From NCBI GenBank assembly GCA_965649765.1, contig OZ287751.1:24056001-24120000 (forward strand): 64,000 nucleotides of DNA, given 5' to 3'. The translations under genes were made by a program, and so were the position numbers. This document shows positions 1-64,000 of this stretch, piece after piece (the stretch's first letter is position 1; every line of letters begins with the position of its first letter). This stretch comes from Bispira polyomma. Its lineage: Eukaryota. The notes beneath the pieces were generated by a model that did no database searches, was not told the DNA's origin, and saw only the letters and a program-made list of their open reading frames with translations.

Positions 1-209
1 GGTTCTGCTGTATATGTATAAATCTCACATCCCTCGATAAGTTAGGTACAGTTTGAGGGAAGTTAGACCACTTGAACTGTGACCAGGGTTCCCTTCTTAC
101 TCAAGTCAGGACAGCTGTAACTCTGCTATCTTTTAGAAGTAGGCTTATTAACAGTAGACTGCAGAGGACATTATATTATGCTACTAGAGTGATCACCCTA
201 AGTCTAAAA

Positions 210-650
210 CAGTGTCCCATCTCTCATATTTGCTATGACTGGTTGCTACTACACTGGTTGCCTATACAGCAAGGAATTAAGTTTAAAATTTTGTTGCTAA
301 CATTTAAGGCCTTAAATGGACTTGCACCACAATACATCAGGGATATGCTAACCTTATACAGACCATCAAGGGCCTTACAATCAAGTAGCGATTACCTGTT
401 ATTGATATTAAAATCCCTCAACAAAACCATTGGGGAGTAATCGTTTTGATACAGTGCTCCTAAGTTATGGAACAGTTTACCAACTGACACCAGTATGATT
501 AAAAAACTTTGAAGTTTTAAATGTGCTATTAAAACAGTTTTGTTAAATGAAGCTTACAGAGGAATAATCTGATCTATTGTAGTGTCAGTGATTATTTTTA
601 GATAGATATTGGCACATTAAATACGGTTAATATTATTATTATATATTATT
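210..650 (+). mobile_element. 5'-truncated L2-clade LINE, 3' fragment (ORF2 C-terminus, degenerate)
   Basis: LHWLP…KFKILLLTFKALNGLAP.YI…APKLWNSLP motifs with stop codons; (ATT)n-like tail. Confidence 0.85.
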
Positions 651-709
651 ATCATATTGGACGAGTTTGACAATTGTGACAAAATGTGTAAATTTGTATA
701 TGTTCCCAG

Positions 710-1018
710 GTGTGCAATGAGCGGCAGACGTCTTGGTTGAACCAGGAGCCGTCCTCTCTACTCTACAAGCGCAGTCTAGTGGTGGCAGACTCCATCCAGT
801 ACTTCTGTGATGCCAACCCCACTAAAGAAGACCAGATGGAGTGCTTCACAAGAGATGGAAGCAATGTGATGCCCATGGATGAGAGTGTGGTCACAGTGTT
901 AGGGTATTGGCAGGACACCAGTGAACTGTATGCACTGGCTTGGGATCAGAGGTCCATTGTAAGCAGTAGTGACCAAGGGCAGACATGGATGTCTGTGTCA
1001 ACGAGTAGGTATACAGAG
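710..1018 (+). CDS. Asp-box protein gene, antepenultimate coding exon (103 codons)
   Basis: Acceptor ttcccag, donor gag|gtaagt, open frame, higher GC than flanks. Confidence 0.85.
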
Positions 1019-2976
1019 GTAAGTCTATCTAGGTTTCAACAAATATAATATTACCACATAGAGCCACAGGGCCATTTAACTTGAACTTAATTTCTCTGTT
1101 TTGTGGAGAAAAAAAAATTGTGGTCCAACAAATGCCTTCTCTTTTAAAACGTCATTCCATTGAGTCAAAATTCTGGTATTGTATTCATCCTGGCCTTTGG
1201 AAGTTCAACTTAAAAGTACTTCTATGTACCTTATTTAAATTCCTTGTTGAAAAGCTCTGTTAAGAAGGATGGTAATGTATGCCTAAAGGCAACCATTTGA
1301 TGGCTATTTCCAACCAAATAGGGAAATCCAGGTGGTATTTCAGGAGTAAGCTTAAAAATGACTTCAAAACCTTTGATAAATCAGAGCCCTGGAGATATAT
1401 ATAATCTCTGATTTCTGCTACTAACATTGGAGAAACAGTTTTAAAATCTTGCTTGCATAAGGTGAACGGAGCACCGAAAGTTCTATAAAAATTACCAGCA
1501 CAGAATATTCTGTATACAAGGATTACTCTCACATAGGTTTCACTTGAATAAAAGTTAAAGAATAATTTTTTTGGAAGTGGAAGTTATATGTGGAGGTGGA
1601 ATCTGGCTGCATTGATTTTCAAGTATTCACCCTGCACATTTATTTCACTTCAAACTTGGAAATTAGTGGCAGGAGTTGGGGTTTTTGTTGCATAAAACCT
1701 AGACATCTGAAACATTGTCACATTGTAGCATAACAAATAGTAATCCAACAAGTTATTGACAAAAAATGCCGATATCCCCATACTTTGTGAGTTATAAACA
1801 AAAAACTCATTTTAACACTGAAAAGTCCATTTTAAATTTTTGGGGGGGCGTGGAACCCTAAAATGACATTGAAATTATTAAGTGAATATAATGCTATAAA
1901 TGCAAGTCAAGCTTGAATATATATGTCAGTGTTGTAAACTATAGAGGAGACATAGCTGTCACTGTGGGAAATTTCAGGCAAAGGTGTATGATACTGGTCA
2001 AGAGTTATTTGAAAAACAAGGCTTTGGTGCTGTAAATGATTTAGAGATTAAAACTAAAGGTTAAATTTCAATAGCCATGAGCTTCATCCCCCACATATTA
2101 CTAATTTTGAATTAATTTCATCACTTTCATTTATTTAGTTAGAGCGAAATTGTTGTTCCATTGATATGTGGCCATGTTTAGAATTTTTTACTATATTATT
2201 TATTTTAGGCACAAAATTCTGTCACCTGGATTCCCGCAGCTGATGTGCCGTACATCAAAGACATTACAGTCAGTAACTTCAGCCCAGTCGAAGGTATGCT
2301 GCAAGGTTTTTATACATACTCATTAGTACAGTAGACTCTGTATAAGTAGAACCAGTGTAAGTCAAATTAAGGTCCCAACATCAGAAAATGCAGAAAAATG
2401 TAGCTACAAGTGGAAGTCAGGCTGCAATTAAGTTTTTATACACACTAAAACCGCTATTATCCAAACAACTTAGGAAAATGTTTTATTATATAATTCAGAG
2501 ATCATAGTAGTATAAATTAATACGTAAAAATATATTTTTGAAGAATCAAAAATTAATTTTGGGAAAATTAAATATATATTGGAATACTATAAATTCAGTT
2601 GCCAGAGGTTCCAATCTATAATGAAACCAAATGCAAAGGTGCCCTGAAAAGCATTAGTAACAATTAACACACTCTCGAGCTTACTACTAGTTCAAATAAG
2701 AAGTCAGTCATATGTATATGTACTAATGATATTAACAAGGCTGATAAATAGTGACAATAAAGCATCCATATTTATATTATCATTATGTTGTTACGGACAG
2801 ATGACCTTTGAGATATATGTTGAGTACAATATTCAAATACCCTGACAAACTTGTTGTACTAATTTATATCTTCATTGGTAACCAACACTATAATATTGTC
2901 ATTTTTTTTTCCAGCTAAATATGATGGCATTTATGAAAGCAATGCACGTGTTACTAGCTGGGACACATGCTGCTGA
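710..2976 (+). CDS. 3' part (last 3 coding exons: 710-1018, 2209-2293, 2915-2976) of a gene encoding an Asp-box/BNR-motif protein ending in WDTCC; 5' part lies outside the window
   Basis: GT-AG sites with matching phases (cccag|710..1018|gtaagt, phase 0; tttag|2209..2293|gtatgc, phase 1; ttccag|2915..TGA 2976). Joined frame: VCNERQTSWL...SSSDQGQTWMSVSTSRYTE-AQNSVTWIPAADVPYIKDITVSNFSPVE-AKYDGIYESNARVTSWDTCC*. SxDxGxTW Asp-box at 965-988. Confidence 0.8.
2209..2293 (+). CDS. Asp-box protein gene, penultimate coding exon
   Basis: Acceptor tattttag, donor aag|gtatg, phase 0 to 1. Confidence 0.8.
2915..2976 (+). CDS. Asp-box protein gene, last coding exon (AKYDGIYESNARVTSWDTCC*)
   Basis: Acceptor t9ccag, phase 1 continuation, TGA 2974-2976. 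Confidence 0.8.
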
Positions 2977-3019
2977 AACAGAGGAGCAACCAGTATGTAA
3001 CGGAGGCACAAGTTACTCC

Positions 3020-3200
3020 AATAAATTCTTTTGATCACAAACTGCAGACTGTTATCAATAAATATTCTGTACCTTTCTAAAGGACTCTTTAGTGTGATCA
3101 TTGTGGGTGAACTTGTTCACAGACATTTTTGTTCTGCTGAAATAAAGAGACACTATTCTCAGTTGTTTTTATGGTATTAAAGAGTCCACTATAAATAAAA
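3020..3200 (+). terminator. Cluster of AATAAA polyadenylation signals of the plus-strand gene
   Basis: AATAAA near 3020, 3057, 3141 and 3194, followed by GT-rich sequence. Confidence 0.5.
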
Positions 3201-4883
3201 ACGTGTGATATATACTGTGTGTGATATTCCTTAAATGCTATTTAGACAAAAATACTGTTGTTCTGACAAACATATATATATTTATTAGTGTAGCTATGTA
3301 CATCTCAAAGTAGAACCTCTCATGCATATATATTTAGTTTTAAATATGTGCATCACTAAATATATAGCTTATCTATATGATTTATTAACAGTTTGAGATA
3401 TCAGACCATTAAAGGTATGATGTATCCGCATGCAATAGATATGTGTATTAAATATATATAAACATTTGTATAGAATGTGTATGTAGATATTAGGACTTAT
3501 AAAAAAGTGGGGACTCTTGCTGGTCAGAATGCAATAGTTTAGCTATGTCCATCTTCCATTTTGGTTGAGAAACTCAAATTTTGACATAAAGTTTCCATTT
3601 ACAGGATCGAAAAACATTTTGTTTGTAACTATGTAAAATGATTTGGTGTTATAGCCTAAAAGTTAAAATACAGGCCTAAATTATGTTAGAATCAAAAGCC
3701 TATTGTTCACACGATTTAAAATTTTAAGATTTCCCTGGATCTCGGAACAATCTGAAATAAACTATGTTCTAAAGTATGACCTATTAGTAACTGGATTTAT
3801 GTCTCAGGATGTACGTTTGTATATCTGAGGACCTCGGTTCAATCTCCAAGAGCCTAAGACTCCCAGATAGACAGATACAAGGTGACTTGGATGACCACTT
3901 AAAAGGCGGTCCTCTGTCATTGGTCCAATCTCCAGTGGAAGACTAACAGAACCTTAGGACCATTGATAAATGCTCATCCTCCAGCCTAGGACTTCAGAAG
4001 TCACAGTGTCTGTTCGTAGGTGCAAAATAATATATAAAACTTATCAAATGTAAATTAATGTTGTATTACTTGGTTGAAATATTACATGTTATTGTTAGCA
4101 AACTTTAAAATATATCACAGTTTAATCAAGATATTATTGTGTGGCATGTTTTGAAATGCACAATTTGCATTGGTTTCCCAGATATTTTACATCAATTAAT
4201 GATAATAAATGGCAAGCTTATTATAGCCAAAGATATATTTTTTTTTTGGTACAAGCTATAGGCAATCTGCTACGATAATTGAAATTTATCGTGGCAGTTT
4301 AAGGTTTTTAAAACTGTGGCAGATTTACCTGTAAATGTTAATATTGCTTTTTTAGGTAACTTCTATACATTTCTGTTCTAGTAAAAATGGAAAAGATATT
4401 GAATTACATTTACAAAAATTGTTATACACCTTCAGCTGCTTTGATTCAAATAAATTTGACTCAATATGTTCTCTGCGATCAGTTTTCTTATTGTTATTAT
4501 ATTGCCAACCTACCTTTGAGTAGATCTGGTGATTGGAAGGGCCATGGTTTGAATATTGCTAAATGCAACAAGGTTCATTGGGGTATAGCATCTTTAGGCA
4601 AGATGTGGAAACACTATTCCAAAAATGTTGTCGGACTAGACTTTTTCATTTTCTGTTATAATCATCCAATTTTAAAGCAGTTCACTTAGTTCAGCCTGTT
4701 AAAATTTCTTTACTCTGTTTCTGCACACTAATTAAATTATGTTTTTTTAAACTTACTAAAATGTTTTGTTTTTATTTGAAAGTATAATGCAACTTGTATC
4801 ATCTTACAAAAGTTGTAAATGACCTAGAACTGATGATCTTTGCATGAAGTGAAAAAACTGAAGATCTGTTCGGAGAGCAAGCA

Positions 4884-5206
4884 TAGGCTTCCTTTCAGCA
4901 TATTTTTATTGGCCGACGTCGGCGGATTTTATCAGTCACTATTTGATATTAGGAACTGCTTCCTTTCAACATATTTCCCTCAGATCAGATGTCGGCAGAC
5001 ATCTGTTCTGCCATCAGATGTTATCGTTCAGGGAACCAAAAAATTGGGAGGTTGGTCTGTTTCTTGAACAAAAATTTAGAAAAAAAATTCTCAAACCATT
5101 TTACACAGTTTATATTGGATGAAAGGAAGAGCTACATCGGCTGATGTCGGATTGGCTTGGATGTTAAAAAATCGGCCGACGTCTGGATCAGCTGAAAGGA
5201 AGCCTA
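4884..5206. mobile_element. MITE with perfect 16-bp terminal inverted repeat
   Basis: TAGGCTTCCTTTCAGC … GCTGAAAGGAAGCCTA; subterminal GGCCGACGTC; partial relative at about 11270-11365. Confidence 0.8.
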
Positions 5207-5388
5207 GGGTAACACTGAGAAAAACAACACTTTGTATTCATAAAGTTTATATTTTACTGCTATAAAAGCTTTAAATACAAATATATGCATATAAAAAGAT
5301 ACAAATATCATAATATAGTTCCCTGTAATTGTAAGTCACTTTTGATTCTACACTGCTGACTACACATAAATTGGTAAAATTCTCTGTT

Positions 5389-5431
5389 TTATCTCTTGCT
5401 ATCACATAAGTCTGCCAATGCATCCATCCAC
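5389..5431 (-). CDS. FGD: FGD exon 17, terminal coding exon (WMDALADLCDSKR*)
   Basis: Acceptor ttttacag, phase 2, PH terminal W..AL helix, TAA stop. Confidence 0.88.
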
Positions 5432-8400
5432 CTGTAAAATACAGACAACCATACAATTAGGGCGGTAATGGTCGGGTAAAGATTCATATTCTTGTCCAGT
5501 GTCATAAACTTGTCCACTTTTTTGAGCCTTTCCAAAAATTTTTTATTGTAATATTCAGAAAGGTAATATCCTGAAAACACAGATTCGTTTCAATTGAAAT
5601 TATATGTACTTAATTTATCGAGGATTTTTTCATACATTTTTTTTGCTGACATTTAAGAAGCTCGAAAAAAGTGGTCTAGTTTAGGACATCGGACAAGTTC
5701 ATGCCGATGGGTGTACTCGCAGGGTTTAGTATCTACCACTGGCAAGTGTGTGGTAAACATAATGGGAGATTCCAAAAATGGAACTTTTTGACAGAAAATG
5801 TGCCGATTACATTATATAAGATATGGTGTACTACATAATAAAATGTTGATTATTACATGAAAAATTAAACACAGATTGATATCATTCAGGGTTGCAATGT
5901 GTACATAGAATGCATCCTGAGGATATACAACCTTTTCCAGGTTGCTAAGATAGTATTTTTGAGGAATCAAGCTGGATATCATGCATGCGAGTCCTTACAA
6001 ACATAGATTCGTTCAGCCAACGTCAAATGTTCATTCAGAGCCCTTTAAAATTGCGAACCAACTAAGAAAACACCACATGATAAGAACCCTGGGGCTGTAT
6101 TCACATAAGGTATTAGTCTTAATCTGAAATTCTTTTGTTACTGTCACTGAGACTAAGACCAAAATCTTAACGTTTTCGGCCAAAATGTCAGGCTTAAGAC
6201 GAAGACCCTTTGTTAATACGGCCCCGCAACTTATGCTTAGGAAATTACTATTTGTTACAGGATACTACAATCGGAGAAAATTGAAATTCTAAAAAAACTG
6301 TGGCAACTAGAATGAGGCCAAAAGTGGTTCATGATTTCCAATTAAAACAAGCAATTCCTGTGTCATTGAATTCAACATTTTGGTCAATCAGTAGTAGTAT
6401 TTTGAGTCTTTATTATTAATACAAAATGCATGGGTTTCAGTTTTACTTGCAACACCTTTCTCTTTATTACTTGGAAGAATTCACTCATGGAGTCTATTTT
6501 AGTAACCAAACATCCTTTCTGTCCAGGACCAAACACAATATATATAACAGGCATTTACACCTCTGTCAGGAAAAAAATGCTGCTGAAACCTATGTACTCG
6601 TATTCGTAATGATATTTATACTAAGCAGAGTATATCTCCCTGCCGTGTTAGTATTCAAAGCACTAATTGACCTTTTCTTGACTAACAGAAGTACAGCCAT
6701 CCAGCACCAGTAACTATTGTTGTCCTGACTCAAGACCGAGGCTTCAGGAAGACCATTTATCAATATCCACAAGGTTCTTGGACTCTTCCAATGACAGAGG
6801 ACCACCATTTTAAGTGGTTATCAGAACCAGACTAGGATCGAACCCAGGTCCTTCTGTGTTTACTTCTGTGTGAGTGTGTTACCGACCACTAGGCTAAGCA
6901 AGTGTGATAATTACTAGACTACAGTGCTAGGGACTGTATTCACAAAAGGTCTCAGTCTTACCATTTATGTCTCAAATATCTGATACTGCCTACTGCTAGT
7001 GTTGGTGTTTAGTGCAAAGTTAACACAAAGCAAAGATGTTTTTGTACTGTCACTGGGACTAATGCCAAAATCTTCACCTTTTCAGGCCAAAATCAAAGAT
7101 CGAAATCTTAAGACTTAGATCTTGTGAATATGGTCCAGGGGCCGTATTCACAAAGGGACTTAGCCAAGTCTTAGGCTTAAATCAGTACACTTTTGTGCTA
7201 GATTTAAGCCTAAGACCTGTCTAAGATCTTTCGTGAATACGAGCCCAGATCAACTATTTAAGGCCTATAAAGTTGACAACTTGGGTACATACTTGCACAC
7301 AGCATCTGCATTGTCGGCTTGAAAGAAGTAGGTGCGGCGGGCATTGTAGACTTTGAAGGTTGTGGGTTTGTGGATATCGTCTCCTTTGGTTGTCTGACAG
7401 AATGAGAATCTCTTTAGTGTCAGAGATCCCACAACTTGGTGGTCCTGGAGATTAATATCAATACATAGTATGTCAGGGCCCGTATTCACGAAAGGACTTA
7501 GCCAGGTCTTAGACTTAAATCAGTATAATTTTGTGCTAGATTTAAGCCTAAGACTTGGCTAAGTTCTTTCGTGAATACGGCCCCTGGGACCTATATAGCA
7601 TATAGTACTTAATATATACAGTACATAACAGAATAAGAATCTCTTTAGTGTCAGAGATCCCACAACTTGGTGGTCCTGGAAATTAATATCAATACAGTAG
7701 GCTCTGTTTAAGTAGAACAAGTGTAAGTTTAATTTAGGTACAACTGGAATCAGTTTTTGAGGTCCCAACGTCAGAAAATGCTGCAATTTTGTTGGTATAA
7801 GTGGAAGTTAGCCATAACTAGAACTAAATCCTGTGGATATTGGAGGTTCTAGTTATACAGAGTCTACTGTACATAGTATGTCAGGGACTTATACATCATA
7901 TAGTACTTAACATCTACAGTACATAACAGAATAAGATCCTCCCCTGAGAATTCCCCCAAAGAAAGAAAAAAATATCTCCCATACAACAACATGGCATATA
8001 GGTAATATGTGCTACATATCAACATTCACACAGAGGGCCTTTCTACATTACATTAACAGCACAGATTTGTGTGGGCTATGAGGGAAAAATCTCCACCATT
8101 TACGTGGACCTATGTTTTGTCAATTTTCTTTGTAGTGGACTGAGTTTATTTTGATTTTAACATTGTTTTCAACAATTATGTGTTATAGTTTATTGTACAG
8201 GCAGTATTACTGGTGGAGGAAACCAATACAATGTAGTTGGGCAAGGTCGTTTTCGTCACTGCAACCTACCGACTTTCAGCAAGTCTACTGCTAACATTCC
8301 TTTATAAATGTGGCTGAAATTCAAAGCCTGATTGCAAAGGTGAAAGGTTGGAGGCGAAAGTATTACCTCTGCACCACAGTGATCCATTTATTTAGAGGTG

Positions 8401-11400
8401 TAGTAATTGATATTTCCATTTAAATTCTACACTATACTGTCTATTAAGTGGAAATCTGGACTGTATTTTAACAGTTGAACCCCTTTAGGCTAAACATCAA
8501 AGGGAACCAATATAAATACCTCTAGTTATGCCAAACTCTTTTAGTATAACTCTTTTTAATTTGATTTGTATGAGGAGAAACTTATCTGTAGTTCCACAAA
8601 GGCCTTTTTCTTTCAAAAGCTACTGTGGAAAATGGAAACCCACTCAATTGACAACTATGTAAGTCAAATAGAAAATTGATATACACACTGTATAATAGCA
8701 TGCTTAAGACTCATTGTCATATAGCAATACCAGCATGTATTTGTAGTACATCCAGGGTGCCACTTCCTACCTTGAAGTTTTTAAAGGAGTAGAGCACACC
8801 GTGACTGTGTAGTGTAATCCACCGTTTGTGCCAGCAGTGGCCTTTATTGAAGCTCAACTGGAGGTAGCCAGCTATGTTACAGGGGTCACTGGGTCCAACC
8901 TGGGCACACAATATATATATGTACAGAAAATAGAATGTGCGCATTGACTCTATATTAAAACCAGTAAGATTTTTTTTGTCTCTGAGACAGACTGGAAATA
9001 AGGAACACCAAATTTGATGTAAATCAGTTTGGTGGTTTTATATGTAATCCGGTAACAAACAAACCAACCAATGAACACAAGGAAATACACAACTTCTTTC
9101 GTGGAATCAATTAGGTCAGATAAAACATGTGGTGCACTTCCTGCTATTGCAGATTTAATTACAAATTAAAACATTGTAGAATATTTGCTCAAAATGGTTG
9201 ACAGTGGATTTTAACTAGAGAAGAATACAGGTGTTTCAAGGGTTTATATTTATCACCAGTACCTACATTAGGGATATCACAGGTAACTATATACTATGAC
9301 TAATTCCCATATTAGCAATTTTACACGCATAATTTGACCTGTATACCTGGATTAGGGATATCCCATGGAACTGTATACTATATTATTATGTATTTACGCA
9401 CATACCATCAGCAATACCTACATTACGATATCCTATGTAACTGTATACTATACCACTTACACCCTTTCTATTTACACACAGTATACCAAACACCAATATA
9501 CTTACAACAGGGACATCCCAGGTGGCTGTAGACTGTAACAAGTCCCTATTACTGACCAATATACTTACAACAGGAACCTCCCAGGTGGCTGTAGACTGTA
9601 ACAAGTCTATAAATGACCAATATAGTTACAACAGGAACATCCCAAGTGGCTGTACACTCTAACAAGTCCCTATAACTGACCAATATAGTTACAACAGGAA
9701 CATCCCAAGTGGCTGTAGACTGTATCAAGTCCCTACCACTGACCAATATACTTACAATAGGGACATCCTAAGTAGCTGTAGACTGTAACAAGTCCCTATT
9801 ACTGACCAATATACTTACAACAGGAACCTCCCAGGTGGCTGTAGACTGTAACAAGTCTATAAATGACCAATATAGTTACAACAGGAACATCCCAAGTGGC
9901 TGTAGACTGTATCAAGTCCCTACCACTGACCAATATACTTACAATAGGGACATCCTAAGTAGCTGTAGACTGTAACAAGTCCCTATTACTGACCAATATA
10001 CTTACAACAGGAACCTCCCAGGTGGCTGTAGACTGTAACAAGTCTATAAATGACCAATATAGTTACAACAGGAACATCCCAAGTGGCTGTACACTCTAAC
10101 AAGTCCCTATAACTGACCAATATACTTACAACAGAAACATTCCAAGTGGCTGTAGACTGTAACAAGTCTCTATTACTGACAGATATACTTACAACAGGAA
10201 CATCCCAAGTGGCTGTACACTGTAACAAGTCCCTATAACTGACCAATATACTTACAACAGGGACATCCCAAGTGGCTGTAGACTGTAACAAATCCCTATT
10301 ACTGATTAACACAAAACACTCATCACACACACGTGTCAGCTTCATCTCTTCATAATCTAACTTGATCTTATGACTGCCACACTTCTGACAAACAAGCTGG
10401 AAGTAGATACACTGGACATAAGTATATCAAAAATGGCAAATACATTTAAATGATTCAGTTAAATCCAATATAACAGTTATGAAAAGTATAAATATTCACA
10501 TGAATTCAGGTTTAAAATGGCAATAGTTTCTATCTACATTTCACTCGACATATGAAAAAACATTTATTAGAGCATATTTACAAAATAGCAAACGAGATTC
10601 TAAAACCATACAGCCACAGGTGGAAAAGCCTTACAATTTATAAGTGAAGCAGACAAATTCTAATTCTATTGAATATCTGTACCCAACATACTAAACATAA
10701 AGTTCAGATAAAGATCATTAATCAAAAGTCAAAATAAGATCAGACATCTACACGCCCTGATAAGTATTTCTGCCAGTGATGAACTTCCTGTGACAAGTTG
10801 TTATTGAGATATAGTCTAACTCCCAAGTTCGAGGGTTAAAGTGAGGTCAGACCATAAGTTACCATATTAAGTTGCTATGGCCTATATTTTTTTATGTCTA
10901 ATCTTGAAAAGGAAACACTCCCCAGTCCAACAACCAAAAACGGGACGTGACAATTTACCAAAAGCCATTATTTTTGACTGTGAGACAACAACAAGCAGAA
11001 ACATATTTTTTTTTCTAAATTTGGCAATTGTAATAACTGGCATGTTCCTTCCATAATAGATACATGTTCTGAGGCTTTTGTTCCGCCTATCTCTACTATA
11101 GAAATAACCCACGGCAAACCATGGTATACACAGAATTTTAGCAGAACTGAAAGCGCCATAACATATCCTAGTTAGAATAGGAATAACCTGCTCCAATACA
11201 CAGAATTTTACCATGATTCCAGGTTTAGGACCACTGAGGTTACTATAGCTCCGACTTTGTGGTCCTAAACATATCGGATGAAAAGAAGCGCTACTTTGGC
11301 TAAAGTCGGATGGGCTCGGATATTAATAAATCGGCCGACGTCGGAATCTGCTAAAAAGAAGTCCAGGAATATAGGAAAGATTTAGTGCATAAAAAGTACA

Positions 11401-14400
11401 TGATTAGACTTATAACTACTGACTTTCCTCAAACTGAGTTGCACATCCTACCCACAAGCACAAACATTCCATCCATCCCCACACAGATTTATATGATCAC
11501 TACTTAGTACTTACCATTCCACATCCTTTACAGTTGTTGACTTTCTTCAGACCCCCCTTACATATATAACACAGAGGCTGACCCTGGGGACTCTCGGGTC
11601 TGGGGGGGACTTTACCTATGTCTTCTTCCTGTAAATACACAGCAGTAAGTCTATGTTTTCATAGCAGCAATAGGCGATGGCAATCAAGTGATGGCCGACG
11701 GCAATTTTTATGTTTTCGCTACCCGGAGCACAAATGCTAAAAATTAATCGTATTAGTGTAAAAATTTAAAACCCTCATAACATATTTCTTATAAGTATAC
11801 TAACTGGACACGATGTATAGTAACTTTAAGTGAAATTGTTTCTATAATAGATAAGATACAAATTTGATTTTATGAACCAAATTAAACTCTGTATTTTTTT
11901 TGGTTTTTATTTTGTTTTTGTACTAAACCTCTTCAATTTTATGAAATTTTTTATCTGAACAAAATGTCCACTGCCAACTTGTTCAAATAAACATTGTTTC
12001 CGCTGTGTTTGACAAACTATGTGTACGTATTGTATTTAAAGTTCAAGCTGACATCACACAAAAACAACTGTATGCTGTAAGGATTCTCTGTACCAAATAC
12101 AAAATTGCTTTCAAACTTTAGTCCTCAAATATACCACTCTGAATATATCATTTGGGTTATTAATAAGGTCATAACTCCAAAGGTCGAAAGTCATACAACG
12201 GTAAGACTGTGATATACTTCCCATCTTCCAGGTATGAATATCCCCTTATTTCTGAGATATAGTTCAGATTAGGTATGACATGCCACACCATGAAGACAAG
12301 CAATTGATATTGTGTAAGTCATCACTGGATCTGAGAGAAATATGGTGTTTATTGTGTAAGTCATCACTGGCTCTGAGGGAAATATGGTCAAACACCAAGT
12401 CCCCATCACCCAGACAATGTGAACTGTTGTGTATCAGAGCATTATGCCTGTACACACTCATGATGAACACCATGATCATTTACCCTACAGTAACCAGCTA
12501 TAAATATATACAGTGGAACCCATATTATCCAAACATGTTTGGTGAACATTTTGCTAGGGTAATAGAAGGTTATGAATAAAAAGGGAATTTTAGTAGAACA
12601 CAACGGAAAAGTAAACATAAACTTGGGAGGTGGAAAATGTTTTCATGAAATTGAATGTTTGGAAAATAGAAGTTTTGAATTTCTACTGTATAAAAGTAAA
12701 ACGTACAGGTCTAAAGAATTGACACCTTTGAAAGTAATTGTAAGTAATACTCTTTGGTATTACTAAACAGAAGGCTGACATGCTATAAAATACCAACAAT
12801 AAGATATTATTAGATAAGAGTAGACTCCATACAAGCCAAATGTCCAATATGCAAAGGATTAGGATCTACTCATACCTAATTTCTACTTATGCCTAATTTA
12901 CAATTATCCTTGAATTACGGAACAGAGGGATAATTGGTTCTAGTCATAGAGTACTTCAACTTACACTGGTTCTAGTTACAGAGAAATCGACAGTATACAA
13001 CATTTCATCAGGGGTTTCAATTTAATGAACTACCCTACTAGTAAATGTGTGTGTTGGGACTGGTTTTTAAGGAGCATTATCTGAATGGAGACAAGTTAGC
13101 TTTATATTGACTGTTCTGCACATGGGGTGGGGTGGTGGTGGTGAAGGGGGTGCAGGGGTGTTGTGTGTGTGTGTGTGGGGGGAGGGGTCCCAGTTAACAT
13201 ACACCCACACATTTGCATCTACTTACTGGTATGGTTTTCTGTATAACAGACACAGGCTGAGAGAGAAGCTTTTTCTTAGTGTACTCGTCTACAGCAGCCT
13301 GCATGGTCTATAAATAGAAAAAAACAGAAAATAAAAATGTACAGTAGGAGTGTGGTATATACAGCCAACTTCTCACCACCCCACCACCCCTTTCCCTTGG
13401 TGAGTATACCAGAGGGGTTACTATGTGACAAAGCAAAATTTACCGTTTGCTATTCAATAAAGACCCCCGAGTTAATTATAGTCAATGCACACAACCTCCC
13501 CCTCCCACGCCCCTTGGAGAGTGTGTCAAAAGATATGAATGTCTGTGACGAGGCAAAAATACCATATTTAATGTAATAAAGGCCCCCAAATTAATTATAG
13601 CCATTGATCCCTCTTGAATTTGAATTTAGTTAGGTTTTATGTCACTATCAACAGCAAAGGTCACTTCACAATAGTCAGAGTTAATGGTCGACAGAACAAG
13701 GGATGAAGTTACTGTAAACCACTGTCCTACGGCAAGTAGCAAACCAACTATATGAAGGAACAAACAGGATTCAAACTCTTGGGAGAGGCCAGTGACTATG
13801 AAACAAACACATGATTGTTTAATATTATGTCACACCACTGTTATGTCACACCACTGCATATCAACATTTATTACAACGTCCCCTTTGGAAGAACTTTAAG
13901 CCCCCGGGATTTTATAACACAAATTTGGGTGAAACAGGGTGGATCTAGGAATTGTTTTTTACTTTTTAGTATTGTGGCACCTTGGTGGAGGTATGCACTC
14001 TACTGAGAGCTATTCTAGTTTACCATTCCCATGTAACCACTACACATGTTAATACATTGTCATCAAATGTTGTTAAAACAATGATTACAAATAACCAATA
14101 TAAAATATTCTCTGATTAAAATATATTTACATACATTTGATGTTCATGGGTATAATTTTGCACTTCGATAATTTTGGGGTATAGTGTTAAGTAGCTTACT
14201 GTAACTACATAATTTATTGCAAAAAGGTTCGATTTGTATAAAGAGTTTTTATCAATGAATTATTCACAACTACGGTATATTCCTAACTGAATATTAATAA
14301 GAGCCCTTTTATTAGAAACCTGACAAAATTACATTTAATTAGATCCAGACTTAAATTTTAAAGTTATTGATCTCTATTATATAAGAGCCATTTAATCCAA

Positions 14401-17400
14401 TTAAGAAAATCTAAACATTGTGACATCACACATATACACATAAAAACAGCAGTATGTCATAGTCGTACCTATATGGTTAAAAATGCGGAAAAAACAATAA
14501 AATAATATTTTAACTTTAAGTGAACCTAAACATAGTACAAAAGTATAAAAACAAAAACAGGCTTGTAAACGCCACAAGGGGCAGCAATTAAACTATTTAT
14601 GGTATGTATAGTAGCTCAGCTTATTGTACTAGAATAACTGAATTTATCTATGATTCATGATGCATATTATTTCTTATTTATAGGAATGCATGCAATCCAT
14701 ATGTGGCTTCTGACTTTTTTTGTCAGTAAAAGAGGTACTTAACTGGGAAGTTGACAATTTTATAAATAATACATATTTTAAATGTAACTGTTTTCTCTCC
14801 TAAAGCTTAGTCTTGTAGTTATTCAATGGTAACAATGTTTGATATTGTTATGACATAAGATGAACACAGACACGTCGGTAAGTGTATGATGTCTTTTATT
14901 AAGAAGATGGTGTGTTGATTTTATAAATTTGCACGAGCTCTCGCTCAGCAATATACCGAAAGTGCCGCCAGTTCGATTAACAACCAAAACTGTCCAAATA
15001 GACCTAAATAATGTAAACATTCACCACAAAAGGCTTTAAGACTTTTGGTAATGTACAATTAACCTCTGCCAAAGTGGTTGTGTTTTCACCTATGCTTGTT
15101 GGTTTGTTTGTCACTAGAATTATACATAACCTACTGCATCGAATTAGATAAAATTTAGTTTTAAAATATAACAAGGGCCACAGAAGAATCTATTAAATTT
15201 TGGAGTGAATATCTTTTGTATAAGGGCGGATCCATGTACTTTTGTCACGTTTTTGGCACTTTAGCACCTTGGCCGAGGTATGCGCTCTACTGTGTGCCCT
15301 TTTGGTTATTATACTAGATTGTGTAAATAACTATAAAAGTCCATTCCTTACCGACACCCAACAAAGCTTGTCTTCTAATGACCTGTAACAGGAACAAATA
15401 TTGATATAAACACAAGCCATATAAAATCTATACTTCTAAATCCTGCAATTTGAACGGTTTTCAAAATCATTTAAAAATAAGGTTTGAAAATAATAAGTTT
15501 GAAATAATAAGTTTCAAAAGATAGTAAATATTTTAAAAATAACAATGATACAATAACAGCACACTGTTTTCTATTTTTGTTAAAATATGCACACAAGCTT
15601 TGACTCATTTTCAGCATAGGCGATAAAGAATTAATTAAATTTGTAAATAATGAACATATTTACCTGCGACTAAAGTGATAAGCCTGTGTCCTCTTTGTAG
15701 TTTTGGATTGGTAACAAGATAAACTGGCTCTGTAAACTTGTACAAAACCAGGAGCCATTTCATTTAACCCATAAATTAATCACTATCATGCGTTTTTTAT
15801 TAATACCGCCACCCATTCCTATAAATTATCAATCTCTCCAAATACACTCACTCAAAAACATTTACCATAAATAAGTTGTTTTTTTCCGTTAATTTTAGAC
15901 TGTGGTGTAAAAAGATTTTACTGCATATTGCAATCCTACATAAAAAAAGTACTACTTTACTTACAAACAATGGAATTCAATAGCTCTGGTTTTGCTCTGC
16001 ACATAAAATGTGAAGGGAATGACTAAATTATCACTGTCATGAACCTGCAAAAAAGTAGGAAAAAAGAAGTAAAAAAAAGAGTAGAAAGAATAATAAAAAA
16101 AAGTCAGTCAGTCCAGATACAGAGGCTGCGTGAACAATGGCTAGGATATCCTGCCTCTGTATCACTCAACTGGCTCAAAACAGAAGCCATTATTTTTTAT
16201 CTAATAATTATATTTATTCTCTCTTTGTTACTATCATCACAGAACACAGCCACACAGCTGTTGTAACCATGACAATTACCATTTTAATGACGGATATTGT
16301 GTTTTTTTTTTATAAATATAAAACAAAGAACATTACCGCAGGCATGTTTTGTAAAAAATATATCTGGTTTGTAAAAGCTTATACTACACAAAAACTGCAT
16401 AGGTTTTATTTGACGTACCTGGATAGAGTAGAACCTCTATTATCCAGGTAACAGGTTGGGAGTGCAAGGTTTTTGTTCTAATATTAGATGGTTCAAAAAA
16501 ATGAAGAGCCATTTTAGTGGTTAGAGTGTTGATCTGATGATCAGAAGGTCATCCTTGGGCAAGATGTGAACCCAAGTTTGCCTAGTGGCTCGGATGACCA
16601 CTTAAAATGGCGGTAGTCCTCTGTCACTAAGTAATATTTCTAGTGGCAGATTAAAGATTCTTGAGGATGTTGATAACTGGACATCATCAAGCAAGCCTCA
16701 GCACCCATAGTGGCTGCTCATGAGGTAGTTCATTTGAAACGGCCCTGTGTTGTATAAGTGCGCTGTAAGAAATAACCGATTCATTTTCACTTTTCATTTC
16801 ATTTCAAACTTTGCATTTTGGAGAGTAAAAGAGTGTGATAAGATTGGATATACATGTATACAGATAATAGACGTTTGGTTAATACAGATGCTACGGTGCA
16901 CCTTCATATAATATAGTAGAACCTCTATTATATTATTCAAACATGATGGGAGAGCGAGGTTTTGTTTCTAACAATAAAAGATTAACAATATTTGAGAGGT
17001 CGTAATATATCAAATATATTAGAAGTTAGTATTATAGTGGGTACCACTGTAATTACTTTAAGTTGGAAGTTGTTTACCAATAAAGTGTATCTGAAATAAC
17101 CAAGGTCATCTATGACAATGTGCCTGAATTTGTAGGTCACCAATAAGACCACAGGGCACTATAATGAGGCTCATTTTAACTTCACTGTGGAAGTCTTTTT
17201 TTCCTTCTCAGTGTTTGTAAGGCCACCAGGTTTAACATTATAAACTAACAACTGCTAGTCATAAACTGAATGCTGTTTAGTCTGTGTTTCTACGCTAGTC
17301 ATAAACTGAATGCTGTTTAGTCTGTGTTTCCATGTAACAGATGACGGTAGCCATAAGTCCACAATGATTCAATCTCATTCTTTATTTTCATATAACATGA

Positions 17401-20400
17401 TCACTCCATCTACCCAGCACTGACAGCCAACACCCAATGCCAAACCGACTCTATCGGTCTAGGTGACAAAAGCAAAATCTGTCAACATTGACCTGTGTAC
17501 AAACCAGGGCCCATGGTCTCAAAAGGCGGACAAGCTTTAAAACTTAAGACTCAACTCACATGAAGGCTATATGTAATTCTTGTATATCAAAATCACCTAT
17601 ACTTGTGACCATTCATTTTAACAGACCTTTCAATGCTGAATTCAAATATGCAGACATATTTCATGTATCATCAGACACACTTATCGCTTTTAGGAAAAGA
17701 CTTAAAACCTTTCTTGCGACCTTGTTATGTCCATGGATCGTACGATTTAATCACTGATTCTGCTTTTGCACTTTAGAAGATGCCCAGCATCAATAAAGTG
17801 TGTTTAAAATGCATACCGAAATAATCCGCGGAAGCACCCGATCTCGTATTATCACCCACCCCCCAAAATGTGCCCAAAATCTTTTAAACACCCAATTTTA
17901 CACGCAAAAAAAATCCATACCACAAGTAATATATATATTAATTACCAAATAAAATCTACTTTCCCTTGTTTATTACATACATATTATATCATTTTAGTCC
18001 AGTGTTTATAACGTAAACAAACCACGTAGTTTTTGATATGACGCAGTTTACTGGTTTGCAGGCATCCTACATAATAACATCATAATGGCCAATGCTCACG
18101 TAATCGCCCACCTTCGGTTTCTCTCTAGTTTCGAATTACCTCCCAGTGGGCGCTTCCGCGGATGATTTCAGTAATAATAATAATAAATAATCTTCCCTCA
18201 AGCCAGAGATAGGAAGACCTTTAAGGTGGGCTTAAGTCTGACTTGAGTTTGAGACATAAAAAAAATATAATGTTTTATTTTGAACAAAGTTGGCTAATTC
18301 AAATCTCATCCTTGGATTATAGAGTATAATCTGGTGCCTAGTGTACGTTATCTGCAATTAGCTATCAGCAATCTGCTACATGGAAGCATGGGCTTAAAGT
18401 GAACTTCAGTGTGTGCAGTAAATGCCAACTCACTTGCATTTTGTCTACAGGGAGGGGGAACTTCAGCTTAAACTTTCCGCCAAGGCCTGAGGAAGTGCAG
18501 ATAAGCAGCATGTCGTCCATCTGAAAGTGTACAAATAATAGAAATAAAGAACACATCATGAAGAGTTTTGGAAAAAGATTAGTTACAGATTCAAAAGAAC
18601 AAATGATAACATACATCAATTAAAATAAAATGTATTAATAATAGAAACTCAATTATCCAGCTCCTATTATTTAACAATCAAATTTGACAAAAACATTTTG
18701 ATACTCTAAAATTTAAATATTATTATTGTGTTATACTAAAATGCCTGTTTTATTTCACAAACTTTCAATTATCTAAACAAAATATTGCTCTTTCAAATTT
18801 TTAGAAACTGTACATTTATTTCATTCCTATAACCCGTAAATCTCGCTTTTTACAGACAAAGCACCCATGTACCTCCTCTCCGAGTGTTCTATTTACCAGA
18901 AAGAGCTGTCGGTCCAGTTTTTTGCCTGTCTTTGCACAGATGGACTTGATCTTGCCTTCCTTGATGAGATCTCTGAGTGGGGAGACGATACTCATAGCAG
19001 AGGAGTCCAGTCTCTGTTGAACAGAACGCAGCCTCTTCATCCGTTCCTGTGTGAAAACAAGTGTGTAAAATAAGTCAAAACAAGTGTGTAAAACCAGCCA
19101 GAAGAAGTGTGTATAACCAGTCAAAATAAGTGTGTATAACCAGTCAGAACAAGCATATAAAACCTGTGTAAACCAGTCAAAAAGTGTATCAAAACAGTTG
19201 TCCAAAACAGTTGTCCAAAATAGCTGTGTCAATCAGTTAATACAAGTCAAAAAAGCCTGAACAAACCCACTTCAGTAAAACTCTGTTTAGTCAAACATCC
19301 AGTTTTAAGTCAGAAATGTAAAATGTTTTGGTCCTTATTAAACATTTTACACCTGATTTCCATCACATTCCACCATAGCTACCTAAGGTATTATGCTTCT
19401 TTTATTAAAGTACCTTATTGTATGTGAAGTACCTTGTCCAATTGTGCCATTCCCAGACCTCCGGCGAGGATCAATCCTGGGACCTGATGGTTTTTTTGGT
19501 CACTTTTATACAAATACCTTTGTCTATCTTTATTTTCACAAAAGTGTGGCTATTTTTCAACCAATCTCTGTCAAGGTTAGTACAACCAGTGTAAGTCGAA
19601 TTTAGGTATAATTTAGGTTTTGAGGTTCCAACATCAGAAAATGCAGTATTTTTATAGATATAACTAGAACCCAATCCTGTCCATAACTAAATTCTAATCC
19701 TGTGGATATTGGAGGTCCCAGTTATACAGAGTCTACTGTACATTCTATCGTTGGTAAAACAACAAAGACAAAAATTGTGACCTTGTGACTTTTTATAATG
19801 ATGGGTCTCCTGAGTATAATTTTGCATCAGCTGGGGATTCCACTAGTAACCAATGTGAACATTTAATGAAATGAGTAGTGTATTTTTTTTCACTGCCATA
19901 GCGTGGCCACACAAACCTCACAACAAAAGTTTCTATGACTTTTCCATGATCTATAAAATGTTTCCATGGTCTCGCTAGTGTTAATGACAATATTTGTTAT
20001 TACATCCTAAATTAGACTTTTTTAAAGAAACTTCTCCAGTTCCTGTGTTACTAGCCATTGCTCATTTTGGTCAGTTGGAAGCAAAGGTCAAATTTTGAGC
20101 TCGTTGAGAAAAAATAGACTGTTCCTAAATGTGTAAAAAAACAAACTCAGTGTGACACCATTGATTTCAACACTGGACCAGACCAGAGAATTGATTGTAT
20201 TTCTAGCTGGGTTACAACGATAAATTTAAGTTTCTAATGACCTTTAGATACAGATGTACCTGTATACAATATTGTATAACCCAGAACTCAATAGGAACTG
20301 CTTATAGTTGCTACCCTACACACAGTATCCCTGTAGTACTAGCTGTGTATGTGATAGATCATCACACTGATGCACCTACTGGCAACATTTTTTTAAATGC

Positions 20401-23400
20401 CAATACACTGTCTATCTCTTACTTACAAAAGATATCAGGTTTTTTGTTCAAAAACACCAGTTTTGATAATACAAGATTATACAAACATTGTTTAGATTCC
20501 ATCATTACTACAAGAATTACTACATTTCTCGGAGGTTCACCAGTTATATAATAACAGGATAAAACAATTTTTAGAATGAGGAAGACAAGTAACACTTGGT
20601 AAATTAAAAGTATAACCTTGTGTATAAATTGCTAAGGATTACATTATACAAGAAGTATGTTTTCCGTTATCTGAGGTTCCGAGTCTAATGGCTAATTCAC
20701 ACGGCACCAAAAATGGATATACAAATTCGTTGGTCCTTATAAATTCATGTGGGCTTTCACACTGCATTGAATCGGTATATTGATCCAGAAATTTTGGTAG
20801 GGATCAAATCTTTTTTATAATTTGAACACATTTGTTGAGGGAGACACACTGATCTTGCCAATCCATTAAAAATCTGCAGTAAATATGTTGTTAAAACATA
20901 AGTAAAAAGTGACGCATGTCAGTGCATGATTCAGACTGTGTCTGTATTGCGAGTAAATAAAATTTGGTTTTGTGTATATTGCCAAATTCCTTGATGAATC
21001 TGTATTCAATGCAGTGTAAAACAGCCATAATAGTTTAAAACAGGAGATATTAGAAGTACGACATAGTCAGAAGAGTATCAGAGATAGAGAAGCCTCATAT
21101 TCATTGTATGAACATCTCAAAAAGGCCAAAGTTAAAAGTTAGGTCAACCAGGGGCAATACTTCACTTTTTGATGTTATGATGTTTGACAAATATCAATAA
21201 TAAGGTTTGCTGAAGCACACTAGTTCTAAGTTGTAGAAACTAACATAAAAGTCAAAAGATCAAACTAAGGTCAGACATATAGGTTTGTGAAACAATACTT
21301 TGATGATTTGACACCTTATCTTAGTGCCAAGCTTCTAATAGCCCAGTCCCACCTACACATGCTATCGTCCCACAACGTAGCAAAGCAATATAACTAAAAA
21401 CATGGTCGTTTCGTATCAAAGTGACATCATTTCCAATAAGAGGGAGTCGATTGTGATGTCTTTGTGACGATATTGGTATTTGTACATACGAAGCGGGGGC
21501 AAATATCGATCACTTTACTGGTAAGATATCAATACCTTCTAATACGTAGATCTACTGTACTGCTACTTACTGGTGCATTCTGTTTTGTTCTGCTACTTAG
21601 TGAAACATTTTTTGAATAACGGAGACAAGTGTGAACAGTCTCACTACTTACTGCTACTTACGGCTACGTCAAGCTACTTTTACAGATGAGGGGAGACGTC
21701 CTCGAGAAACGGAGAGTTTTGCACGATTATTTCAAACAGTTTGAAACAATCGTGGTAGTGAACTAAATGGAGACGTTTCCGGAACCATATAATCCGTTAA
21801 ACAACGTCACGGAAAAAACGCACCAGGGATCCTCACTTTGCAATAACTTCTCCTACGTTTGTGCTAGGTTTTTAAACAATTTAAAACATCACACACACGT
21901 ACCTCCAGCACGTGTAGGTGTGACTGGACTATATGAGGCTCAGCATGACTCAAGCAGATTTACAACTCCTATCAATTTAAAATACGAATTTCCACTAGAA
22001 AGTGGCAATCTACCTCACTGTGCCAATAACAACATCCTAAAAGCCATTCATCCATATTTTTTTAATTACTTTTACAAATACTTAGGTTAAACTAGTATAG
22101 GTTAAAGGAATTAAAATAGTTAGAACTTAAACATCTTGTAACCCGGTCTTCATGTTTTGCAAAAAAAATGGATAATTTTTGGTAATAGTTTTACTAGGCT
22201 ATGCATTTAAAAAAACTGTACAATTTGGAACGAAATAAAACTGATGAATACTACTAGGATGCTATCCTGTAGTAAAAACTTACTGTTTTCCCCATTTCTC
22301 TTTCTAACTCGTTGCCGAGTTCACTTAGTGATGACAACACATCTGAAAAACATAAATAGATATATATACATATTAGATTGCGATATAATTCATAAATTTT
22401 ATTGCTCAATATGTATTTATTTTCTGTACTAATATCTGATTTTATAAATACCACTACCAGTTATTGCCTTATTGGATATTGACACCTATTTTAAACAAGG
22501 ACATTTCCACAACAAAGAGACCTACTACTACGTCATCTGATGCTGAATATTAAACACTTTGAGAAAAACATAATATAATGTAAACTTGCGTGAAACAAGC
22601 AGTCTTTTTAAAAAGATAAGCAACAAGCTTTAAATTGATCCATTAAGCACAAATAGTAAAATTATCATCTAATCTAATCTAATCATACTTTTATAGCGCT
22701 TAATCTTTGTACAACAAATTCTAAGGCGCAATAAACCCAAAACATTAATCGAAAATCAAAAATAGTGGGCGGATGGAAGTCGTAACCAGGAAAACTACCG
22801 GAATGGTTGCGACGGCTAAGGTGAAAATGCCTGTTCAAAAAGGTAGGCCTTCAGCTTACTCCTGAAAGAGGAGAAAGTTTTAGCCATGATCAGGTAAGCT
22901 GTTCCAAATGAGGGGGCTATCATGAGCTAGGCAGTGATTGAACTGAACTTTGGATTTGTGGATGCGAGGGTCGAAAGTGGGAATATTAAGGTATAATTTA
23001 TCAGGGTTACAGTGCCTTGTCCTGATTGAACATGTATATTTGGATAGATGGGGGCTAAAATAAGTGGGTAATCCAGAATTTAGAAATTTATGTATAATTG
23101 TTGCTGTTTTGAAAGCAACACAATTTTTTATTGAGAGCCAGTGCAGTGACTTGAGTACAGGTGTAATGTGGGAGAATTTAGAAGTTTTGGTCACAATACG
23201 TGCCAGTAAGTGTTAGATATTCTGAAGGCGTCTGAGACCACTACAAGATAAGGAATGGAACAGAGAGTTGCAGTAATCAAGCCTACTGCTGACTAAAGCA
23301 TTGGCAACAGTAATTGCAGTGGATTTGGAAAGATAACGTCGAATCTGCCTGAAATCACGGAGGCAAACAAAACATGATATACACACCGATGCAACATGGT

Positions 23401-26400
23401 TAGAGAAGGAGAATTCAGAGTCGAACAACACACCCAGGTTGCGTACTTTGGCAGCTGGAAAAAGCCTGCTGCCAAGAATATCAAGTGGGAAACAGCTGGA
23501 CAGTTTTTCCCGTTGCGACTTGGAGCAGAACAAAATAAACTCTGTCTTCTCAGGGTTCAGCTTGAGTTTATTTGCTGCCATCCAGTATTGTACATCGATA
23601 AGGCAGTTCTGTAAGGAATTGAAAGCTGCCTGGGCAGAGTCAGGTGTAAGGTGGATGTACAGTTGGGTATCATCAGCATAGAAGTGAAAGTTTATGTTTT
23701 TGTATGCAGCAATAATCATGCTGAGTGGAGTGGTGTACATGGAAAACAAAATGGGACCCAGGACTAAACCTTGGGGGACACCAAATTTTAACCATGTTGG
23801 GTTGGATAAGATATGGCCAATTTTGACCGATTGGAATCTATCAGACAAATATGCCGTGAACCACTTAAATGCCATACCGCTGATACCGAACCAAGACAAT
23901 AGGCCACTCATGAAGAACTTCGTGATCAATAGTATCAAAGGCTGCTGACAAATCCAGTAGTACCAAGGCAGTAGGTATACCTTTAGATAAAGATGTATAA
24001 ACATCATTTTTGATGCAGCAGTAGTGCAGTCTCAGTAGAATGACCACTTTTGTACACTGACTGATACTTATTGGATAGATTGCTGACATTAAGATGTTGT
24101 TTATCTGTAAGGCAACCGCACGTTCTACCAACTTAGAGATATAGCAAAGGCCTGAGACAGGACGGTAATTTTTCAAGTCAGCCTTTGGAAGAGAAGGTTT
24201 TTTTATTAAAGGAGTGACAATGGCCTTTTGAAAATCATTTGGAAAGATGTCATTGACCAACGAGAGGTTGATAAGTTTTGTGATTGAGGGCAATAAAATG
24301 TCAATACATTCCTTAACAAGGAATGTGGGCCACGGATGTAATAAGCAGAATTTTACCGGTGATGCCAGTACAATTTTCCTGACTTCACCAACATTTACAA
24401 TGGAGAAACAGTTTGAAGACGGTTGGTGGAGCTGTTGGTAAAGGGGCATTTGGGGCAACTGATATAAAACTGTCACAGATTCTGGTAATTTTATCAGTGA
24501 AAAAAGTACTAAAAACGTTTGCCAGTGATTTGCTATTGCTATTTTCGGGTAGTACAGTCTGTTTTTTTTACGGTGGAGGGTGCCGTTTAATTTCTGCCAA
24601 AGTTCCTTCGGGTCACCCTCGCTTTGTGAGATCATGTTGGCATAGTAGGCACGTTTGGAGTCATTGATGTGTTGTTGCATCAGGTAATGCATTGGCGTAG
24701 TGAAATTTATCTTTTTTTAATCTTTTTTTTTATTATTAAATACTTACCTTATCATTACAAGTCAATTTAATTTGGCACTTTGTGAGGATAGGGTAAGGTG
24801 TACTTATCGCAATAAAAACATTAGTTGTAGAGTGTACTAAAGTTTGGGAAGTAAAGTAAAAGTTATATTACACTTAAATGATTTCCGTATGTTAATGGCA
24901 GAGTAAAGCTGTACGTAGTAAAAAAGGATTTCTTGAGTTCAGTTCTATACCATATTTAAAATCTATCACTTAAATTCACAACGTTTCCATTTACATTCAT
25001 CATCTAAACCAATCACAAGAGTTTTTTACAACAAACTTATGTAACTCCACCTCCTTCACATATTTATTTCTAGCTTTGATGGCCAAACTTGACCTCTGCC
25101 TGAATTAGAACTTTAGATTTAATTAAGCTCTAGTTCTGCCCAGAAATAAGGCGAAACATTTCATTATCAACATTAAAAGAATACAGATGAAATTTTGCAG
25201 AAAATCTGGAAAAATGTACACATATTTTGCTGTGCAAAACTATAACAGACACTACAGAACTGGGCCAATATTCTACAAAGAAACTCAAGGTCAAGTCAGA
25301 CTCCACCTTAATGAAGACTATCTGGAAGTCCTCAGGCATGGAATCAACCTGTACTTGTGACTAGTTATTTTAATAGAGATTTTAGCGCTGAATTCAAATA
25401 AACAGTCAGATTTTACTGAACTTCACCCTGTGCAGAGAATTATGGGGGACTTTAGAGCTTGAGTCTGCGTTAAGCTTGAGAATCTTTGTGAATATGGCCC
25501 CTGGTTCACAAGCCTGGTGTATCTTTACCTGTGCCAAAGGAATTTATGTTTTCCTCTCTATCCCTTGGTTTATTTGTACTCAAAATTATATGCAAACTCT
25601 ACTGAATCGATTTACATGACTTTTGGGGGAGGAATGGGCCATGTATTAAAGATTACTCATAATCATATTAAATTATATTAAATTATTATGTGAAAAGACT
25701 ACATTGAACTAATGTGTTGATTTTGTTGAAATACTCGATACAGTGATTTTCTAGAAAAAAGAATAAAAGAAAAGAATATATTAAATGTTGAAGCAAATTT
25801 GGGGTACAAAATTTTTTTTTCCACTTTTAGGAACACTGGGGAATTGGCAGAGGTATGCACCCCACTGAGCGCCCCCAGCCAGTGTTTTGTTTACCTTTAA
25901 TACTGTCCTTCTCTGGAGATCTCTCACTCACATGACTAGAATAAGACTTGAGCAGGTCGTAGTACCTAGGTACACGCTGTACCACCTCAAGGAAATGCTG
26001 CTTCACCTTCATCCTCCGGCACTCAGGAGTTTTCTGGTTAAAACACAAACGATTACATTGTATGATTTTGGTAAGGACTATTTACTGTACTATTACTATG
26101 ACAGTAAAACCTCTATTATCTGAACATGTTAGATTTCATTTTGGATAAAAAAGGAGGTTTATACAATAAAAGAGGTGTTTCGATATTGAACAATAGGAAC
26201 ACATAAATTTAGGAGAGTGGAAATGAGGTCATAAAATCAAATATTCAGATAATAGAAGTTAGAATAATAGAGGTTCTGCTGTATTAAGCCTTTATATATA
26301 GCATAGTCTCATTGAATTGTGTAAAACAAAGAACAAGCAAGATTGTCGCTGTTTCGTTAACAAAAACCACTCATATTAATGAACGCTTTAAATGCCAGAC

Positions 26401-29400
26401 AAAGGCAAGCAAATGCATGTAGCATAATTTTATTACAAATGATGACATGTTGAATTTCAAAATATAAATAAAGTACAAAAAATACATGACTTACAAAGAG
26501 ACACCTGCTATAAAGACAAACACACCTGTCAATTAAATTTCACAACTTCACAAGTCAATGACATCTGTCAATGTGTGTTTTTACTTTAAAACATAAAAGC
26601 TTTCTGAAACAGGCCTACCACTTTTTTATGAAACCAGGGTCTCATATTTATCATAGGTCTTAAACTTAAACTCAGAAACTTAAAATCGTCTTAAAATCTT
26701 TCCCGCTGTAATTTGATTCTTAGTGTAAAATAACGATATGTGAAATATGACAGCATATTTGAGTTCCTGGTTGAAAGCTCTATTAAAATGAATGGTAACA
26801 TGTCTTGGCTGTTTTAGATTGATAAGTAAATCTCTATGTGTAGTATTTGAGCTTAAGCATGACTTTAAGCATGAGCTTATGACATTTGATAAACACAGCC
26901 CCAGGTCCTTCCATGTTATATCACTCCTCAAACACACTTTGACATGAAAATCCCAAAAAACGTGTTCATTATAAAAAATCAAATGTACAGTAGACTTATG
27001 TTGGCTCATTGACAATTCATTACTTTAGTGTATCTTTTTTAATGTATACACATTTGTCAAAAACGTTAAATGTGGTATTAATCTCAACAGCAATGGCATC
27101 CTCTGGTAATAAAAATCTTGTATTTAATAGTACAAGCATCTTTAGACTGCAGTGGAAATTTGATTTAAACAGGTCTTTAGAGCATAGTTTGTCAAAAAGT
27201 TAAGAAATGATTATTTGTCAATATCATATACCTGCAACTGCAAAACGTCTGTGGTTTAAACATTTGGACAGAACTAACATTTTGTTAAATATAACTGACA
27301 TTCAATCGAACATAAAGAGACAAAGGCAATAAAAATGAATAAATCCAGAACTATGGAAAAAAACCACTTATTCAAAATTATCTGTTCATCTGAATATCCA
27401 GATTGACTGAACTAAACTGATGCCTCTAATATTTAGAAAAAGTTGAATATGACATCATTTCTGACCTAAATGATAATCGAGTACAAAGTCCTAGAAACAG
27501 ACATTCCTATTCAACATTTAGTCCATTTTTTTGCTTGTAATACATGTGTATGTTTATTTGTTTAATTAATACAGGGCTACAATCCATCATGGCAATGCCC
27601 TTATGTACAATATGGAGGTTCTACTGGACAATAAAGCTTCTTCTCGCCTTCGAAAGAAGGTTCAAGACTGACACCATACAGTTTTCTCACCACACACTAG
27701 CCAATGTTTTTTGCCTGTTAAAAATTACTTCCACAGAAGATACACTGTAGGCAATCGGTAGATAGTGATTCTGGAATCTGGAAATTAATTTTAAAAACTA
27801 TATAGGTGCTGTAGATATTTAGCATTACAAAATTACTACACAATCATATACAATGTACTTGTTACCAGTTGTAACAGTAGTGTGATGATTACATAAAAAT
27901 CTGATAAAAATTGATTACTTGGATCCTCATAGTAATTATCTACTGCTTACTGACCACACCCACCACGGAGGTTATGTTATTGTCTCTGTCCATTGGTTTG
28001 TTTGTTTGTCTGTCACCAGTTTAATACACAAGAACTACAAAACCAATTTGGTGAAGGGATGGGCCTAAGGGCAGGAGCCAAGCACGAATCCTTTTCATTT
28101 TGGTCGGGATCCGGGTGGTTAAAGGAAAGATCTATACAAATTTGATATAGAGGAACAATCGATTGCCATCTCATTAAGTAATCGCTGAACTCCCCAGTAA
28201 TTCTATGTAAAGACACTAATTTCCCTTGTTGCTACTTGCCACATAACATCCTAATCAAGCTACAAATTGTGTGCTCTATTAGGGCTTTAATCAGGCTAAC
28301 AGTAGAAGTTTAGACAAAAATATTCATAATAACAAGAACTGGTGCTATTTGACACTCTGGGCTGAAACAACAGTTTTGGAGCAGATTGCTCTTGATTACA
28401 GGAAGGAGTCTGCTTACTTTATTGGGTTGTCCTGGTCTAAAATGATAGAGAGGGGGGAAGTGGGAGGGGAGGGGAGGGGGAGACAGGCTCACATTCAGGC
28501 TGTGGAGAGATTTTTGATCTATGAATAGATTTTTTTTTAAATTTCAACCATATCTAAACTGGATAATATATCCCCTCTACAAATTATATCAATTTGAAGA
28601 TGATAAAATAAGGAAATTTAGATTTAAGATTTTTTGTCACTTAAACATCACTTTTAAGACCTGTGTATTATCTATGTCATAAGCAATGGAGCGTATAGCT
28701 GGCCACGGTTTTCTGCATGGCAAATTAGCAGCCTTCAGCAGGTCTACTGCCAACTTTCCCTCATACATGCTGTGGCCAAGTATTTAATCCACAACTGCAG
28801 AGATGGGAGGTGATAGTGTTACCTGTTCGACACCGCTAAGGCCCCTAATAATTAAAGGCAAGGCGATCTTTATTTCTTATTTGTATAATTCGTACACCAT
28901 TGGTATAAATATACACTAACTTTTTGGTCAATAGTTAAAATATTTAATAAATTTATAAGGAAAGTTATGGATTTTATGATGGCAAATAAGCTACCATAAT
29001 TTACTGCTTACTGAATACATAATACATTAACAGTTCCTTACTTCCATATTCCGTGTTACGAGACATTTCAACTTGCAAGACCTAAATATACAAACTTCTC
29101 TATTCTTGTCATAAGCAATAAATGTTTCATAGCAACTTCCAACTGATAAATTACAATTATCAATAACAGAACAAACAAAAGACAGTAACCCACAAGAGTT
29201 AAGTTTTTGTCATGCCAGGTATTGTTCAGCTAATTCTGTCTGAACTGCAGTACACACCAATGGCTCACTGCTCAGCAGCAATGAATGCAACACAAAAAAA
29301 ATAGAAGAACAAAGTGGGGAGCCAAAAACAAAGAGGTAAAGCCCAGGGTTTTCTTCTTACTGACTCCACCGCACCAGGTATAATCAACACACACTTGCAT

Positions 29401-32400
29401 TGCAAGGCACTTTTATGTTTCCCTAGAATGACTTTAGTCACACTTACCTAATAACCAGTGCTTGGAAAAAACCCTCTACAAACTGAGGCTTTGGGGTCCG
29501 CAACTTAAACTCCTGCTTAAACTCAAATACCACAGATATAATTTTCCTTATTTAATGGGAATAACGTGACATGTTACTGTGTTGTTTTCATATAGCTAAT
29601 TTTAGCCAGAAACTCAAATACAAAATCGGATTTTAGATATCTTTATTGAACATACAGCTGGGCATATCTTCAGATTATTGAGACTTCGAGCCCTTTGATA
29701 AATATAGTCCCAGAGCTGGTGTTCACAAATATTCTTTTTTTTTTGTTTCAATCGATTTGATTGGCCGAATAAGAATATTTTTTTTTATTCAAAGAATGTT
29801 TGTGAAGATGGCTTCTAGGTCTTAAAGTCTTAACAAAGATGAGATCCTATAATATAGATACATGTAAGTACCGTATTTAAGGTCAAGCTTGTCTACAAAG
29901 ACCCTCTAGGACATAAGGCTATATACATGTCAACATACAAACAAAACAGTAGCAAGGGTTACTTTAAGTTAGGCCCGCTTTACGCAGGCAATTGCTGAAT
30001 ATAGGTCTACTCTGGTACAGATTTGATTTAGACCAAATACATTTGACAAGATTCCTCACTGTTATTTTGATGGCGGAATCGTGAAAAGACAATCTAGCAG
30101 TAAAATACAGCCATATATTCGGCGTCAGCATACTCAGGCTACATTAAACTGTACATGCAGTTACCAGATATTTCAGAATAACTTTTACAATGCTACTGCA
30201 TGGAGACAAAGGTTTTTAACTTTTATATCAACCGAATTTTATGGAAACAGAAATAAACCACAATAAAAGGTGGACTAAAAGTAAGTGAAAATACTGGGAT
30301 TTGTCATGATATTTTCTCATATAGATCCTTGACATTATTAGCCCAAGGAAATGAGAACTGTGAAATGCAATTATTTGGAGTCTACAATAAAGTCACTGAC
30401 ACTCGTGGTGTCTTGGTCCTCACAATCATTGAAGATATTTCCCCTTTTTACTTTTAATTTCTTTTTCATGCTTTATAGTTACCATTGTTGACCTACATGT
30501 ACATCATAATGTGTATATTTTGTATTTTAGTCGATAATTTACATGTGCTATCGATTCCTATCCTTGTTCGTGTGTCACAGTTTTCACACTAAACTAAACT
30601 ACAACCAACAAAATCTAGATAGTCAGATGTCTTGAGTGCCTATCAAACTGAACTGAAATACTCAAGCCCGTGACCGCACTTGTCATTTTTCGCAACCCTT
30701 CAGAAAATAGTATCAGTACTTTTACTCACAAACTTACACTATGTAAGTGGCAAAAATATATACTTTAAAGAAAGTTTCAATGTATGACAACCCTATAGAA
30801 TTTATTTTTGGTTTTACTATTGTCCCCTTAATTACCATTTCCAAGACTATTTATTTAGCCATGTTTGTTGGACATGGTTAAAGACACACTGCCACTACCT
30901 GCAATTGTGGCCCAGGAATACCATACCCACTTGGGAACACAGAGGACCTGGATTCAATGTCAGTCTGGGGCTCCAAAATATAGGCAGATACAAATTGGCT
31001 CAGATGTCACCACATAAAATTAGTGGTCCTCTGTCAGTGTATCCTATCCTGAGTAGTAGGTTAAAGGGGAGTTCCACACTCAGGATTTGGTTCCCGACAT
31101 TCCCGACTTTGTGATCGATAACAGAAAATCGGCGAAACGTATAGGTCGGGGGCCGAAAACGGGGTGGTCGGGAAGAATTTCAAACATGTTTGATTTTTTG
31201 TAAAAGTGTCCCGACGTGTCCGCGACCTATAAAAACGGGAAGATCGGCTTCGGCAAATAAGTTCGATCCTAATGTCTTAATATCCATCCAGGCCTGTCCT
31301 AACACTGGCCAGTAGAAACGTACAGGTCGGGGGGCAAAAACGGGGTGGACTGGAAGGTCAGGAAGAATACAGACACACATTTTAAGCCTAGTTTGTCATT
31401 TTGTCAGTCCCGACAACTGAATTCAGTTTGAAAGTTTACTTTTGCGACAGCAAACCCACTTCCGGTGCAGTTCATGTACACAAACAATGAAATTATTTGC
31501 TGTAATTTACAACAAACTTTCATCAAAAATGAGGTTTAAACAGGTATTATTTCTTTTATTTCAGTTGCAATAACCTCATTTTGTCATCTATATTATACCA
31601 TAACAGTCCCGACTTTGACTTTTTATACGTTCGATCCTTATGGTCAGGGACATGAATCCGTCAGATCGTATTGCTGACAAGTTTGATCCTAGGGCGATAC
31701 GTCAGATCCTATCACTAGTAAAGTAAGATCGAGGTCGCGGGCCCGTCAAAACGGGGCGCAATCAGTTCAATCGGCAAGGTCGGGACACATTTTCATTTTC
31801 CCGCCCAAAAAGTGCATTTTTCACAATTTTTGGTCCCCACCACCCCAACTTTAAAGTCGGGGACGTTTTTCCGATCGAACTTGAATGTGGAACCCCTCTT
31901 TAAGAAACTTTTATAAACTTTGATAAATGGTCATCTTCCAGCCTCCTCTGTCTTTTTAGAATTTCTTACCAAGTGTTTTGGCCCTGGGAAAAGTTGGCAT
32001 AAAAGCAGCAAAGATTTTAATTAAATTTCAATGATATGACCTGGGGCTGGAGTGATTATGGTCTCCAACTGTAGGATCATTTCAGATTATGTAAGTTATG
32101 TAACATGATGTTAACATTATTACAGGTAACAGGACACGGTTGCTGTGGACTTACCTCCACATTCTGTATGAGTTTCTGGAAAATCAGCGAAGTTTTTTAA
32201 AAATTTTAATGAGATGGCCTGGTGGAGTGATTATAGTCTGCTACTGCCGGGTCATATCAGATTCTATGTTAAATAACACGAGGATAATAATATTAGTGGT
32301 AACAGGAGACAGTTGTTGTGGACTTACCTCCACTTCCTGTACGAGTTTTTGGAAGACCTGACACTTTTCCATCCAGACAGTCATAGTGGTCATGGCCGTG

Positions 32401-35400
32401 TAGAAGTTCTCCACAAACTCATGGTACAGCACAAAATAGGGAAGGACTTCCTTCATGATGTCATCGACACGTGGGCAGAACTTCCTGTGTGTAAGAATAC
32501 AGAGAGGGATGTTAGGTTATCGAGGGTTTAACATCGCTTTCAACACATCTTGTGTCATATGATGACAGGTAGTTCACCGGTGGAGAAAATCAGAGCAGCG
32601 GAAGTTGGTGTAGCGTTTTCTGTTCTGCAAGCCACCATCCTTCGGCAAGTCTACTACCATGCAGAGAGAGAGAGTTAAGGACTATGGAACAGTATTACTT
32701 TTTTCAGAGATAATCACCGTTAAATTCAGGATATGCGTCAACTGCTGCAGCACCACTTAAAAGTATCCAAACTACAATTTGATGAATGCATTGAGATTCG
32801 GCCAGATAAATATTTTAAATTATTTTAACTGTCTTATTACTGCGTATTTGTCAGACAAATTTTCCTATGGTGATGTGTTTTAAACAGGTTTTTTAAACAA
32901 TAGTGTAATATTTTAGTAAATCCTGGTTCATGGGCTTTTATCCACGAATAGACCTCCCTATCCCCTACCTCGGTGAAGTTGTGGCGTATTTGTACCAATC
33001 TGATACAAACCTGTGCCACGAAACTGACACGCACCTCCACTAAGACCTACTAATTGACACATAACTCCACTAAGACCCACTGACATGTACCTCCACTAAG
33101 ACCCGCTAACTGACACGTACCGCCACTAAGAATTTCAGTCCCCCAGGATGAGGGGGCATTTAAATGTCATTTTACCTTCATCAATTGTCTAACTAGTTTA
33201 GTAGAGGGTCAGTAATTTGAATTTAAAACCTCTCTTTTACCCAATTTGTAAAAGTTGAAATAAAACTAGTCAATACAAACAGGTTAGAAGTTGTACACAA
33301 ACAGTATTAATTTTAATCTATTCAGTTTTTCTGCATTGGTTTTACTGGTATATTCATCATAACCTTGTTCTATCTTTGTCTCAGGGAAAGACATATGTTT
33401 ATGTTGATAAACAAAAATAAATTCCTCTTCCTTCTTAAAAAGTTTCAACTCTACAAATCTTCCTTTATTTAGATGCTTGAATTTATGAAATTTAATACTA
33501 AGTATTCTAAGTCTAGATTTGATGTATCACTATAAACAAAATAAATTGACCTTTAAGTTATTTCTGCTAAATCTACGACACCTAGATGCCCCACCGAGTT
33601 AAACACCCCCACTTACAGCTCCTAACACCAAGACTTATGCTATCAAAAGTTCTAAATACAGGAGACACAAGGTTCTATCATAAGGGATCCTCACCAATCT
33701 GAGGACAACTCCCTGTGTGTGTTTGTCAAGGGAAGGTCTAGAGGAGCATGGGGTATAGGGTGGAATTGAGGAGGTCAGGTCCAGCCCCTTTTTTATTCAT
33801 TACTTGGTGTGTTGATATACAGTGAAAACCCTAAGTCAAGTTGATTTACCTTTTATATAGAAGATTAAAGAGTAGTTCTACAAAGAATTTTTATTTAAAT
33901 ATATCCAATTTTACCTTTTAAGTGGAAATACTGCTTAAGTAGACGTAGTTTATAATACTGGTCCCTTGAGGATCAACTTAAAGGGGGGCTTAACTGTATA
34001 TGTGCTAAGCAGTGTATCGCCTTTTCTCTGCAGTAATGAGAGTAACCAAAAACTTTATAGTTGACTGGCAAAATATTAACGATTATATGCCCATAAATTA
34101 CATTACTAACCTAAATAAAAATGCAATCAAAAGCAAAATTTCGGCACATATTTGAATTTAAAAAACGTGGGACATAGTATTGTGAAGTTTATAGTAGAAA
34201 TGATTTGTACTGGTAGAATTTGGTAAAATGTATACAAATTTAGCAACCAGCTTTTAGTGGGATAAGTATCTAATTTTAGATTCTTTCCTGCGAGTATTAA
34301 TGGCGAATGGTTTTAAATGTAATGGATGATATATTCAATAAACATGTTTTCCGCATTAAGTATGTACACTTTAAAGAGCACAAAAACTTTGTGTCACTGA
34401 GCAAGATTCCAGGAAAAACTTATTGGATGCAAGTGTAATAATTTCTTTCTAAAATAAGACACACTCAGTCATAGAATGTAGTCTGATTTTTCTATCTTCA
34501 ATAACTGAAACAAAAAAAAATTAAGAATAAGGAAAAAGTTGTTTACCTATTGGCCCACCTTACATAATGTAGCAAAAAATGTGTTTTATTAAACACAGAG
34601 AAAATATTGATACATACAACATAATTAAAGACATGCTTACATTACCTCTGACACATAGAGAGTTCGGTCTGTAGAGGAATTTCTAAAGAACCCAAAATCT
34701 TTTAAGGCCTTTTTTTGAGTCCAACAACATGCTCAGATATCAGTGACGCAAATCTCTGCTTACACTTCAAATATGGTAAAATTGGGACTGCATACTTATT
34801 GTCCATGTTCAGAACATGACTGAACAATAAATGGTAATGAGAAAAACTTTGTTTTTAGAATTTAAGAGTCCAAAATATAAATTATCTCTTAAAAAAAGAG
34901 AAATGTCTATATCCTTCATGCGAGACCTCCATAAAACAATGAGAAAATACAGACCGACTGTGATGTGACGTGGTTTTGTAGTTTACGACATGATGCAGAA
35001 GCTTTAGTTAAACAATTTCTATGTTGCCTGTTAGGTTGCTCATTGAAATAGATAGAAAAGGTTATAGCACACAAGAATGACCATGTGAGATTGATTATAA
35101 TTAATTACAGTGTGTCACTTTTGTTGTCATACCAGGCAGTTGTAAATAACTTAAGAGCGCAGTGTACGGTTACACTGGTCTTGGTCAGTTAAAGCTCTTT
35201 AAGCTATATTCGGATAGATAACTGTTATGTATTCTTATCCTATTATATATGGTAAACTTAGACTTCAATTTAAAAATATATATATCCTATATATATTAGG
35301 ATCGCTTAGATCATTTCAGTAAAATGCATAAGCAAGACTGAGCTTTCTTTAAGGGAAGTTTCAAAAGGGGTTCTAAAAATAGCGACTTAAATAAGCTGGG

Positions 35401-38400
35401 TTTTTTCAAGCTTATCTTAATATTGTCCATACCCTTTGTCCATACATCTATAGCAAAAGGTATAAGTATACATCTTTATGTTTACATGAACTTGGTATTT
35501 CTACAAACTTATCCCAGTCTTCATGCTATTTTGTTTAACCTATAATTTACATTTTGTTATATTTCAGTGCTATTTCAGCATATTTGTGGTACTATGAAAA
35601 GGTTGGGGTGTCAGAAAATATTGATCTGACATTATTAACACTTCTTGAGTTAGACTTCATTTTTACAAATCATATTTTTTTTTAAAAGATCACTATCTTC
35701 CCCTTATATAACTGTGATAAGTCACCGCTAACTTCACAATCTTCCTCTTCATTCGACAGCCACGTTATAAGTCAGATGTCTATGGCGTCAACTTTTCCCA
35801 TGGCTCGGGCAACAGACAAGTACACATTTATTCATCAATATACAAAGATAACATGCAGTATTACATACATACCAGTTATTTAGTCTTTCCTCCACCAGAG
35901 GCAGCACAGTAGATGTATGCAGACTGAAGATTCTCTCTATATTGGAGAAGATCTTAGTGACCACGTCGGGAGGCAGAACGTGGATATCCTGGACGTTATT
36001 GAGGACTTTCACATTGAGTAGCACTACCTGGTGGAGAGAAAAAAACAATAATAACACTCATGCAGATTGTCCTCACTAATGGTCCCTGAACTAATGGTCC
36101 CTGTACTAATGGTCCCTGTTCAACCCCTGCATCCTTCCTCACGACCTAGGCTATGTTTTTCTGGACTTATCTATGGACATGAACTCATTCTGTTGGTGCA
36201 CTTTAAAAGATGCAGTTCAGGGATGAGCATTAACACAGGCCTGATGGCTAATTCTAATGTTGTCCTTTAGAAGATGCTTGGCACCAATAAAGCTCATTAA
36301 AAATTCACAATACAATTCTATATCAAACAACTACAAGTCTTTTTATATTGTATTACAGGGGGAATTCCTCATTGTTACAGATCAGGGGAGGTCAGAATAC
36401 CAATCTGCATTTACCTCTGCCAAAAATGTTATGTTTGACCTTTGTAAATGATCTTGTTACCTGGAGTGCACTAACAGTACTAAACCAGTGCACATGTAAT
36501 TTGGTGGAAGAACAAAACATGCCCCCTATACAAAAGAGCCCGTTAACTTTTTGGGCACTTGACTAAATGCCCAGCTCAATATTAAATCTCTCTGTTAAAG
36601 TTGAAATGCGCATTTATCTTTTTAGTATAAAACATTAAAGCATAAGGTTTTGTATTATATGTTGTAGTTTAAAACAAAACGCTGTTCACCAGTTTATTGT
36701 TGTTTAAACTGTCACAACATACATATCTACTGGACCAAGTGGGTTTTCAGTAAATTTATATGATGTTTATGACAATATAGCCTTGCTCACGGCTCATAAT
36801 TTTGAAAAAAGTATCGTCCATATATTGTCCAGATCCTGTTTTGTGTAGAACAAAGCCTAGGCTCAGATATTCACAAATATTCTTATTCTTAGACTTCTAT
36901 TTCAACCATTTTAATTGGCTGAAAATATTTTTTTAAAACAATCCGGCTGATTACCGAACAAAAACTCTAAGAATTATATTCTAAGAAAGCTTGTGAATAT
37001 GGTCCCAGTGGTGACATATATACGATTACATAATGTTAAATTAAATGTATGCATATTTTTGGATTTTTGTATTGTATTGTACATTTTTAACACGCCTTAT
37101 TGATGCTAGGCATCTTCTAAGGCGCAACATCAGAATCGATCACCCGATAGAAAAATGAAAAAACATAGCCAGATAAGTTATGTTCTGAATCAAATAGTAC
37201 TTTTTTTCACAAACTTGAGCCACAAGCAACAATTAAGGCTACTGAAAATACAAAACACATCTGGCAGTTTTGGCAGCACCAATTATTTATTGTTTACACC
37301 ACTTTTTGCAATAGACAATAGAGACTGTAGTGGAGGTTTGCCACACAGTGTCATTCTAAGTTAACCCTACACATATATATCAAACTGAATAACCTGAAAA
37401 CACATTTAAAAAATAAAAACATGTTTTGATCAAGCAAACATCTATTTTTAAATAACCTGGCTTGTATAAATCGTATAAAAATTGAAAAAAAAAATCTCTG
37501 ATTCAAGTAAATGCATAAACACCTGTACACAAATGGCGCATGTTTATAATACAGATAGGATTAACGCATAATCAATTTGCACTTGTAAGTAAGCCTATAT
37601 TTAAATGTAGCATACTGACGATTGCCAATTGTAGGGGGACCCGATTCTCAGCAGCCGATTCTAGTGTTTCTATTATAGTCGATTTTACAGACATATTTTA
37701 TGAGGTAAAGACTCATGCATGATAAGGATTTGGAAAAATTCTTGTGAATTTTAAATTCATTTTATACTTGGTTGACAAGCTGGAAACCGACACTGACAGT
37801 TTTTTCACCGATTAGCAAAAAAAAATCAACCGTGTCCGACGACCTGCCATTGGTGTCTATGAAATGGGAACACATAAAGATCAAAAAAGAGAAACCATAG
37901 AATCGGCATTGCAGCTCTCGGCCATTGACTGTCAGCAGTCGGCAAAATGGAAAGTAAGTTTATTTAAAATTATGATAGGGGCTTCGGTGAGGCAGTGCTG
38001 ACACACTCGCCGCCCACCTCTATGGTTCCGGTTCCAATCTTGAATGGGGCTTTAACTAGGAAAGTTGGCAGTTACTTGACAATGGTCACTGGTTTCCAGT
38101 GTGGAATCTTGACCAACTAGTATACACCAGTTTACCTCCAGCACTGAAACTGCCTGTCATGATATGACCTGTACTATGTATTGAAAGTGGCGTCAAAGTC
38201 CAATTCAAATTTTAAAATAAATCAAGATTATGATATATTCCTCTCAATACCCCCCATGTAGATTTCACACACAAAAGATGTTTTAATATTCTACAGAACT
38301 TAACACTATTACCATCTACTCTGAAATTGCTCGAGGTTCTGGTACTAACAATATACTGAGAACGTGTTTTTTGTACTCTGTAACCTCTCAAAAACATGAC

Positions 38401-41400
38401 ACCCATCTCGGATTCTAGATGTATTTATTGAAAACCAAGTGGCCACTTAAAAAGTAAATGGTTATTATAAATAATCTGATGTCATCTATTTATATATATA
38501 TATATATAACATCATTTTACTACCACTGCAAAAGTGGAAATTTTCAGTAGGAATTAATTTTAGCCATTTTATGTTTAGCTATTTTAGCTATTTTAAGTTT
38601 GGCTATTTTAACTATTTTAACTTTAGCTACTAAGTTTCGTATAGTGAAAATTACTTCGCAGTGAAAATTTGAAGTTGTATTGATATTTAACTAGGAGATA
38701 GGCATTAGTGACAAAACTAATTCCAGCGAATTTCTAAAAACCGAAATTAGTGAAATCTTTTTGAAGCTAGAATTTCGACTAAAACAGAAGAGTAAGAAAC
38801 CTAAAAGTTTCCACTTTATCGTATCTGAAATTCGCCACTTCGAAAAATGTTGTATTTTTGGTAGAATTGTAGGTAATATTTGCTGAAATTGAAATTTTTA
38901 TGACTATTTTGCCTTACTTACCTAAATTCTAGTTATTTTTCACCAGTTTTTATTGATTTGGCTTAAATTTTAAGGGTTGTCAATTTCAGATACAGATTCT
39001 ATCTACTTATTCTAACTAAACATTTGTAATTCATATCATTTCTGACAAGTAACCACCCCCCAAAAAATAGTTAATTTTTGGCTTTAAATTTATATCTTTT
39101 TAAGTTTTTGTGAAACTGATTAAAATATCCGGTTTACTTGTATTTTTAAATCAGATAAAAAAGAACAACTTTGCTTAATCAATTCATCAATGTATCAGGA
39201 AAAAGAGTTTTCATAATATCTTGATATTTATTGAGATTGTTCAGTGATATGTATAGTTAACAAACAAATTTGTAACAACTAAAATTTTAAAAGAGACAAA
39301 CTAACGAATATATGTAACATTTTACAGTTTTTTTACACAAAATTCTGTGATATAGTGATGCTTTTATTTAAAACAACATTAGCAATACTTGCAACCGAGA
39401 ACAATGCATGAAATTGACACAATTCTGACCAAGTGAAAAAAGCACTGGGGATGACTGCAAAACTGTTACAACATAATTACACACAGAACAAAATTGTTGG
39501 TTCCGGAATTATAAAATTGTTTTAGATATCAATGTACATGATTGCTTCTCTCATACTGCAGCAATTTACACAGGAAACAGATATTGAATTAAACCAGTTT
39601 CAATTGCAAACAATCATATACTATCAACAGCAGACTGACTCCCTCCTCCTAAAGGTCCATTCACACAGGTCGGATCCGGATCCGTATTGTGGATTGGGAA
39701 AATTTAAATACAAATAAAACAGTGTTGGTATTCAAACAAAAGATGAATCCAGATCGGCAATGTACACAGATTTTATTTTAAAATTTTGGTGGATAAGCAT
39801 CCAGATCCCCACAAAGCACCTGAAAAGTAGCTCGAAATTTCACATGATTTTCTGTTAGTGTGAAAAAGGAACAGACAATATCCAGACAAGATTTACCTAG
39901 ATTGACAAGGGTTGAACTAGACAGGTAGTTTAAAACTTTCTAATTTAGCTGAATTCGGATCGGAGAGAAACCAGTTCCTAAGATTGTTTTAAGCAGATTA
40001 ACAACGATTGATCTAACCCTTCTTATATTTAATAAACAAAGTCACTTGACAGTAAATTCAAAATGAAGCCCTGGTAATTTCATTTTACCAACAACTGATC
40101 TTGATTTTTTTTTAATTTAAATTTTTAAATATCATGGGTCAGGGTGAAAAAACCCACAAATAGAATTTTTTTTTGATCAATTTTTACTAATGAAAATTAA
40201 CTTTTTTTTTAGTTTAAATCAAACTTGATTTAATCATGGGTCACATTGGACAAAAACCGACTTGGGCCAGTATTCTCCTCAAATGAAAAGATCAAGTCAG
40301 ACTGTAACTCAATCTTAGGTTTCTATAATCTCTGGCTTTAGTAGTGTCAGGGAAAATGTGATGGCAATATTTAAATTCAGCTGTGCAAGCTCTATTAAAA
40401 GGAATGGCCACAAGTCTAGTTTACACACAGAGACTTTCACATGGGATCTATTTGAGTTGAGACAGAGTTTCGAGCTTGAGTTTCCTTAAAGAACTTACAG
40501 ACGTAGATCAAATTGGAGGACTACTCCATGTGTACTTACCCGACACAGGAAGTGCAGTCTATCCACATAGGCTTTCTCTGTCTTCAGTAGTTCTAGCATC
40601 ACATCGTAACAACTGTCCATCTCTTGACTACCAGCCTGTGGCGAGCGGGGCTACAACATAGACATGTATCACAGTCTTAAGAGTGGTTGTTCTAGGGAAG
40701 TATTCACTAACATTCTGATACTTAGAATATTTGAATTTGAATTGGCATATTTAACGTCCACTCTAGTACAAGTTTGGGTTATATTGGGACGGATAGTTGG
40801 AAATGCTGGAGAAAACACTGCATACAGTTGATCAAGGTTCTACACTGAAACCAGCGGCCCACAATAAGGAACTACCACCTTTCCCACATATGCATCGATG
40901 GGAATCGAACCCACGCCAGCCGATCCCAGAGGTGAGAGACCAGTGATTGTGAAGCACAATGCTTGCTAACCACTAGACCACCGCGGCCCTGATACTTAGA
41001 ATAAGAATTATTCTTAAACTTAGAAAATGTTCTTATTCTTAGAATGAAATCGTATTCACAAAGCAATACTAGAATAAAGATTTTCTTAGCTAAGAATTGT
41101 GAATAGAAATGTATGCACACATGTTTTTATGACAATCATGTGACCACTGTTTACAATACTCTCATCTCCAAATATGGAAAAAATTTTTTAGTGAATAACA
41201 AAATTCTTATACTTAGAATAGAAATCTAAGAATAACAGGAATTTTAAGAGTAAGTGAGCGTTTCCATGCAGGCAACTTTCTGAGGCGATCAGGCGATGGC
41301 CAACGGCGATTCTATCAGTTTCATTGATTTATAACCTAGTGTTTCAATGTGAGCAATGCCAATAGGCGACAGGCAATGCCAGGCAATTTTTTCGGTACTA

Positions 41401-44400
41401 GGAGCGAAAAAAATCGCCTGGCATTGCATGTCGCCTTGTAAACATTGCTGATTTTTTAAAAATTACTGAAGGTATAAATTTTATCAAAATATGGTAAGAA
41501 AGCTTATTTTATCAAGAATATTGTGCTTTTTGTTGCATCAAAATCGGTTGAGAAATGGCTAAAATATTTAAGTTAAAAAACAGGTATCTATTTTTCTCAA
41601 ATAACTGTATAGAAACATAAAAATTAAAAATTGCCCATTAGACTTTGGCTAGTCGCCTCAGAAAGATGCCTGCATGGAAAAGCTCACTAAGAATGTTATT
41701 GAAATAGGTCCCATATCTTCTTGAAGAAGGTGACATAAATATCCAACTTTAGCTTTAGTACACCTAAATGGCTCATAAACTGAATATTCATCAAATACAT
41801 AAGAATACCATGTCTTTTTCTTAGGTTATATAAGGTTTTGACCATTCTTAGAATCAAAGATCATTCTTAGAAAAGTTTCTACGAATAACAAAAAAATCTA
41901 GCAATGACAATTTTGTGAATGTCAATATTCTTATACTTAGAATTTTTGATTAGAACTTTTATTATCGTCTCAATATTTGACTTTATGAAGACACTTTTTC
42001 TCTACCGAATTTGTATTTCCTTATTATTTAACAATAAATTGTCTCTTATATTTTATAAACCTTCTATAATCCAAACAAAATGTTGTTCTCTCCACATTTT
42101 TGGATGATAGAGATTCCACTGTAGTGTGTTTATTATCATCTGTCTTGAATTTACTTGACCAAACTAATCATTTCCGCGGCATGTCAACTGTATTAATACC
42201 TCCATCTGACAGTTCAGAAAATCAATATCGCGTTGTGTCCTCAGTTGTACAAATTGTTTACTCTTTGTATGGCAGACTGATAATATGTCCCCAGGCCTTT
42301 TATAACTTTGAAATGCTAAAAACTGGATTATCAATCATGTGACAATGTTTACTAAAACTCATATCAAAACATCATGCCCAGTGTGTAACATACTATGACT
42401 TTTAAACCACCTAGGTTCTGACCCAAATACGAGCAGATATAAATAGATAAGGATGGAATCCAGTGGCACAATATTGTTTACATCATCATGAAAATTTGCA
42501 CATTTAGGTACCGTGATTAGTTTTAAAATCATGATATCGTCGGGACTTCCAATTCAACTTTTGATTTCTGTACAGTTGAACCTCTTTAAGTCACACTTAA
42601 AATGACCAGGAGAAATACCTCTACGTAAGCAGGATTTCAACTTAACAGGGTAGGTTTTAAAAGAAAGAGCTTTTCTGGGACTACAAATGTTTCTTATGAT
42701 TAAAGAGAAATCGACTTAAAAGATTTCTTCTTTAAGGGGTTTGACTGTAGTTGCATAAAAAAATCACTGACTTTTGAGAGCTTCGTACAAATTAAGTTTT
42801 ACATAAAAATGTCAGTATTTCCAACAAGGTAACCAAAAATGTTGACAATAACCTCAAAATGCCACAATTATATGCGTTAAACAATTTCTGGAATTAATTT
42901 TATCACTTTACGTGAAAAAAATTTCATATCATAAAAATCTGGCGATATTGTGGTAGCTTTTATATTTGGTGAGGATATCACTGATAAATATTGAATGGGA
43001 TGACCACTTCAAAGGCCAAGGTGGCCTGGTGGTTAGAAGCACCTGCCTCACAATCAATGGCCTCTGAGGCCAGTGTGGGTTCAAATCCAGTTTGTTCTTT
43101 TATATGGGAAAGTTTGTCAGATATTTGCCGTAGGCCAGGTGTTTATAGTGTTGCAGCACTGGTGTCTTCCACCATTGAATATGGCCTTCGCTTTATGACC
43201 TAAGCTGTTTAAAATGAATTAAACCGCAACTAAATTTAAATAAAAGAGCGGACTTTTCTTATGACATTCTAATTGGAGTGGTACGGTAAAGAATATTTTT
43301 AATTGTCCAAATCTCAATTAAGCCTTTTATTGACTAATGTTAAAAATAGTATAAAAGAAGTAAACTTATATATGATAGTTATAATAACTTATGTAGATAT
43401 GCATATATATTACCCATTTTCTATACATATGGAAATATTTATTATACATATGACCTTTGAGGAGATACTTGGCTTTTAACAAAATGATTCTGGTAAATCA
43501 GACAAGGTGATTTTTGTGAATCTCTGCCACCTCTCAAACAGAAGATGACGGTGAAGAAATTAATCAGAAAACACAAATACATTCTATACCTATTCAAAAG
43601 TATCTCAATACTCCCCTCTCTGTTCACTGATTTTTTTCTGATGGATCTCTTTCTCCATATTTGTACCAACTTTCCAGTGACACATGACAATTAAAGCAAG
43701 CATTAAATTTCTAAATGGTGTGAAAGATATTGGTGTGTTAAACCAATTAGGCTTTGTTTGAGGACACCCTTTAAAGTGGGAGAGCCATGTATAAAATTTT
43801 GCCCAGTGAAATTATTCCACTGCACTTGACACATACAAATGAGGACCTTTATGACAATGGTTAAGATTACCTTGGAAATATGACTCTCAGCATTTATTCT
43901 AGTGTAGGAAATGCATCATTATGGGTTTATGCCATTAGTCTTTTTGTCTCAATTCAATAAACAGGTTGAGATACCGTAAAACCGTTAATTATTACCCAAA
44001 CCAAAAACACCTCTAACATTAAGGCCCTTTTCTAGATGCAACATTTTTTAATAATAGCCCCTCATTTTGAAAAAAATGCAAAGCCCCTGGGCCCGTATTC
44101 ACAAGCAGACTTAGCCAAGTCTTATTAGTCATAAATCTGGTTTGAAAGTATATACTAGATTTAAGCCTAGGACTTGGCTAAGTCTGTTAGTGAATACAGG
44201 CCCAGGATTGTTTATTAGAGAAATGAAAGTATACATCCTGTAAAAATTTGTAATTTTAGATGCAATTCAGTAGAGTGGTGCAGGATGAAACACTCCCACC
44301 TCCCACCTTGTGGGTTTGAATCTCTCTGTCATGCATGTGGGAAAGTTGGCATTAGACTTGCTAAAGGCTTGTTGCTTTACAGTACAGAAATATTGAGCAA

Positions 44401-47400
44401 TATATTTACTGGTTTCCTCCACTACTAATGATATGACACTCATGTGTTGAAAGTGACACTAAATCCTAAATCTAACAACCTAACTTTGCAGTATTCAATT
44501 CAGTAATTCAGCAATTCAACAATTCAATTCGAAAGAATCAAACCGTTTTTGATAGATACAGTGCACACACACCGACTCATCTTTTCATACATCATTCTAT
44601 GTCATTCTTCCTTTTTTTCTTTTGTATAAAAAAATATTCTTGCAAGAAGGCTTTATTATAATCTTTTTGATTTTGTCTCATTGTTTTGTTTGAATAAAAT
44701 ATTGTTTATGAAAATCCAGCATTCAATTCAGTTTGACGTTTATGGAATATGAATTTTATTTTTGAGTTACCCGATAAACAAAGAAACTAAACATTTGTTT
44801 CTAACAGTTTTAATTAGCATTTAAATCAACTGATTATTCAAGGCACTTTTACTACTGTTAAACTTAGGTAACCTTATCACTATTCTACCCAAAAAATTAT
44901 TTACAGCTATATATTCTACAAAAGAAAAACAATTTTAGACCCTGAACTATGAGCAAGTCTCTTCCATACCATTCAGTGGTAAACAAACAGCTGCTTCAGA
45001 TGCCATGCAGCTGTTAGATATTTTACGGTAGTGGATGGGTGCCACTGAATGGTGCTCAAATATTGGTCAAATCAATATCACACATTCTACTTCACCTATA
45101 GTGGGGAAGCTCAATAGTTAGCTGGGAGACATGTTACACATTTAATTAGCCACAAAAGAGCATGGTCTCATTAGTACCAGTTTGTGGTCATTATTGTATT
45201 ATCACTTAATTACCTTGTACTACACAGTGTCACAATGACTGCAGGGAATCAAAACTGTGCTCGATGAGAATCCATAAAGCGATGACGCTCTTATTCAATC
45301 ATGTTCTTCACCTAATCTACTCTACTGATACTGTCAGTCTGTTACAGTGTGAAGCATTTGTTATTAAATGAGTTCTAGGTGGAGAAACTATAACAGAAGC
45401 TCAATAGTTAGCTGGGAGACAGTTACACATTTAATTAGCCACAAAAGAGCATGGTCTCATTAGTACCAGTTTGTGGTCATTATTGTATTATCACTTAATT
45501 ACCTTGTACTACACAGTGTCACAATGACTGCAGGGAATCAAAACTGTGCTCGATGAGAATCCATAAAGCGATGACGCTCTTATTCAATCATGTTCTTCAC
45601 CTAATCTACTCTACTGATACTGTCAGTCTGTTACAGTGTGAAGCATTTGTTATTAAATGAGTTCTAGGTAGAGAAACTATAACAGATTCTAGTAATATAG
45701 AAAAAAGTCATATAGTGGAAATAAGGGAATAAAAAGCACCTTTCAACATAAAGATAACAGAATAGTTTGGAATTACTGTTGTTATTTTTTATTATTTATT
45801 TATTTCTAATAAATTGGCATGGTTTGGGAAAGAAGTGAAATGAAGGCCCAATTAATTTAACATACACACTAAAACTTAGAAATAAAATATGACCTCATAT
45901 GATTCTACTTCCAGGAAGTTAAGCAGGATTTTATTGGGTATTTTGTATTAGTGCAATTTTAATTTCACAATCTGCAACAGCATACTAGCTGGTACAAATT
46001 ACACTGCCAAACCCCTTTAAGTAGAATTTTGTTACATCAAGCTCTCTTTCATATGGAAAAAGCCTGGAACTATACCCTGTTAAGCGTAACTCCTACTTTA
46101 GTAGAGGTTTTTCTCCTGGTTACTTGAGGTTTCCCTTTAAAGGGTTAAACTGTACATAACCTCCAAAGTCATTCACATGGCTAATTTGTCTATTGAATAT
46201 ATTTTTAGTAAAAAATGTTGTTTTTTTTTTCTAAAATATACAAAATTTAAGCTATAAAATCATATAAGTATAAGATCTGATAACTATGAATGTGACCACC
46301 TTTTTTATCCGATATTCTGTTATCTGAACATTAAGTTACTGTGTGTTCTTATTTCTATTCTCCCCAAATCCAATATTCCCCATTGCTTTACACTTCATTC
46401 CAAATTCCATATATATTATAAACCCTCACATCAGTTCACTTTCCAAACCTTGTCTGAATAACTGTAGTGCAACTGTAGTCTAGGGACTTAAATCTAGGTC
46501 AGACTCTGAAGGAAATTACCCACCAATTCTGATCAGATCCGATCTAATCACCTACAACATTGGCAAAAATTCGGAAACAGTTAAAAATCTTATGCCTTTA
46601 CATACCGCAGATGATCAGATACAATCAGAGGTTTAGCATCTGATCTTCAAAATTCTAAATAGAATGTTTTTTAATTTTCAGTTGGATTGTATGGAGAGGG
46701 GTGGGGAAGTTTTTTTTGTGCATGTGCAGCAAATAAACTTCAACGCTAATATCTGAAAATGTGATAAAGACGAATAACAAAAAGGTACAGTTTTGTCGTA
46801 TCCAGTGTGTAAAAACACTGGTATCATAAATTTTCCCTGGAACGAGATCGTTCTGGTCATTATTGTATATATTGTATTGTATTATTGATTTTTAACGTGC
46901 CTTATTGATGCGAGGCATCCACTAAAGCGCAACAACAGAATCAGTTAACCAATAGTGTAGTCCAAGAACATAGCCATGGTCGTAAGCAAGAATGTCAGGG
47001 TGTACAACGAGGGAACTAAGGGGGGGTAAGCGAGTTTGAAAAGATAGGTTCTTTAAGACTTACCACAGTTTCGTCACTGTAAGAGGTGAAGTCACTGGTA
47101 CTAGACAGTCCATCGTCATCTATGTTGTAGACATCATTGGAATCATCATCAAAGTCACTATCAGTGAAGTAGCTGTCATCAGAGTCCGCAGATCCCTGTA
47201 CACCATCCACCTGTCTCATCCCAGCCGCCTCCTTCTTAGAGGAGGCCGCAGTAGTGGTGACCTCGGATCTCTTCAGTTTATTCAGTAGCCTTCCCCCGGC
47301 CACTATGTGCGTGGAATTAGCATACAGAGGAGGCTTATTGTTATGTCCTCCTCCCGATGGTGCTTTATGTTTCAGGGAGCTGGTCATTGGCAACTTATGA

Positions 47401-50400
47401 GGTGTACTAGTAGCACTGCTGTCACTGCTGCTAAAGGAAGTACTGTTGACAACAGGGGGCTGTACCTTGTGTAGTACTGCCGGTGTCGAGTGGCGGTAGA
47501 TCACTTTCTGTGTTCTCTCCAGTACTGGGCTCTTACTCCTAGGTTCTAGTTGCAATTTGACTTTGGCATTTGGTGACCGCAGTACGGCATCTGAACTTTT
47601 ACTGTACATTAACCCATGAAACGAATGTCTCTCCACGTGGTCATCCTGTGCAATATCTTCTTGTTGGTCCATATGAGTCTGACCACTACTGACCGGCAGC
47701 TGGAAGAGAACTTTCTTTGCTCCTGGAGTAGATGGGCTTCTCTTGATGGTCCCCGGAACATGGTCGTCAGGGTATCTCAAGGAACCTTCTTCACCTGATT
47801 CAAAATATACGGATGATTTTGGTTCAGAATTGCCATCTATTTCTTCATAGTAGTGTGCAGTCCTAGTGGGTAATTTAAAATACAGAGAATGTGGTGGGGG
47901 TGTCTGATCCAGTTGGATATCTCCATTCGGTACATTACCAACCGCCGTGTGATCATTGTAAGCTGAGGTGGCCCTTTTGGTGTCCAACCTCAGAGGATTA
48001 CCGTCTTGTCCCTCAGCAATGTTTTCATAATATGGCCTCCTGTTTTTAAGGGACTGTGACTTTGGTCTCACAATAGTCGCCATTGAATTACAAGCAAAAC
48101 TGTCGTCAATATCTCCGTGAGTTCCAGAGCCATCTGTGGATGACACTGAAGTATCCAAACTGGTAGGAGTTTGATGTTCAATATTCCCATCGGACAGAGG
48201 TGTATTAATCACAGGAGTTTCACTGACGACTACATTTTCAAAGCTAGTTAGACTAGGTCCTGCACAGCCATTGCTATCCTGGTTCATTGCTGCTTCCATA
48301 TCTACGTTATCCATACTCGAAGCACTTAAGTCAGCATCAATAGCGGTTTCTTTGACAAAAACATGATGACTATCCACACTGTCAGGGCTGCTGATACCAC
48401 CAACACTCAGACTAAATCCTGAATCTACAAGGTCCTGTTCTCGTATCCCTTCACTGACATCTGATTTAATCCCAGAGTCTAAGAGTTCACTGTTTAGTCC
48501 ATGCTCTACATCTGGGGGTGGTGGGGGAGGAAGAGGTTCTTCAGTGTCATCAATATCCACACTATCTGCTGCCAGTAATGCTAGTGGGGGAGGGGGCAAT
48601 GGAAGGTCATCCAGCTCCTTATCCATATCTGGCCCCACAAGGACCCCACTATGGCTCATGTCTCCATGGATAATATCCATATCCGGACTATGATCCCATT
48701 CAAGTTCCGTATCTTCTACAATATTATCTCCTATGGCGTCTTCAAAATCCGTACTGAACGGGTCGTCCCTGCTACTGCCGTCAGATTTGTCACGTGACTT
48801 GCCACCTAGTGGTAGAGATGGGTACTTTGGTGGTTTATGAGTCACAATGTCTTCTGTACTACTGCTGGTATAAGTGTTATTGTTCAGTTCTGTCATTGAC
48901 CGACTACGCTGCTGGTATGGTTCTGTCCCAATGGAAGAGTTCACATGGTTATTATTGAGGTTACTCTCTCTCACTATGGTGTCTATTAAAACCGATGATG
49001 TGGTTTGCTCCTCCGCCTCTGTTTCATCTGGTAGAGACTCTGTCAAAGTATTAAGTTTATATAGTGAGAAAAAAAACGACCCATACAAAAACCAATGGTT
49101 AAAACGATTTTACACAGTTAACAGTGATAATGTTATAAATGTGGCAGGTTAATTGATATAAATGGTACTGGTTTAGATGACAACATAATAACGACCCCCC
49201 CCCCCCTGTTACCATTATAGCTACTGTCCACACTTTTAAAAGCTGTCAATGAAACAGGTGCTCTCTGTGTGCGATAGAATGTGTGTGACACGGAAAATGT
49301 TGAACAGTTGAAATATAAGTAAACACCAACAAGGACTTCAGTTAATAATTATTGTTTTTTTAAAAGGTATGCTTTACTTATCACAGTTGAAATATAAGTA
49401 AACACCAACAAGGACTTCAGTTAATAATTATTGTTTTTTTAAAAGGTATGCTTTACTTATCACGAATCACCAACAACTTCCGTTAGAAAGTATTTTTCCA
49501 AAGCTATGCTTAACTCATCAGCCCTGGACTTAAGGCATAAACACACACAGCCAGATCGCCGGTCCGGTTTTTCATCACGGACAATGTATAGGGTTTTTTT
49601 ATTCAAATTTTTTGTTTCTAAATCCAAAATGAATGTTTTCAGCGGATTGCCATGATTGATGGACATGTATATAAACCATTTTCACAGCAAATTTACAGCG
49701 AGAAAACCTCTTCATTAAACATCATGCGGGCCACATCATGCATGTCAGTATAGTTACAAAGAAGATAGAGCCACCATGGGATTTAAATCAATCCGATTCT
49801 ATCAGTAAATTTGGATACGGTTGTGTGTGTTTATACCTTAAAGTTATAATGAGTTTTTCTGAGCTATATACTTAGATCTAATATATTTGTTATCTGATCA
49901 CTTACCTTTATAATAATAAGTAGACAAATGTGTGTTTATCCAGATTCAGCCAGGGGAGTGTTTATTTGACTAGGATCAGATTAGTACAAACAGTAGATAC
50001 CCACAGTGTATATGTGTACTGTGTAGATTGTATCTTGTAAAGCCTACTCCAGTTGTGTATATATCCCACACAGTATATACTCAAACAGGGAACTTACACA
50101 AAGTGTGTAATAAGTGCAGTGAGAATCTGTTCAGCTTGAGTTTAAAAGGTATTTTTTTTCAAAGAAAAAAACACACTAAAATAATTCCTTGTGTCATTTT
50201 TACTTGATGATTGATTTCAAAGTCACTAATAAAATGGTCATTGAAAAATATATATCCAAAGCAAAAGACAATCATATATTATCTTTAAAACGTATCAAAC
50301 TTGAATAACTTTTTCAGTGAATGTAAGAAAATGGCAAAATATTATCATTGAAGTTTCAGGACTAGACTAACCTATAAACAGATAAACATAGACACTGCAA

Positions 50401-53400
50401 GACTCAAAAAAAAAAAAATACACACAGGAGTAAAAACAACAGTGTGTTTTTAACTCCTCACTTAACTGGTAAATAAAGCTTTCAGTGAGGAGTGGCTCAG
50501 TATATAGTGCTAGAGTATGAACAACACACTGACAATAAAACACAGGATCCACCAAATGCCGCTACTTATCTCATAGAAATTAATCCAATGCCTTGTCTGT
50601 CCACAGACAATAATTCACATATACTATAGCACTGTAAAGTGACCAAAATCCGCCACCCAATATCAAATTGGCCACAACCTATTAATTATGTTGTGTGTAT
50701 AATCCCTCAAATCTCTTACCAATTTGATTTATTTTCACCAACTATATAAGCCTGAATTTTTAGAGGAACTTTTATTACTGAAGACATATGCTTGTCTTCT
50801 CTTACGGTAAATGCATTTACCATATATTGGCAGCAACGTGAATTTTTACAATTGTTGGTAAACTTTCCATCCTTTACTGCATACTTTTTACACAGCTGGC
50901 CAGGTTTTTATTAGTATTTATTATTACGATATATACCATGAAGGATTGTTGGAATGATACCAATACTCTCTCTTTGCAGATACTGTACAATTGGAAATTT
51001 GCACTTGGAATAAATTTTAGCCAATCAGCTTGAAATACTGCTGATTAATTCCCAGTGGATATTTGTAATTAGTATCGATCTTTTAAATATAAATTGGCCA
51101 ATAGTAAGACATCAATTCCAAGTGAATTTCTTAAAAATTTATAAATTAGTTAAAATTCTCTACCAGCTAAAAAAAAAATTCAAACTTTTACAGTATATTT
51201 ATTACTCAGACAGTCTGAACGGTTTATGGCATCTTGTTTATACTAGTAAATACATCACTATTAAAAGCTCATCAATAAAAAATAAACAGCTAGAGGTTTT
51301 ATATATATACATAACACTTGTCTATTGAGATTCCCAAAATCTAATAATATCCACTTTATGATCTGTACATAATATATTATGTATTATTAAACACGTTTGA
51401 TTATTAAAACATTCCCTGACATGAAAAAAAAAAGATTAACCATCAAAATATACCACTGACTGATAATTAATATCATTTATCCCAAATATATAAGCAAATT
51501 TATATATGTGTAAAAGTGTTTATATGTGGAAGCTATGTATGTACAAATATCTGTTTTTATATTGCTAGCCAATGAAATGGTGTGTAACATGTACACCACC
51601 ACTCAGGTTTACTTGACATTTAATACTCTGCAAATGTGGAGATTGTCTACTTAATTTAGGGGGTACTAATAGCTAGTTTGATATAAGTAAAACTTAAATT
51701 AACATGTGTGTGTGCATTTCTATGTATAGACAAGTATCTTTTAATATTGATGTATTTATGAGTATAAACAAGCGGTCATAGACCAATCAGGAGTGTCTGA
51801 GTAATATATATATACTGTAGAATAAAGTAAAAAAAAATTACCTAGTAGAAAATTTCATTAATTTTTAAAAAATTCGCTTGGATATAATGAGAGTAGCCAG
51901 TCCAACATACAGAAACAAGATGGGGGGATGGGGGTGGAGGGGGGGGGGGTCAGTTAGTATATCTATATATGGTAATTATCTGCTGTGACTGAAGGAAGAA
52001 GTTTCCTGTAGATTTTCCCCATAGATGAAGAGAGACTTCTGAAGAGGACCTTTCTGCACACATATTTTAAGTCCTTTAGACCTCAGGGGGCCCCCTTAAA
52101 AAACACTAGACACTTTTTACTTGGACTTAAACTCAACATATCGTTCTCTTGTGAAACTATATATGTGTCTGGCCTATGAGGGATTTTACAATAGAAAAGG
52201 CTGAATTTATATATGTATTTAATGTTTTTATTACTAATAAAAAGATTGATCTCACATGATGTTTATATAAAAATATACATGACATTTTGAATGTATTACA
52301 TGGCCTCATACATGTAACAGTTTGATGCACAAGAAGGAGATTTCATCTGGCGAACTTACTTCCACTATAAAACCATTTCACAATATAGTATATCCTCCCC
52401 CCCCCCCCCCCACGAACACCCCTACCCATTCCTCCTCCTGAGCATTGGGAAATGTGGTCAAATCAGGGAGCATTAATTTATTCATGAATCTTTGTACAAC
52501 ATATTTTTATTATTAATTCATATTTATGTAGAATGTCAAAAGAATAGATCCAATTTCCCATACATTTTATGCAGAAAGTAACCAATATTTTAGATTTGGT
52601 TATTTACGATATAATTTGTATGTGTCATGTTTTTTCTCTGGAAGGTTGAACCTTTAAACAAGTAAAATATGTATGGGTGTATATATATATACAGGAGTAT
52701 GTTTACAATTTATTTGTAGTGTGAACACTCAGCGTAAAGTGAAAGCACATCTAACAAACAGTATTTAAACACAATGTACAGTAGTATACATACAGATATA
52801 AAAGGCTAATCTTACAAGCACTTATAGAGCTTCTTTAAAACGACACATCTTTTGAATCTGTCTTTTTTTCAGCTGCAAGTTTTATGTATACTTTAATTCA
52901 CCTAAAACATGACTATTCATTCAGTAAAGTATCTTGCTTTTACAAAAGTCATATTGACTATGTTAAAGCTTCAATGAGCACATCATCTGCAGTGAAGTAC
53001 TGATATTTCAAGGTTTTTCCAATACTGCTGCTCTTTGTCTGTATAAACAAGCAAAAACTGAACCTTCTTTTAAAGTTCACCCACAATATATAAAGCTTGA
53101 GAGAGGAGCAGTGGATATCTCAACTAGGCAAGCTAACAAGGGAGTAAATACATCTGTCACTGTTCTCTCCATTTGTCATTTTTGTGATATTATAATCATT
53201 GCAATATAAATGTATATATAAAAAAAAAAAAAAGAGGACTGCTTGTGTTCCAATATAATTAATACTTTACATTTGAAGCCATTGTAATTTATGTTACCCT
53301 ATAGTCATAAAAATCGTGATCCCCCCCCCCCCCCCCCCACTTAAATATTTTGTTCGGATAATGGCAGGTTCATAAAAGAGAAGATGTTTTTCTGTATAAA

Positions 53401-53542
53401 ACAAAACACACATACCTATATCCAAGGCATCCATTCTATCCATACGAGCCCTCTTTTCAAAGGCCTTCTCCAAGTGCCGAGTTAATAACCTCACACTTTG
53501 CCTTTTATTATCGCCCATGTCAATCATTGCTGCAGTCTCCAT
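5389..53542 (-). CDS. FGD: FYVE, RhoGEF and PH domain-containing protein (FGD1-4/frabin-like Cdc42 GEF family), 17 coding exons, about 1243 aa
   Basis: Exons in transcript order: 53542-53416, 49039-47064, 40650-40540, 36027-35873, 32484-32328, 26033-25895, 22342-22284, 19046-18897, 18520-18434, 16044-15965, 15382-15352, 13307-13227, 11628-11515, 10396-10256, 8899-8771, 7444-7293, 5431-5389. All GT-AG, phases match, total 3732 nt. The DH-PH-FYVE-PH order is diagnostic of the FGD family. Extra phase-neutral exons cannot be excluded. Confidence 0.93.
6715..6900 (-). mobile_element. tRNA-derived SINE with Meta-like core; relatives at about 3795-4030(+), 16505-16805(+), 30870-31950(+, interrupted)
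   Basis: A box TAGCCTAGTGG, B box GGTTCGATCC; shared core gat.accacttaaaa.gg.ggtcctctgtca and ttgataa.tg. Confidence 0.7.
6930..7135. mobile_element. Related Harbinger-like MITE (longer subfamily); relatives at about 6091-6225, 26637-26903, 29713-29816, 36860-37006
   Basis: g..gtattcacaaa … gtgaata.gg.cc termini. Confidence 0.65.
7139..7245. mobile_element. 107-bp palindromic MITE (PIF/Harbinger-like, CWG target)
   Basis: GGGCCGTATTCAC…GTGAATACGAGCC, internally palindromic, CAG on both sides. Confidence 0.85.
7293..7444 (-). CDS. FGD: FGD exon 16, PH2 (DHQVVGSLTL…TFKVYNARRTYFFQADNADAVC)
   Basis: PH RTY.F.A motif; phase 0 to 2. Confidence 0.92.
7477..7583. mobile_element. 107-bp palindromic MITE, second copy
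   Basis: Same family; flanks CAG/CTG; empty site visible at 7882-7884. Confidence 0.88.
7695..7869. mobile_element. TA-flanked Tc1/mariner(pogo)-type MITE (CAGTAG…CTACTG); relatives at about 2329-2430 and 19575-19738
   Basis: TIR CAGTAGRCTCTGT; TA duplication; empty site at 7462-7463. Confidence 0.85.
8771..8899 (-). CDS. FGD: FGD exon 15, PH2 (…IAGYLQLSFNKGHCWHKRWITL…VLYSFK)
   Basis: PH motifs GYL and W.KRW; donor aag|gtagga. Confidence 0.92.
9492..10305. repeat. 13-copy 63/61-bp minisatellite derived from the FGD exon 14 3' end plus splice donor
   Basis: Unit starts 9492, 9555, 9616, 9679, 9742, 9805, 9866, 9929, 9992, 10053, 10116, 10179, 10242; higher-order 187-bp (63+61+63) block. Confidence 0.95.
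10256..10396 (-). CDS. FGD: FGD exon 14, second half of FYVE (LVCQKCG…TRVCDECF…WDVPV); 3' end ambiguous because the donor is tandemly repeated
   Basis: VCxxC and RVCxxC motifs; the first gtaagt donor gives phase 0, matching exon 15. Confidence 0.85.
11515..11628 (-). CDS. FGD: FGD exon 13, first half of FYVE-like zinc finger (…PLCYICKGGLKKVNNCKGCGM)
   Basis: Two CxxC pairs; 114 nt, phase 0 to 0. Confidence 0.88.
13227..13307 (-). CDS. FGD: FGD exon 12, PH1-FYVE linker (TMQAAVDEYTKKK…)
   Basis: Acceptor tttatag, donor gtaagt, 81 nt, phase 0 to 0. Confidence 0.85.
15060..15308 (+). mobile_element. Helentron-associated (HINE/DINE-like) non-autonomous repeat; fragments also at about 8990-9110, 13975-14020, 25525-25875, 27950-28130, 58195-58345
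   Basis: Sub-terminal inverted repeats acctctgccaa / ttggccgaggt, gtttgtttgt microsatellite, short 3' hairpin, T-rich flanks. Confidence 0.65.
15352..15382 (-). CDS. FGD: FGD exon 11, 31-nt exon, PH1 C-terminal helix (SLEDKLCWVS)
   Basis: Conserved PH Trp; acceptor ttacag, donor gtaagg; phase 2 to 0. Confidence 0.85.
15965..16044 (-). CDS. FGD: FGD exon 10, PH1 (VHDSDNLVIPFTFYVQSKTRAIEFHC)
   Basis: Long polypyrimidine tract plus gcag; donor gtaagt; phase 0 to 2. Confidence 0.88.
16505..16805 (+). mobile_element. SINE with CORE-like plus Meta-like segments and (TTTCA)n tail
   Basis: ccttgggcaag motif followed by ggatgaccacttaaaatggcgg; microsatellite tail. Confidence 0.6.
17814..18173. mobile_element. 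MITE with 26-bp TIR
   Basis: TACCGAAATAATCCGCGGAAGCACCC versus reverse complement of the right end TACTGAAATCATCCGCGGAAGCGCCC. Confidence 0.8.
18434..18520 (-). CDS. FGD: FGD exon 9, PH1 (MDDMLLICTSSGLGGKFKLKFPLPVDKMQ)
   Basis: Acceptor ctttcag, donor caa|gtgagt. Confidence 0.9.
18897..19046 (-). CDS. FGD: FGD exon 8, start of PH1 (ERMKRL…RDLIKEGKIKSI…DRQLFL)
   Basis: FGD-type R.LIKEG.I…DR.LFL motif; phase 0 to 0. Confidence 0.92.
19050..19245. repeat. Degenerate 23-bp tandem repeat abutting the exon 8 acceptor
   Basis: Repeated aa.aagtgtgta.aaccagtca units. Confidence 0.75.
20689..21028. mobile_element. Degenerate MITE (TGGCT..TTCACAC termini)
   Basis: Imperfect TIRs; related to the element starting at about 39652. 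Confidence 0.5.
21339..21931. mobile_element. Non-autonomous DNA transposon with 25-bp TIR
   Basis: TAGCCCAGTCCCACCTACACATGCT versus TAGTCCAGTCACACCTACACGTGCT. Confidence 0.78.
22284..22342 (-). CDS. FGD: FGD exon 7, last DH helix (DVLSSLSELGNELEREMGKT)
   Basis: Acceptor tttttcag, donor aca|gtaagt; phase 1 to 0 bridges exons 6 and 8. Confidence 0.85.
22666..24696 (-). mobile_element. 5'-truncated, frameshifted L2-clade LINE (reverse transcriptase pseudogene) in FGD intron 6
   Basis: KNYRPVS.L, LLDLSAAFDTIDH, GVPQG..LGP, YADD and HITPVLKSLHWL motifs split across frames; 3' stem and (GATTA)n tail; degenerate flanking repeat tagtaaaattatc / tagtgaaatttatc. Confidence 0.93.
25895..26033 (-). 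CDS. FGD: FGD exon 6, DH domain CR3 (…FLEVVQRVPRYYDLLK…)
   Basis: QR+PRY motif; phase 0 to 1. Confidence 0.92.
26102..26281. mobile_element. Tc1/mariner-type MITE family (CAGT.GAACCTCTATTATC); relatives at 12511-12688, about 16915-17049, 18640-18810, 2445-2620
   Basis: Imperfect TIRs with CAGT…CTG termini; TA flanks in several copies. Confidence 0.7.
31065..31899. mobile_element. TTAA-flanked non-autonomous DNA transposon (Kolobok-like AG…CT ends) inserted in a SINE
   Basis: TTAA at 31061-31064 and 31900-31903; 20-bp imperfect TIR AGRGGRGTTCCACAYTCARG (16/20); many internal CCGAC/GTCGG motifs. Confidence 0.75.
32006..32360. repeat. Diverged tandem duplication (about 175 bp) containing the exon 5 end and donor
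   Basis: ggtaacagga.ac.gttg.tgtggacttacctccac motif at about 32125-32160 and 32298-32333. Confidence 0.85.
32328..32484 (-). CDS. FGD: FGD exon 5, DH domain (KFCPRVDDIMKEVLPYFVLYHEFVENF…)
   Basis: Acceptor acacag, donor gag|gtaagt; phase 2 to 0. Confidence 0.92.
33023..33130. repeat. Tandem repeat, unit about 30 bp, 4 copies
   Basis: tgacac…ctccactaagacc units. Confidence 0.75.
35873..36027 (-). CDS. FGD: FGD exon 4, DH domain (…VVTKIFSNIERIFSLH…LVEERLNNW)
   Basis: DH CR2 motif IFSNI; phase 0 to 2. Confidence 0.92.
37066..37145 (-). mobile_element. Very short L2-type 3' tail; also at about 46860-46950(-) and 17750-17815(+)
   Basis: GCGCCTTAGAAGATGCCTAGCATCAATAAGGCG stem plus (ACAAT)n tail, three copies. 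Confidence 0.6.
37977..38212 (+). mobile_element. Older related SINE family (V-domain-like body); other copies at about 8140-8385(-), 28615-28846(-), 32510-32660(-), 43012-43240(+), 44270-44480(+)
   Basis: Degenerate tRNA head, gggaaagttggcagt core, ggtttcctcca motif, ttgaaagtggcgt.aa tail. Confidence 0.7.
40540..40650 (-). CDS. FGD: FGD exon 3, start of DH domain (…ELLKTEKAYVDRLHFLCR)
   Basis: DH CR1 motif ELLxTExxYV; donor cgg|gtaagt; exon start at 40650 (tgtag) or in-frame at 40635 (cacag). Confidence 0.9.
40730..40989 (-). mobile_element. Same SINE family, full length, 14-bp TSD
   Basis: TSD TGATACTTAGAATA at 40716-40729 and 40990-41003; A and B boxes. Confidence 0.9.
41254..41687. mobile_element. 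MITE with TAA target duplication (PIF/Harbinger, Tourist-like)
   Basis: About 35-bp TIR GTGAGC.TTTCCATGCAGGCA..CTTTCTGAGGCGA; TAA at 41251-41253 and 41688-41690. Confidence 0.82.
42573..42747. mobile_element. Tc1/mariner-type MITE family (CAGTTGAACCTCTTTAAG); relatives at 33820-33996, about 46002-46152, 8472-8658
   Basis: TIR CAGTYRAACCYCTT.AAG, TA on both sides. Confidence 0.72.
44090..44202. mobile_element. Palindromic MITE, third copy, nested in another MITE (about 43972-44232)
   Basis: Same TIR; flanks CTG/CAG. Confidence 0.8.
45106..45686. repeat. Near-perfect 290-bp tandem duplication
   Basis: 45106-45395 versus 45396-45684; one 1-bp indel and one substitution seen. Confidence 0.93.
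47064..49039 (-). CDS. FGD: FGD exon 2, 1976-nt exon encoding a disordered Ser/Asp/Pro-rich N-terminal region
   Basis: Inside the 690-aa ORF; acceptor ctttgacag (phase 1), donor gtg|gtaagt (phase 0). Confidence 0.92.
49304..49463. repeat. Perfect 79-bp tandem duplication
   Basis: acagttgaaatataag…ctttacttatc twice. Confidence 0.93.
53416..53542 (-). CDS. FGD: FGD exon 1 (METAAMIDMGDNKRQSVRLLTRHLEKAFEK...), frabin-like actin-binding motif
   Basis: Strong Kozak context (tcaccATGG); donor tag|gtatgt in phase 1, matching exon 2. Confidence 0.75.
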
Positions 53543-53543
53543 G

Positions 53544-53642
53544 GTGACGTCACACTGTTGTAATTATCCCCACTTCCACCACACAATGACAATAATATAT
53601 CACTATATTTAATATATCATAAACAATTATACCCCCACTTCC
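53544..53642 (-). promoter_or_regulatory. Candidate regulatory motifs just 5' of the FGD start codon: palindromic CRE and two ETS-like GGAAGTGGGG
   Basis: GTGACGTCAC at 53544-53553; ccccacttcc at about 53568-53577 and 53633-53642; motif match only. Confidence 0.3.
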
Positions 53643-56104
53643 TAGTAGGTACAACCACAGCATGTCTCATACAACAATACTCATTTTCGTCTTCGTGAAG
53701 CATTTTCCCAATTCAGTTATATCCACCACGCATATTGTCAATTCATAATTGCCTAGCTGCATTTTTTTTTTTTTTTTTTTGGGTGTGTGCAACAGAAAAA
53801 ATATCCCTCCAAGCTGCAAATGTCCCAGTTGCACTGAGAGCCGTCAATAAACGTGTTTGCATGTGTTACATTCCCTGGTTCTCTAAATGCTATTTAAGCA
53901 GTTTGCTACACACATTCCATCATAGCTTCCTCATTTTCTCCTGTCTTTTTTTTCCCCCACTACATGGCCATGTTATATATCTTTATATTGTTTCTTCCTT
54001 CAAGCTTTGTATATAATGATTAGCAATTATACATATTGCCTGTATGTCTGATCCCAGGGATCGTGTACATTTAAATATAATTTATCTGGGATTTAGCTAG
54101 AAATAAATACACCAATTATTCTGGGTGGTCTACAGATTGTTTAGCTATATATAGTTATATGTATAGTACAGGCAGGGAATAAACTCTCCCTTCTTACAAC
54201 ATATGCATCCAAAAATATATATAATCCTCCACGTTAATTACTATTACAGCAGTAAAGTAAATGCACTTCAATGGTATTGCATGATGATATTTATCTTGCC
54301 AAAAGTTGACGCTCTGAAGATAACATTGGATCCATTGCTAGTTTTCAATGTCATATATTTGTATCCAAAAAGTTACAAAAGGGACACCATATGATCCCTC
54401 TGTCTTGAGTTGAAATTACTAAAATTTATGCCCTGGTACATTCACGTGGGTATAGTTGAACACAACTACAAACTGCAAAGGCATCCATGAAGTATTACAG
54501 CCACGTACTGAATTATGTTTTTAATAATAAAGCAACCATTCATCATACATATATATAACCACCCATCCATCCAAATATTCGAGTTTAATTTTTAATCCAA
54601 ACTTCAGCATCCTTCAACACAGTAGTTGTTTTAATCCTGAGTGGAGGCAATGCATGCAGCTCCGTGGTTTATTGGGTCGATGTTTATATACGGGTGGGTG
54701 ATATGTGATGATGAACACTTGATCTGTGATGGGTAGGGTGGAAAGTCCAAGTTTTCCTGTATTTATTTAACAGTAGGAGGAAGCTTAGCCCCAAGTCTGG
54801 CCCGTGTGCTTTTTTTCCCCCGGTCTTCTTTTCACCTGCGAGATACAAGCAATAACAACTCATCAATAGGATTGTGGGAGATAAGAACGATTTATAACCC
54901 ATTAGCCTGGTGGAGGCGTAGATTTTACTGACTTGCATAAATCATTAAAACAGTCAAAAGTGTAAACAATAGAAATAACTTGCCGTGGCTCGGATTAGAA
55001 CCGGGGCTCATTGGATCTTCCAGATTATTAGTTAATTAATAGTCCAGTACATCAACAGTTGAGCTAAAGGGGGAACCCCGGAAGCCCGAGTGTTTAATGC
55101 GCTGATATACACAGATAGAATAAAAGTTTTGGCAAAATGGGGTTGAAGGGAGATTCATGGGTGCATATGTATTTAAACGTAGAATATCATGGCGACTGGA
55201 TATACATACATGTAGTATATGTGCTAATAATTCAAGAGCCACACGATTCCATATACAATATCAATTAATATTGGAATTTATACTATGTATGTAACATATC
55301 TAAAATCCTACTTCCATGGATACAAAGCATCCAGTTACATTACAAAATTAATAGAGATCATCACATAGTTTTGTAACATCTTAAAATTATAAAAGTAGGT
55401 TAATATATATGGACAGAAATTGTATAGTGATATTAAGGTGAAACATTTTATTTAGGAAGATATCATGAGTGAATCTTGGCAAGTCTATTAATGCTAATGC
55501 CAACCTCCCGATAATGTCAGATATCATTTACTGTAAACAGTTTCATTGAAACCTGTTTCTGTACCAATAAATAATACTCTCCCAAGCAGAACAATGTTGT
55601 TTGGCTGCCAATAAAAATAACAAATATCGATCTCAAATCCTATGGTAGAACAGAAGGGCCACTTAGAAACTTTTTAATTTCTATTTCTTAACTTAATATC
55701 TTGATAAATCAACTTGGGTATTTATATTCATGACTTGACTTAACTGGCATATAGAAAATATATTTATTTTACGCTAATGTGTTTCTGTATCCATAAGTTT
55801 TGCAAATTTCCTACTTGTCTCAGATGAAGCATTCATATGTTTAAAAACAAGTACTAGAAACCTAATGTGACATTATATTTAATTCTATCTATAAAATGTA
55901 ACACCACAGTCTCAGTGACCTCTATTTGTACACCTCATCTCCCTTTCACCTACTGACTTAGTAGTGGTGTAAATTGAAATGATGTATTCAACAAACTTTT
56001 TACTCTATTCTCTGTATTACTTATCTGGCCAGCCACCTGTATTACTTACCTGGCCAGCCATCTGGTAACAATTAACTCATTATCTAATGATATACCACCT
56101 GTAT

Positions 56105-56450
56105 CAATTTACCTCAAGGAGACACATTATCACATACTCTTTTTAATAATTTCATAAATGACATAGTAAAAGCTGTACACAACTGATGTATCTCAACTTC
56201 TTTATGCAGATGACATACCAGTAATAATACAGTCTAAGGGTAACCTTCAAACCATGCCTAATGTAATATTTCAGTGGGGAAAAAAATGGGAAATTAACTT
56301 TAACTGCAACAAATTACAAGTGGTTCATTTAAGAAAACAGCCCTGCCCTTGTACTAAATCTCATTTGAAGCATAGAGGCGACTCCTTGAAAACTGTGAAC
56401 AAATATTTAGGAATGGTATTAAATGAAAATGTAGATTTTAAGTCATTTTG
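56105..56450 (+). mobile_element. Degenerate non-LTR retrotransposon RT fragment
   Basis: PQG..LS.TLFNNFIND, LYADD, W…FN.NK.QVVH and KYLG motifs with frameshifts. Confidence 0.7.
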
Positions 56451-56829
56451 TCAAAATAGTAAATCAATAAATCCAGATAATATAGAAATTTATTAACTCA
56501 TTAACTTAAAGTTGATAAATGAGCTTGGCTAAGTTGATTTATCAAGGTTGTAGGTAGATAAATTGAGAGCATTGAGATACCCAAGTCAATTTACATATTT
56601 TTTAGGTCAACAGATACAATAAAACATTTGTAAGTGGCCCTTCTACGCTCCCATAGTAAACCAGATCTTTTCAGAAATCATTTGTGTTTTACTATAGTAA
56701 GTGATTGCAAATTTAAGAAGGTTCTAATAGATAGATGAGTGAAAACAGTCTAAATCCATATTCAATATCTATATCTAAAGACAAGGTAAACATATTTTAA
56801 AATTCTGACTTGGTTAGTCAGTGTAATTA

Positions 56830-57600
56830 TTCCAAATACAAGGACTTCTACACAGCTTCATATTTTATCCGCAACGGTGGAATATATGTATAGTTGAGAA
56901 CTTACAAACACAGGGGACCTAAGATTGATCCCAAACTGGGACTCACTTGGATGACCACTCTTGTGATATTGGGGTTTATCAGGTTTTATTCATATTGACA
57001 GACTAAAGTGCCTTGCGCTCATGCATAAAATGGCCATCCTCATGCTCCTGTCTTTTTTCAGGGAGGGACACTTATAAAGTATTAGTTTGCTATACTTATT
57101 TACAATACTATGGCTACATAAGGGTTTAGATTGCCAGAATGCAGGATGCGTGCACACAGCACTGAGTATAAATTTGATTTATTAGTTGGTGTTTCACATA
57201 CAAATATATAGTTCTGGCGAAGCTTCTTTTATCTATATCCAATCGCCATATTCTACTTTGAAAATATGTGTACTTTGTAATATAAATCTGTCTCAATCCC
57301 ATTTTGTTTGCAGGCTTGTGGAAATGAACCCACACCTTCTGCCACATATGGCAATCTTTATGTCACGTACACTTTTAAACAAAAATGGGGAAATCCACTC
57401 AAACCTGCTATGAATGGCAGATCTGGGACAATATTTTTGAACCAGAACTACTCAACCCTCACTAATCAAAATGTATCGGAAACATTTCAAAACGCTCCGG
57501 CACTTATGGCAACTTTTTATCAAGGATTTATTTGTGACACATCCAAAGCAGTGATTTGTGTACATGAGACCTAGGTATTAGTGGGTTATGGGCTCTACTC
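56830..57600 (-). mobile_element. Highly decayed CR1-like RT fragments, interrupted
   Basis: Remnants resembling ALD.S…DKV.H (about 57510-57560) and VP.GSILGPL (about 56905-56945). Confidence 0.4.
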
Positions 57601-59979
57601 TTATATAATACTGTATTTAGTTTTGGTTTAAACAGCCAAATGACAACATAGAGTACCACTGATATGTTTCAATGATAAAGGGAGTGGTAATAAAAGTCCC
57701 ATCTTCTATTCAGATTTACCCAGTTCCACAAAACCCAGTTCCACAATCACAAAACACACTAAGCACACCATAATTCCATTAAATATGAAGAACATAAAGT
57801 ATCTGCTTTACAATCTTCCATTATTACGTCATGAAATTTTTAAGGAACATTTCTAAAACTTTTAATGAATATAATTTAATTCATAACATGCATAACAAAG
57901 TTTCAGGAGCAGATCCCCCCCCCCCCAACGCCCACCTTAAAATAAAAATCCTAGAATGCACACAAAACTGTAAAAAGTGTCCTTTTTCATTCTACTTTTT
58001 TAAAACTTTCCTTTGACTTTAAATAGTGCATTTGAAATCTGCCAGTCAATTTATTTCCTGCTCAGACCAGACTGCCATTTTTACAGCATAAACTATGTTT
58101 TTCCAACAGATGTCAAATTAGCTCCATCATTCTGCTCGACATTCTTAGGTTTAACGAAGGTATTTAGTCAGTTCTCTTTACTTCTTTTAATTTTACTACC
58201 GTCACTGAGAAGGTTACGATTTTGTTTGTGTCCGCTGGTTGCTTTATCCCCAGGATATTGCATAAAAATTACTGAACTGAGTTATATAAAATTTGGTGAA
58301 TGGATATAGGGCATGGGGTCAACGACAAATTCATTACATTTTGGTATTTGAAAGTGCAGAACAGGAAAATACTGTAGAAGTTCAAATTTCAACTGGGAAT
58401 CAATTTTAGCTAAAGATTTGGCATAGTGAAAATGAATTCCCAATGAAATTGTGAATTGGTGACATTTTTTCCCCAGTTGAAGTTTCTACTATCAAAGTAC
58501 ACGTATATATGCTTACGTCTGTTTGCAAGTTATAAAGTGGGAAGTAAAAAGGTTTGAACTAATTACCCCTAAGCTTTTCGAAGTAGTAGAACTATATTTT
58601 ATCGAGTTATTATAGAATTGATGTATTTTCACATACTTATTCTTGACACATAAAAGGTGCTAGGGTATTTACTCTTGTACTCGAGTATTCTGATATGCCA
58701 GATAACATGATGACATTAATCTGACATATGTTAATATTCATGATCTGTTGTAGTAATGACACATAAATATTAAACAACGATTTACTTACTATTAAGAACA
58801 AATATATGTGTGCAAATAAATAATTCACTTACCAGCATAGGCTCAATATATATATATATATATATGTTTATGTACATATTTATCCATTAAAAAAGCTACA
58901 AGTTTATGACACACACACACACAGGAGAAAAAAGAAACCAACAAGCGAGTTATGAAAAACCAGTGTAGAAATCAATGGTTAATTCTGTCATAAATTTTCC
59001 CACACCACTTCCTAACAAGGTATTTAAGTTACTTCAGTGAGCAACATACATAGATTCAAGTGAGGTATTTGACAAACTAGGGAAGGAAATATATGATTGT
59101 ATTAGTTCATCGACAAGTCGGCGATATATAGTATCAAAAGGGGGCCATACAAATTCACCCCCAGTGCCTGTTGAGATTTAAAATTCCACGAACAGATATA
59201 CCATATGTTCTGTAATAAAGGGCCTCTCTCTAAATAATAGCCCCCCCCCCCCCCCCCCCCCCCCTTAAAGAGATTTTCAGATCACTAAATGCCAATTGAC
59301 TAGAAACTGGTACATCAGCGATAATTGTCTCTCATTCGGGGCAATTTTAAAATTGTTCAAATAGTGACTAGTATTTGATAATTCTATGGTAATGTAGGTC
59401 AGGGTATGATTTTCATTGACCAATGCTTAAGAGTCCAGATATTTAGTGGACAGTTCAGCTATTTTATACACATTACTATGATTTTGTCCACAGTGTAATC
59501 CTACTTTCTTTAATAATAGCCCCATTTTTTTCACAATACAAAAGCCCCGGGAGCGTCTATTACAGAAATTACAGTATCCATACCTAGCTACGGTCCATGC
59601 ATGTAATGTGCTCGATTAACACAAAAAATAAAACTAATTTTACACCTTTCTATGGGAATAATTTAAAGTCTTGTTTATTTAACCTTATATATGATATTTG
59701 GATAACGGAGCAGTGATTTGATTATCAGTATAGTAGGTTCATTTGTATAAGTGTTTTTATATCCATGCATATTAACATTCAGTGTTTACACAAGGACAAC
59801 CAAAAGGAATGTTGTCATTTTATAGAAGGATCTTATTATTATTGTATGGATTAAAAAATTAAGGGATACCGTTAAATCTTTTTCTGACTTATCTTTATAA
59901 ACCATAAAACGATAAACTACCCATTACCATTTCACTGTTTGGGGCTTTAAATAACTCCCCATTTCCTTTATTAGTCCCG

Positions 59980-60255
59980 AATTTGGAAACACACAAAAAA
60001 GTAGACTTTACCAATAGAAAACTACCCTCCGTCCCAAGCAGGGACCAATGTGTAAACTTTTCCCCCACAAACAAATACAAAGCTAAGTTTTTACATACAT
60101 TCACACATAGAAACACACAAATTTGGAAACACACAAAAATGTAGACTTTACCAATGGAAAACTACCATCAGTCCCAAGCGGTGACCAATATGTGAACTTT
60201 TTCCCCACAAACAAATACCAAGCTATACAAGTTTTTACATACATTCACACATAGA
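59980..60255. repeat. Tandem duplication of about 140 bp
   Basis: aatttggaaacacacaaaaa…cattcacacataga twice, diverged. Confidence 0.85.
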
Positions 60256-60502
60256 CGTAATTGTGTACATTATGTAAAATATGTTCAATATGTAAACTTG
60301 AAGGACATGTAAAGTTAGGAGACTATGCAAACGAGAACACCGCTATAATTGGGGAATAAACTTTGTTTTACTTTGAAATTAGTAATATTAGTAACAATAC
60401 ACACACAGCTAACTAACATAACAAACAGGCCTCTATTACTTGTATTATTTATTATATTATACTGAAATGCACTTCTTTAATACATTAATACATAAATGTG
60501 TT

Positions 60503-60629
60503 GCCCACAGTGAGAACTACCACCTTTCCCACATAAGCATCGACGGGATTTGAACTCACGCCATCCAGAGGTGAGAGACCAGTGATTGTGAAGCGCAATG
60601 CTTGCTAACCACTAGGCCATTGCGGCCCC
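60503..60629 (-). mobile_element. Same SINE family, 5' half only
   Basis: Aligns to the head of the other three copies. Confidence 0.85.
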
Positions 60630-61135
60630 AGGTTTATTAGTGACAATTTAAGAAATACACAAAATACAGATCTAGAATGTAAATAATTTCAAGAGATTTT
60701 CTTGACAAACGTAACATTGATCCACTACTATTTGACCGTAATTACAATTTTAGCAGTTTAAGTATTACACACAGTAGAGTACTGGTTCAGCATAATAATT
60801 CAATGTGTGTAAATACATACTTTAACACAAAATCCAATTGCAACTAGAAAACGGTTTTTGATAACAAAAACGAAGCGTCCCTGAAGTTGAAATAATAATG
60901 AAGTTGTTTAGTGTGCAAGGTTTGATATAGTTAAAAAATTGACATATAAGCAGAATCAGCACTATTGGTCAAATATAAGCTCGAAAACGCTCTATGTAGC
61001 ACCATTTCCGAGATAAGACGTTTTTGAAAAAGACGCAGAAATTGAAGATGGTCGCCAAAATCAAATTTTTTTTTAAAAGTTTACATACAAGCAAAATCAA
61101 CCCTGTGGGTCAAAAATGAGCTCGAAATCACTATC

Positions 61136-61472
61136 TAATTGTAATTTTTTGTAATTGTAATTAGACTTTTATTGCGCTTAATCTCCCCTTAACAAAGGGG
61201 AGTCTAAGGTTCAACAACACAAAAGACAGTAATCCAATTTCCAATATCAAGGGGCAGAAAAGGGTCAGCACCACAGAGCGCGCCGGGGGATGATTGAGAC
61301 TAAGGTGGGCATGCTTTGGTGTACAAGTGGGTTTTAAGCCGCTATCTAAAACAGGCTAGGGAGGGGGAAGCATGAATCACATCAGGAAGACCATTCTGAA
61401 CAATGGGAGCATCAAAAGCAAAGCTGTGACCAAACTGTTTAACTGACTTTTGAGTAGATGGGTGGAACATAT
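61136..61472 (-). mobile_element. Short L2 LINE 3' end
   Basis: Reverse translation …KSVKQFGHSFAFDAP…LPD..HASPSLACFR*RLKTHLY resembles the end of the 22.7-kb element; (AATTAC)n tail. Confidence 0.75.
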
Positions 61473-62692
61473 AAAAACTGTGAACTGGGAAAAATAACTA
61501 TAAAAACACTCTCAGGAAGAATTACTTCATATATTGTCAGTCTCATTTTACACAAATCTATGGAAAATATAGACTTGCCTGAATACAGGGCTACAGCATG
61601 AAGACATTCTTCCAATTTTTGTTGTAATTTTAATATTCTTTAAATTACCACAGACGTTCACAATTACCACAAAATTATTCCTGTTTGGTAAATTACTTTA
61701 CATGAATGAAAATTAGACTAAAGACAAACGGCTAACAGCTACTTCTTTTGATTAATATAATTTTAATATACCTGTGTCATATATATTATCAAAATTACAC
61801 AGTTGCACAAAAAATTTCTATAAAATTACAGAGTTCAATCCAAAAAAACATGATAACTTTGTAAGAACATCCTGAAATAGTGTCGACCTGACAGAAAGTA
61901 TTTCATGCAATGTCCATGCTGAGATAGCCTCCCTCTATCAGTGAAGGAAATACCATGTAGTTGTAAATTAGTGTACTTGTAAGTAGTATATTAGAACAAT
62001 ATGTATGCATTACGTAGTTGTAAATTAGTGTCGTTGCAAGTAGTATATAAGTGCATTATGTGTGTATTATGTAGTTGTAAGTAGTATATTAATGCAATAT
62101 GTGTGTATTACGTAGTTGTAAATTATTTTAGTTGTAAGTAGCATATTAGTATATTATGTATGTATTCCATAGTAAATTAGTGTACTTGTAAGTAGTATAT
62201 TAGAACATTATGTATGTATTATGTAGTTGTAAGCAAGTGAAGTGGGGTTTTAAATTATTTTAGTTGTAAGTAGCATATTAGAACATTATGTATGTATTAT
62301 GTAGTTGTAAATTAGTGTACTTGTAAGTAGTACATTAGAACATTATATATTACGTAATTGTAAATTAGTGTACTTGTAAGTAGTATATTAGAACATTATG
62401 TATTATGTAGTTGTAAATTAGTGTAGTTGTAAGTAGTATATTAGTACATTATGTATGTATTACGTAGTTGTAAATTCGTGTACTTGTAGGTAGTATACTA
62501 CAACATTATGTATTATGTAGTTGTAAACTAGTGTAGTTGCAAGTAGTATATTAGTATGTTAGTACATTATGTATGTATTACGTAGTTGTAAATTTGTGTA
62601 CTTGTAAGTAGTATACTAGAACATTATGTAGTTGTAAACTAGTGTAGTTGCAAGTAGCATATTAGTACATTATGTGTGTATTATGTAGTTGT

Positions 62693-62936
62693 ATTTGAAT
62701 ATTTAACGTCCACTCTAGTACCTTTTAGTAGGTTATATTGGAACGGGTAGTTGGAAACGCTGGAGGAAACACTGCATAGTCGGTCAAGGTTCTGCAGAGA
62801 AACCAGCGGCCCACAGTAAGGAACTACCACCTTTCCCACATAGGCATCGACAGGATTCGAACTCACGCCGCCCAGAGGTGAGAGACCAGTGATTGTGAAG
62901 CGCAATGCTTGCTAACCACTAGGCCACCAGGGCCCC
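62693..62936 (-). mobile_element. Same SINE family, full length, no TSD, at the minisatellite inversion point
   Basis: Near-identical to 63390-63650. Confidence 0.9.
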
Positions 62937-63389
62937 ACATACATAATGTAGTAATATACTACTTACAACAACACTAATTTAAAATACCACTTCACTTACT
63001 TACAACTGCACTAATTTACAACTACAGAATAAATAGGTAATGTACTAATATACTAATTAACTACACTAATAAAAACACTACTGCACTTACAACTACATTA
63101 ATTTAAATAACGACTGTACCTAAAACTACATGAATACATACATAATGTACTAGTATACTACCTACAACTACACCAATTTAAAATACCACTGCACTTACTT
63201 ACAACTACACTAATTTAAAATACCACTGCATTTACTTACTACAAAAAACAGACATAACATACTAATATAGTACATACACCTACACTAATTTAAAATATCA
63301 CTGCATTTACTTACAACTACACAAATTAAAAATACCACTGCACTTACCACATAATATATAGATAATGTACTAATATACTACCTACAACT

Positions 63390-63650
63390 TTTTTTTTTTT
63401 TTTTTAATTTGGATATTTAACGTCCACTCTAGTACTTGTTTAGGTTATATTGGGACGGGTAGTTGGAAACGCTGGAGGAAACACTGCATACAGTTGATCA
63501 AGGCTCTGCACTGAAACCAGCGGCCCACAGTAAGGAACTACCACCTTTCCCACATAGGCATTGACGGGATTCGAACTCACGCCGCCCAGAGGTGAGAGAC
63601 CAGTGATTGTGAAGCGCAATGCTTGCTTACCACTAGGCCACCGTGGCCCC
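63390..63650 (-). mobile_element. Young full-length tRNA-derived SINE with poly(A) tail and 13-bp TSD
   Basis: A box TGGCCTAGTGG, B box GTTCGAATCC; TSD ACTACCTACAACT at 63377-63389 and 63651-63663. Confidence 0.92.
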
Positions 63651-64000
63651 ACTACCTACAACTACCCTAATTTAAAATACAACTGTACTTATAGGTGAAC
63701 CAAAGGCAAAATTCAAAGTAAAATCTAAAACGCATGTATATACAACTGAATCGCCTTAAAAAATGTTTTGATAATCTATTTTTCACATAAGTTTGGTTTA
63801 AAACCTGATAAAAACAATTTTTTACATAATTTGGTAGCTCACAAAAGTTGGTTTGTTTACCTACAAAATTATCGGGTTTTTTGACAGCTCTAGAAACGAC
63901 CAAACCATAATTTATTGTCCAATTTTAATATTTTCATTTTTAGCTGTTATAGCTTGCAAAACGTCCGAAATTAGTCCAAACATAGTGAACCATTAGTTAC

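What the first reader, a model, noticed from the sequence alone, without database searches (positions are those of the whole stretch)
9492..10305. Splice-donor ladder: a 63-bp in-frame minisatellite made of an exon end plus its 5' splice site
Seen: the last 48 nt of exon 14 plus the first 15 intron nt are repeated 13 times. Every unit carries a donor (9 GTAAGT, 4 GTAACT), and the 63-bp unit is exactly 21 codons (SNRDLLQSTATWDVPV|VSILV). Exon ends at 10256, 10193, 10130 and 10067 are all in frame with exon 15, adding 0, 21, 42 or 63 aa between FYVE and PH2. Beyond these a 61-bp unit shifts frame (stop at 9986-9988), and two units carry TAG in the unit frame, so distal donors give truncated or NMD-type products. 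Inference: a VNTR that could tune both linker length and the productive-transcript fraction through donor competition, varying between alleles. This is the best candidate for an undescribed system in the window.
Basis: partly seen in the sequence, partly recalled or inferred. Interest (0 to 1): 0.85.

Follow-up and report, generated by a model that had tools for sequence, protein, structure and literature searches.

The report
Splice-donor minisatellite in an FGD intron
The end of one exon and its splice signal were copied 13 times into the next intron of a cell-signalling (FGD RhoGEF) gene; this is a known kind of repeat (a 'mirage'), common in this animal's genome, and the copies look like decaying junk rather than a tuned splicing switch.

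Summary
The array is real: 13 donors on the minus strand (9 GTAAGT, 4 GTAACT), spaced 63 nt (three steps 61), after the FYVE-ending exon of an FGD RhoGEF gene. Read depth matches the assembled copy numbers. It is a 'mirage' minisatellite, a class described in amphioxus and in human F7, LMNB2, PDGF, CBS and 6-16, where only the first donor, or the first three, are used. Orthologous exons from four other animals end at, or two codons before, the first donor and show no array. The copies show no coding constraint (5 synonymous, 14 non-synonymous variants, a stop, a frameshift). The +63-aa rung's donor lacks both -1G and +5G, so only +21 and +42 aa are plausible. Three older, more decayed copies lie beyond the array, and two other junctions of the gene are also duplicated. 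At least 9 of 40 sampled donor arrays elsewhere in the genome begin in coding exons, with no clear excess of in-frame periods. No RNA data were found, so donor usage and allelic variation are untested. The scan reported this class earlier elsewhere in this genome. Verdict: new member of a known kind, probably neutral; minor leaky use possible.

The parts
10256..10396 (-). Host exon ('exon 14', 141 nt, phase 0/0): C-terminal half of the FYVE finger plus the start of the FYVE-PH2 linker of an FGD-type RhoGEF
   Evidence: Pfam FYVE E=1.1e-4; weak best PDB match FGD5, E=0.065; orthologous exon L034 has the same 47 codons
9492..10305 (-). Mirage minisatellite: 13 units of 63 nt (three steps of 61), each 49-50 nt of exon end plus 14-13 nt of intron start; internal 187-nt higher-order duplication (units 5-7 = 8-10, 4-5 = 11-12)
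   Evidence: depth support
10248..10258 (-). Donor 1, GTT|GTAAGTAT (first intron base 10255): the ancestral, authentic donor
   Evidence: orthologous exon ends L033, L034, L035/L036, L038
10122..10195 (-). Donors 2 and 3 (10192, 10129): same 9-mer as donor 1, in frame, stop-free; the only plausible alternative rungs (+21, +42 aa)
   Evidence: usage not tested
10059..10069 (-). Donor 4 (10066), GTT|GTAACT: in frame but lacks both -1G and +5G, probably dead (same change at 9879, 9692, 9629)
   Evidence: PMC8283771
9986..9988 (-). TAA ending the read-through frame after the first 61-nt step; every donor from no. 6 on includes it
9414..9455 (-). Older degenerate copy of the same exon end and donor (1 of 3)
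   Evidence: local alignment score 37 vs null maximum 29.5; family D1
9343..9382 (-). Older degenerate copy (2 of 3); donor GT lost
   Evidence: score 38
9260..9310 (-). Older degenerate copy (3 of 3); stops in the exon frame
   Evidence: score 49.5; translation
8771..8899 (-). Next exon ('exon 15', 129 nt, phase 0/0): start of the second PH domain; supplies the single acceptor
   Evidence: Pfam PH E=0.038; 63% identical from residue 1 to the orthologous exon in L035/L036
11515..11628 (-). Preceding exon ('exon 13', 114 nt), N-terminal half of the FYVE finger by its Cys pattern
   Evidence: exon prediction; no Pfam hit on its own, so inferred

Best explanation
A neutral 'mirage' minisatellite. 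A short tandem duplication across the exon-14/intron-14 junction (about 50 nt exon + 13 nt intron) seeded a repeat that grew by slippage or unequal exchange to 13 units. An earlier round at the same junction left three decayed copies further into the intron. The spliceosome uses the most upstream donor (10255) for nearly all transcripts, giving the ancestral 141-nt exon and a normal FYVE-PH2 linker. The downstream donors are pseudo-sites. Donors 2-3 may leak at a low level; use of donors 5-13 would give premature stops. Shown: anatomy, ancestral donor position, lack of coding constraint, older layer, recurrence in the gene and genome. Inferred: the mutational mechanism, and first-donor dominance (by analogy with tested loci).
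For: Orthologous exons end 10-12 residues after the conserved RD, phase 0; L034 has exactly the 47 codons ended by donor 1; none shows an array at the site. Distinct unit variants: 5 synonymous, 14 non-synonymous including a stop, against a neutral expectation of 23-29% synonymous, P 0.44-0.68; in units 2-4, 3 of 11. Four of 13 donors have lost +5G and three steps shift frame. The outermost units 1 and 13 differ at 2 positions while unit 1 differs from inner units at 4-5, as reported for mirage turnover. Three of 24 junctions tested in this gene carry clear junction-spanning duplicates, one more is marginal. At least 9 of 40 donor-bearing arrays from contig C1 start inside a Pfam-matched coding exon; only 2 of these 9 have a step divisible by 3. 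Literature: amphioxus mirages do not disturb splicing; human F7, LMNB2 and PDGF use only the first donor, by upstream-first selection.
Against: No RNA evidence either way. Donors 2 and 3 are identical to donor 1 over -3..+8, and donor 1 has a poor exonic half, so competition is physically possible. Human CBS and 6-16 do use two extra donors. The synonymous/non-synonymous test rests on 19 variants and has low power. The scanning rule was shown in mammalian cells, not in this invertebrate.
Confidence: 0.77

Rival explanations
1. Leaky but unselected ladder: donors 2 and 3 are used at appreciable levels (over 10%), giving minor isoforms with +21 or +42 residues in the FYVE-PH2 linker, tolerated because they lie between domains.
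For: [quoted passage not shown]
Against: F7, LMNB2, PDGF and amphioxus mirages show no such use. No predicted protein matching the read-through frame was found, a weak negative given the tool's length and word limits.
Confidence: 0.17
2. Adaptive rheostat: repeat number and donor competition tune linker length and the productive versus NMD fraction, and vary between alleles under selection.
For: Unit length is exactly 21 codons; the first four donors are in frame; the insertion point is an inter-domain linker.
Against: No coding constraint on the units; donor 4 degraded; orthologues lack the array and keep a short linker; in-frame periods not significantly enriched among similar arrays (8 of 17, P=0.17; 16 of 38 overall); other loci have longer open ladders (L045: 14 open rungs); no allele variation seen.
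Confidence: 0.03
3. Micro-exon or intron-gain substrate: an internal TTACAG in each unit acts as an acceptor, so a 27-nt in-frame micro-exon from a distal unit is spliced in (the model of Ebner et al. 2010).
For: The AG follows a CAG codon 27 nt before each donor, phase 0; model proposed for mirages.
Against: Acceptor scores are poor: -6.6 to 1.6 in the five units scored, against 3.1 for exon 14 on a rough matrix, though exon 15's own acceptor also scores low (0.4). No RNA evidence.
Confidence: 0.02
4. Assembly artefact.
For: Tandem arrays are often mis-assembled; no single contig spans the array; one piece in run X2 is about 1.5x where 2x is expected.
Against: Contig pieces match the assembly with no differences. 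Depth over flank in X1 is 2.9, 2.2, 2.1 and 1.0 where the assembly predicts 3.0, 2.09, 2.0 and 1.0; X3 agrees. Units carry many distinct variants.
Confidence: 0.01

Closest known systems
Amphioxus 'mirage' minisatellites (Adh3, globins BflGb6/9, troponin C, PGBD5; Canestro et al. 2002 as cited in PMC3087553 and PMC3902484)
   Same: Tandem unit spans an exon-intron boundary and repeats the splice site into the intron; 63 nt lies in the reported range (10-160 nt); inner units homogenised, edge units excluded; several per gene.
   Different: Different animal (1.04-Gb, about 35% GC genome, taxon not determined here); unit is a whole number of codons with two open rungs; an older fossil layer is visible; somatic or allelic instability not shown here.
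Human F7 IVS7 37-bp VNTR; LMNB2 100-bp and PDGF 81-bp junction minisatellites (PMC1557585)
   Same: First unit holds the authentic donor, followed by identical pseudo-donors competing for one acceptor; only the most upstream is used.
   Different: Here most of the unit (about 50 of 63 nt) is exonic, against 4 of 37 in F7; usage and polymorphism are established there and untested here.
Human CBS intron-13 VNTR and 6-16 (IFI6) intron-2 minisatellite (PMC1557585 introduction)
   Different: Usage is shown by transcript analysis there; here there is no RNA. These cases make even a leaky ladder a known phenomenon.
FGD family Cdc42 GEFs (DH-PH-FYVE-PH)
   Same: Host gene has RhoGEF exons, then a FYVE exon, then PH exons in that order.
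   Different: Assigned from exon-level matches only; PH1 exons were not matched by Pfam and no full-length model was searched.

Membership tests
mirage minisatellite | Head-to-tail tandem repeat with a minisatellite-sized unit | tested here: met
   period 63, 13 copies
mirage minisatellite | Unit spans a real exon-intron boundary | tested here: met
   FYVE exon; orthologous exon ends at the same point
mirage minisatellite | Splice site duplicated in the copies | tested here: met
   13 GT donors, 9 identical to the authentic intronic hexamer
mirage minisatellite | Normal splicing unaffected (reported property) | not testable with these tools
   no RNA run found
mirage minisatellite / VNTR | Copy number varies between alleles or cells | tested here: inconclusive
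   three DNA runs from two samples of one study, identical in the flanks, fit the assembled copy numbers; no second allele seen
functional alternative-donor ladder | Downstream donors used in transcripts | not testable with these tools
   no RNA; no matching predicted protein
functional alternative-donor ladder | Coding constraint on the in-frame units | tested here: not met
   5 synonymous vs 14 non-synonymous; 3 of 11 in units 2-4; neutral expectation 23-29% (low power)
functional alternative-donor ladder | Conserved in orthologues | tested here: inconclusive
   absent from five distant orthologous loci; no close relative available, and some contigs are short
FGD RhoGEF family | Domain order DH, PH, FYVE, PH | tested here: inconclusive
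   DH, FYVE and PH2 exons matched in order; PH1 exons are plausible by eye but have no Pfam hit

The most novel reading that the evidence does not exclude
Donors 2 and 3 are really used, in a tissue- or allele-dependent way, so a mirage repeat makes an in-frame +21/+42-residue linker series in an FGD GEF and repeat turnover changes the share of productive mRNA. That would be an invertebrate case of a mirage caught being recruited into coding sequence.
Probability: 0.06. Interest if true: 0.6.

Novelty: new member of a known kind. Interest (0 to 1): 0.2.

Why it matters
On its own the locus is one more mirage. Its modest value is as a test case. Three identical, in-frame, NMD-invisible donors let one measure directly whether upstream-first 5' splice-site selection, shown for human F7, holds in an invertebrate. 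The two-layer structure (13 recent units plus 3 old ones) shows that the same junction was amplified twice. If the rungs were used and regulated, it would show a junction repeat being recruited into protein-coding diversity.

Tried and rejected
Top hit of the representative search, P0001, was followed up and is a spurious Sushi-repeat match from a turtle. A search for proteins matching the read-through frame 9989-10396 found nothing. The run search found only DNA-like contig sets, so donor usage could not be measured. RNA folding of exon plus array shows no excess structure (z = +2.4), so structural masking of donors was dropped. Genome-wide counts of triple-donor patterns exceed reversed controls (1107 vs 268; 2707 vs 976), but a pattern with a non-consensus exon side is just as enriched (2445 vs 526). 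I therefore do not use those ratios as evidence; only the exon-confirmed arrays count. The unit has no second locus in the genome, so it is not a dispersed mobile element. The original mirage paper (PMC117041) is not held and is cited through PMC3087553 and PMC3902484. Splice-site scores come from a rough matrix of my own and serve only for ranking.

Full report
Observation. Tandem Repeats Finder reports one array at 9492-10305 with period 63, 13.0 copies and 87% matches. Read on the minus strand, each unit holds a GT donor; the first intron bases are at 10255, 10192, 10129, 10066, 10005, 9942, 9879, 9818, 9755, 9692, 9629, 9568 and 9505, nine GTAAGT and four GTAACT. Three steps are 61 nt, caused by the same 2-nt deletion. 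Joining each possible exon end to the acceptor at 8899 inside a script shows donors 1-4 in frame and stop-free, donor 5 giving a stop 12 nt into the next exon, and donors 6-13 including the TAA at 9986-9988.

Is it an assembly artefact? Three DNA-like contig sets hold the stretch. Laid on 8500-12500 they match with no base differences. Contig depth over the array pieces, relative to flank, is 2.9, 2.2, 2.1 and 1.0 in run X1, with X3 alike, where the assembly's 31-mer multiplicity is 3.0, 2.09, 2.0 and 1.0. One piece in X2 is about 1.5x rather than 2x, which I cannot interpret. These runs probably come from the assembled individual, so they check the assembly but say nothing about alleles in the population.

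Host gene. Exon-by-exon Pfam searches give RhoGEF exons at 40635-25900, a FYVE exon at 10396-10256 and PH exons at 8899-8771 and 7444-7293, the layout of an FGD-type GEF. The genome is 1.035 Gb in 75 contigs. I did not determine the taxon; earlier scan notes call it an annelid, which I did not test.

Which donor is authentic? The representative search recovered the orthologous exon from several other animals. In L034 the exon has exactly the 47 codons that donor 1 gives; in L033, L035/L036 and L038 it ends two codons earlier; all are phase 0. In L035/L036 the next exon aligns with ours from its first residue (63% identity). None shows a tandem array at this site. Donor 1 is thus the ancestral one and the short linker is the conserved state.

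Do the copies look functional? Against unit 1 there are 19 distinct substitutions: 5 synonymous and 14 non-synonymous, one of them a stop. Neutral change would give 23-29% synonymous (P 0.44-0.68). In units 2-4, the in-frame rungs, 3 of 11 are synonymous. The test is small, but shows no constraint. All donors have a poor exonic half (GTT or ATT), so they depend on the intronic match; four, including donor 4, have lost +5G. Introns lacking both -1G and +5G were 0.3% of a human sample (PMC8283771), so the +63-residue rung is unlikely and only +21 and +42 remain plausible. Units 5-7 equal 8-10 and 4-5 equal 11-12 over the compared positions, while the outermost units 1 and 13 differ at only two positions: ordinary minisatellite turnover.

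Beyond the stated coordinates. Three older copies of the same exon end and donor lie at 9455-9414, 9382-9343 and 9310-9260. They score 37, 38 and 49.5 against a maximum of 29.5 in 290 random segments, resemble one another, and the best one has stops in the exon frame. The junction has therefore been amplified at least twice. In the same gene, the donor of the exon ending at 32328 and the acceptor of the exon starting at 7444 are also duplicated: 3 clear cases in 24 junctions tested, and one marginal.

How unusual is it in this genome? I fetched 40 donor-bearing arrays from contig C1. At least 9 begin inside an exon with a Pfam match (Sec63, malic enzyme, TAF12, OCRL ASH, dynein heavy chain [weak, E=0.002], ankyrin, peptidase C78, DUF7042, NopRA1), and several more follow plausible exons without a match. 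The first step is divisible by three in 2 of the 9, in 8 of 17 counting the unconfirmed ones (P=0.17), and 16 of 38 periods overall. One array, L045, has 14 open in-frame rungs. A 21-codon unit is thus within chance. Raw pattern counts exceeded their reversed controls, but so did a pattern with a non-consensus exon side, so I give those ratios no weight.

What is known. Repeats whose unit spans an exon-intron boundary were named mirages in amphioxus Adh3 and were found in globin, troponin C and PGBD5 genes; they were reported not to disturb splicing and to be length-unstable (PMC3087553; PMC3902484). In human F7 a 37-bp VNTR repeats the donor five to nine times; the copies can function, but only the most upstream is chosen. 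LMNB2 and PDGF behave alike, while CBS and 6-16 use two extra donors (PMC1557585). I reached this reading before consulting the scan's notes; those notes report the same class on other pieces of this genome.

Mechanism and odds. Shown: origin as a junction-spanning duplication, ancestral first donor, unconstrained decay, recurrence. Inferred: first-donor dominance (0.77), appreciable but unselected use of donors 2-3 (0.17), an adaptive rheostat (0.03), micro-exon use (0.02), artefact (0.01). If a distal donor dominated, the gene would be truncated before PH2, which sits badly with the intact, conserved downstream exons (inference).

Verdict. A real, neat example of a known repeat class; new member of a known kind; interest 0.2. 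RNA junction counts would settle whether any rung is used.

Noticed in passing
window:9260-9455: Three older, more diverged copies of the exon-14 end and donor, spaced 70-84 nt; they share changes with each other and may record an earlier state of the exon end.
   Followed up: partly
window:7397-7696: Acceptor of the exon starting at 7444 is duplicated (69 nt, 97%) 231 nt upstream, with a palindromic MITE-like element (about 7474-7586) between the copies; a second copy of the element lies at about 7150-7260.
   Followed up: partly
window:32050-32354: Donor of the RhoGEF exon ending at 32328 is duplicated about 173 nt downstream with flanking sequence (90 nt, 81%).
   Followed up: partly
L045:2918-3737 (G000:C1 about 71.369 Mb): A 48-nt donor array with 15 donors and 14 stop-free in-frame rungs after a plausible exon (no Pfam match): a longer open ladder than the one in this finding.
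   Followed up: no
L049 and L053: Mirages at TAF12 (45 nt) and dynein heavy chain (36 nt) exon ends, each with two open in-frame rungs.
   Followed up: no
window:19048-19220: Degenerate 23-nt and 13-nt tandem repeats end just upstream of the acceptor at 19046; they cover the polypyrimidine region but do not cross the junction.
   Followed up: no
window:22880-24692: Broken reading frames that look by eye like a LINE reverse transcriptase, inside an intron of the gene; a similar fragment at 72-440. Not searched.
   Followed up: no
window:11180-11450 and 11580-11980: Very high contig depth marks two high-copy dispersed repeats between exons 13 and 14 and just upstream of exon 13.
   Followed up: no
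window:61957-63389: AT-rich degenerate satellite on opposite strands around two copies of a short element (62681-62905, 63440-63652); it contains a TGTAAGT word that may inflate donor-pattern counts.
   Followed up: no
window:56012-56064: Two-copy 25-nt repeat containing a consensus-like donor on the minus strand; no coding exon found upstream.
   Followed up: partly
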